Assembly: GCA_028534125.1 (NCBI GenBank)
Contig: CM052816.1
Coordinates: forward strand, 34,350,001 to 34,414,000
Direction: 5' to 3'
DNA: 64,000 nucleotides
From: Lama glama
Lineage: Eukaryota
The notes under the pieces are model-generated. The model was not told where the DNA came from. It did no database searches and saw nothing but the letters and a program-made list of their open reading frames with translations. The translations under genes were made by a program, and so were the position numbers. Each line of letters begins with the position of its first letter. Position 1 is the first letter of the stretch. Below are positions 1-64,000 of the stretch, piece after piece.

Positions 1-760
1 TTCTCAGTGAAATCATTCTCAGTGGGATGGTGAAGATAGAAACTCAGTTATAGGGGGGAACAGAAGTCCAAGGAAAAGTAAGAAAGTGGGAGAAGGATAC
101 AAATCCTTGGCAAGTTTGAAAAATTACTGAAAAAGGAAATAAATTGATAGCTTGACAAAGGGGTTTTCTGCAGGATGGAGAACTGGGTCTGTTTGTGGGA
201 TGAAAAGAAATGCCAGATCAAGGAAATGTTGACAATACAGTAATACATAGTTCAACTGCCTTTACAGAAACTGTCTCTCTGCTTAGGCATAAATCACAGC
301 CCTAATGACAGATTCCACTTTCCTCACTGCAAGGCAGGTGACCAACTTCCTGACACATCTACAGAATTTGTCTATTTCTGTCAGTCCTCAGAATACCCCT
401 GCAACTACCTGTGTCAACAGACAAGTTAACAGGGGAGAAGGGAGCCTCCTGTAGAGCACACTTTACCCTGCTCCTTGCACTCCCTTCACCTCTACTTCCT
501 CTTACCCAAGAAGGCGAGTCTAACTGGATTCCATCCCTTCAGCGTTGGTTCAAAAGTTAATCCCCGCTGAAATGGTGGCTAGCTGGCTGGCAATGGCTAA
601 GGCATGATCATCTCTAATATAAATGCACACACGAACACACAGGCACGTGAGAATATGAACTTTTGGAATCCAAAGCCTCCTGGCCCCAAAGAATATAATC
701 CTCAGTGATTTCTTGGGAAGATAAAGAGTTCGGGGCTGGTGATATTTTAGGATGGGATGT

Positions 761-1136
761 TGTTTTTGTCAGCTTAGGCTGCTAAAACAAAACACCATAG
801 ACTAGGTGGCTTAAATAACAGACTTTTATGTCTCACAGTTATTAAGGTTGGGATGCCTAAGATCAAGGAGCTAGCAGATTCAGACTTTGGTGCGGGCTTG
901 CTTCCTGGCTTGCAGACAGATGCCTTCTCCCTGTGTCCTCACATCGAGAAGACAAAGTGCTCTGGTGTGTCTCCCTCTTCTTATAAGGGCATTAATCCCA
1001 CCTTGAGGACTTCACCCTCATGACCTCATCTAAACCTAGTCATCTCCCAAAGGCCCCAACACCCAACACCAACATATTGGCAACTAGGAATTTAACATAT
1101 GAGTTTGGGGGAGACACAAATATTTATTCCATAACA
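761..1136 (-). mobile_element. MaLR LTR, MLT1A-like
   Basis: Motifs GGCTGCTAAAACAAAACACCATAGACTAGGTGGCTTAAA, CTTATAAGGGCATTAATCCC, CCCTCATGACCTCATCTAAACCT and terminal CCATAACA resemble the MLT1A consensus in antisense. Confidence 0.85.
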
Positions 1137-1299
1137 GGCACTTGTATAACCTCGTCTAAATAATATTCCACACCTCTTTTGCCTGATGTACAGTCATTCT
1201 TTGTATTTACTGGGAACTCACTCTTTTTCAGAGGTAGTATTCCGACCTGTCTGAGATCTCAAAGACAAGCATGAAAGGAGTTAGTTAGCAGCCAACTTG

Positions 1300-1540
1300 A
1301 GAAGACTTTTGGAGTCAGCAACTCCTGGGTCAAATTTCTAGTTCCACCACTTATTGATCAAATAAACTGGGAAGAATCACCTAGCACTGCAGAGCCTCAG
1401 TGTCCTCACCTGTAAAATTGTATAGTAATAACACCTACATCTAAGCTCTGTTATTATGTTTACTACATGAGATGATACATGGAAATCATTAGTTCTTGTC
1501 TGGCTTGGAATTAAGTCTTCTGTAAGTGTTAGCATTCATT
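1300..1540 (+). mobile_element. MIR SINE
   Basis: MIR core GAGCCTCAGTGTCCTCACCTGTAAAAT with degenerate MIR 5' and 3' flanks. Confidence 0.75.
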
Positions 1541-2364
1541 TGCCCAACATAAACCCCACTTTTAGAAAATCAACCCATAAGCTAGTTGGCTCCACAGAAC
1601 TTAAAATTCTGTTAATGAAGAAAAATATTTTTTTCCCTACAATTCAAGAAAAACTTCTTAAAATACAAACACACTCCTGGTAAATTTAGCTGAATTCATG
1701 GTAGCATGAGTGACTGATGTAGTATTTTGAGGAGCACATTTTGATGAGGGAGGAAATACAGGCAGAGCGGGGCCTCTGCAACTATGTGGAATGAAGGTAT
1801 TGGAAGACAAGACATCAGCTGCAAAAGGTGAATTCACCTGCTTGCTGATACTACCTGGCCTCTCTGTGAATAAGGCCAACACTGAGAAGAGACTTTAACT
1901 TCTGAGCCAAGTGCAGTGGGACACAGCTCACTCGGCCACAGCTATTGAGGGGACAGAAACAGATAAATGTCCCAGAAACGTTGAATGTCCCAAACTCCAT
2001 TGACCAGGAAGATCACTCCCCTCAAAAGGACAATAGTGCCCTTTAACACTCAATCCTTCCTCTTAACACTGGCTCCAACTCAATCTTCTGCAAATCAAGC
2101 CACCATGGCAAAGTTTGTTGTAAGGAGTTTTTAAAAAATCCAGATTCTATGGCATCTACACACACACATATTTACACTTTTCCTGACTTGCAGAGCACAC
2201 AAGAGACGTCAGATTCATGTTTATAATGCAAATCATCTTTTTTCAGTATGAAAAGAAGAAATAATATTGTCTGGGGAATTTACTGATGACGTTCAATGTT
2301 AGATTGCATTTGGAGCCAAACTCTCAAATGAGGTCAAATTTTAAATAGTGCTGCCAAGTAGAAA

Positions 2365-2570
2365 GCTTGAGTTTTAGAATATGATTCCCAGTTTTATCAC
2401 TTATCAACTGTATAATGCTGTGTAAGTTCAATTATTTCAACCAATATTTGTCATCTGCCTAATATTCTACTTGATCTCTCAGAGCCTCAGTATCCCCAGC
2501 TGAAAATAGGGGTAATAATTCATACTCCTAAGTTTGTTAAGAGTTCAATTATAAAACGCATATATGACTG
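2365..2570 (+). mobile_element. MIR SINE fragment
   Basis: CTCTCAGAGCCTCAGTATCCCCAGCTGAAAATAGGGGTAATAAT resembles the MIR core. Confidence 0.65.
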
Positions 2571-3289
2571 GATAACTTTTTGAGATAGTAACTTTGGTTG
2601 TCGACCACCTCATTCTAGGGGTTTGGTAGCTGCCTGTGTAGTATCACTTAAAAGAAGCCAAGTGAGGGCCTAACCTACCCTAAAATATTTAGTCGTCCCC
2701 CAAACAAGAAGCAGACTCTATACATGCTGCCTAGGAGGAAATACATAATGTGGCCAAAAAAATTTTTTGTAAAATACTTGCCTTCATGGCTTTTGTTTTT
2801 ACAATCTTAAGTCCCAGAGTTGAAGGTAAGAGAAAGAAAGATTTGAGGGGGTGGGACACACAATGAAGGGAAAAAGATTTCCCACAGGCTAGATTCCCTT
2901 GGGATTCAGGAAAACTAGAGAGATGCTAAGGAAGTGAGGAAGGTGGACCTGGACCCACCACACACTAGGGTCATAGCAGAACAAAGCAATACATGGCTGC
3001 TTGATGGCCCTATGCAGATGGAACCCTAAGGCATCTCACAAAAGGTTTCTGAGTCCACGGTGGGTAGAGATTACTGTGTACATGTATTGGCCATGTGTAT
3101 CAAGCTGCTGGATGCCTTAGCAGCGGATAAATCAGGGACCAGACAACTTAGTTTCTGACCCCCAACATCCAGGTCTTCTAGGATCTTGTTGTGACCTCAG
3201 GTAGAAAACAACAAAAATTACTGAGTTTAAGCCTGGCAATTTGGAAACTTACAACAGAAAATAAGTTGACTTGTAGATAATAAGAAACG

Positions 3290-4115
3290 GAAAATAACCA
3301 CAATGAGAAACCAGATTTCACACCCACTAGAATGGTTATAATATAAAAGATAATGTGTCTTCGAGAATGTGGAGAAATTGGAACCTTCATATATTGCTGA
3401 TGGGGAAGTGTAAATGGTGCAGCTGCTTTGAAAAACAGTTTGGCAGTTCCTCAAAAAGTTAAAAGTAGTTACCATATGGCCCGGAAATTCCATTTCACCC
3501 AAGAGAAATGAAAACAAATGTACATGAATGTTCAAAAAGCTGTACACACATTTTTATAGCAGCATTATCCATAATAGCCAAAATGTGGAAATAATCCAAA
3601 TGTTCATCAACTAATGAATGAATTAAATGTGATATAGCCATATAATGGAATATTATTTGGCCATAAAAAGGAATGAAATACTGATTCGTGCTACAGCATG
3701 GATGAACATTATGCTAACTGAAAGAAGCCAGACACAAAAGTTCATACATTGATGTATATGCATGACTGGGACAATGCACTGTACACCAGAGACTGACACA
3801 CTGTACTTCAATTTAAAAAAATTTGAAAAACGTTTTTAAAAGTTCATATGTTGTATAATTAATTTATATCAAATGCATAAAATAGGCCAATTTCCAGAGA
3901 CAGAAATTCGAACAGCAGACTCCAGGCTCTGGGGAGAAAGAGAAATAGCGGGTGACTATTAATGGGCATGGGATTTCTTCTTGGGGTGATGAAACTCTCT
4001 GGAATTAAGCATTGGTAATGGTTGCACAACTTTGTGAATATACTAAAAACCACCAAATTGTACACTTTAAAAGGGTGAATTCTGTGGTATGTGAATTGCA
4101 TCTCAGTGAAAAAAG
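3290..4115 (+). mobile_element. LINE-1 3' end, L1MB-like (ORF2 C-terminus + 3' UTR)
   Basis: ACCACAATGAGA..TTCACACCCACTAGAATGG, GGAGAAATTGGAACCTTCATATATTGCTG and terminal TGTACACTTTAAAAGGGTGAAT..GGTATGTGAATT are typical L1MB 3' sequence. Confidence 0.9.
3752..3837 (+). mobile_element. Severely 5'-truncated younger (camelid-type) L1 3' tail nested in the L1MB element
   Basis: ATGTATATGCATGACTGGGACA..TGTACACCAGA..GACACA..TACTTCAAT plus A-rich tail, flanked by a 16-bp TSD AAAAGTTCATA(CA/TG)TTG at 3736-3751 and 3838-3853. Confidence 0.85.
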
Positions 4116-5153
4116 AAGTATGTTCTATTTGCATATTTGAGTTACAGACTCAAATTCACAACTGCCATGTATATAAAGCACTCTGACATAGACCTGGATC
4201 ATAGTAGGAATTCAACAAGTGTGAGCTATTATTAAACTAACTCAAGGCAGGATCTGATCATTACAAAACTGTCAACATGGCAATTTTCCACTAGGCACAA
4301 ACTGTTAGCCCTCTTGAGACAAATTACAATTCTCTTGGTTTCTACTCCTTAAAGCTGAAAAATTATATTTCATCTGATGTGGGCTTCTGATCTGAGGAAA
4401 CAAGGTGCTTTTCCCCACCCCCAGTGCTTTAAGAGCCAACTCAAACAGCAGTGGTAAGGAAAATTTAATCTAACTCATCCTAACTTTATACATTATCATG
4501 ACTGACACCCTTTCTGTGCTGATACCCGAAGACTGTCCTAGAAAGGAAAATATTTCCACTTCAAAGTTTCCTGATACTATCACATGGGCAGAAGAGTGGG
4601 AGGCTTGGAACAGCATTGTGTGATTTAAAGGACAGATGTTTTAAAGGGACTAAGAGCAAGAGTGGACAAATGAAAGCAATAAACTACGAGTCAGAATAGC
4701 ATGGCTGACATAGGCAGGTCATGCAGGGATTAGGGAGAAAAGAAAATGTCCTTGAAAATGCCCTTCCCAGTTCAAAAACAAGCTTCAGTTTTCCTAAATA
4801 GAGGGAAAGACTTTAAATAAAAAATGTAGCACAACTCTGAGATGAGGTAGGGGTCGTTTTCTTTTGACTGTTAAATGTACAGTCCCCTTATGGCGGGAAT
4901 AATGTTATTACCCTGGAGGGGGTTCCATTATGATGCATACTGGCTCGTACTTTAGAGCAAACGTTCTTAAGAATATGACTTATTTCTGAAAAAATAAAAA
5001 GGATTTTGTGAAAAATAGAAGTAGTCAACATTATTATGGGGCACTGACACAGCAATTTGCTTGCAAATGATTTTTAAAACTACTGCTAATAATATACCTT
5101 ATTGTATATAGTACTCTCAACAAAAAGCCACCTTGGGTAATCAAATTAATACA

Positions 5154-5188
5154 GGGCGAGGGAAAGGGAAAGGGAAAGGGAATGGGGG
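5154..5188 (+). repeat. (GGGAAA)n simple repeat / G-quadruplex motif
   Basis: Six runs of at least three G separated by 3-nt loops. Confidence 0.8.
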
Positions 5189-8069
5189 AACCTATAGCAT
5201 TACCAGCAATGACTACAATTAATCCAAGTACATAAAATAATCCAGTGAGACCACCAGATAGCCCTGGGCAATGAAACAGTCAATTAGTTATTTAGCATGT
5301 TGTGTAGTAGAGCAATGCAGTGGAGAATAGTGTGACTACGAAAAGAAAGACACAAAGGTTGAAAACTCAACAATGGATGTATGTATATCTGTGCGTTCGG
5401 CTAGGGAGTAATATTCTTTTCTTTACCTCCGATCAAATCACAGCACAGTCACTCGCAGACCTCATGTTTAGAATGACTACTCAATGTAACACAAAAATCA
5501 CTTTTGTCTAAGCTACTGCAAATGTTACCTGAATGAGGAAGTCAAGTTATTGCTATCAAAGAACACAAAAATAACACGGAAAAAATGCTGGCAATAAGTT
5601 GCAAAAAAATCATGACACACACACAGAAATACATCTGTCAGTTTAAATGCTGCCACAGATAAAGGGTGAAGCAATTAGATCCACCGTACACTTCCACTCA
5701 GTGGATGCTAGTTCCTACCATTGGGCTGGAGGCCAGATTTTATTTATCTATGGAATTGATTGAATAGGGCCCCCACCCCTGTTATATGCTTTGAGAAACC
5801 AAGAACATAAGGAAGTGTTGCAGAACAGAACAGAACACCACAATGAGCCCAATTAGCCCCTTAATCCAGTCCCTCCAGTTTTCCCACCACCACCCAGGTC
5901 ACTGAAGGAGGATAACCTTCCCTAGTGAGTCTCCTCAATTCACACAGCACCCTCCATCGAGTGCTGAAGGAGAGAACCCTCTGAGCTAGTAGTATCTATC
6001 ACACACTATCTGAAACTTACCCTTAACCTGATCCTCAGCCTCTCCTGGTTGTCTTTTAAATAGTATATAGATCCATGTTCAGCCCATTCAACCAGGAGTA
6101 GAGAACGAGATTAGGCAGTGACAGTTTTTGACGCCCTATCTCACCACTGCTTGGAGGTGTTGAAAGGGTAGGGGCTAAAGGACTTATTTGGGAACAAGTC
6201 TTATTTTAAGAAGGCACTAGACCATATCAAGGAATTCCACCGGGAAAACATAAGGTAGAGCCATTCAAACTCTGCTTGTGACACAGTCTCATAAAAGCTA
6301 TGTGGCTGATCCATCTATGGTCTTAAAACCAGACTGACTCACCCATCTATCATGTCTCTGCCAGCTCACAAGGGCCATCCTCAAACTCCTGGCAATAAAC
6401 AAGCTAATACTCAGGATTATCTCCCTCAATCCCATATCCCATACTCAATTCTAACTGCTTTTTGTTTAATAGTATTCCCAGCTCTAAATTATTGGCTCCA
6501 TAATTCCAGTTACCATCCTGCCTTTACATCCTCCAGATTTGGCATTTACCTTAGTTGGTGATCTTCCAGAGCCTGCACCATCCAACTCCCAGTGAGCCAT
6601 GAATACAGTCAACCTCTTTCATCTTGTCCTGGCTACTTCATCAGTGTTCATCTCAGTCATTGCATATTCCTTCATGAAGTCAGGAAAGATTCAGGAACTA
6701 CAAAAAAATGGAAGGAAAATTTTCTAAGAGAAAGTGAACAGTAGTGAAATGAGAGTAAACAGCAACCATGATGGTTGCTGGTTACTGGCTTTGTGAATGG
6801 TTACAGGCCATGAGTCCACACACAGTGCTGAAAGGGGATGATGGACTCAGGATAGGCAAGGAGTTCATGGTAGTGCAGACTCTAGATTCAGAATGACTAA
6901 GTGAAAGGGGAAGAAATGAAAGAACAGGAATTGCCACCAGAGATAAATGGAGGCAAATATGATTGGCATTTTGCTGGTGAAAGGGCTATGAAGCCAAGGT
7001 GATAAAAAGTTCCGTGGAGAAATAAAAACCTTTAATGCTGATGCCAGAGGGCAAAAGGGAGAGAGGAAGATCAAAAGGCTGATACTGAGGAAGAGAGGAA
7101 ACACTCCCCATGAACCCAGCACCTAGCTTCAATAATTATCAACATTTTGTCAATTTAGTAGAGATCTTTAATCCCTAGCCTCAATATGATACGAAGCTTT
7201 TGTCAGAGTTAGAGGGAAAATAATAAAAGAGGAAAACATTCAATAGCCCTAAAGTCAACTATATAATCAAGAACACACTGTTGATAGAGTTCTGTGAGTA
7301 ACAATGTTATTCTTCTAATTGATACAGCTGAGCAGTTATGAGTACACAGTGTGGCAATGTGCAGTGATAGGTCCTTAGTGATCCAGAAAAACTCAGGCTA
7401 TCATTTTACATCTTTATCTGCTCTTTCTCTTCTTCAGTGTTTGAGGAAATAGGTAAATGCTATCTGGATGACTAATTCAATTTATTTAATAGTATGTTTG
7501 TTTTTGAAGATGGCAGGTTAACTACAGTGTGTCATATCAAATAGAAAAGATATGCAAACCAGATTTTATTTTAAGTTCAATATTACTGTGATTTAGAGAG
7601 TACAATTGGCAATTCTGAAGCATGACAAAAACATTCACCAAGGATTTTAAAAATTATTTCTAAATTCCTCTGTTATTTATTCCATCTGTTCTCCGGGCTG
7701 TACATGTATATTTTTAATATGGTTCTAGTTTTGTCAATTCTTTGATAGTTTTCTCAGGGAAATATTTAATGTGTTCGATCAATATCCATTCTACTGCTAA
7801 CAACTGGCCTTTTATAGAAAAGTTTTGACTGCCATTCACTGGAGAAAGGAATCTTCTTTGTACATTCTTTAATATTAAGAGGCAAGAAATCACTATTAAG
7901 GAATTTGATCTTTATATTATATAAAACTTACTACATTTTTAAATCAAATTTGGAATACATTCCAAGTATCCTTGGAGAATATAACAGAACGTAACAGAAT
8001 AACAGAATTCCTTTCCCCAATTCAAGGAAAACTTAATTCTTAACTTTTAATTATATTGACTAATGCTTT

Positions 8070-8660
8070 TGCTTCCATTCATAACAGGCAAACTGACATC
8101 AGACCTCCCTCTCTCCATAAACAACTAGGAAACTGAGCAAAACATATGCAGTAATTATATGCAGACATAGAACAACAGATAGCCTCAGACTGTGATCCTT
8201 GAAAGAGGGGAAACAAAATGAGGTAAGCTTTGCAATGTTACTACCTTTCTTCCTAAAGGCACTTTTCAATTGGGTGAGACTTCAATGGGTAACCAAAAGC
8301 TGAGTAAAGAACAACTTTAGTTTGACAAGTCTCAGAATCTAGATCTGAGAGATATTTGAAATTTGGCCAATTAAAGAGAAGAGACCTGGTTGACCACCCA
8401 GGACATTCAGGAGAAATCCCAGGTTTGTCACTCCTTAGATGTAATCTTAAAGAAGCACTAAAATAAAAGTTTTTCTAGATACACTCTCTGAAAGCTTAGG
8501 AACAATCCTCATAATCAGGATTACCTAGAACCTCACTTGCCTGTCAAACTCTTCAAAGCAAGACAAAAAACACTATACATTAATGAACATAACATTTCCA
8601 TCATACAAACAAAACTTGATAGGTAAAGAAACAGAAAAATATGATCTTCAGTATTTTCTT
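8070..8660 (+). mobile_element. Old LINE-1 (L1M) 5'-region fragment
   Basis: AAACAACTAGGAAACTGAGCAAAACATATG..GACTGTGATCCTTGAAAGAGGGGAAACAAA resembles the 5' ends of old L1M subfamilies. Confidence 0.5.
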
Positions 8661-8685
8661 AAGATAGTAGTCCTTAAATAGTCCT

Positions 8686-9513
8686 TTTTGTCTAGTTTCA
8701 CTGAGATATAATTGATATACAGCATTGTATAAGTTTAAAGTATAACAGCATAATGATTTGACTAACATATGTCCAGAAATGAGTATCATGATATGTTTAG
8801 TGAGTATCCATCATCTCATGTAGATACATCAAAAAAAATATTTTTTCCTTGTGATGAGAACTCATGATTTAATCTCTTAACAACTTTCATACATAACATT
8901 CAAGTTTTAATTATATTTATCATGTTGTACATTACAGCCCTAGTATTTATTTTTATTATAACTGGAACTCTATAACTTTTGACTGCCTTCACCCAGTTCC
9001 GCCTCCCCTACCTGAATCCCTAAACCACAAATTTAATCTCTTTTTCTGAGTTTGCTTGTTTTTGAAGTATAATTGACCTACAACACTATGTTCCTGTTAC
9101 ACAACATGTGATTTAATATTTCTATGTATTTCAAAATGATCACCACAAGTCTATATAAGATCTATCACCATGCAAGGATTACATAGTTATTGACTATATT
9201 CCCCACACTGTGCATTTCATACCTATGCCTTATTGATTTTGAAACTGGAAGTTTGTACCTTTTATCCTCCCTCACCCATTTCTTTCCACTCCTCACTCCT
9301 TCCCCCTATGGCAACCACCTGTTTGTTTTCTGTATCTATAACTGTTTTTGTTTTGCTATGTTTGTTCATTTGTTGTTTTTTAGATTTCACATGTAATGGA
9401 AATCATATAGTATTTGTCTTTCTTAGTCTGACTTATTTCAGTTAGTATAACTCTACGTCCATCCATATTTTAACAAATGGCAAGATTTCATTCTTTTTTA
9501 TGACTGAGTAATA

Positions 9514-9555
<42 letters not shown>

Positions 9556-9986
9556 ATATATATATGTATATGTATATATATCACATCTTCTTTATCCATT
9601 CATCCACTGTTGGGCACTTATGTTGCTTCCACATCTTGGCTATTGTAAATAATGCTACAATGAACACAGTTGTGCATATATCTTTTCTAATTAGTGTTTT
9701 CATTTTCTTCAGATAAATACCTAGGAGTGGAACTTCTGGATCATATGGTAATTCTGGGTTGTTTTGGGTTTTTTGAAGATTGTCTATACTGTTTTCCATA
9801 ATGGCTGCACCAATTTATATTCCTACCAGCAGTGTACTAGGGTCCCCTGCTCTCCACATCCTCGCCAACACCTGTTACTTGTCTTTTTGATAATAACCAT
9901 TCTGACAGGAGTGAGGTGATACCTCATTGTGTTTTTAATTTTCATTTCCCTGATGCTTAGTGATATTGAGCATCTTTTCATATGTC
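8686..9986 (-). mobile_element. LINE-1 3' portion (L1MA9/laurasiatherian type), 5'-truncated
   Basis: ORF 9581-9799 (-) ELPYDPEVPLLGIY..FTIAKMWKQHKCPTVDEWIKKM is the L1 ORF2 C-terminus. 3' UTR follows, with TSD-like TAAATAGT(T)CCT at 8675-8685 and 9987-9998. Confidence 0.92.
9518..9581. repeat. (TG)n + (TA)n microsatellite within the L1 3' UTR
   Basis: Directly visible perfect TG run followed by a TA-rich run. Confidence 0.95.
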
Positions 9987-10699
9987 TAAATAGTTCCTGA
10001 AGGGAATCATTTCTGCAACATTAGGAGAGCGAGGTTTATCAAGGATGTAACAGCCAAGAAAAATAATCACTAGATAACTTGTCTCTATGCCTTCAGTCCA
10101 CAGTCAGCTTCATTCCAGGCATTAAAAAAAAATCATATCTGAGGGTAAAGACAAGGCAGATGAATTCTCATGTGCAAACAGGGAGGAGTTATTCAAACTA
10201 GAGGAGAAAATTTTGCTTAAAATACTGCAATAGATAAGGAAAGGGCTATGACATCTCTGTAGTGTACATCTGTTTGAGTGAAATATATTGTTTTTATATT
10301 GACATTTATTTTTATTATTTAATTTATTATAATGGCCAGAACTGGATTCTCTTTTCCAGCTATGGCAGGTGAGCTGAAAATGGTCCTATATTCTTCTTAA
10401 AAAAAGAAGATACCAGAAAAGGGGGAAAAGTATAGATCAAAATTTAGAGCAATAAAAATAGAATTAGCACAGGATTATAAACTATTACAAATTATAAGCC
10501 ACCACCATCCCACAGAAAGGGAACTGGAATCTATCAGAGAAGTAATACACCTAGGTCTCTGTTTTGTTCACTCGTAGCAAGAAAATATCCTGATGAATCT
10601 AAGTAGGTCTGACTTGTGGGCAATATGATTACTGTTAGTTACATGGTTACTAAGTTACTAGTATTACTAAAGTTACATGGTCTTCCTTTCCAAAATAAA

Positions 10700-13600
10700 C
10701 TCATGGGAATGCTTTATAAAATGCTTTTTTAAATTATAATCATATCATCAAGCTACAAAGAAAAGAAAATAAAGAAGAAAACAAAGATGATACAGAAAGA
10801 GAGGAAAGGATGGAAGGAGGGAGAGAATGCTTAGAACATTTTTGGCAATAAATTTGAAAACTTGAAATAATTTTATAGAAGAATATACGTTACAATACTG
10901 AGATCTAAAAAAAGTTTCTCTTAAAAATCTATGTTATCTTATAACAATTTTAAAAATTAAATTGGAAATTTCAAACATCTACCCACAAATTAGGCACCAG
11001 ATCCAGAGAGATCTAAGTTGTTATCCTCCAAAATTTTCAAAGATCATACATTTACCTTAACTTAGCAGGAGTAAAGCGGGAAGAAAAATAAAAATTCTTT
11101 TGAAAGTAATTTTAAAAAAAAAACCTAGGTTAATTACTAAAGGTGTGCTAAAATAACAAAAACAAGGGAAAATATGAACTAGTCAGATAAAAGAAGACAT
11201 TTTATTTTAAAGGTGCTACTGAAAGATTAAAGCTAATTTTCAAAAGAAATAATAAAAACCAGAAAACAAAGCTGACATACTGCCAACCTTGAATTCTATA
11301 TCTAGAAAAAGTATTCAAAGTTGAAGGCAAAATGAATACATTTTTATTACAAATGTTTTAAAAATTATTGCCAGTAGACCTGCAATTTTAAAAAGAGCTA
11401 AAAGAATTTGTCAAACATGTAAAACCACAGAAATGCAAAAAAATGCATATAAATGAGTATTAGCTTTGAAAATAATTAAAATGTTTTGTGGAAATAATTA
11501 AAATTTATCTAGATTTAAATGCACAACAAAAGTAATAAAAGAGGCAGAAAACATGAATTAGCTAAAGTGCTCTAAGGTTCTAGAATTTTTAAAAGTGGTA
11601 AAATAATATGAGCTTGTAGCAAAATGAATATGCATGCTTTAGTCTCTAGGAATCCAAAAATAACTAATAATTAAACTATATGAGAGGAAAAGAAATAATA
11701 AAATATATTTGATTAATCCAATAAGGGGAGATTAAAAAATTAAAAGAAATATAAAGCAGAGAGGTCAAATAATTTAAACCCAAAAATATATGTAATTACA
11801 TAAGTATAAGCAATTAAATACTACCATTCAAAGACTAAGATTATCATTTAAGATTTTAAAATGCAATATTTAACTCTGAGTTACTTTAAGAGACAAGTTC
11901 AAAATATAAGGACAGAGAAAGGTTGAAAGCAATAAAATGGCAAAAGATGCACCATGGAAACTTAAACACAAAGTCAGACGAAGAAAATTTTAAGGCAAGA
12001 ACATTACCAGAGATTAAAGGAGCATTTTATAATGATAGGGGAGCCAATCTACCAGAAAGATGAACTAGTTCTACATCTCTATTCATTTAACAACACAGCT
12101 TCAAAACATCTATTGATAGCTTGGCTATCAATTAAAGACTGATATTTGGAGAAAAAAATATATTAAAATAAAGGAGAAATAGTTCTATAATCCTAATAGT
12201 TGATAAGATAAGCAGTTTTTTTTTCTGACCATAATGACCAAGCTAGAAATAAATTTTAAAAGCTTGAAATAAGACACATGAAGATATTTAGCAAAGGACC
12301 CACTGTTTGAAAACTAAGCAAAACACTTGTAAATATCCATAAATCAAAAAGAAATCTATTCATTTGCAAACTAGCTGCCATATTGAGGGCAAGGAGAGAC
12401 CAAAGAAAGAGGCAGTCCACTACAGATTGGCAGGTGGCAAGTTTAATAAGCAAACAAATGTACACAGGAGACTTGTCTTGGGCAGCTGTAAGAGAGCAGA
12501 TCTTCACACCCACCATCTGAATTAAGTTTATTTGGAGGCCTTATCTGGGTTCAGTTACATATAGCATCCAGATGGTCTCAGCAACACATAACTCTCTCAA
12601 TGCTGCATCCTTGAAACTAGTTCTCACTGAGGGGAACTGTAGGCAGAATATACATCCCAAGGACAAGGAGGAGGTAAGGAGCCTCCAATTGGCCAAATCC
12701 AGCTCACAGGTCAACTGGTGGGCACATGCTCTAGATGACTTCTTTCAAAATCCAAAAGATAGCAGAAAAGATTTTAAATAATAATGAAGATATGACTTAT
12801 CAAAATTTTAAACTTGTAGGCTGTAACTAGAACAATACTCAGAGAAAAAGGTACAATTTTCAAAAGATTGCTAGAAAAGAAAAAAAAAATAAGAATATGA
12901 TCTTTCAATTCAAGAAGTTAAATAAAGCAAATCAACCCCAAAGAAAATAGAAGGGCATAGTAAAGATAAGTTCAAAATTCAATGAATTTTTAAGTTTAGA
13001 TAAAAAGAACAATTTCCTTGAAGAGAAGGAAAGAGAACTGATCAAAACTAGAAAAAGAAAAATTCTAAAGAGTTTGATATCTATTAAAATAACTGAATTC
13101 TTTATTTAAACCTTCCCCACTATGTAAAAAATACTAAGTCTAGATGAACTCCCCGGTGAATCACTTCAAATATTTAAAGAATTAATGCCAGTATCATTAC
13201 AGACCATACACTCTAAGGGGCTTAGATGTAAAAATCCAAAAGTATTAGAAAATTCCACCCAGAAACAAATAAAAAGGATAATACATCACAATCAAATGGG
13301 GTTTTAAGTTGGCAAAGGTTGTCTAACACTCAAAAATGTATCAGGAAAATTTCCCATATTAATAGCAAAAAGTATAGAGACATATAATTATGCGTAAACA
13401 GAGGCCAAAAAAGCTTTGGACAAAAAAATTCAATACCCATTTATATCTTTAAAAAATTGTAAGCAAATTAAAAAGAAAAGAGAACTTCCTTAATCTAAGT
13501 TATCTACAACAACCTAATACCATACATAATGAACACTTTCTCTGTGAAGTGGGGGATAAGCCAGGAGACTCACTAACCCTGTTTTTCTCCAACACTGACT

Positions 13601-13800
13601 GGAGGTTCCAAGCAATGTAGTGAGGCAAGACGAAATCAAAGGTTTGAAGATCAGAAATGGAGAAATAAATTGCCATTATTCACAGAAGATATGATTATAT
13701 ATGTATTAAAATTTCAATTAACTAATTAACTGAGAAATCCACCAACAATTAAGAATTCTTATTGAAGTGAATTTATAGTTTTGAAAAAATCCTCCATGAA
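10700..13800 (+). mobile_element. Highly decayed old LINE-1 (ORF1 end, ORF2 endonuclease and RT remnants)
   Basis: A-rich strand bias. TGCCAACCTTGAATTCTATATCTAG (ORF1 C-terminal region), GAAAGGTTGAAAGCAATAAAATGG (EN region), AAGGATAATACATCACAATCAAATGGG and GCCATTATTCACAGAAGATATGATT (RT region). No open frame. Confidence 0.8.
12357..12747 (-). mobile_element. Solo ERV LTR inserted into the old L1
   Basis: GC-richer block interrupting A-rich L1. Termini TA(TG-like)..CA, TSD AAATC at 12352-12356 and 12748-12752, ATTAAA on the minus strand near 12442. Confidence 0.75.
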
Positions 13801-14395
13801 TATTTTCATTTCTGCACAGTCCAGGCTTTCTGAACAAGGAGGCAAGTTTGAATAGCAAAGAACTTGGAAGCAAGAGACAATATATGGTTCTGGAGAGATT
13901 TAGAGACTTAACTCTCTGGAGCCATATGCTTACATTCCTGGATAATAACCCTCCTCTCTCTTGAGGGGAGAATGAGCAGGTTTGAAGCAGCTTCTTATAT
14001 GATTAAATGTTTCTAATACTCAGTGTTGCTCAACTGCAACCCAAATCTGTGTAGACAGTGTTCCCCAAGCCCACTCTGTTATCACCCCCATGGAATTTGG
14101 AGAGGTGGGTTAAGAAAACTGATGTAAACATGTTGTGCCATGAGTTATAAATCATGTACATCCATTTTGGCTCATTACCTTACTGATCTAATTTGTGGAA
14201 ATGTAGCAAGCAAATCTTAAGAACTGCTTGACAATTTGACTTAATATATAACAGCAAACAAATTTTACTTTGGCACTGAAATGTATCAAATGCTTAGAAT
14301 TGTATCTAGCAAAAAATGTAGAAGACCTCTACACTAAAATATATGAATTCTATCCAAAGGACTCAGGTACCATCCTGACTGTCTAAAGACAGAAT

Positions 14396-15175
14396 CAGGG
14401 CCAATTATATAATTTACAGGGCAAAATAAAATATTGTAGGCCCCTTGTTCTAAACACAAGAAAAAAAAGGCATTAAAGGTACTAAAATATAAAGACCTTT
14501 TCTTTCCTCTATACACTCTCGACTTGTTATGACATTTTATTTGCTATTTTATGTCATTCTAAGTAATGAAAATCAAAAATTTAAATTATTTGCATAAATG
14601 TCACCATTCATCTTTGTATTGTACAATTCCAGTTTTAAATGCAAATGCAAAAGCATTTTAGAGGGGAGAATATAGCTCCAGGGCAGAGTGCATGCATTAC
14701 AATGCACAAGGTCCTGGGTTCAATCCCCAGTACCTCCATTAAAATAAATAAATAAAGCTAGTTATCCCCCCAAAATAAAGAAATAATAATAAAATTGTTT
14801 TAAAGAATTTACTCACATGCAAAATTACTTGCCTTCTTTTATCATTAGAAGCACATTCTTATTTAAATGGGAAGTACAGCTCAGGGCTGTCAGTGACCCA
14901 CTACTCAGTCACAGACCTGCAACCTTACCTTGTATTTGCTTTGAGTCTCACTGAGGAAATCACATATTCCTCAGTAAAGAAAATCATGTGTCTACTTTAA
15001 GTCTGTGCTCATGGCACTGCGAATACCGTTAACAAATGTGGCCTCGGGCAACAGGGAACAAATGGTACATGCTCCATTTTCCTATGGACTTCACTTAGAA
15101 AACACCAGTTCAAAGATAAAATTATGAAGAATTTAAAGATAGCAACAGTGGAGCATTAAACCAAGCATGAGGCCT
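14396..15175 (-). mobile_element. MER45-like hAT-Tip100 DNA transposon
   Basis: Starts CAGGGCC. AAAATTATGAAGAATTTAAAGATAGCAACAGTGGAGCATTAAACCAAGCATGAGGCC resembles the MER45 consensus in antisense. Confidence 0.75.
14661..14801 (+). mobile_element. Camelid tRNA-derived SINE (Vic-1 type)
   Basis: GGGGAGAATATAGCTCC..AGAGTGCATGC..GGTCCTGGGTTCAATCCCCAGTACCTCC head with A/B boxes, A-rich tail, TSD-like AAAG(C/A)ATTT. Confidence 0.88.
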
Positions 15176-15177
15176 AA

Positions 15178-15406
15178 AGTGGGTGAACAGTGGCCCTTCC
15201 AAAAGATATGCCCATATCCTGACCCCCATCACCAAAGTACCTTATTGGGAAAAAAATTCTTTGCAAATGTAATTAAGTTAAAATCCTTGAGATGAAATCA
15301 TCTGGATTATCCTAGTGGGCTCTAAATCCAATGACAGTTTTTCTTATAAGAAATACACAGAGAAGAGACATACAGGGAGAAGAGTTCGCCCTGTAGAGAC
15401 AGAAGT
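15178..15406 (+). mobile_element. MaLR LTR 5' part, MLT1C/D-like
   Basis: CCAAAAGATATGCCCATATCCT..TTTGCAAATGTAATTAAGTTAA..TGGATTATCC..CTAAATCCAATGACAG..CTTATAAGA. Confidence 0.8.
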
Positions 15407-15407
15407 A

Positions 15408-15830
15408 CAGTAGTTTCCCCTTATCCGTGAGGGATATGTTCAAAGGTCTCCAATGGATGCCAGACACTGCAGACAGTACTGAACCTACACATTCGTACCT
15501 ATGATAAGGTTGAATTTACAAACGAGGCATAGTGAGAGATTAACAACAATAACCAATAATAAAGTAGGACAACTATAGCAATATATTATAATAAAAGTAA
15601 TGTGCATAAGGTCTCTCTCTCTCTCTCTCAAGATATTTAATTGTACAAATTTAATGCCTTTCCCATCTTAACTAAGCATTTACCAAACACTTGGGCTGTA
15701 TCTTTTGCAGTTTGAGGTACAGCAGCGAAACTACAACAAAGTTCTTTCTCTTTCTCCACAATTTCACCAATAGAAGATTCACTCTTACCATCAATCTTAA
15801 CAAACTCAGTGTGTAGGGTCCTGTGTGATG
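15408..15830 (-). mobile_element. Tigger7/MER44 DNA transposon with transposase remnant
   Basis: TIR-like CAGTAGTTTCCCCTTATCCGTGAGGGATATGTTC and MER44 body. ORF 15637-15855 (-) KSESSIGEIVEKEKELCCSFAAVPQTAK..KCLVKMGKALNL resembles the N-terminal CENP-B-type region of Tigger transposases. Confidence 0.85.
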
Positions 15831-15859
15831 AAGCCAGCCCTGGATGGAGCCACATGACT

Positions 15860-17380
15860 GTTCAAAGATGGAACAATTTGATAACAATGATGACAATAAT
15901 TTGGAATGGATTAAGACATATCAAATATGTTTATAGCAATGAGTTAAAACAATACTAAAGATCACCTTTGAAGGATGCTAGAAAACTAGCCCACTGCTTT
16001 AGAAACTGATAAAAGAAAAGTATCAAGAATTCATCTTGCCTCTTGTATACAAACTGCATTTCAGAGTAATGAAACAGTTGGCAAAGAAAAGCTCTTGTTT
16101 ATTGATATACTCATCCTTCCAGTAAATGAAGAAGGAATGATAGAATTAAAATATCACTACTTTTCACCCACAAATGAATTAGTAGATCTAGGCAGCAATC
16201 AAAGATGCTACGATAACACAGAAGCTATAACTATACATTCTGTTTCTTGATTAAAGTGTACAGTACTATCTTTGATGGAGTTGTGCAATAGGAAAAAAAA
16301 TCAAACCTGAATCTGTTCATCTAATTCTAACTAGCAATTTATAGAAAAAACAAAGGCCAGAGAAACATGTTAAAGGATGCCTTGAAAATGCAATCAGGAA
16401 CTATCAGACTATGTTTTTGTGAGCAACTCACAGTTCACACACTTTGCTTGGTTTTTTTTTTAATAAATTATAAAGGAAACAAAAAGAGAAGGTGAGAAGA
16501 ATTACATATTAAAAGAGACTTCAAACACATGAATAAAAATTTATCATTTCGATTTTGTTTTGACTCAAATAACAAATTGTTTTCTTAAGAATCACAATAT
16601 ATTTTTAGGTGAAACTTGGTAAATTGATCTTAATAGCTCATAATAGAATAAAAAGCAAAGAAAATTTATGACAGTTTTGAAGACCAATAACAAATATAGG
16701 AATTCTTCACCTGTATATAAAGAAATTATAAAACTGTCACAATTGAAATAGTAAATATTAGCAGAAAGGATAGTCTAAATATTCAATAGGTGAGTGCTGA
16801 ATCAAATAGAGGCTTCAGCACAACAGAAGCCCCTGGGTGTGCTGGATTCTAATCCTTAATTTCTAGATCGTAAGTGGGTTTGAGGAGGCAAGGTGAAGTG
16901 GTGGGGAAAGTTACAGTAGATTCCCATCTCACCCTACACATAAAATTAAAGTCTAAATATCTTAAGAACCTAAACATAACATCCAAAACTTTAAAACTTT
17001 TAGAGGTGATACAGAAAATGTATTTTGATGTCAAAACAGAAAATGAGTCTTAAATAAGAAAACCTATAAAGGAAAAGATCAACAATTTTGAATTTAGTGA
17101 AATTTAAATTTCTGCATAAATTGATACCATACAGAAAAAAATTTAATGGTCTAAAGACAAGGAGAGGATATTTACTGTCACACACTAAGGGCATGTTTAA
17201 AGACAAGAGATCCACTGGAGAAAGGGGCAAAGATTATGATTGGGAAAAGAAAACCAAACTGTCAAAAGCTTATAAAAATATTCTTGGGCTTTCTCATAAT
17301 CCAGTAAACACAAATTAAAACAGTAATAAATCATTTCATAAGCATCAGATAAGCAAAAATTTTTCAACATTAAATACATG
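15860..17380 (+). mobile_element. Old LINE-1 fragments (L1MC/ME-type 3' UTR and ORF2 3' part)
   Basis: A-rich decayed L1 motifs, e.g. ATTCCCATCTCACCCTACACATAAAATTAA..AAGAACCTAAACATAA..AAACTTTTAGAG. Confidence 0.65.
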
Positions 17381-17503
17381 TAGTTTGAGCTATATATATA
17401 AATTTGTCATTTTTGTAGGTCAAAAGTGATTAGACTGTAAACTGACTATAACTCAATAAAAGAAAGTGATTAGATATTGGCAGCTTCACATTATGCAACT
17501 AAT
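17380..17503. mobile_element. MADE2 (mariner-derived MITE) interrupted by a 28-bp L1 tail
   Basis: TTTGTCATTTTTGTAGGTCAAAAGTGATTAGATATTGGCAGCTTCA..CAACTAA resembles MADE2 once 17435-17474 (insert plus one TSD copy) is removed. Confidence 0.75.
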
Positions 17504-17759
17504 ATATATCCTATAATCTAATATTTCCCCTCATGTGTACAATCCTTGCCAATCATGGTTCTGTGAAAAACTGAGTCCTACAAAATATAATTTGAGTAAC
17601 TATTTTCTCAATTCTCCCAGGGTCCATAGGTAATTCCTTTCTAGACTTATAGGAGAGAATTAATTCATTAAATATGGTAGCTGTTTTACAGCAGTAGGGC
17701 TTAATTCTCTCCCAAAACTCTAGCTGAGAAGGGATAAAAATAAACTCTCAGAAAGTCTA

Positions 17760-18790
17760 TGTATTCATGCACGTACTCATTTGCAATTAACTATTTTTTA
17801 CCACGTGCCAGCCTTAAGAATTGGCAAAGATGAAACACAAAACATGGTCCACGACCTCAAGACATTTCTAACCTAGTGGGTAAGATGTTCATGTAAAGGT
17901 GATGAAGTGGTACAAGGCTGAGACAAGTCTAAATAAGGTATAGAGAGAGACAAAGGTGGCTGTGTCACATGTAGGGGATGGCAAGAATGTTTTCAAAAAA
18001 CAGAGTTCATGTTTGAGTTGACTCTGGGAAAGTTCATCAGTTTTAGCCTAGCAGAGAGGAGGGTGCCAAGATAGGAGAAGTGAGAGGAGAGTGCATAAGT
18101 AAAAGCAGGCAGCTGCACACGTTCCGACCTGCCTGGTGAACTGTCACAGTGGTAGGGAGAGAAGAGAGATGCTAGTGTTGAGAGAAAGAACTGAGAAGAC
18201 CCTCAGGGACCGGGGTCTGGGAGGCCTGGCAGCCATTACTAGGTTGGGTTTTTTTATCCTAAAGGAAATGGGAAGATAATGAAAGATTTTTAGCTCTGTG
18301 AAGAGATTCACATTTGGGAAAATTAATTTGGCAGCTGAGATTCTGTGCTTATGTATTTTTTCGATCATTGGAGTCACACTTCCCTCCCCTACCAAACTTA
18401 ACGTCTATTAGGGTACTGATCAACATGATAAACACTCAACACAGTGTTTAACACAGTTGATGGTAGGATCTCAAAAATAGTTTTTGAATAAATAAAGGAG
18501 GTGACAACAGAAGCAGGAGGCAACTGAAATAGTCCAGCTGGAAGATTATTAGGATCTTTCAATTGTGGCAGTGGCAGCAGAGTTGGCGAGGGGGGGGGAA
18601 GGGTAGGATATGAGAGACGCCAGGGAGTGTGTACAGTGAAGGACTTAGGGATACACAGGACTTGAAAAATAAGGAAGAGGCATCAGTCTCTGGTGATTGT
18701 GTCCTGGGTGACTTGATGAATGGTGGTTACTATTGACTGAGCCTGGAAAAAAACAAGGGGGAGGCAGGCTTGTACATGTTCAAAACAGAT
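17760..18790 (-). mobile_element. L2 LINE fragments
   Basis: Purine-rich antisense L2 motifs, e.g. AACATGGTCCACGACCTCAAG and TTTTTATCCTAAAGGAAATGGGAAG..GATTTTTAG. Confidence 0.6.
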
Positions 18791-19714
18791 TTGCATTGTG
18801 ATGAGGGGGGAGGAAGGCAATATAAAATTTCATTATTTTCTTTCTTCTTTAGAGTCTTACAAAGAAATAAAAAATATGAGAAGACATTTGAATGTAGATC
18901 ATTGTTCCCATGGATATAACATTCTTACACATGTATCTTAAAAGACTAATGCCAAATGGGAGCAATATTTGAAGTAAAAGAAATATTGTGGTAATAGGGA
19001 AGGAATAGAAGAAATTAAAAAAAGAAAACTCAGACAAAAACATTTGATAAATTTTGACATAATGAGAGGAAATTAAGGCAGAATGAATTATAAATGTAAG
19101 ATGGAATCTGTATGAAAAAAGTATCATAAGGAAGAAAGAGTGAAGAATCTATTTAACAACACTTTAACCTAAAAATGGTGACTAGGCACTGCTTTAATTT
19201 AATGAGTGCTGTCAAACTTTCAGTGGTGGCAATTTTCCAGGTCTTTTCAGTTAATAGAAGTCTGGATCCCAGTTTGGGTGTTCCCTGCTCAGAGAACCCA
19301 GAAGACGTCGTATCAGGAAAGGAAGGCCTTGCACTGTCACATTAAGGGAGCCCTGATCCCACTAGATTTTAAGCAGCTTTCAGAAGTGAAGCCTAGATGC
19401 TGTCTCTGGAATTCTGTTTACTGTTAGTTGCTCAATTCAGAGACTCATACCTTCTTTCAACTAAAAGAGCCAGTAAGACATACCAAGTGATGATCACATC
19501 AACATTTTCTTTTCACGTTTTTTCTAATTTTTAAAAGCTCTTGGTCAAGGTTCATATTCTCTTCCTTTGTTTTTAAAGAATTTATACACATCTACCTTCT
19601 CTATAAAGGCTGCTCCAATTTTATGAAAGAAAAGTAGCTAAATCTTTCTTCTTCTGAACTCTAACTTGATCTCTGCCCAGCTCTGACACAATATTCAAGC
19701 CAGTCCCCTGACAC

Positions 19715-20171
19715 ATAGATATACGATATATATATGTATGTATCATATATGATATGATATATGCAATATATATGATATACACACCAGCTCCCTGATTTTG
19801 ATTGATTGATTCATTCATTTTAAGCAACTGGCAGATTTTAAGCTCACATGGCTGTGGAGGTACAAATTCAAAATCTACAGGGTAGGCCAGCAAGCTAGGG
19901 ACCCAGGAAAGAGTTGCATTCTGAGTCCAAAGGACATCTGCTACCAGAATTCCTTCTTGCTCAGGGAAGGTCAGCCTTTGTTTTATTAAGATGTTCAACT
20001 GATTGGAGGAGGCCCATACACATTATGGAAATAATCTGCTTTACTCACAGTCTACCAATTTAAATGTTAATCTTACCCTAAAAAACAACTTCACAGAAAC
20101 ATCCAGAATAATGTTTGATCAAATTTGGGCAATGTGGTCCAGCCAAGATGACATATAATATTAGCCACTCC
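19715..20171 (-). mobile_element. ERVL LTR, MLT2-like, with internal TA-rich simple repeat
   Basis: TTCAACTGATTGGAGGAGGCCCATACACATTATGGA..AATCTGCTTTACTCA..AAATGTTAATCT..CACAGAAACATCCAGAATAATGTTTGA..CCAGCCAAGATGACA are hallmark MLT2 motifs. Confidence 0.85.
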
Positions 20172-20814
20172 ATCAGCTATGCTGGTTATGTTGTTTGTTG
20201 TTTGATATTTTTTTAAATTCACTTATTTGTTTATTTGTTTTTCCTGAATAAACCCAGACACTCACTCATCTTTTTCATTAGAAAATCATCTTAAATGAGT
20301 GAGAGGGAAGATCTTAGGGAAAAATCCAGGAAAATAATTTTTGAGTTCCTTTTCTGGGTGCTCCATATCCCCCTTCCATTCAAACCACACCCTCCCTAAG
20401 AGGTATCAGTTTCCCCATTTTGCAGACCCAGAACCTAGGACTCAGAAGGTTAAGTGACCTTCTGAGATCACCTGCTGGTGAGTAGGGACATAGGAATATT
20501 ACCTCAGGCCTCTCTGATTCCACTGGTTCATCCTACCTCCAATACGGTGCACTGTTGATGGTGGTATGCAGAAAAGCCCTGACTGGACATGTGTATTAGA
20601 ATATTTTTACAATGCCATAGCATTGTCAAGAATCTGTAGTGCTGTGAAGACAGTGAATGTGTTTAGTCGACCCATGCTCCATGATCAAGACATTACATGG
20701 CACAAATGATGACAAAGTCTATGATACATGACACATAAATCATGAACTCTCATCTGTGCTCTCATCTGTGACCACAGTAGTTACTTATTCATTTTATTAT
20801 CTCTTTGCTTGGAG

Positions 20815-21110
20815 TAGGTATCACAAGAAGGTGGCTTAAGGCCAAATTTGATTTGCAGACAGTTTTCTTTTAACTACCATTACCCTCATTTCTGCACTGT
20901 GTTTTCAATGTGCTTAGTTGCCTACATTTAAACAAAATCAAGACTTTCACATGCAAAAAAAATCAATTCCCTGCTTTCCTTGAAAATTCTGCAGATTTGG
21001 CAACATTTGGTCTCAGTTTCCACAAGGTAAAAGGAAGCCTTAGGTGCGTGCATTTCAAATCAGAGTTTGGCTCTAATTCACCACAGTGCCCACTCAGCTC
21101 ATTTATATTT
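20815..21110. mobile_element. hAT-Charlie fossil, MER102-like
   Basis: CTTTCCTTGAAAATTCTGCAGATTTGGCAACATTTGG resembles the MER102 core. Confidence 0.45.
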
Positions 21111-21195
21111 CCTTCTTGCATATCCCCTATGCCCTTTAGAGTATCTTTACTCCACTCCTTGAAAAAAAAAATGTGGAGGTGTTCTAAGATTGAGG

Positions 21196-21353
21196 TGTGG
21201 GGGAAGGTACAGCTCAAGTGGTAGAGCACACGCTTAGCATGCATGAGGTCCTGGGTTCAATGCCCACTACCTCCTCTAAGAAGTAAGCAAGCCTAATTAC
21301 CTCCCGCCACCCAAACCAACCTAACAACAACAACAACAACAACAAAACAAATA
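21196..21353 (+). mobile_element. Camelid tRNA-derived SINE (Vic-1 type)
   Basis: GGGGAAGGTACAGCTCAAGTGGTAGAGCACACGCTTAGCATGCATGAGGTCCTGGGTTCAA head, CCTAATTACCTCCC body, (CAA)n tail, TSD AAGA(T/C)TGAGG at 21186-21195 and 21354-21363. Confidence 0.92.
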
Positions 21354-24300
21354 AAGACTGAGGCAGGATAAACAAGTTTCTTCACAATTCAGGTTGTCAG
21401 TGTGTCCAGCAGGAACAAGATATTAAATTATTTTGACTTTTTTCTTTTTAGGATATTCTGAGAGTCCATTACCTTGGGAATTGAGGAATTAGATTAAACC
21501 TTTTGCCTCTATTTGGTAATCTGAAAAATATCATACAGCCCTTTCTTAAATATCTCAGGGAAATCAGTTCTTTTGTTAAATAATTACAATTCTTAGGAAT
21601 CTTCTCATTAAGCTAAATCTAAATATGGGCCCCTATAAAATATGCCATCCATTAGTTCTACCTCCAGTTCAGTCCTTGGGGGTGCTCTTCACCTGACAAC
21701 TTGTTGAATGCCTGAGAACAACTCTCCAACCTTCTCTAAGCCTTAAGCACCTGTTTCTTGTAAGAAGCCACTTGTGTTTGCCACAGTGGGATGTGCAAGG
21801 TGTCAAATTTGTGTGACGAGAAATGTGATGTAGAACTTTATCAGAAGGAAGGGATGATGCCTAAAGAAAGAATTCCTCTTTTTATATTATTGTATCTTAA
21901 AAACATGGAAGTTCTGACAAGGAAAAATAAGTTTCCAAGCTTACATGACTGGATTCCCTGAGGGGTTTACACCCCAGGATGCCTTAGTGAGCAAAAACTC
22001 TCTTCACCTCTGAACTACATAAAAGGTCTGCAAGTTTTCAGTTCCACAGCATATTTAAGATATTTCAGTCTTGTTGATAAGTATATGTTCATATAACCCA
22101 AACTCAGTTCAAAAGTAATCTATTCTAAAGTGCCTCTCATGTTCCAAAAGCAAATTCCAGGAGCGTGTATTTGTGCTAAGTATCTGTTTGTGATAGTCCT
22201 ATCACAAAGAGTATTACCACACAGCATCATGCTCACTAGACAGACTGAGCATCCAAGACATCCCAGGTCAGGCTAGGACAGGTAAAAATGCCTGTGGGCG
22301 GGAGATGAAGATTAGACAGGGTAGAGGGGCAAGGAGATAGTTACTATTATTGCATGTGTGTAATTTCACATATGATAAATATGAGTCTAGTTTTTAATAC
22401 ATAGTTACTATTTACATACCCTTTAGGAAGTTTAAAATCTATGATAAAAAGCCAGCAATCCTTTAAAATAAGACTTGTGCATAATAGAAATCAATATCTG
22501 AACAATTCATGAGACTGCAAAAATTTCAGAATTTTGATGGAAGGAGAAAAGTTTAGATTGGATTAGTAAAAGCTTCATTCTACTTAGAAAGAAACATCAG
22601 AGGGAAGTTTTTCAGGCAGAAGTTTGGTGACCATACCTTTTCCCGTTTAATAAGATTGTCTTCTGGCTATTGCTAAAATCAAGTCTCAAAGGCAATTTAA
22701 AGATGAAAAAAATAGAATTCATCTGAGTTAAACTTAAGAGTTAAGGCATTCATTTTCTTGAGCTAAGTATGTTGCAGTTCCTGAACCAAAGTTTTGGCTT
22801 CTAGGATCAATTAAAAAAAACATAATAAACAAATCAGGTTATATAAATTTCATTTTCTGATAGTAAATCCTGCACCAAATTTTGGCAGGAAGGTACTGGC
22901 CATCTCTGAGGTTCAGAGAAGTCATGGATATACCTAAGGTCACATAGCGAGTAAATGGAAGAGCCAGTATTTAACATCAGCATGGTCTGATTCCAAGGAA
23001 CTATGATCTTTAACTGTTTTCACAATTGCATAGAATTGGTAAGACTCAATACTAGGACTCTTGTTTGTACTGTCATGGAAATAGACCCTCTGTTTTATCA
23101 GTGCTGGTATAACATGAGCCTCAAGTTCTACAGTCCACCAAGTAAACCTAAGAATAATGGAAGTACGAGAAAAAAGACTAGGAGTAGCTGCACAGCTCCA
23201 GACAGTGCCACTCAATCAGTTATGTAGCTAACAGGAGTTATGCGGCACAGTGGTTCTGACTCAGAAATGAGTCCTGATGATCTTAAGCACTGAATCAAGT
23301 CCCTCCTAGAAACAGGTCTAATCTCGAACCTAGTAAACTACGGGAGCCAATACATTCTTTTTCTGATTCAGCTAGTTCATAAAGTATTTGTAATTTATAC
23401 ATTTACAAGGCTGTCATAAATACTAGACAAGGTAATAAAGTGTCTTTTGCATGTTGAAGATGTAATAGGCACAGTTTAACACTCGCTCTCTTTCTCTCCC
23501 AACTATTTTTACTTCATTAAATTGCCACTTAAATTGGACATTATACATTAAATAGTCCAGTGAATAGGATTAACTCAGTTAACTATCATTTCTCCTCTTC
23601 ATCCATTTCCACCCTGTTATGTTCAATTGCAGAAAAAGAAAGAGGAGGAAGAAAGGTAAAGGGAGGGCAGGAAGAAGAAAAAAACAATCAGAACAGAAAA
23701 TCTCTAGCTATGTGCACAGTCTCTCTCTCCCACTTGCCTGCTTGCCTATGTTGGAAGGACTTGCACTTCTAGAAGAAAGTATGCATCTCCCTATATTAAT
23801 CTATTATTTGGCTGAAAACAACAAAAGAAAACATGTATTTTAATCAATTCAAAATCTTTAATTTTTAAAATTTAATTTAATTTTTAAAAAAAGATGATTT
23901 ACTGGATCACAAAACCAAAGCTTAGAAGAAGTATGAGTAGTATCTGCAGCTTTGACAGGAGTAGGGTGTCTCTAGGAACCTGGAACTTAAACCAGGTAAA
24001 GCCTACTCACTAGCTTCCATCTCTCCCCACCTCATCTGTTTCACTTCCACCCATTTCTCATCCTGGCTTCTGTCTTTATTGACTTCATTCTCTCAGTTAA
24101 ACTCTACATTCTGGAGGATCTGGTAGCCTTTAAGTTATATCTTTGCAGCTCATGATCTAAGAGAAGATAGAGAATTCTCCTTCCCAACCTCATCAAAGAA
24201 CCTTGATCATATAAGCTTGGTTCACAGGTCCGCTTATTATTAGGCCAGAGAGGTAAGGGTCTGTGATTGCCACTTCTTGCAAAAATCAGTTTGAGTGGAG

Positions 24301-25879
24301 GAGGACCAGTATCTCAGAGGAAGTGGGTGCTGTCGAACAAGAGGAAAGAAGAGATGCTACATGGAAACAAACAGTAGTTGTTCGCGCTGTCTGCTTTCCT
24401 CCCTTTGAGCGCAGAGCAAACCTTGGTGGCCAGCACTATGATCTCTCTCTCTTCAGGGGGCTCCATCATGGTCAAAGCCCACCAAGTCAAAGTTTCCTCT
24501 AAGCATAATTCAAAGACAGAGACTCCCTAAAATCTCAAGCCCTAGAACCCACAGAACATATTCCCAAATTATGAAAAAAATGCATTTTTATTCCTACTCT
24601 TGCCCAGATTTTACTCCTAATCTTCTTCCTGGAGGTTTCAGGAAAAGACATAATTGCTCAAAAAGAATGTCTGCCAAACCTGTATCCCAATATGGAAATC
24701 ATTCCACTGCATTCCAATCTCACTAGCCTATATCATCCAACTGTTGTGTGTGTTTGTTTGTTTTCATCTCTCTGAGGAATGGCCCATACTTTCTCCACCC
24801 TGTTCACCTGAGTCTGTCCCTGGAGGAAACTGAGGTCAATAGGGTTCCCAAAGAAGCCCAGCTGAGTGGCTTTAGGTTATGCTGATGTCTGTCAGGACAA
24901 GGCATCATTATTCTTCACTCCCACTGTCAGTTCACTTGAACTGTAGGCATAGGAATAAGCAAGTGTAATTGGCATGTAGCACAAACACATGGTACACTAG
25001 CTTTGCAATGTAGTCCAGAAGATTCCAAATAAAGATATTTTTAAAAACCAAATGTTTAAACACACTATATCAATCCAGTGTAGAACTATGGCAATGATTC
25101 TTTCCTGTATATTTTTAAATAATCAAAATATTGAAAAAAAACACGCCTACAATCTACCACCCCAGCACAATTACTTTAATTCTTATTGGTGTTCATGCTG
25201 CCTTAGACTAATTTTAAATTGCCTTAGCAATTATTCTTGATACCCCTAAATTTCATTTAAAACCAATCTTAGAAAAACTGCTCTGAAAACTCATGGGACT
25301 GTTTATCAAATCACTGATAATTACGCATGATGGCAAAACAGCTTCTTGTCCATGTTAGCATGATGGTGAATACATAACTTAATCTGCACAACTTCCAGCT
25401 TCAGACAAAAAGATTGGGCAAAAATATATATAGAACAAGAAGGCAAAGGCCTGAGATATCTGCAAAAGGATTTGATTTCACTTGAAACTTTTTTCAAACA
25501 GGCATGTAATCACAGAGCCATCAAAGTGTGGTTTGCAAGTGTGAGCAGGCAATAGAGGTCTCTTCCCATCTTATCTCTAATGGTGTCAAGGAAGCGGCTG
25601 TAATCAGATGGGGCATGAAACTGACTGTGCCTAGTTGGAAGACTAAGTCATTAAAAGTTTCAACCATACAGAGGGGCACTACTTCTATCTCAAGGGAAAG
25701 TTCTGAGTGGAAACGGCCGCAGACTAGGCTAATCTGTCTTCTGTTATGGTTATCTATCTTCATGCCTGTCCACCTCTGTAAGAAGTAAGTCTTGAGAGGT
25801 GGGTTGGCTATGCAGTCATCTCTGCCCATGACCTCCTTGCCACCCCTAAGGATTCAGTGTGGTCTGGCTCCTAGTTGAG

Positions 25880-26790
25880 TGCTCTTGAGTGATACATACA
25901 TCTCAAACTCATCCAACACCCACTTCTTCATCTTCCCCATCAAACTGGCTTCTCTCCTAGTTGGTCCCATCCTATCATTTCAATGTAGAACAGCTTCAAT
26001 GTCCAAATTCCTCAGGCCAAATCCTATTTCTCTTTCCTTTCTAAACAGCAAGTCTACCTGACTCTACCCTCAAATCATATCAATATTTACCACTTCTCAC
26101 CACCTTACTGCTACTACCCTGGCTCAGGACGATGGCAATAGCTTCGTAACTAGGCTCTGTTTCTGCCTTTACTCCCCCTCCATTTCTGCACCATTATAGC
26201 TTATTTTCAACACAGAGTCCAAAAACTAAGTCACATCATGTCACTCCACTGCCCCAAATCTTTCATGGTTCCCATCTCATCCAGAATAAAAGCCAAAGCC
26301 TTTCAGTGGTCTGCAGGACCCCATGTCCATTATGTGTCCCGTCTCTCTGATCTTATCTTTTACTACTCTGCCCAATCTCAGACACTCCAGCTATGCAGGC
26401 TTACTGGTCTTTTCTTGAATATGGCAGGCACATTTCTGCATCAGAGATTTTATACCTACTCTGTCCTTGATTGATACACTTTGCCCCTGATGTCAGCATG
26501 GCTCACTCCCTCATCTCCTTGAGGTCTTTGCTCAAATGTCACCTTCTTTGTGAAGACTTCCTTGCTTACTTAATTTAACATCACAACTCTCTAGCCCTCT
26601 CACTGCTTAACTGTTCTGCATAATATCTATGATTATCTGATAAACTATACAGCTTAATCATTTCTAACCTCTTCATTTTTCCCCACTAGAAATTAAGCTT
26701 ACAAGGGCAGATGTTTTCTGGGTTTTTTGCTGCTTTTTCCCACTTCCTACCACATGTTAGTAATAAATATCTCTTGAAAGGATGGATTGT
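25880..26790 (+). mobile_element. L2 LINE 3' portion
   Basis: Pyrimidine-rich L2 motifs (GGTTCCCATCTCATCCAGAATAAAAGCCAAAG, GGTCTTTGCTCAAATGTCACC, CCCCACTAGAAATTAAGCTT) and terminal TAATAAATAT..GAAAGGATGGAT. Confidence 0.8.
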
Positions 26791-26903
26791 TGGTTGGACA
26801 GAGAGATCAGTGGGTAGATAATTAAATGACTTAATTAATGAATATATTAGCTCATTTCATCTGTTGCAGGCAACTTTATTAGCTGTTTAAAGAAGATATT
26901 ATC

Positions 26904-28322
26904 AGCTTTAAAATAGACACATTGATCAATGGAACAGCATAGAAAACCCAGAAATAAACCCATGTACTGATGTTCAATTAATCTATGACAAAGGAGAAAA
27001 AAGTATACGATGGAGAAAATACAGTCTCTTCAATAAGTAATGCTGGGAAAACTGGACAGCTACATGTAAGAGAATGAGATTATTTTTGTTTATGGTGTGA
27101 GGAAATGTTATAAACTCAAAATGGATTAAAGACCTAAATGTAAGACCTGAAACCATAAAACTCCTAGAAGGGAACACAGACAGAACACTCTTTGACATAA
27201 ATCATAGCAATACTTTTTTGGTTGTCTTCTAATGCAAAAGAAATGCATAAATAAACAAATGGGACCTAATTAAATGTAAAATATTTTGCACAACAAAGGA
27301 AACCATCAACATAACAAAAGGACAGCCTACTGAACAAGAGAAAATCACTGCAGATGATATGACCAATAAGGGGTTAATATTCAAAATAGATAAATAGCTC
27401 ATATAACTCATTATCAAAAAACAAAGAAACTAATTTAAAAATAGGCGTAAGAACTGAACAGACATTTTTCCAAAGGAGATGTACAGATGGTCAACAGGCA
27501 CATGAAAAGATACTCCAAATCATTAATTATAAGAGAAATGTAAATCAAAACCACAATGCGATATCACCTTACACCTGTCAAAATGGCTGTCACCAAAAAG
27601 TCCACCAATAACAAATGTTGGCAAGGATGTGGAGAAAAGGAACCCTTGTACATTGCTGGTGTGAATGTAAATTATTATAGCCACTATGGAAAACAGTATG
27701 GAGAGTCCTCAAAAAACTAAAATAGAACTACAATATGATCTAGCAATTCCATTCCTGGGTATTTAGCTGAATAAAATGAAAATACCAATTCAGAAAGTCA
27801 CACACCTCAGTGTTAGCAGCATTATTTACAACAGTCAAGATATGGAAGCAACCTAAATGCCCATCAACAGACGAATGGATAAAAAAGATGTGTATATATA
27901 TATACACACACAACAGAATATTACTTCATCAAAAAAAGAATGAAATTTTGCCATTTGCGACAACACGGATGGACCTAGAGATTATTATGCTTCATGAAAT
28001 AAGAAGGTTTTCTTTGTCCGACTTACTACTTACATGTGGAATCTAAAAAATAAAACAGATGAATGTATATAACAAAAAGTAAACAGATTCACAGATACAG
28101 AGAACACCTAGTGGTTACTGGAGAGGAAAGGAAAGAGGGCAAGATAGGGGTAGGTGATTAAGAGACCAAAGACTGTATAAAATAAGCAAGAAGGATATAT
28201 TATACAGCACAGAGAAAATAGCCATTATTTTACAGAAACTTTAAATGGAGTGTATTACAAAAGTATTAATCACTAGGATGTATGCCTGAAACTAATATTG
28301 TAAATCAACTATAGTTCAACAA
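26904..28322 (+). mobile_element. LINE-1 3' portion (ORF2 C-terminus + 3' UTR), 5'-truncated
   Basis: ORF 27810-28046 AALFTTVKIWKQPKCPSTDEWIKKM, typical ORF2 DNA from ~26910, 3' tail, TSD-like A(G/A)ATATTATC near 26893-26903 and 28322-28332. Confidence 0.93.
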
Positions 28323-30579
28323 AAATATTATCTTTAAATTATATCTATAATAAAGTAAATCATGACAAATAATCTACCCAAATTTAAGGTCTAGACTACA
28401 GATGCTAGGGTGTCTGACAAATGAACCAGTCCTCTTTCTATGCTGCTAATTTTAAAACTCCCTATGGATTAAACTTGAAGTTTGGAAAAGGATTAGCATT
28501 TAATGGTTTGGGTGGATAATTACCTCTTTGTGCTTATCAATTATGATAAGCAAGAAAAGTAGAAAAATTCAGGACAAAAAAAATTACCCTCATCAGTTTC
28601 AGGACACAAACACATTAAATTCCAACCAACTAAACAAAACAAAGGGGAGGGAAGCAGAAAAAAATACACATTTAGGAATGAGTGTTCCTGTTTGGATTTC
28701 TGTGCTAATAAAAATTAAATTTTCAATGCTTGATTTTATTATGCATTGTAAGGATGGAAACTATGCAGTGAAATGTCATCCTTTCCAATTTCTAATCAAT
28801 AATATTTCATGGCCTTTAAGGATTAGTCGATACTACAATTGGTTTCTCAGGGACATGACTAATAAGCAAGAGAAGCTGACAGATGGCTTTCATGCAGATG
28901 GCTGCTTGGAAAGAGACAGTCTTCAGAGAATGTGTCAGATCTTATCACTCTGTGATGCAATGACATTCTTTATCGGGGGAAGGGGAAGGAGGGAATATAT
29001 TGGTCTGGATTCTTTGCTTTGTCACTTTGAGGTTAAAGGCAGGAAGTACATGGACAGGGTATCTGTAGTTTGTGGTTTAGGCTTGGATGCTGCCCCCTTC
29101 CCCGCAGACCCAGGCCATTAATCATTCTCCTTTGCTGTACAAGTGGGAGTTACCCCTCGTCTCTGGAGAGCTGCTCTTAGAGTCATGCTACTCTGAGACT
29201 TGAACTGGTTGAGTCTGTCCTGACAAGGAGGAAGGCTAAAAATTATGGAGGGACAAGGACATGAAAGTATTGTTTCTCCCCTTTATATCATCATATAGCT
29301 ATGTATTGTGTTTGTGAAGCAATGTACTATACAGTGCAATTAGGAAGATCTGAACAGGTATATGGAAGTGACTATTGCTTCAAAGCCAGGGATGGGGAGA
29401 AGCGTAAGAAAGTGAGTACATGAAGTTAATACATTTTATTCTTTTTCATCATCCCATAATTTTGTATTGGGAACTAACACAATTGGGGAGAACTGAGCAA
29501 GTATGAGTAAATAATATTTTCAAAAAATGTGTTCAAATAGCCAAAAGCAAGAAGATACACAACATGGCATCTCTCAAAACTGCACTCTAAGACACTTGTT
29601 TAATTTAGTCTAAATGTTCCAAGATGATCCATAAATAAATACTACTGTTTTGTAGCTTTCCTAAATAACTGTTAAACTTTCCTCAACCTCCCCAACCCAC
29701 AACCACCACCACCCCACACACACACAGATACACTGTTGCAGGTGTTTGGGTTTATCTTGCATTTTCTGCATTTCCACTTTCCCCTATAACTTATATCTCC
29801 CCATAGATTGCATTCATAGATCTTGTTTAACTAATTAAGTTTTGTTCTCACTCATGTAAACAGTCTGTTTTCAGCAGACAACTGTTCTTAGAATTGTGAT
29901 AAAGGGCTCACATCTTAGGGATAATTATTTGGGCATTAGTTTAAGTCCTTACCAGTCTCTAAACATTCCCCATCACTTTACACTAAACAAGACTTCATTG
30001 TAATCTACTATTTTCCCTGTTCCTGGGTGGATTTTGCCATACTAGTGAATGAGAAGATTATTTATCTGGGGCTTTCCACTAGTAAGTCATTATCTTATAG
30101 AAAGCTATCAAAACCTTCCTTGGTTAGTTCTGAAACCATCCAATGCCCTTCCCTACCTCACTTCCAAAATCCTTATTTCTCACTGGTCTCTAGTAGAGGA
30201 AACAGGTTACTTTTTAAATAACAATATAACTTCTCAAATGGGAAAATATTGGAAATGTCTTAACCTTACCCATATTGTCATTATCTATGTTGTACTATTT
30301 TCAGTGAGAATGAGAAATTGTGTGGTGAATTGGAAAGAATGGATTTAGAGTCAGATCTCAGTTCTAGGGCTACATAAGCCACTGCTTAATTCTGTGGCCT
30401 TGGCCAAGTCATTTTATCTACAGGCCTCAGTTTCTGCAATGAGAATTGAAAGGATTGTATCAGATCAGGTTTTTCAAGTTGTATGTCTTATAGAAATACA
30501 GATAATACATTTGAAAACTTACAAAAATACAGTTTCATATTTCATTCAAAGATTCACTGGAATGCCTATTATGTATTAG

Positions 30580-32120
30580 GAAAATAACACAGGACACATA
30601 ATTCTGAATTCAGTGTCAAGAGGAAAAAGAGGCAGAAAATACAGGAGAGGGTAAGGGATGGGGAGAATCCAGTAACAAGCTATAAATACTGAAGAACTGA
30701 AATGAGAGAAGAGACAGCATGGATCAGGGTAATATTTGAAATGATGGAACCATATCTTACAGATATTTGGCGTTCAGTTGTAGATCATCACAATAAACCA
30801 AGTATTGCAAGAAAGCAAGTCACACAAATTTTGTGGTTTCCCAATGCCTATAAAAATTATGATTACATTGTACTGTAGTCCATTATGTGTCCAATAGCAG
30901 TATGTCTAAAAAAACAATGTGCATAACTCAATTAAAAAAGTTTACTGTTAAAAAATTCTAATCATCACCCGAGTCTTCAATGAGTATAGTAGTAACAAAG
31001 ATCACTGATCAGACTTCCATAACAAATATAATAATGAAAAGTTTGAAACAGTGCAAGAATTACCAAAATGTGACACAGAAAGACAGAGCAAGCAAATGCT
31101 GTTAGAAAAAATGATTTTGATAAACTTGCTGTATATAGAGCTGCCACAAATCTTTAATTTATAAAAAATGCATTACCCATGCACTGCAATACAGTAAAGT
31201 TCAATAAAACTAAGTATGCTTGTTTTGAAAATATTTGGGGACTAATCAGACAATAGCATTCCAGAGATTTAGCAAACCCAGTGCATCCAAAATAGAATAA
31301 ATTAAAATAAATTTCAAAAAGTAAATTATATTAAAATTGCTGCAAATCAACACCAAAGAGAAAAAGTTTTTTTAAAAAACCAGGGAAAAGAGGCCAGGTC
31401 ATATGCAAAGCAGTAAGATAGACGCTGACTTCTCAACACATCAGTGGAGTCCTGGTAATAGTGGAATAAAGCCTTCAAAGCACTAAAAGAAAGTACCTGC
31501 CAACCTAAAAGCCTATACCCTGTGAAACATCTTTTAAGAATGGAGTAACTAGACTTGTTGTCTTCATTTTGTAATGTATAAAAATATCAAACCACTGTGT
31601 TGCACACCTGAAACTAATATAATACTGTAGGTCAATTATACTTCAGTTAAAAAATTAAGACATTTATAGACCAAAGAGTTCATCACCAGCATACTCTTAA
31701 TAAAAGCTAATATAAAGGAGGCACTTCAGGCAAAAGGAAAGTAATTCTAGATGTAAGATCTGAAATGCAGGATGGAAAAAGTGTGAACTAATACCCATCA
31801 ACACGGATCATATAAAATAGTAATAATAATGTCAATTGTTTTTGCTTCTAAGTAAACTTAAAAATACAACACAATAACAACAGTTAAGAGGGAACGAATG
31901 GAATTAAACCTTGAAAAGAACTTGTATTACTGGGAGGAGGGTCAAGATTTTTTTGCTAACTTCAGACTTCAATAAACAAGTCTATTTGGTAACATTTCTA
32001 GGGTTAACTACTAAAACAAAGAAACAAAACATGCAACTTCCCAACAAGTACAGGAAAAAATAGAAGATGAAAATTACTCATTCATTCGAGAATAAAAGGC
32101 AAGAAATGAGAGAAAAACAA
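30580..32120 (+). mobile_element. Old LINE-1 ORF1-region fragment carrying nested Tigger1 and a short L1 tail (~31550-31655)
   Basis: GCTGACTTCTCAACA..TGGAATAAAGCCTTCAAAGCACTAAAAGAAAG..TGCCAACCTAAAAGCCTATACCC is decayed L1 ORF1 C-terminal DNA. Confidence 0.7.
30748..31223. mobile_element. Internally deleted Tigger1 DNA transposon
   Basis: Both termini recognisable: CATATCTTACAGATATTTGGCGTTCAGTTGTAGATCATCACAATAAA.. and ..CAATAAAACTAAGTATGCTTG. Internal GAATTACCAAAATGTGACACAGA. Confidence 0.85.
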
Positions 32121-33061
32121 TCCCAGAATAGCCCTGGCACATAGTAGATAGTTTTAAAATATTGGTGGGATAAATGGCTGCATTCATGAAGGAAAGAATA
32201 AATGAATGCACATGCTGACCTTCCTATACTGAGGATAGCAGGCACGAAGAAGTCAGTTCCTAGATACTGCCTAGTTTAGAGTTTGTGATTTAGAGATAAA
32301 TGGATAAATGAGGTGGCTAAAGCCTCAGAACATCAGCATTTGTCCTAAAATACATATAGCCCCTTGCAATCTTGAGTGTGAATTCTCATTCCTACATCCA
32401 CAAGTGGCATTCCCCCTGAGGTGAGCCAGCTGAAAAGACAGCATCTGCATTCTGCAGCGCTGTGTTTGGTGGCACCCCAGGATTTCCCCATTCCCCACAT
32501 GTTCAGGCAAAAAGCATTTTAATTTTTCACTTCATTTCAGTATTTCTGAATGCTACTTACCACGTAAGATTGCATTTTCATACTGCCTTGATCAGGAAAG
32601 GATTTTTGGTTGTGCTGGCCCTTTCTCTACTAGATCCCCAGGCAGAACAGCTGCAAAACTTAATCTAGCTTTTGGTAATGAATTCATTCATCTTATTAGT
32701 ATGCAACTCAGGCAGACCAACCCCAACTTTAAAGGAAAATGAATGCTGATCTTTTTAAAGAGAGTGAATATGGAGCAGCCTGATCCCTGAGAGGCTCTGG
32801 GAAATTGAAGTTGTCCAAGTCTCACCCCCGGGCCTTACAAGGGGTAAAGTCGCACAATCGGGGAACAATTTGACTGTCCTGTCAATCAAAGATGCTGCAG
32901 CAAACCTCACTCATTCAAGCTGATTAGCCAGAGGGATTTATCTTAGGATGGTAAAAAGAACATTACTAAAAAGCATCAACTCTGCTCAGTCTCTTCATCT
33001 TTTTGAGCCTCAGTTTACTCATCTGTGAATTAGGATGAGTTCAAACATAATCATCTATAAC

Positions 33062-33247
33062 GCCGGTTCTCAAACTTTAGAGTGTATCAAAATTACCCAG
33101 AGAGCTCCTTAAAACACAGACTGGTAGCTCACTCCCAGGGACTTGGATGTGGCAGTTTCCAGGGGGAGCCTAAAAACGTGCATTTCTAACAAGTTCCACG
33201 GGTGGTACTGATGTTGCTGGTTGAGAGACCACACTTTGGAAACACTG
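33062..33247. mobile_element. MER5A-like hAT-Charlie element
   Basis: GGTTCTCAAACTTTAG..TGCATTTCTAACAAGTTCC..GACCACACTTTGGAAACACTG. Confidence 0.85.
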
Positions 33248-34929
33248 ACCTATACAGCCCTTTTCAGCTTTATTATTATTCTCTAGGGAGGTGCAAACTT
33301 CAAATTATGGACATTTTTGTTTTAATATTAAGTTTATATGTAAGATAACTTGCTAGTTTTTATAAGCACATGTATTATCAGACCATATTGATATACTCTA
33401 GTTAAGAACCATTTATAATTACTCTCATCATTTACCATTAATAGTTAACAAGAAGACTTGGCACACAGTTTATTTTTCTGAACATGTGAACATTTCATAT
33501 GCGAGGTCAATCCTTCAAGTATGCAGTAAAAGTGGTCATTTACGTGTTCATGGGTACCAGAAAGAAATGTTCAATTTCAAAACTATACTTGCTTGACCAG
33601 TTCCTTACTTCTAGAATACATTTATTCTTTTGAATGAAGACTTTAGTTCTATTAAAATGCAAATGTCCCAGAATATAGTAAAAAAAAAATTTAAAAAGGG
33701 AGAAAGAAAAAGAAAGAAGTAAACCTTATCAGTCAATTACCTATTACTGCAAGTGATTTTATCAAATTATTTCACAAGCCCCAGAAGTGATATAAGGAGG
33801 AAGATGGGGGCATAGGCATGATTCACCAGGAAGAAAGTTGGCATCATCATGGCAGGAAAAGGAGATGCTGGCTGGGAAGGCTCAACACTGAAAAGGTCAC
33901 TAACATCACCATTTTGCCTAGGCCTTGACTTGTCTATACATTTAGCAGGGCCTTCTACCCAGTGGGCAAAGCTAGGTTCAGTGATTTTAAGTTCATGATG
34001 TGGGCTCCAAATGAATAAAGATCCGTGCATTCAGATTTGCCTAATAAAAGATGGTTGGTGTACTCCAAACTCATGCAATTGCCTGGACATGTTGCTTATG
34101 AAAACTCTATAGCATGGTGTGGTACCGTGTCATCTGAACCACGAGTCTCCCTATCCATTTGGTAGAAATAGCTAGACCCATGGCCTCTGCAATCAAGGAT
34201 GGAAATCCAGAACCTAATTCTCTGTGGCACAGAAAGGCATTCACCATTACAGGTCCCTAGGTCTGTGCTATAAATGAGAACAAGCAGAATGAAATTTAGC
34301 ATCTGTGTGTTCTCCCAGGTACTTCTTATTACCTTGCTATCTGTTTCTTTCTGACTAGAAAGCCTTAGAACATTTCAGAACTCCTAGGGCCTGAAATGTC
34401 TTAGACTGCCTATCTATGTGAACCAAAGATACACTCTGTTACAAGCAAGGCAACTTTGCGAAAGGAAAATAAGCAACAAGTAGAGCATAAAAGAAGTTGC
34501 ATAAATCAGACACCCAAAAACGAGTTCCTATGAAACAAACCACAAAAGCAGGACTCCGTATAGCTAACAGAGATGGTATACTCTGCCATCTTGCCATGAC
34601 ATGGTATCCACTTAGCATATCATTAAGGCAAGGTATATTTCCAACATAACAAAATGAGCAGACATTTAATGTAATCTGATTTCAGTAAATATGGGTTAGA
34701 ATCCCTGCTGCTACCTAACTGCTCTAAAATTAGATGCCAGTGACACAATCCTGAGAAGCATGTCTTTAACTCTGGGTAGCAAAGCCTCTGAGCTGCTGAG
34801 TTACAGGGACTCTTCCTGCTAGCTGCCATTTTGCTTTGTGCACAACTCTATCACCCTGATATGAAGCCTGCGGGGCTGTAAATACCAATTATTGCCTCCA
34901 ACTGTGCACGACCTTTGGAGCTCACCTGC

Positions 34930-35145
34930 CAGCATTTAAATCCCAGCTCTGCCACTTAAGAACTGTGACTCTGGGAAACATACCTCAATACTCAGTGCCT
35001 GTTTCTTCAAGTAAAGAATGAGATAACACTAGAATTTACCTAATAGTGTTACTGTGAGAATTAAATTATTTAAAGACTAACACATGTAAAGCACTTAAAA
35101 CAGTGCCTGGCACAAAGTAAGTGCTAAATAAATGTTAACTATTAC
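34930..35145 (+). mobile_element. MIR SINE
   Basis: AAATCCCAGCTCTGCCACTT..ATGTAAAGCACTTAAAACAGTGCCTGGCACAAAGTAAGTGCTAAATAAATGTTAACTATTA. Confidence 0.88.
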
Positions 35146-35263
35146 AGTTTATCATTTCTGCTCTCTCTCTTCTCCAAGTTTACCCACGTTAATAAGTGTA
35201 TATATGAGCTCCCATCAGGAATAAAAATTTTTATTCAAAGAGAAATCATTCACTCAAAGAGAA

Positions 35264-35355
35264 AAGTCTCTCCTTAAAAGATGCCAGCATATGAGGAAAT
35301 AGGTACGTTAAGTTTCTCCTTAAGAGATACCAGCATACAAGGAAATGGGTACCTT
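35264..35355. repeat. Diverged tandem duplication, 2 x 46 bp
   Basis: 35264-35309 and 35310-35355 align without gaps with 7 mismatches. Confidence 0.9.
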
Positions 35356-36194
35356 CAGGACACACAAGACAATGGACCAAAATGGAGAACTGTCCAAAGA
35401 TTAACTACACTCAGAGCTGGAGGAGGAGCCCTCCAGCTGCCCCGCACACGTCTGTCCGAGCACATTCAGGCTCCTGGGGGTCAAGTATGTTACCAATCTG
35501 GGTGGGGGAGACCGTGTGTTCTCCCCTGGACCCCTGCCACCCTGTTCACCAGCAAAGGGGAGGCGGGTTCCACAGGGAACCTCTGCACTGCTAACCTGTG
35601 AGCCGTGGATTCACACTACGTCTGACTATTTTATTTTGTCCCTCTTCTGAGACCGTTGTACACTTTTTTGTTTAGGTTCAACATCCAACAAATTTTTATA
35701 ACTCATGTTATTAACCGTAATAGCTACCTGCAGTTTAGGATGTACCGTGTGACGCGTGCCGCTTTTCTCCAGGACTGACACTAACCCTGCAAAGCAGGTA
35801 CCACTGTCACTGTTCTACAGCTTCAGAAACATGCTCGGTGACGTTAAGTGAATTTCCCAAGGCTGCAAAACTATCAAGTGGCAGGTGTGGGATTTGATCA
35901 TAAATTCAACTGGCTCCAAGGCCCATGCCCTTTCCCCAAATCATGCTATCTTCTACCCCGTACACAGCTGATACCCTGAAGCTTTCACTGTTGACCTCTG
36001 TTGTGTGGTTTGGGAACATCTTTGATGGTTGAGGAGTATTCTATGGTTCTCATAACTGCTGGGGTAGGCATCTATCCTCCCCAACTCTAATTGCAGCCCA
36101 AACTGTCCCTCAGGCTTGCCGTAGAGAGAAAGCTCCTTCTATCTGCTGTTGAAAATCATCAGAAGCCTCCTCCCTGGTGATTACTAAGGCAGGC

Positions 36195-36385
36195 ACCAGG
36201 AGTCAGCCAGACTCAGGTTTAAATCCCAGCTCTGCCACTTGTCAGTTCTTGTCTCTGAGCAAAGCTACTTAGTCTGAACTTTTCATTCTGAAAATGAGGA
36301 TACTGGTACCTATTAGGTCTTGTGGTGAGGGTTATGCAAGATCTTTGTCAAGTGCCCAGTACAGTGCCTTGCACACAGTGGCCGC
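36195..36385 (+). mobile_element. MIR SINE
   Basis: GGAGTCAGCCAGACTCAGGTTTAAATCCCAGCTCTGCCACTT..ACAGTGCCTTGCACACAGT. Confidence 0.8.
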
Positions 36386-39329
36386 TCCTGAAACTGAGAA
36401 TGGCAACCACATCCCCAGCCAGGAGAAGAGGAATGAACATGCTAGTGAGTGCGGGACCCTCCCAGATGTGAGAGATTTGTCATTCCCTGTCTTTCCCAGT
36501 TGTTAGTATGTGTCCTGAAACTTCAGCCCAGTTCAGGAAGGTTAACAAATCTCCATCAAGAGTAAGAAAGTTACACATAAAATATTACTCTTACTAAGTT
36601 TTTTCTACTCATGATGAAAACTCAAATCACCATACATTTATTGATCATAGGGACTGATTTGTTGGGATTGATATACATACAGTCTATCATTTATATACAT
36701 GTAAATATAATGTATATTTATATACGGTCATATGTTTCACATGTTTGTTTCTATATATATTCATGTGTATACATGTATATGTACTTGTGTGTTTACACAC
36801 ACACACACAAGTAAGTAATTTAAAGGCACAATTTCAAAAGATTTTTAAATGTCTACCTCAAGACCTAACGTTAGGAATCTGGGCAAACCTGGATTTCAAA
36901 GAAACTTCCCTCTCTGGGAGTTAGTATGAAACAACTGGGTCCTCCTTTTGGATTCAACTGCCTCTTTATTATCTCCTCAGGCTGAACTTGGCTGTAAGGT
37001 CACACAATCTTGTTGAATCAGCTCAATTTGTTCATTTAAAGTTTGCCACTGATGTGAGTTTAAGTGAGAGCAATTCAGACCTTGTAAGTTGGTGATGTCC
37101 TCAGGTCCTCCGGGCTCTAGATCATTGCTGCCCCCTGCAACCTACCCCACACTCTTGGCTTTTACAGGAAGGTGCATGATCAGCCCCTTGATGCTCTCTA
37201 CTTACTTCTAACTCTCCTGAGTCAGTACTGACCTTAGAGTGGCAGGGGCTCGAGCATTAAAATCCAGGTCCCATATAGTCCACCTATTGGTGTAACTAAT
37301 ATCCATTAACCTCACCTGAAATCACAGAGTTCAGAAAAGGCAGAGAGGACGCTTCCATTCATTCACAGAAGGTTAGCTGAAGACCTCCAGGGCAGCGTGC
37401 ACAACACCTCACTAAGCCAACAGTGAGCCAAAGACCACGCAGACCCCACAGAACTTATTTTTGCTAGAACTGTCTCCAGAGTGACAAGGAGATTTAATGG
37501 CAAAATAGCAGAGAATATTTTATAGAAAAATTTTCTACTTACAATGATTCATCTGTCCAAGCTCTCTCTCCACCTTCCTTGTTTCCATTTCCCCTAAACA
37601 TTCAGCTCTTGAACAATTTGTGTGTGCGTGTGTGTTTAGGTGTCTAACAGAAAATTTTAAGAAGACAAAAATGGAAGGAATAATGTAACAGACAATCCCA
37701 CAGCGTATTAACCGTTAGAAAAGTCACACTGACCATTGAAAATATTTTTATCTTACATATTTTGAATTTTTTTATTTTCTAAAATAAAAGTAGACCACAC
37801 TGCAATTTTCTTTGACTATCCTCTCCCCATGCAGAGGCCCTCATTAGCATGAATTGCATGTGTCTACTTCCAGTCTTCCACACACTCATTAAAATATAGA
37901 GTATACATTATTTTTTTTAATTTACCTAAGTGGTATCATGCTGTATCATCCTGCAAGTTGCTATTTCTCCTCAGCATTGTGTTTTGATGATGTTTACAGA
38001 TCTAGCTGATTCTCCTTTATTTCCTCAGGTCACAGGATAAGTTTGTGTAAGAGAAATAAAATCTGTTTTACTACTTCGCAGTCCAAGAGGCTAGGGACCC
38101 CAAACCACAATCAGCCTACAGCACTGCCCTTGAGAAAAAGCATCAAGTTAACATTTGTCGAATTTTAGTACTGATGGAGAGAGCTCATCAAATTAGTCAT
38201 TAAGGGGTACCTGCCATTACCAAATTCACAAATGAGTTGGGAATGCAATTTTAACACTTGAAATAAAAGATAATGGAGTAGATTCTTAAGGGAATTGTTT
38301 TGAAGGACAAAGTCAATTCAGAGCTAAGAGCGATCACAGTGAACAGGTGTAGTTCGAGGGTTCTTCCTGGAAGAGGTAGTGGTTGAGGCAGGGAATGAAG
38401 GGTGGGAAAAAGTTCAAATGCCCTAAGAGAATACGAAAGGTATGGATTGGGAACATCATGAAAAAGATGTATAGGTTGGAACAAGTATGGAGTAAGTAGG
38501 ATAACCCTGAGTGGAGGGGAGAAAGCTATGAGAGGATGGATGGGGTAAACAGGTGGACAACTCAGACAACAGGACCACAGCTTGTGTTTGCACTGTCACA
38601 GCATGGAGCCTTGCAAGGATATCCATGCAGGGGTGGCTCTCACTGCTCTGTCCACAACTCCTGGGATGTTCCAGGCCCTCTAACACCCCTGCACTTTTGA
38701 ACAAACTAGTTCCTCAGCAGGAATGCCATTTCTGACCCCCTTTCTTTACCGTCAGCTTACATCGCAGGCAGCACACCTCTAAGCCTTCCCTGACACTGTC
38801 CCCCTAGTCGTGATTAGGTTCCCCTTCTCACTCACTCCTACAAGATCTTGGGCTTCCTTCTAGCACAGGCCAGGTCAAACTGGGTAGTAATCTCGGGGTA
38901 ATTATGTTTAGTTCTTTCTTCCCCCTTGAATTTTACATTTATTGGGAAAAGAACTTTGACTTATTTATCTTCTGACTCCAGAACGTAGCTCAGTACCTGT
39001 TTTATAGACGCACTCAATTTATGCTTGAATGAATACCTTAATTATTAACCCAAGAATTATGGATATTCATATAATTTTATATATTTTTAAAATATTTGTA
39101 TGTAAATATTAGGCTAAAAATCATTATTTTGATGCCTCTTGACTTTTAGAATACTTCTCATGAGAAAAAAACAAATTACAACTGATAGCAACATAAAACG
39201 TTATGAAAGATAAGTCGAAGTTCTGTTTGTCCTACAACTCTTCAAAACTCAAAACCTTTTCATCCATAAGAAACCTATGAGCACTTTGATATAACTGAGG
39301 ACACTTCAGTCACGCCATCTCCAAATGGC

Positions 39330-39856
39330 TGGGTTCCTGGCAAAGCCCATTAACAAATCCCGGGAAATAAAAATAGAATCTGGGTAATAAAATAAAATAA
39401 AGTCTAACCTTTTTTTCCTTTGTGCTCAATCCGTTTCACTTGCTCATAGGGTACCTTGCACCTGGCGCTTTGGACCAGATCTCCTAGTGCTAAATGGCTG
39501 TGCCTGACACCTCAGCCCCGGGACTGCACGCAGAAGCGCTGAGCCCGCGCGACACTGCGACTCAAGATGGCGGCGGGTCTCGTGCAGAGACGCGCCTGCC
39601 CTGCGCTCTGGAGTCTGCGCAGCACAGCCGTGCCCCCGCCCGCGAGAACCCCGCCCGCGAGAACCCCGCCCCCTCCGCCCCTGGCTGGCCGGAATCAAAT
39701 CACGCAGCCCCGCCCACAGCCTGTCCCACAGACTCCGTGCTCCAGGGCTTGAGCTCACACCCGCTCGGTTTTTTGATCAAAGAATGAAACTTGCCTTTGC
39801 TTCTGGACCTTCTGCCTTTGCTCGGTCTCATTCTGTAGGCTCCAATGACACCAGGC
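39330..39856 (+). mobile_element. 5' LTR, 3'-truncated in U5, CpG-rich U3
   Basis: Aligns from TG at 39330 with the LTRs at 40970 and 42128, stops after CACCAGGC, and its poly(A) signal reads AATGAA (39783-39788). Confidence 0.85.
39515..39770. promoter_or_regulatory. CpG-island-like putative promoter inside the 5' LTR (YY1 + Sp1/KLF GC boxes)
   Basis: About 29 CpG in ~250 bp by hand count, CAAGATGGCGGC YY1 consensus at ~39563-39574, several CCCCGCCC boxes at 39633-39715. Confidence 0.6.
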
Positions 39857-40633
39857 TGATAAAGGAGATAAGGGGTTCAAGAAAGAGGCTCAACTATCAG
39901 AAACTAGGGTGACCTACCTAGGCTCCATTCTCACGGGAGGTCAGAGAAGCCTACCCCAGGACAGGGAAGCAGCCATCTGCAGCCTCACCCCTCCTAAAAC
40001 TGCAGGACAGCTTAGAAGTTTCCTGGGGATAGCTGGGTTTTGCCCCATCTGGATCCCTAATTATGGTCTAACAGGGAGACCTCTATGTGAAAAGTTGAAA
40101 GGAAAGGATGACGATCCTTTTGAATGGAATTCAGAATGTGGAGCACTTTCAAGAATTGAAAAAGCAGTTACTTCAGGCCCTGCCCTGGCCCTACCAGAGT
40201 TAGCTAAACCCTCTGACCTTTTCATTCATGAGAGAAGGGGAATTATCCTTGAGGTATTAGCTCTAAAACTGGGACCCCCTTAATCTGGTGGTTGCTTATT
40301 TCTCTAAACAATTAAATCAAACTGCTGAGGGACGGCCTCCTGGCTTCAGGGCAGTAGCAGCTATTACAGCCCTGCTCAAAGAGGCTGAGACATTAATGTT
40401 TGGTCAACCAGTCCCTGTGTAGACTCCACACCAGGTTCAGGCTTTATAAGTTCTAAAGGAACAAAATGGCTGTTCCCTGGAACGTCTATTCAAGTTCAGG
40501 CTAGGTAACCGTACAACCTGGCACACGCTAAATCCTGCCATCTTGCGACCCAGGGAAACGCGGCCTCTGGCATGATTGTATAGAAACCACAGACAAGATC
40601 TATTCCAATTGCCCACACCTAGGAAGTCAGCCT
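39855..40633 (+). pseudogene. pol: Retroviral pol fragment (RT C-terminal palm/thumb, connection/tether), frameshifted with stops
   Basis: ADKGDKGFKKEAQLSETRVTYLG..QLRSFLGIAGFCPIWIPNYG..PALALPELAKP; then VAYFSKQLNQTAEG..RAVAA..GQPVPV*TPHQV; then TLNPAIL..HDCIETTDKIYSNCPHL. These are MLV/ERV1-type Pol motifs. YxDD, RNase H core and integrase are absent. Confidence 0.93.
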
Positions 40634-40639
40634 CAACAT

Positions 40640-40809
40640 CAGGGCACAGACAAAAGAACTGGATACCTTCATTTTCAGGAAAAATTGGACACATAACCAT
40701 TATTCTCTTGCTAATATTTGGGCCATATATCTTAAATTGTCTGGTGTCCTTTGTCTTCAAAAGTTTAGACAAATGGTGGTCACTCAGGGATGTGAACAAT
40801 CAGGGCTAA
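40640..40809 (+). pseudogene. env: Retroviral env remnant (TM membrane-spanning segment and cytoplasmic tail)
   Basis: NWIPSF..ITIILLLIFGPYILNCLVSFV matches the gamma-type TM motif LLLxFGPCILNxLVxFV. Confidence 0.85.
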
Positions 40810-40969
40810 GACCTCGAGACAAACACATCTAAAGGTGGCTGGGGAGAATCCCTGCTCCTCCGTCTGGGGTTATGATGGTGCCCAAACCCAACTGGAAGTC
40901 ACAGAAGTTGGGCCTGTGGCCCCCAGTGCCCTTCAAGAATGAAGAGCAGGACAAAAGACAAAGGAGGAA

Positions 40970-41414
40970 TGTGTGACCAGCAAATCCCACTGCGTCCCTG
41001 GAAATTAAAATACAATCTGGGTAATAAAATAAGGTCTAACTTTTCCCCCCCTTTTGCTTTGTGCCTAGTCTAGTTTCACTCGCGCATATGGTGCCAGGTG
41101 CAGAGGCCTTGCACTCAACACCTCAGCTGGGCAGACCATGTGCAGGGGCGCTGCACCCAGCACTTAGATCTGGAGCACAGGGAGCAGCACCTGATTGGCA
41201 AGAATCCCACCCCCTTCCTGCCGACAAGCAGCCCTGCGAAGGGCCTTTTGGGGAGGGGGTGTAATCTAGAGCACCAACTCTAACCTTTCCATTCATTGAT
41301 CAAAGAATAAAACTTTTCCTTTGCTTCTGAACCAAACTCACTCTCATTCTTCTAGGTCAAACACCACCAGGCAGAAGGATCCTTCAAGCTGGATGCTTGA
41401 AAGGATTTGTAACA
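40970..41414 (+). mobile_element. 3' LTR of the deleted provirus
   Basis: Begins TG immediately after PPT AAAAGACAAAGGAGGAA, intact AATAAA at 41306-41311, ends TGTAACA. Confidence 0.9.
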
Positions 41415-41479
41415 GGTGTATTGTTAGAAAAGGAAAAAAATAATGAAATTCCCATAAAGCTGTACTCATAGAAATAATA

Positions 41480-41995
41480 ATTTATCCATTCATCTATTCA
41501 AAAACTATGTTTGAGTGCTGGCTTCAGGGATGCGGAGTGAACAAGCCAGATGCCCCGACTCTTATGGAACTTATAATCAATGGATGGGAGATACAAAAAC
41601 AAAAGAAACAAGTGAATAAGTAAATGGAACAATTGCAGAGTGTAGCAAGTGCACAAAGAAACAAGAGGCCACCAAAGAAAATCACTGGGTGGGCAGACCA
41701 ACTATTAGGTTATGTGGTCAGTGGACCCACTGGCCACAGTCACCCAGGGAGAAGAGCTTTCCAGGCAGAGGCAGTGAGGTCTGCAAATGCCAAGGAAGGC
41801 AAAGGCTAGCAGCGTTCAGGAAATGGCAAGCACACGTGTAACTGGAAGATGTGACTGAGGAAGAGAGGAGCATGACAAGAAATCATAGAGGTGGGCAGAG
41901 CCAGAGCAGGTAGAGCTGGCAGACACTACTGAGGGGTCTGGAAGTTTTTCTAGGAAAACGAGAAGCCAATTAAAAGGTTTTTAGCAGCAACAGTG
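41480..41995 (-). mobile_element. L2 LINE fragment
   Basis: CATTCATCTATTCAAAAACTATGTTTGAGTG.., TTCCAGGCAGAGG..TGCAAATGCC, antisense L2 3' end. Confidence 0.75.
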
Positions 41996-42127
41996 TAAAT
42001 GTATATTGAGTACTTCCTTATGTGCCAGACATTGGGAGGAAATTAAGAGCATAGATCTGAAAGCAAACTACTTGGGTCCCAATCCTGGCTCTGCTTCTTG
42101 CCAGCCATGGGACCTTGGGACAGTCAT

Positions 42128-42600
42128 TGTGTCACCAGCAAAGCCCACTGGGGTCCCTGGGAAAAATAAGATGGAGTCCAGGTGTTAAGGTCTAACCGCT
42201 TCTTTTGTGCTTAGTCTGGTTTCACTTGCCTATAGGAGGCCATGTGCAGCGATCTTGCACCCAAAAAGTTGGATTCAAGTTCCCAGGGCAGAACCACTGC
42301 GCCCAGCACCCGAACCTGGCATGCCCAGCACTTCAGTCTGCAGCGCCCTGAGGAACACAATTACATCTGACCCACAAGAACCCCTCCCCTTGGCCACCCG
42401 AGAGAACCCCATTAAGCAGCCCACCAACAGCCTTTCAGGCAGAGTGTGTGCTCTAGAGTGTGAGCCCGCACCTCTCCATTCTTTGATCAAAGAGAAAAAC
42501 TTTCCTTTGCTTCTGAACTGATCTCGGTCTCATTCCACTGGCACAAGCAACACCAGGCAGAGGACCCTTGCTAAGGCTTGACTCAAAAGAGTCTGCAACA
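42128..42600 (+). mobile_element. Solo LTR of the same ERV1 family, inserted into a MIR (MIR halves ~42040-42127 and ~42601-42700)
   Basis: TGTGTCACCAGCAAAGCCCACTG..TTGATCAAAGAG..CCTTTGCTTCTGAAC..CACCAGGCAGAGG..TGCAACA; the flanks join into a MIR. Confidence 0.88.
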
Positions 42601-42719
42601 ACAGAACTTTCTGGGCCATCACAGCCTTGTGTGAGGACTGATCGAGTGAAGTGCCTAGAACAGGGCCTGACTCCCAGTTAAGTGCTCCACTGATGTTTTA
42701 ATTAAACTCCTCACATACA

Positions 42720-43212
42720 TTGGCTTTTTCCATCCCACTTAAAACATTAACCTAAGTCCTCCCCGTAGCTTACAAGGCCCTACGTGGTTGGGCTACTTCT
42801 CTATCCTCATTTTCTATGCCTCTTCCCTCTGTCACCAGCTTTCAGTCATTCCCCAAGCATACGAGGTGTGTTCCAATCTCAGGGTTTTCTATGTTCCCAC
42901 TACCTAGAATATTCTCCCCTGAGAGAGCAGCCGGCTTTCTCCCATCGTCCACCCTAGTCTACTCAAATATTCCTTGGTCAAGAAGCTTCCCTAACACCTT
43001 ACCTAAAGCTGCAGTTTCCACTACCCCATCTACTCACCCTGCTTCATTTTGCTTTTCCCATCACTCAGGACCTGACACTCTTGTATTTCTGTGTTGGGTT
43101 TTTCATTGTCTGTGTCCTCCGTGGAGGCAGAGACTATTTTTGCAATGATACCCTTACTACCCAGAAAAAAAAATAGATGGACAAATGAATAAACAAATGC
43201 ATGGTATGAATG
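42720..43212 (+). mobile_element. L2 LINE 3' fragment
   Basis: GCTTACAAGGCCCTAC..CTACCTAGAATATTCTCCCC..CTACTCAAATATT, ending in AATGAAT-type repeats. Confidence 0.7.
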
Positions 43213-46200
43213 AACACTCACAAGTGCCTAAGAGTATTGCTGTGTCACGGGAGAGAAAAGGAAGGCCTAGTAAGGAAAATCGAGCCGCCCAAGATGGGCT
43301 GTGTCCACGCCTGTGGCCTTAAACACGTCAGGGCTCCAGTCTGCACTGGGCTCCACACTGACCCAGCCAGCCCCAGCCATGCCCAAACACCTGCGCCCAG
43401 CCCCTGTGATGTGACTAGCTGCTGTCACCTCCTGGCAGGAGAAGGGAGAGCAGGCCCTCCCCAGTGCCTCTGCCCCACTGCAGCACACCCGGAGTGACAT
43501 GGGCACGAGTGGCACACACAGCTCCGCTGCACCCTCCTTTCGTCAGACCTCTGTGCCATTTCTCCATCACATCGGTGCCTGCTGAGCCACCACTTCCCCC
43601 TCTCCCAGCTCTTCTTCCTCTTGATCTTTTCTGGGCAGACTCAGAGATGCAGGCTACGTGGGAAGGAGGGAGTTGTAAACAGATAATCTCCTTTGATGCC
43701 TTTCCCCAGCTGCCTACATTCTTCAATAGAAAGGCTACCTCCTTCTGCCAGAAACCTCTGGATGGTACCTGACCTTCTGTGGTTTGATCTTTTCTCAGCC
43801 TGTCTTTGCAATTCCCTCAAACCTAGTTTCCCTTTCAGTGTCCAGAATACTGATTTATTTTGAAAGAGCATCATCAGCTATGTCTTCTCTGCTCCATAAG
43901 TTAATCAATAACGGAGTCCAGCCCAGCAGTGGATCAACTGATACTGCCCTTCTGCTCAGCTCAGCCTTCCTACTCTGCCTTGCCCGGGGTTAGGAGGGCA
44001 CTGAGTTCCAGGGCCTGGGAGGGGCCGGGCATACCAGGAAGCCAAATTCCAAGAGCAGATCAATCAATCTGCAGAAAGTAGGGTAAGCCCGGCTTCCTTT
44101 TTGAGGGTAAACCTGTACTCTGCTAGCTTTTTCAGAAGGAAATACAAAAAGAAAAATTCATGCTGCTTCCTCTCCCCTTACTTCCATGGAACCCTGAACA
44201 TCCTGGGAGGAAACATGATAGCGAGACACCTCCACCCCAGCTGAATGTACTATTTCAGGCTCCATCTCCCACTTACTTCTCCAAGCCTGCAATCTGCATT
44301 GCCTTCAAAACCTAGAATTTCCCTCTCTGCGTAGCCCTGTCAGACTCACAACTGCAGCAGCCACGTCATGTTAGGAGGTGTTAATTTAAGTAGACTTCCA
44401 CCCTTTGCTTTTCCCCTTCTCTTCCCTCATCAAAGCGGGTAGCCAGCTCTTTGATTCATTGCCTCAGGGCAGATACACGACAGAGTGCAAAACAGGAAGG
44501 CTGCTAGGTTTTCTGCTCTGTGTTTCCTTTACCCTACACCCACTGAGGAGACAAGGGCTGACAGAAGAGGAGGAGGGGCTGGGAGAAGCAGTGGGGGCAG
44601 GAGGGGATTCCCTGCTTGGAGGAGGAGAACAAGCTTCTGGCACCCAGAGAAATAGTCCTGCTCCTTGGGGGTGACTTCGGGCACAAAGACCTCAGAATGA
44701 GATGGGACACAGGCACCCAAGTGGTGGGACCCTAAGCACAGAAGATCCTTGGCTTCATCAAAGTGGCCCACATCCCACGTGATGTGGAAACAGATAGCTA
44801 CCAGATGTCAGGAGACACTGTGGCTTTGGAAGGTGATGATGCCAGCAGTGACCACAGTGGACTTAAAACTAGAGAAACTTTTTTTTTTTTTTTTTTTTTT
44901 GCAGACATCCTGTAAGCCCTCCCTCTACCCTAGGCTTTGGTTCAGTCCGAAGAGAAAGAAGGAGCCCCAGCTGAACAGGAGTGGGCACTTAGAGTCCTAA
45001 ATCAGGTTGGTCTCCACAGGAGGAAAGAAAACCCGCATTGGTTTTTTCGGCAATGGAGTTTGTTGGAATGAGATTTATACATAGCTTTAGACCATCCTGC
45101 TGGTGTTTCAGCATGCTTCCCCCAGATGCTAGTTCTCTGAAGTCTACTGTAAACACCCATCAGGTCCAGGCAGTGCCCAATTTCATGCCCAGCCCTGGCC
45201 TGCAGGCTCACCCTGCTTGTCTGTGGAGGAGAGGGGACATCTGTAGACAGACATCTTAATTCACTAAGGCTTACTGTGTTGAGCAATTCATTTCTCATTT
45301 TCTTCATATCATATAAACACCTTGAATCAAGCATTTGCAGAACTCAGTTAACGGTGTCTCCCCAGAGGAAAAGCTTGTAGTTACCTGGCTCCTTCGCCAC
45401 CGCTACGTAGAATCACTTTCCTAGGGACTCCCTATTAGGAACGCCCTTCAGATCTCTCTGCTCTTCATCTCCACCACCATACCCTTATTTAGGACTTCAG
45501 AACTCTTGCTAATACTGTCTTAATCAACATACTATGGCAGACATTTAGAGAGTACTTAAATGAATATGCAGTAACAATGAAGTAAAGAACCATATAGCAT
45601 GTATTTTATTACCTAAACTTAGAAATCCATAAATTCTAATATTGATTATTGGAATTTATTCTACAGAAAGACTTACATTTGATAGGCATCTTTATTTTAC
45701 TATTTTCTAATATGCATCAGTTATCTTGTCACGTAAGGGTGTTGGAACCTTGTTTTGTCCAAATGCTAACATCACTTGAGGTAAACCAGCATGATTAGGG
45801 AATCTGTCAGAAAACCCAGCCTATGAACCAGTCATCAGCCTTAATTCAGTTTGGGAAGCCAACTAAGTTCAACGGATGTCTCCTAATAAAGTCAGAGCTC
45901 TTCTTATTCAATGCTCCAACAACCACAGTTTTGCAAAACTGCTCTCAAAAACAAGTGGATGCCAGAATTGAGATGGTTATTCTTTCCTGGTGGAACTGCA
46001 TTTGAACAGACAACTTACTAGAAATATACATTCCTTTTCCAGCACTACAGCAGCCAGGAAAGGGGGTTTGTGTCAGTGGATGTAAATTCATTAGATTTTA
46101 TTTCATAATTGTGAAGATGGCAGGATTTGGTGATTAATGGTAGGAAACTTGGACACAAGATGTTGTGAGAGCCTATAAAATATGACACTGCCATCGACCA

Positions 46201-47514
46201 GACACAGATGTGCAGGATGTGTTGTCAAGCCTCAACAAGTAAACCTCCAACAGCATCCTCCAACAAGAAAATAGAGACTAGCCTTCTTGTGCCAGAAGAG
46301 AGTATGGAAGGAAAGCAGGTGCTTCACTGAGAGCCCCACGCCTCCCCTCTTACAAGCATGGATGTAACCCACGACAATTTTAGTCTTCATAGGAAGAAAG
46401 TAAGCACTGCATTCCCAAATGATTCTTTACCTTGAATTCATTTGCTAACTACTTACACTGTTGCAAGAAGGTAACAAAACTGAGTTTCTTGGATTTTACA
46501 TAGATTTGTACTGCAGATGTATTTGGAATCAGTTTTCTGTGGATTCTTCATTGCTACAATAGTTCATTCTTGTCAGTATATCCTTTTCCCCTGGTTTGTG
46601 CTCATGCCCTCACCACTCTACTAGAACAGATGTTTCATCTAATGTTTTATTTTGTGTAACTCAGGAGCTGCAAATGACTCCTGGGCTTCACTTAGGACAG
46701 GCTGCTGATGGACTAGCTGTTCTCCTCCACAGACCTCTAGCCAGGCATCCAGCAGCCACATCAGTCAATGCATTCTGCCCTGTTAGACCCTGCCACCTCC
46801 ATTCCCATCCATGCAGTTAACCCCTCGGCCTCCAGTCAAAGTTTGAGAATCGTCTTTTGGGATTTTATTTCACCCTGTGCTACCTGAAGCAGAACTCATT
46901 ATCTTGAAGTTTCATCATCTAAAACTTGCAGATCTATGCTGGGTGTCTGTTTATTCAGACAAAATGTTTTAGGAAATGGGGCAACTGCTGAGTGAGTGCT
47001 TTCATGTGGAGAAGTTCTTCTGTACCTCGCCCATTCCATTTCCTTAACAAAAATGGGTCCTCTGAAGATGAAAACCCCAGTTCTAAGAATTAAAAGGTGG
47101 AAATGCTGAGTATGCTACGAGTCAGAGATTTGAATATCACTTTACAGGGATATTACGGTTCTTCTTCCCGCTCCCTCTTTCATGGTTCCCTCTCCCATGC
47201 TTGCTTTCCTAATGTATCCCTCGTGAACCCAAGTACCTTCTAATACTTCGTCAAAGTGTCTCAGGCTTCTAAGACCAGGAGAATAATGACCCTGGCCAGA
47301 AACTTGACAGAGTTTGGAAAAGTACATATAAATCAAGCCAAACATCTTTGATAAAATACATAAAGATAAATTGATTGGTAGACAAACGATGGCTAGATAT
47401 GGATTTATTAACACAGGCAAAACTGCAAGGATTTATATCAAACTGGTAGCAGTGCTCATCACTAAGGAGTAAATTATCAGTGATTTTTACTCCCTTACTT
47501 ACGCCTTTTTTAAA

Positions 47515-47835
47515 GATTACTTTTTTTAGTGAAGTTTTAGGTTCATAGCAAAATTCATAGGAAGGAACAGAGAGGTCCCATATAACCCCTGGCCCACACA
47601 TGCGTCCCTTCCCATTAACGTCCCTCATCAGAGTGAGACGTTTGTTACTACTGATGACCCTACATCGACACATGATAATCCTCTGAAGTCCATAGTTTAC
47701 CATAGGGTTCACTTCTTGTGTCACACATTCTGTGTTTGGACACACGTATAATGACATGTTTCCATCAGTATGGTATACAGAGTACTCCCACTGCCCTAAA
47801 AATCCCCTTTGCCCCACCTATTCATCTCTTCCCCC
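47515..47835 (-). mobile_element. LINE-1 3' end, L1MC-like
   Basis: TTTTAGGTTCATAGCAAAATT..ACAGAGAGGTCCCATATAACCCCTG..AAGTCCATAGTTTAC..AGGGTTCACT, an antisense L1MC-type 3' UTR. Confidence 0.85.
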
Positions 47836-48339
47836 CATTATTTTTTTCTATTTTCTACAATGAGAAATTGTAATTCCATAAGGAAAAACACGTTTTATAG
47901 TAGAGTAAAACTGGATTGGTCTGAAAAATTTTGACATGCTGGGGAAGATTATAACCACCACTTGGACTTCTTACATAATTACTCAAGAGAGAACGTGGAA
48001 ACTGCTTAAATGTTTAAAGTCTAGGTCTGAAAATGCGCAACATTCTTCTGCTATATTCTATTGGACAAAGTAGACACAAGCCAGCCCAGATTCCAGTAGA
48101 TGAAGGCAGCGGAGGAATGACATGTGCATACAGGCAGGGAAGGAATTTAAGACGGCCAGTTTTCAAGATAAGCTACCTCACTCTACCAGAGGAGCCCGAC
48201 AGTCTCAGAGTGTTGACTTCTACCTGCTTCTCCAGAGGAACTCTGGAGAGAAAGTCATGCCTCGTGGTGCCTCAACCCAAGGGAATGCAGCTGGGCTTTC
48301 GTGTTTTCACACCAAAAAGTTATTGATCAGCAAGGAGGG

Positions 48340-49210
48340 TGAACCCAATTAAAAAATAAGAATATGGACAAATATTTCTCCAAAGAAGATATGCAAATGG
48401 CCAATACTCACATGAAAACAGTGTTCCATATCACTAGTCATCAAGGGAATGTAAATTAAAGCCATGGTGAGATACCATTTCACACCCACGAGAATGGCTA
48501 GAATCAAAAAGTCAAATAATGAGTATTTGTCAAGATATGGAGAAATCAGAACTCTCATACACTAACGGTGGGAAATGTAAGTAGCATGCAGCCACTTTGG
48601 GAAACGGTCTGGCAGTTCCTCCAACAATTGCAAGTTACCTATGACCCAGTTAATTCTACTCAGGTATGTACTCAAGAGAAATGAAAATATATGTTGACAC
48701 AAAAAAAACACAGATATGGATGTTTACAACATTGTAGCCAAAAGGTGGAAACAACCCAAATGCCCATCAGCTGACAAATGAGTTAAGAAAATGTGGCCTA
48801 TGCTTACAATGGACTCTTACCTGGTCACAAAAAGAAATAAAGCACTGGTAAACGCCACAACATGGGTGGACCTTGAAAACATTAGGCTGAATAAAAGAAG
48901 CCAGTCACAAGATACCACATATGATCCAATTATATGAAATGTCCAGAATAGGAAAATTTATAGAGACAGAAAGTTGACAAGCAATTGCTTAGGGATGGGG
49001 TAGGGATTAGAGGGTTGAAGGGTAACAGCTGAAGGATACGGGGTTGCATTTTGAAATGATGAAATTGTTCTAAAAATGACTGTGAGGATGGTTGCCCATA
49101 TCTGGGTATATACTAAAAAACACTGAATTGTACATTTAAATGAATAGAGTATGGTATGTGTGGCGAGTGTGTGTATGTATGTTGCCTGTATTGTAACAAA
49201 AAAAAAATTT
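48340..49210 (+). mobile_element. LINE-1 3' end, L1MB-like
   Basis: TTTCTCCAAAGAAGATATGCAAATGGCCAAT..TACCATTTCACACCCAC..GTGGAAACAACCCAAATGCCCATCA..GAAATTGTTCTAAAA..CTGAATTGTACATTTAAA. Confidence 0.9.
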
Positions 49211-49796
49211 CAACTGGTCAAAAACAAAAATGAGGGCATAATGTAAGTTCCCAGGCAGCTCCAGTTGCCTGTGATTGGGGTAAAGTGTTTGGGGCAGCCC
49301 AAGAGTGGTCCTCAAAACAATTACCATGACCTTTGAAAACACACTAAAGGTGCAGGGTAGAGAGGAGAGAAGGTTCACAGGACTGGTAAAAAGAGATCTC
49401 AAGGTATGTCAACTGGATCAGCTTGAGACCTGTACTCATTCTTTAACCAATCACCAAGAAGATCCAAGAAGACACAAAATTCTGAGCATTGAGGTCTGGG
49501 CCCTCTCTCCGGCCACCCCCAAACTAGACTGAGGATGGGGAAGAGGAAGCCTCCAATGGAAAAATGGAGTGCCAGGGCCAAACAGGAAAGGGAAGCTGGA
49601 AGGCCCAAGTGAAACATTCCCACTCTAAGAACACAGATTTCAGGTTTGCTGTAAGGAAATTCTAAACGTGAAGTGGAAAGAGCTGCCTCGGAAGTGACGA
49701 GGCTTCCTGCACAAGAGGTCTGCAAGCAGAGCCGAGCTGTGGTTGCCTGGAGGGTTCACTGAGTGGCTTCACAGGCAGCTTGAAAAGAACCCTCAG

Positions 49797-50245
49797 GCCA
49801 AAGGAGGAAAAGTTTGCAAAAAAGAAAACTTGGAGCCAAAAAGGACACATTTTTTCCAGCCTCATTGTTATGGGTTGAATCGTGTTTCCTGTCCACCCTC
49901 CTCCATCCCCAAATTCATATATTGAAGCTGTAACCCTCATTATTTCAGAATATGACTGGATTTGGAGATAGACCTTTTAAGTGGTAATTGAACCAAAAAC
50001 AGTATCATTAGGATCATCTACCTAGTGTCCTTATAAGAGAGGCAATGTGGGAACAGAGAGACACCAAGGATGTGCTGGCACAGAGCAAAGACAGTGTGAG
50101 GACGCAGCAGGAAGGGGAGCCATCTGCAAGCCAAGGAGAGAAGCCTCAGAAGCAGCTAGCTCCGCCGTCACCTTGATCTTGGGCTTCTATTTCCCAGAAC
50201 TATGAGAAAACTAACTTCTGTTGTTTAAGGAAAAAAAAAAAAAAG
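49797..50245 (+). mobile_element. TSD-flanked polyadenylated retrocopy: ~69 bp unique sequence + MLT1B-like LTR (49866-~50229) + poly(A)
   Basis: MLT1 start TGTTATGGGTTGAAT. The LTR stops at TTCTGTTGTTTAAG and is followed by an A-tract. TSD AAGAA(C/T)CCTCAG at 49785-49796 and 50246-50257. Confidence 0.75.
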
Positions 50246-50257
50246 AAGAATCCTCAG

Positions 50258-50724
50258 TGACTCCCTCTTTCTAGTATCCATGCCCTTGTTTGGACAATGG
50301 GCTGGATTTAGTGACTCGCTTCCAGGGGAAAAGATGCAGGGGAGGTGGTGGGAAGTCACTTTGAAAATGAGGTGGCTTCCATCTTGGGTGTCCTCTCTCC
50401 TTCCCCTGACCTCTTGGTTACTGGCTAGCTGCTATATTACGGGCATCACTATGGAACCCTTGCAGAAGGAACCAATGTCTGGCCACAGCACCTAGGACCT
50501 GCCAACAGCCTTATGAGTTGAGGAGGAGATTCTCCCCTCAATTGAGGCTTGAGATGATGGCAGCCTCGGCTGGCACCTTGATGCAGCCTGTGACATGCCC
50601 TGAGTCAGAGGTCCCCAAGCCACACCAGTTTCCTGACCCACAGACTGTGAGATCATAAGTGTTTGTTCTTTTTAGCTGCTAAGTCTGGGGGTAACTGGTA
50701 ACACAGCAATAGATAGCTGGCACA
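50258..50724 (+). mobile_element. MaLR LTR, MLT1E/F-like (5' tip lies at ~49765-49796, upstream of the retrocopy)
   Basis: TATCCATGCCCTTG..GGGCTGGATTTAGTGACTCGCTTC..GCCAACAGCC..TTCCTGACCCACAGACTGTGAGAT..GCTGCTAAGT..ACACAGCAATAGATAGCT. Confidence 0.8.
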
Positions 50725-53700
50725 GATTTTTAAGGTCCTTCCTTAGCCTAATAGGACATTAGTTCAAAAATGTATTTTATCAAAGGGACTACTGTTGTGG
50801 TGTGAGTACCTGTGTGCCTCTATGTGTGAAGGCGAGTGTGTGTATGTATGTGCCTGTATGTAGTTTGAAGGGGAGGCTAAGAAGGTAATGCAGAGATAAG
50901 AAAAAAGAACATTAATTCCAAAGACTCCAGCCCTTTTTGATGTTGTGTGTCCTGGCTCTCCCTAGCAGCACACTGGTTTCTGTGAACAGAACTTGTCTCC
51001 CCTTTCAGAGCTGTCCCTCTTAACCAGGTTTCATGCCCTGTGAGAGGCTGCAGCCAGCTTCTGAATTTTACCAGGCCAAATTATGCCCCAAAGAAATTGT
51101 TTCAAGTATAATCAGCATCACTGGGACTTTTTTCTGATTAGTATGGGAATGGTCAGGAGCTTCTCAAGTACCATTTATCCCACTAATTCTATTCTTTGCT
51201 TCACAAGAATACATTACCTTTTTTTTTCCCTGTCCAGCAATCTATGACTGGCCATTCTAAATCTATAAATTATGCAGGAATCTCTTCTGTGCAGAGATCA
51301 AACCTGGATGACTATGTGGCTTTTACTCACACCAAAAGCATGCAGTCAGCCTCATCCTGGAAAGAGGGGCCCTCCCACAGCAGGAGTTACAGAAACACTG
51401 TTCACATGATCAGAAGCCCAGTTTTGCTCCTGTTTCCCTCCTGCCCCCAACAATTAGCCTCACTCAGAGTGTCAGCTCGCCCTCATCCTAACGGCACATG
51501 GTGATAAAACAGGAGCTGGCCTCTGAGATCAGGGGGTGAGCGCTTGTCTGGGATCCGTCTCCTCCAGTGATTCTAAAGTGACCCTTCCAGGGGGGTAGAA
51601 GGCATCACCTTCATCACCTAGCATCTCTCAGGTAGTGGTTTCCAAAACATTGACCCTGAGGTGGTTAGAGGTCATGCAGGAATCGGGAAGGCGAGGATCC
51701 AAGGTGATTTCAGACAGGCTGTTCAGATGGCCACGTGGAGGGGCCACAGCACTGAGTTCCACTCCAGTCTGCGTGAGGATCAGCGCTGGGCATCAGCACA
51801 TCATCCAGTCTGGGAACCATGTGGGGACAAAGGTCTGAAAGGTACGACCACTAAGGGTCCTGTCCCCACTGGGACACAGGAGAGCTGCCAAAGGAAAGAG
51901 GTCCTTCCTCTGCAGTCTGGAGTGGAGATAACAAAGATCCAGTAATGCAGACAAAATACGTGCCTGGAGACAGGAAGCCTGGATTCCAGTCTTGAACCTT
52001 TTTTTGATCAGCCTGTCTTGGTCAAGGCTTTCTCAAAAAAAAAATTATAGCTAAGGAAAACCCAATCAAATTAGCTTAGGCCAATAGAACCTTGTGTGTA
52101 GGTCTTGCATAGAATCCAAGGGAAACCAGCAGAGCTGAACGCCTGAAGAAAGTCGAACTAGAAACTAGAAAGCCACAAAGAATCAAGGCAGCTTCTCTGT
52201 TTTCTCCTCTAGGTTTGATGTGTGGCTGCATCGCTTCTGTCTCTGCTTTTGCATACCCGCAAAAGTTGGCCCTCCATGTGTAAATGTCCTAAGTTGGAGG
52301 AAAAAAAAAAAAACAAACAGCTGAACTGACAAGTATTGCTGAATTTCATTTCCAAATTCCCAGGTGAGAGACTACACAGGTGCGGTCAGGGCCCCGAGCC
52401 TGGTCCGGCCAGCTGTGGCCTGGAACAGGGGTTGGGGTGGGAGGGAGATCACACAGTGAGAAGAGCTGTCAGCGGCAACCTCTGAGAACTGGGCAGGGTT
52501 GAGGGAGTGGCCGGGACCAGGAGGGGCTCCCTGCACTGGACACACTGCCAAAATGCCTCCGCACTAGTACATAACCTGCTTGGATTCCAGCTCCTTGAGG
52601 ACTTTAAAATTCTAGTCCCTAAAGTCCTTCCTGCGAGTCTTGAGTTCTGTCCATCCTAACTTTTGCCCTCGGGAAGGGCAGACAGTCCCTGCACCAATGT
52701 AGTAAGCCCTTTGGTCACAGGAGAGATATGGAAATGCAAGGACAAGTCTGGAAAAATAGGGGACAGATTCTGTTGAGTGTACTCTTATCCACCGCCCCCT
52801 CTCCCCAGTGCATAAAGGAGGAGACAGCAGGAGTCTGAGGGACGTGCTTCAGTTCACCTGTTAAGGCCCAAGGGGGACCACGGGCAGCATTACCATTGCA
52901 CTAATGGACGAAGTTTCAAATGTCTTACAAAAGTTATGGGATCCCCAAAGACCCAGAAAGAGCTAGCATGCAGCCCTAAGAACCCAGCTTGGTTCTCCAC
53001 TGGAGAAAGTGGAGCGCTGGGCAGAAGGGGGCTCCTTGTGCAGCCGGAAGAGTTCTCTTCACAGGCAGCAAAGACGCATCTCCAGCTTGTATGGGGATGT
53101 GGGCTCCACGTTATATACACAGGCCCTTTTAGGGATTCCTTACTATAGCACATTCATGTCGGTTTACTTCCCATTTTAGCCCATAAATCATCTCTTTTTC
53201 ACACTCCTGTCTTCCTAAAAATGGTTGAGAAATTATATGACCCAAAGACACCATGCCTGGACTGGGGTTTCCTTCAGCGTCAGTCACTTTTGAATCAAGT
53301 ACTTTTAGCTGCCGTCTTGCTATTTTTCTAAATTACTGTCTTCAGTAAATGCTTCAGTAAAACAGTCTTTTTATTATTCTGATGGAATTCAGCAAACGGT
53401 GTCTATGGGACTTCTGTTTTTGTGAAGTACTCTGTTGCCAGGATACCCGGGGTGAAGATGTCAAAAGACGACACACTGGAAGGACAAGCTATAGTGAATA
53501 TCCCAGAACCAGCCCCTTGCATACTAATCATTCTGATTTACCCTATGCTGTTTCCATTTGCTATAGGAAAGATACTAGAGTCCAGAGTTTCTAAATAATA
53601 AACTATCCAGAGAACAGAAAACATGCATTATAAGGAGGGCAAGGTGTGCCTAATTCCCTCCTTTTTTACCTTTCCTTTAAAATGTGGTACCAAGACCATT

Positions 53701-56664
53701 AGAGACAAATTCTGTGATTTCATTAATGCAAGTAAGGAGATGAAAGAGAAATAGATTTCTACGCTGACAATTCAGGAAGAATTTTAAATAGAGTGAAAAG
53801 GAAAAGAAAAGGATGAGAAGAATTAAAGTACTAACAACAACAGAAAGCCTCCATGGTCACCTAGTTATTTAAAAAGCATAGAATAAGCATTTTATTAACA
53901 AGTATTTTTCAAGCACCTTCTAGGTATATTACATGATACTAAAGAGGGCCTTCCTTAGACTTAAACTAGATGTATTTGAAATGAAATAGAGGTAAATTTC
54001 TATATCCAAATAAATAGAAAAAGAGAAAAGACAATTCTACAGGAGTTGAGACCGACTTGGCAGTAACTCCCAAGACTATAGCAGACAACAGATTATAAGT
54101 AACCAGAATGTGTCATGGGGTGGGAGGGACGATTGAACTTTGGACTGTCTCAATAATACTATCCTGATCACATGAAGGTATTGTACTCTTAGAATATGGG
54201 CTGGCCATGCTAGGTGACACATAACATATCATGTATAACAGAGCCACGACATTTCAAGAACAATGCTAACTACATACATTCCAGATGAGGCCAACAAGTT
54301 TGGTAGAGATGAGGAGAAGGACTGAGCAGAGGGAAAATCCTAGAAACTACTCTATCAGAATGCCTATTAAAGAAACTGAGGATGCTTAAGCCAGAAGTTC
54401 ACCATATTGCTTAAAATGCTATTGACAGTGAAGAAATCACCAATACATCCATCTTGACCAAAAATTGCCTAGCCTCAAAAATAGCATTGCTCTGTCATCA
54501 TTCAATGAGTAAAAACTGGAATATTCTATGTCCCAAAGAAAATTATTTGGCAGTCAAACCACTAAGTCAGCACGGGGGCTGGGATCTGACGGCCTCCTGC
54601 TCTCAGAGGTGCTATCCTGATCCAAGTCTGTGGTTCTGAGGGCGTCTTCTCTCTTGGCCAGGCGCTCTTTTCCTCACCAGAGAAGGAAAAAGACAACTGG
54701 GAGGGCTATTCTTCTCTGCAGGGAAGAGGTTTCTCGCTGCCAATGACAAGTTCAGGGAGAGCCACAGGAGTGGGGGCTGTCACTTTGGGCCTGAGCTTTT
54801 ACCTCAAAGAGACACAAAGCGACCGCAGATCCTGAGCCCCCATGTACGGAAATCCACTCCAAGAGTCCTGCTCCATTTTACAATGCTCATCCAAAGAAGC
54901 TAACAGAATATAAAAATCATTCTTTTTAAAACTAAACCACCTTTTCCACAATTTGTCTCAAAATATGCTGCGAATACCTTAAATGTAGCCCAACTGAGAC
55001 TGCTTAAGGTGTTTCTAAAGGAAGAAATTCCTGCCCTTCCTCCCTTCCTGCTGACAGCCTGGCTTTTAAAATAATTTGAATACAATGATGAACAAGAAAA
55101 GGGACCATCAAGACTTTCAGAAAAACATCAGGCCATGAAAAATAAAAATAATACAGTCAGCCTCTATCAACAACATGGCATATAAAAACACCAGAAGCCA
55201 GAATTTTTATACTGAAAAATTCAGATTAATTTATATACTAGCTAGACCAGCACATGTAAAGGTTAACTGCAATGATTATACTTAGAGTGCTTACTACATA
55301 TTATTAAAATGAAAACAAATAACACAAGGTTAGTTGTGAACAGATAGCAGTATTTTAAAACAGCTTGTCAGCGCTTCAGTATGCATAAGGAACTTTAAAA
55401 GGTTCATGCCTTTGACCCTATAATTCCTCTTCCTTAATTTTCATACTAAAGAAATAATCCCAAATAAAGACAAAAATTGATATTTCATTAATTTGAGACA
55501 AATGAAATCTAACATTTGAAGAATTATGTAAGTGCCACAAAATACATCACATTCAAACATGATAAAATTATAACATAATATGAGCCAAAAAAAATTAAAA
55601 AGGTGGGGGGAATAAACAAATTGTAGAAATGTAACCAAATAAAACATGTCAAAACAGTGGTTGCATTTGAATGGTAGAAACACAGACAGTATTTCCCATA
55701 ATAAACACGCACTGCACTGATGAGGAGGATTGGTAAGGGAAAGCCTGTTAAATGTGTTCACTCTCCTGTAGTTACCTTTATTCCACGTGAAGTAATAAAT
55801 GGGTCATAGAAAAAGGAAAAAATACCATCTGGTTATGTCTAGACCTCTACATCTTGCAAATACGTGACAATGGTCACTTTACTGTAATTCACGTTTAACC
55901 AGCTGAAACCAACTGCCTCAGAATGGTTGTGTCTGTCCCAACTTTTAGTCTCGCCAGCATGGAGATTTGCCACTTTTTAAAATTAATTTTCTTCTGTTAC
56001 TGGAGACTGAAGCGCCAGAGAACTCACAAGACTTTCCACAGAAATAACATGTTTCCAGAGGAAGCTGAGTTTGCTTCAAAAGAACACGAGAGAGAGGGGC
56101 TGGAGCCCAGAAAAGCATCAAAAGCCTCAACACGTGAAATACATTGAGAAACATCGAAAGTGCCCTGGAGGGTCCGGGTGCAATTATTACGTACCCCTGA
56201 GTGGAAATAATTGCCATGCTACGTTGAAAGTCAGCAATCCTGTGTCTTGTACTAGAATTACTCCTAATTCATTTCCTTCTTTACCCCCTAGCTCTCTTCA
56301 GTTAATTCTCTGCCCCATTTCCATCACAAAAACGTGTTTAAACTGCAGCGAGGTACAATCTAACCTTACCGTCACTTCAGGTGAAAAGATTTTGTCCTTA
56401 CACAAACTTCTTAGCTCCCTGCTGGGTTTCATGCACACTTACGGGGGTTTTCACATATACATATATTGACACAGTTAATTCTCGTAAAAACTCGGAGATA
56501 TTTCTACTCACTGTATGAGGAAGCTGAGACTCAGATTTTAAATTACTTTTTCATCGCTCACAGAAAATCCAGGGTGTAGAAGATTTTTAGCTCTAAATCT
56601 TATTTTTCTACTATACCACAGTGGATGTCCCCTGGATGAAATGTGTTCTGGGTTCGCTAGAAAT

Positions 56665-56796
56665 CCTGTAACCACATCACTTATCATCCAGGTGGGGACA
56701 GTTTTTAGAGGGAAAGGATTATTGTTCATAATTGTGCACGGACAACTGGCATAAATTGGGACAAGTCAGAGAAAACTGAGGTAATTATCCCAACTA
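56665..56796. mobile_element. hAT-Blackjack MITE, MER94/MER81-like
   Basis: TTATCATCCAGGTGGGGACAGTTTTTAGAGGGAAAGG..GGACAACTGGCATAAATTGGGAC. Confidence 0.6.
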
Positions 56797-57766
56797 AGGT
56801 GAGAAAGGTACAAAATTTAGCTGAGAGCCTCCGCCAGCCCACCATACACACAACCATGGGCTTAAGGAACGTGTTGCAACCTAACAAACAAAGTTGTCAG
56901 CTGAATGGAAGTCACTGGGCCATTGTTTGTCCCAAGAAACCATCCCTATGAGACCAGGGGCAGGGACAATTCAAGCAGCTCAGCCACTCAAATAATCTTA
57001 CTTGAAAAGAAGCTGCACTGATGGACTATCATTAAAGACAAAAAGTTTGAAAAGGACTTCTAATCATTTCCAAAGGAGCAGGCTTCTACCAGACATAGAG
57101 GCCTCTGCCTCATAGTTATTTCTCGGTTAATATTTAAGTGCTAACAAATGTAACTTTCTGTACAAACGGCCTGTAACCAGTGCAATTTATATGTGCTTCC
57201 TTCTCCATCCCCTCTAGCTAAAAAGCACTGAAAACGCAAGTGAAAAACAACCAAAACACACTGCTGGCTCCGTTGGCTGAGTCTGAGGACAGTTCCAAGC
57301 CAGTGGTTGAATTTCAAAGGAAAATTTGCATCTTTTTCCTTCTACCTTCTCCGTTCTCATCAGCACATCAGAGCGCCTGGAATCAGCTAGGATTCTAAGT
57401 CAGGACAATATCCACAAATATACAAGTCGAAGCATCCCTCCCACATTGCCCTGGCCAAGGCTGACTGCAGAATGGTGTGGGGCAGCACAGAAGCAACCCT
57501 GGCCGGCTCTGAAGCTGAACGGACACGTGGACGGGGAATGCTGCCTGCCGCCTCAGTGCTAGAAGCGTCACCGCCATAGCACTGACCGACCGGTGAGCCT
57601 TGCGGGGGGGGGGGGGGAGGATTCAGAACGGAGAGAAACAAGGAGCACGCTGGGCTTTGGATACTGGCCCCAGACACTTAAGCCGCATGTCTAAGGAATG
57701 ATTTCCCTGAGCCAGACTCTTGCATCCTCCCATACATTGAAAAGCACTAAAATGATGAACTTGAGG

Positions 57767-57981
57767 TGTCAGTTCTTTGTGACTAACAGTAATCTTTTGA
57801 TATTTAACTACATTTGGGGGGGGTGCAAAAAACTCCTATATATCCTGGCTCCTCCCTTAGCTCGTCAGAGCAGTCCCACAGAGCCCCATGAGAGGCTGAC
57901 TCCCCGCTACCATCACCAGTAAAATCCCCGAATAAAACTTAACTCACAACTTTTAGCTTGTGCAGTTTTCTTCAGTTGACA
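57767..57981 (+). mobile_element. ERV LTR 3' part (artiodactyl type)
   Basis: TATA-like CTATATAT (~57836), AATAAA at 57931-57936, terminal CAACTTTTAGCTTGTGCAGTTTTCTTCAGTTGACA. Confidence 0.7.
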
Positions 57982-58559
57982 GACACCTCAAGGAAACTCT
58001 TCGACGCCCAGTCCTCAAAGAGACGCTGGATACTGAACTGCCCTGGCTCCTGGCCTCTGAGCCAAGGGGGCGTTCCTTTCTAGCAGAAGAGCCAAATGAG
58101 TTTCAGGCTGAAACAGCTCAGGTGGCACCACTTTAAAAGCAAATGAACTACTGCCCATCAGGTAGGAGAGCTGAACCTGTGGCACGGGGCAGCCTGAGGG
58201 GATAAACGTGAGACGTAAAAAAGCCCCAGAGAGGGTGAGTTTCAGGAAAGCATACTTATCAGAGTTTAAAATTACCAGAAGAGACCAACACACGTTTTAG
58301 AAAAGTCTCTTGCAAAATCAAAACCAGTAATCCACGTTAAAGCGGGAATCTCTAACAGGATCTCCTACAGCTGAGGAAATTGGCTGGGTTGTCTTTAAAT
58401 CTATAGGTATCCCTCGTTCCTGAAGAGCAGCTGTGTGCAGTCACTGTCCCTGGAATAGCTGGTCCCCCTTCACTGAGCACTTTTGGGTTTGTTCCTATGT
58501 TTTCACTCATCACACCCATAATAGTGCATCAGAGGTAGGAATATCGCACAGTAGTCAAA

Positions 58560-58800
58560 GGCTGGAGTCCAGACTCAGAGTCCATGACTTCAAGTCCTGG
58601 TCCCACCTCTCATTAAATGTGTCTTTGCAGGTTTACATAATTGCTCTAGGTTTGTTTCTTGCACTTCAAAAGGTGGGGAAGGGGTAATAATGGTGCTTAG
58701 CACAGGGGGTGTGGAAAATTAAGTGAGTCAATATATGTGAAATGGTAGAATAGTGTCTGGCAAATAGCATACACCATGTGAGTGTTGATTATCATTATGG
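58560..58800 (+). mobile_element. MIR SINE
   Basis: GCTGGAGTCCAGAC..TTCAAGTCCTGG..GGGGTAATAATGGTGC..AGAATAGTGTCTGGCAAATAG. Confidence 0.7.
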
Positions 58801-60279
58801 ATAATAGAAACACATGGGTTGCTTCTCACAATTGGACAAATTATTCATGCTTCTTGCTGTTTTAAGCCCTCTTGTGAGGCAGCTAACAAGAATAAGTTAA
58901 ATAAAATAGAATAGCATAATTTTCAAGCGTGAGCAAAAGAAATAAAAGCAAGGTTCTAAAATTAAGCAAGGATGTTTATTGTTTGTATTTTTTAAAATTT
59001 TGAATTGACCTCTCAAAGGAAAGACAGTAGTTGGACAGAGACATGGGGAAGTGCCACCCATCCTCACACATGATGTGCCATAGAGCAAATGCTGCAGTCT
59101 GTTCTTTCTTAAATCATTTTCAGGTTGGTGTGTCATTATTGCTTCCTTTGAAGTCAACATTTTTGCTGGCTTTCTTCTCTTTCCTTTGCATCAGATTCTT
59201 AATGCTTGTGCTAGAAATGTATAGCAGGGGTGAGCAACACACTACTAAAGAAAAGAGGCAGGAGGACGTGGAAGCTAAGAACAAAGGCAGACACAGAGCA
59301 AAAGGCAAAGAAGAGAATCAGGAAGCCTAAGGTGCTTACAGCACTCCTTGCCTGGCCCTAGAAAGATGTGCTCTGGCTACACCAGAGTCCTCTGGGCCCC
59401 CCTGGATCTACAGGGAATTCCCAGCCTGACCTCTGCTTCCAATTAATACTGCCAATTAACATTTTCATCAGGTGATTCATTTGCTTTCTGTACATGGTAA
59501 TGACCTCAGAGTTCTTCCTTGTCTTGGGAGAATTTATTCACCAAAAATGTCTGCTCCAGGAACCAATTAGGCAAGCACTGTCTTAAAGAATTTTCCCGTG
59601 GTTTGAATATGAGGATTAACTTCACTGTGGGTCATGTTTACGTGTCACATAAACCACAAAGTTATTGATATTCTAGAACTAGATGATTACAATAACAACT
59701 CCTGTTTAGATTCATGAAACTAGAGGGGATCTCTTAGAGATCACAGAATTCTGCTTCCTTATTTTACAGCTGAGATGAAGTGACCTTCCTCAGACCTCCT
59801 TACCCTGATCTTATTAGAGTAAGGGCTGATGCACAAAGGGAAATTTCTCATCAAAAGAGATTATTGGAACACAATGCATGATTTTTCTCATTTTTCAGTT
59901 TTGTCAGTTTCTGAGCATCTCTCCTGCTCTAAGCTGCTGTCTCGGGAGCTAGGTGTGTCAGAGTGTTTACTGCTGTGGCTCTGGGCGGGCCATTCGGGAC
60001 CCACTGTGGGTTCCTTTCTGGCCACCTAGCTGCCATCTGTCAGTGTAGCCATTGTTATTTCTCATGAGAATCAGCTGTAGCTTGAGACAAGTTGCCACTT
60101 GTCAGGGGGAAACCACATCACCAAGATTACTACATGGGGAAGCATAATCTTGTTTAAAATTTAATCAGTACATTCACGCTGAAGGGCCAGAAGCTAATTC
60201 TATACTTGGGTACATGAGATTTATGCCACCTATTTTTCTGACTTCTCAGAAACATGGTAGCAAAAGTAATGACCCCTGG

Positions 60280-60450
60280 AAATAGACTGCCTTGGTTACC
60301 AGCTATATGATCTGAAGCCAATCTCTCTAAGCCTCAGTTTCCTCACATGCAAATGGAGACTCTAACAATAGTACCTATGACATATGGTTATTGCAAAATG
60401 TAAATGAGATAAACTAAGTAAAGCACTAGTGCATGTAAGCATTAAGTAAA
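60280..60450 (+). mobile_element. MIR SINE
   Basis: CTCTCTAAGCCTCAGTTTCCTCACATGCAAATGG..TAGTACCTA..AAATGAGATAA..GTAAAGCACT. Confidence 0.8.
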
Positions 60451-61189
60451 GCAAAAGAAGTATCTCAAGCCTGGGGAAATGACACACTCATTTCACATAA
60501 TAAGGTAATTAAAAGAGATGCCACGCTGTCAGGGGATTAACCTTTGTAACGCGAGACTTCTGACTGTTGTTTTAGATATATCATTCTGAGAACAGACCAC
60601 TGAGGGGCTTCTTCTCCCTCCCCTTCTGTACCCTCATGACGCAATGCTTTTATGGCTGCCACTTTCCCCCCAAAACATACTCCATTCAGCATAAAAAACC
60701 TGTATGGAGCAGAAAATGACTGATCTCCCATGTTTTGAAGCTGGACACAGGAAATGGCAGAAACTTAAGGGATGGGGAGTAAAGGAGTTAAAAGCACTGA
60801 GAAACTGTAGGGATTGTCATAGGGAAGAAGGAGGGAAGGACAGCCAGGTGTTCAACATCCCCAAGAATCTAGAATGCAACTTGTATGCAAATTGAATAGA
60901 TTAAGGAATCTAGTTTTGCTTCATGGCGGGGGGGGGGGGGCGGGGGGTTTCGGAGAATACGTGTTTTCCCCGTCCCTACCTCCAATTTCTAGCAAATACT
61001 TGGATTTCTTCCATTTGGAAGTAGGGAGGGAGGAAGAAACGGGTACAGCAATTGGTGACCTTCATAGTATAGCTGATTCAGACAAGAATTATCAAAGGAT
61101 GGTAAAACAATTGGGGAAAAGGTTGATGGAAAACAGCATAGTTTGCAAACACTAATTACAAAGAAGAACGTGGTAATGTTACAGAGGAT

Positions 61190-62135
61190 GCCTCATAACC
61201 ACACAATCCAAGCTAACATTACCAACAATGAGACAGACATAGCATGCCTTCCGGGACAATGCATTAAGATGGACAGTATTACTTGCGTAATATTCCTTCC
61301 AAAAATGTACCATCTGAAAGCAATCATGAGGAAAGAGACAAACACAAATCAATGGATATTTTACAAAACAACACAAGATAACTGAAGGCTGAGGAAATAT
61401 TCCAGATTAAAATAGAGTAAAGAGAACAATGAGAGATCCTAGATTCAATTGTGGATCAAAAAAAATATGATACGTATAAGAGATTTGTTGAGATGACATC
61501 TAAACCTGAACTGTATATTAGAGCATTGTCAGCCGAGGGAGGCTGCAGAAGGATTCGAGGAGATGAGCTGCCCAACTGGAAGAAAGCACGAGGAGCCCAC
61601 ATGGAGCAAAACAGCAATTTACTGCAGCACAAGCAGGTGGTGTGCACACTCAGATGTGCACACTTATCCTTTTATGATGCTAGTGGCGCATGCGTATTGT
61701 TCCTAATGCAGATTCATGCTACTGGCACATGCGTACATTGACCTCTTACCAGGTGCAAGCTATTGTGAACTTTAGCGTGGGCCCCATGGCCTACTCACTT
61801 AAGGCTGCTGACAAGAATATTATTATATTAACAGTAAGTTTCCCGAATCCCATCTTTATGGTGGGTAGGTAAAAGAACATACTTGTTTTCAAGACAGACA
61901 GAAGTATTTAGCGGTAAAAGTTACGGCATCTCAAATCATTTAGCAAGTTTAATAAGAAGAAAGAGGAGGAGGAGAAAAGTATGTGCATGGAGAGGGCAGA
62001 TAGAAAGAGGGAAATAAAGCAAAGATTGCAAAATGTTAACATGGGTGAATCTAGGTAAAGGGTGTATGGAAATTCATTATGTTATACTTGGACCTTTCTA
62101 TAAATTTGAAATTTTTTCAAAATAAAACATTTTGT
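61190..62135 (+). mobile_element. Old LINE-1 3' UTR (L1MC/ME-like), interrupted by a solo LTR
   Basis: GCAAAATGTTAACATGGGTGAATCTAGGTAAAGGGTGTATGG..TAAATTTGAAATTTTTTCAAAATAAAA terminal motif. Confidence 0.75.
61527..61813 (-). mobile_element. Solo LTR (287 bp; the 5-bp TSD suggests class III/ERVL)
   Basis: Terminal inverted repeat TGTCAGC..GCTGACA, TSD AG(C/A)AT at 61522-61526 and 61814-61818, minus-strand CATAAAAGG (TATA-like) and AGTAAA (poly(A)-like). Confidence 0.8.
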
Positions 62136-64000
62136 AAAACATTACAGAAAAATAGAGCAAGATATAAATATAGATATAGATGCCAAACACTAAGCTGATT
62201 GCAAGATGGATTTGCTACTGAAGGCACCATCTCATATTTCATTCGGGGTGCATGGCTGAGCTCCCATATTGTTGTGGGCTCCAAAGACGTGACCACGAAT
62301 CATTGTGCTTTCACTACAAAGAAAGACTGCTGATTTTGTGAGGCCTTAATTCTTTTTGAATTTACTCAATTTTTTTTTTTAGTAAAATTTCTCTTACGCA
62401 ACCTACCAATCAGGAAGAATAGGTGACTGTTTAATTGTAAAAAGTCTATGAAAGCAGCAAACCGTTTTCAAAAATTATACGTATGTGGCTAAAATACTTC
62501 TTTTCCCTTGAAACTTTGTGTACTTTCTTTGAGTGGGTGTTTGCCAACTGGAGTTACACGTTGTCTTTCTCACATCAAGCACCCATACAACCCATACATC
62601 ACCAATTATTTCCAGATTTAGTTTCTTTAAAGTGGAAAGTGCATTTCTTCTGGATGTTTACTTCTTTTCAATCATTTACAGGTGTCTCGCCCACTAATTT
62701 TACATAGACTTTTTAAGCACTTGACTTTATTGAGTTCTTCCAGAGAATTCAACTTATTTTTCATAGGGAAAAAACTCTTTCCTTGTATGTATCATCAGCT
62801 TATGTAATATTTCATTAAGGTCTACAATTACAGTCTGAAGAACTGGGCGGCAGAGACTTGGAAAAAAATGCAATCGGCTCTCGGTTAGCACACAGCTCAC
62901 CAAGGAAGCAGAAGCACAAGGGTGTGATGCTGGGTGGCCGACTGGCTGTATGCAGTCAGTGTCCACGGGCTTTGGCCTCCATGTGTTAGAGGCGACATGG
63001 GAGAGCACCAGTTAACTCTGCGGGGATTTGGGTGTCGCTAAGTAGAGATCTTTAAAAGATCTTCTGTATTGACTTATTTTCAGCCAACAAAAAAAGATGT
63101 GATTCTCTCCAAGGATAAAAATATCCTTCAGGTGATGGATATTAAGTTTTTACAAAATTTACCAGATTAGAAGTGATGATTTGGTTACCAGGAAATTGAG
63201 TGCCTCTTATGTGCAGGCACAGCTCTATGTACTAGGTAGGGCACAGACAGATTCCATCACCATGGGTCTAGTTCTGTGGTGAGACTCCTGGATCCCCCTT
63301 CTCTACTCCAGGAGAATCCACAAAAAAAAAAAAAAAAAAAAAAGAGAAAGAAAAAATAAAAGCTCCCTCAACTCAGGAAGCAAGGAATTAATTCAAGGCT
63401 GTCCTGTTTTCTTCTGAAGAACTGGAAGGGTGAAAAGGAGGAAATTTTTTACCCTGTGTCTAGTTAAATGATGTTATCATTTGCCACATGTACAACATGT
63501 TGTTTATGGTACAGTCAATTGATCATGACGCTGGAAACCTAGTGATAGATGGGACGTGGCTGTAGCAGCAGTAGCAAAACAAGGAAAAATAGCCATAATT
63601 AACATATGGAGGCACACTGATGCAATTTTGTGTCTTCTTTTATTTAAGCAATTTTCTAAATTTGAGATGATTCCTTTAATTAATCATAGAGCCAAGGCTT
63701 TTTAGTTTTCAGTATTTATCTCTACCTTCAAATTACATTTAAAAAAAAAAAGACTGCTGCTGCTTTTAGCAGAAAGAGCCTTGCCTTAAAGTGGGAAAGC
63801 GATTGGGAAGATTCCTAAAATGTTTGGGTTCAAGAACACAGCTGTAGGTTCCAGCGCTGATCCCGGCATTGCCTACCCCTCTAACTGGGGCTACCCCTCT
63901 CTTTGATTGTAATCTGTATCCACTGCCCTCCTTCCTTGGCTCCCATCCCCACAAGGCGGGCCGTCGTCCCCTCTGCAGACACGCACCCACCTCCAAGCCT

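Follow-up and report, generated by a model that had tools for sequence, protein, structure and literature searches.

The window analyzed here, a stretch of 64 kb, contains three LTRs of one ERV family, and the first of them (LTR1) has a CpG-rich core in its U3 region. This core is probably a fresh instance of an LTR-derived orphan CpG island, a kind of element that is already known. The explanation toward which we lean, without great confidence, is that the CpG-rich U3 of LTR1, an old class I ERV LTR, has been largely unmethylated in the germline, and has kept and added CpGs that the two sister LTRs (LTR2 and LTR3) have lost. The age of LTR1, the LTR origin of the core and the excess of CpG are the settled parts of this explanation. 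Long germline hypomethylation of the core, with the case of a host promoter included, is probable from the CpG pattern. The elements compared are as follows.

39330..39856, plus strand: LTR1, a class I (gamma-like) ERV LTR with its 3' end missing; 71-72% identity to LTR2 and LTR3
39519..39767, no strand assigned: CpG-island core in the U3 of LTR1; 29 CpG, GC 0.72, CpG observed/expected ratio (O/E) 0.94
40970..41414, plus strand: LTR2, the 3' LTR, a CpG-decayed internal control; 6 CpG, O/E 0.22
42128..42600, plus strand: LTR3, a solo LTR of the same family, CpG-decayed; 8 CpG, O/E 0.25; 75% identity to LTR2

The CpG-rich core and its motifs

The first-pass annotation had counted 29 CpG in the core by hand, compared to 6 and 8 in the whole of LTR2 (445 bp) and LTR3 (473 bp), and these counts are exact on recount. 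The O/E ratio, which it had proposed as a check, is 0.94 in the core and 0.22 and 0.25 in the sisters, and the CpG O/E of the entire window is 0.20. At this background O/E, ~6 CpG would be expected in the 249 bp of the core in place of the 29 observed (Poisson P ~3e-11). Without the duplicated 30 bp (see below), there are still 23 CpG in 219 bp, with an O/E of 0.86. Eighteen other 249-bp windows, overlapping one another, have GC of at least 0.58, and the richest of them has 13 CpG. The portions of LTR1 outside the core are CpG-poor ends, with O/E of 0.34 and 0.22.

The core passes the CpG-island rule of at least 200 bp, GC above 50% and O/E of at least 0.6. Stricter thresholds are at least 500 bp (rules span 400-500 bp), GC of 55% and O/E of 0.65. 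Under the stricter rule a 623-bp interval passes, only by the 249-bp core carrying its CpG-poor ends. The core had been described as the only clear CpG island in the window. It is the strongest one, but a weaker patch at 57501-57700 (13 CpG, O/E 0.70) passes the 200-bp rule as well. With its surroundings (57400-57700) this patch has 14 CpG in 301 bp, GC of 0.59 and O/E of 0.54, and downstream of it there is sequence that we take to resemble the end of another LTR. Elsewhere, at 35264-35800, a 46-bp tandem duplication is located beside a mildly CpG-rich stretch (13 CpG in 401 bp, O/E 0.50).

The sequence of LTR1 is no assembly quirk, as DNA runs from 6 studies carry 78-94% of its words. In this comparison 12 of the 24 listed runs are DNA, from 6 studies and with four organism labels, two possible source runs having been excluded. 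The DNA carriers found in this way are near-identical to LTR1, and no distant orthologue is among them. Two RNA-seq runs with a reproductive-system label and two guessed-RNA runs carry 12% of the words, and two more carry 4%, which gives no evidence of expression in these runs. The core shows ordinary strand folding (z -0.92).

The following motifs and repeats are found inside LTR1.

39484..39639, plus strand: older internal self-similarity with a lag of ~90 bp; 39484-39550 versus 39579-39639, 42/60 identical, shuffle p ~0.013
39563..39574, plus strand: YY1 consensus motif CAAGATGGCGGC; present in LTR1, absent from LTR2 and LTR3
39634..39671, plus strand: 15-bp tandem duplication with GC boxes, unit CCCCGCCCGCGAGAA; 2.5 copies, 100% match; recent
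39654..39681, minus strand: G-quadruplex pattern
39783..39788, plus strand: degenerate polyadenylation signal AATGAA; LTR2 has AATAAA at that place

The perfect YY1 motif that had been noted is confirmed at 39563, in LTR1 only among the three LTRs. The 8-mer core of the motif appears in ~0.2% of 3000 dinucleotide shuffles of the CpG-rich core, a post hoc test with the motif chosen after looking, and 4 further YY1 8-mer cores are located elsewhere in the window. The tandem 15-bp duplication is likewise present as noted, with no mismatch, and LTR2 and LTR3 have one related copy each of the unit. The core contains five CCGCCC GC boxes versus 0.9 in shuffles, and three versus 0.5 when the duplication is left out. 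The older self-similarity, from its alignment, is likely a duplication of a U3 unit, and the U3 of LTR1 is longer than those of LTR2 and LTR3.

The G4-capable minus strand that had been described is also there, but it is not distinctive. The pattern is one of nine canonical ones in the window, and it was rejected as evidence because sister LTR3 has one too. The lost polyadenylation signal of LTR1 was rejected on a similar basis, as LTR3 is also without a signal and the feature is uninformative. Just outside the 5' end of LTR1, at 39311-39329, there are two opposed YY1-like half-sites (GCCAT...ATGGC, 6 bp apart). A CpG is retained there, at 39313, and the main YY1 motif follows roughly 250 bp further downstream.

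The provirus and the age of LTR1

All three LTRs are on the plus strand, with pairwise identities of 71-75%, and they are located inside 3.3 kb, either as a local cluster or as the remnant of tandem proviruses. The elements between LTR1 and LTR2 are as follows.

39857..40540, plus strand: decayed pol fragment (RT thumb/connection, RNase H-like tail); match to MLV RT with E 1e-24; O/E 0.16
40693..40755, plus strand: possible env C-terminal remnant; TLV_coat E 0.02, under the curated cut-off
40960..40969, plus strand: polypurine tract ahead of LTR2, from sequence

The adjacent pol is heavily decayed, as had been stated. Its match to MLV/XMRV RT (E 1e-24, compared to 1e-6 for foamy RT) starts at residue 6 of the pol frame, which terminates at 40281, and a weak RT_RNaseH match is found at 40267-40419. 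The gammaretrovirus-like RT and the paired LTRs with a polypurine tract before LTR2 place the element in class I. With its MLV-type RT and its order of LTR-pol-env-polypurine tract-LTR, the provirus is similar to other class I gammaretrovirus-like ERVs, and differs from them by its internal deletion and decay. The homology of LTR1 to its sisters ends at 39856, ~40 bp short of the sister ends, and directly abuts pol. From this arrangement we infer that one deletion took the end of LTR1, the primer-binding site, gag, pro and the start of RT from a class I provirus.

The earlier designation of LTR1 as a 5' LTR is likely but unproven, as a target-site duplication linking LTR1 and LTR2 was not found at the flanks of the ends used, a loss that is expected at such an age. 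In the 5' block the divergence between LTR1 and LTR2 is 28%, versus 38% and 31% for the other pairs; the two are not the closest pair in the remaining blocks. On balance LTR1 and LTR2 appear to be twins of a single provirus, and we hold this with fair confidence.

The non-CpG divergence is 25% between LTR1 and LTR2, 27% between LTR1 and LTR3, and 24% between LTR2 and LTR3. The resulting ~0.15 substitutions per site per branch correspond to 30-70 My, an upper bound if the copies stem from different subfamilies, with reported substitution rates of 5e-9 (PMC8605555) and 2.2e-9 (PMC5001583). Within the two end blocks that are poor in CpG, changes unique to one copy number 26, 16 and 28 across the three LTRs, with no significant difference (chi-square p 0.17). 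The pol fragment is 51-69% identical to six short database fragments, which are themselves 41-76% identical to one another, and the best long Pol proteins, from a lizard, are 48% identical. Judged by these divergences, LTR1 is old, tens of millions of years. Its CpG excess therefore needs either protection from germline methylation or recent CpG gain.

A simply young copy had been named beforehand as the case against an unusual history for the core. Young LTRs commonly satisfy island criteria (PMC12582260, PMC8555987), and LTR1 is not linked to the decayed provirus by a target-site duplication. However, LTR1 is truncated and fused to a pol that is depleted of CpG, and its own ends have few CpGs. 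It also differs from its sisters by 24-27% outside CpG and is common to four organism labels, while the best full-length Pol matches reach 48% identity. It is very improbable, and largely refuted, that LTR1 is a young copy of a CpG-rich family. The variably methylated IAPs and human LTR12C (Costello et al. 2021, PMC8555987; Long et al. 2016, PMC5001583) are similar to LTR1 as CpG-dense LTRs proposed to be open through loss of KRAB-ZFP targeting and binding of CXXC proteins. They are young, however, and CpG-rich across the family, whereas LTR1 is old and alone of three neighbors in keeping its CpG, both sisters being at background O/E.

No further copies of the LTR family are found in the 64-kb window beyond these three, and a search of metagenome contigs and viral contigs gave 0 matches. 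A shorter LTR motif gave 19 matches, 0 of which extend past the motif, and a locus search for relatives based on pol found 0 among 8 and 0 among 227 candidates. The LTR comparisons were made with these two sister copies.

Comparison of the core with its sisters

In the block 39654-39770, LTR1 has 10 CpG in 117 bp, compared to 2 in 99 bp and 2 in 110 bp in the sisters (p 0.007). The somewhat longer block 39654-39790 aligns to both sisters better than all 300 shuffles. The island is therefore LTR sequence, given the good alignment of block 39654-39770 to LTR2 and LTR3. For the left half of the core, the alignments to the sisters are weak (p 0.007-0.20).

In six pooled local alignments, the CpGs of LTR1 are kept in the sister in 5 of 41 cells, compared to 29 of 67 for GpC (p 0.0007), although these cells depend on one another and one alignment of the six scores no better than shuffles. 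The LTR1 CpG faces TG, CA or TA in 12 of the 41 cells, and in 24 it faces letters other than CG, TG, CA or TA. Compared with the control, deamination products are not significantly in excess (12/41 versus 11/67, p 0.15). The island is thus in part ancestral U3 that has been retained, and in part new CpG or misalignment. The core aligns to the U3 of the sisters and several of its CpGs face TG or CA there, so that part of the CpG richness is the original state of the family. The earlier description of LTR1 as an LTR converted into an island finds no support in this comparison.

The low identity of the left half bears on the possibility of a CpG-rich segment that entered the LTR later, having arrived by gene conversion from a younger family member or as a CpG-rich insertion, and is now methylated and decaying. 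The U3 of LTR1 does have extra sequence, 13 of 32 CpGs are in gaps versus both sisters, and the identity in 39461-39645 is just 37-50%. On the other hand, LTR2 and LTR3 are themselves 49% alike over 39461-39645, and the extra sequence resembles its own neighbor and the U3 of the sisters. Moreover, in the right half of the core, which is collinear with LTR2 and LTR3, the CpG count remains five times that of the sisters. A younger segment is therefore improbable.

The changes specific to LTR1 in block 39654-39770 are 9 weak-to-strong and 1 strong-to-weak, compared to 11 and 11 in the end blocks (p 0.05). Parallel CpG decay in both sisters could explain 3 of the 9, which leaves a non-significant 6:1 (p 0.125), and these changes give a hint of GC gain in the block. 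Such a bias is the pattern expected if GC-biased gene conversion at a recombination hotspot had built the island from a decayed LTR, with hypomethylation being secondary or absent. The many CpGs that face non-deamination letters would fit this origin, and many orphan islands are reported to overlap tracts of this type (PMC11170920). The bias is weakened, however, by the possible parallel decay, and it is limited to ~250 bp, with no rise of GC in the ends. In addition, newly made CpGs would decay anyway if they were methylated. Overall, this origin is slightly more doubtful than that of a younger segment.

Germline methylation and promoter activity

The CpG O/E of a region is reported to track the age of its hypomethylation in sperm (PMC5793779), and with O/E rising in this manner, long germline protection is the simplest cause of the high value in LTR1. 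The first-pass annotation had come to a similar reading. An old copy with 10 CpG versus 2 and 2 is in agreement with it, but more than half of the CpGs in the alignments stand opposite letters that are not deamination products, so that CpG gain or misalignment contributes as well. The hypomethylated retrotransposon regions of sperm (Qu et al. 2018, PMC5793779) are similar to the core in that high O/E records long germline hypomethylation; methylation was measured in that study, whereas for LTR1 it is deduced from CpG retention. Distal hypomethylated regions have a half-life of 39 My according to the same source, and an O/E of 0.94 at a distal site would imply an unusually long-lived region.

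With long germline hypomethylation as the preferred reading, the following steps may be proposed. Duplications within U3 would have raised the density of CpG and GC boxes, and the deletion would have taken away the primer-binding site and gag, a frequent starting place of KRAB-ZFP silencing. Silencing of gammaretroviruses is reported to begin at the primer-binding site (PMC12958612), and for CpG-dense repeats outside KRAB-ZFP control, loss of methylation and binding of CXXC proteins have been described (PMC8555987, PMC5001583). Sp/KLF, YY1 and CXXC proteins could then have held the CpG patch open. The open GC boxes would allow weak initiation on both strands, with YY1 favoring initiation just upstream of itself. 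Deletion of the primer-binding site alone cannot explain the escape, since LTR2 and LTR3 are also without an adjoining site and have nonetheless decayed.

The core most likely acts as a small orphan CpG island, with a predicted activity of weak, probably two-way, germline-biased initiation, or of an enhancer. It is similar to the orphan CpG islands described by Kocher et al. (2024, PMC11170920) as a small island away from detected coding exons, and transposon promoters and GC-biased conversion are given there as likely sources of such islands. The origin of new CpG islands is an open question, and the turnover analysis in that work masked repeats, so that LTR-internal islands like that of LTR1 were excluded. 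LTR bases are reported to make up 1.3% of human CpG islands and 0.2% of start-site islands (PMC12582260), old LTR sequence being rare in the latter.

The LTR-derived start sites of mammals (Li et al. 2018, PMC5932608) share with LTR1 the LTR, the promoter motifs and a tandem repeat, and by likeness to them a native LTR promoter in LTR1 would be expected to initiate in the sense direction. The repeat-associated start sites in that study tend to higher germline methylation, and any start site or transcript of LTR1 is putative.

Exaptation as a host promoter, which had been suggested from the CpG retention, would mean that a host gene or lncRNA uses the island as its promoter, be it the main or an alternative one, and that selection keeps it. 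The long CpG retention, the perfect YY1 motif and the multiplied GC boxes are consistent with this. At young start sites in human, LTRs are reported as the most common type of repeat (PMC5932608). SP motifs are reported to drive initiation in both orientations, and YY1 to drive it at positions just upstream of its own site (bioRxiv 2023.06.27.546584). The small share of LTRs in human start-site island bases argues against it, as does the layout of the motifs. Read along the plus strand, YY1 comes before the GC boxes, which is the LTR-like order, and on the minus strand YY1 is antisense. Housekeeping promoters usually have GC boxes before YY1, the reverse of the retroviral U3 layout, and YY1 sites are known components of retroviral LTRs. 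YY1 can also recruit silencing at gammaretroviral LTRs, and helps to silence MLV in stem cells (PMC12958612).

The coding content of the window points in the same direction. None of the 552 stop-free frames of at least 45 aa has a family match at the Pfam curated cut-off, and thus no host coding exon was detected, although short exons and lncRNAs escape this test and the RT frame is also without a Pfam match. The sole meaningful weak matches are retroviral; eleven weak non-retroviral ones, all under the curated cut-offs, were treated as chance. Among 22 and 233 candidates, no database protein matches the frames of the core, and coding use of the core was rejected, its 97-aa frame and its 61-aa frame (which starts at the ATG of the YY1 motif) having no database match. 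No strong plus-strand splice donor is found in 38500-41000, where the best score is 2.4 with simple weights. With no host exon in these frames and with YY1 able to recruit silencing, the suggestion of a host promoter is so far unsupported, and we consider it unlikely.

A more specific form of it is a little less likely again. In this form, the U3 duplications of the old LTR1 would have enabled it to escape germline methylation, while LTR2, its twin at a distance of 1.1 kb, decayed. LTR1 would then have turned into a CpG-island promoter specific to the lineage and driving a host gene or lncRNA, with tandem duplication still adding GC boxes to it. If true, it would be the birth of a CpG-island promoter with an internal control of the same age. 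If LTR1 and LTR2 are twins, they were identical at the start, and would be a matched pair for asking which added motifs allow escape from methylation. Being one locus, it serves as a good example and not as a new principle, and any target gene or transcript is putative.

A literature search by title or start of the abstract found nothing on this locus. The window may match human 5q22-q23 near 114-116 Mb if synteny holds, an extrapolation via SYNPO, MYOT and SLC22A4 that serves only as a lead to the genes nearby. Among RNA families, one tRNA-like match is found in the window, at 21203-21275. This segment and another at 14697-14742 have tRNA-like heads, and are probably tRNA-derived SINEs.
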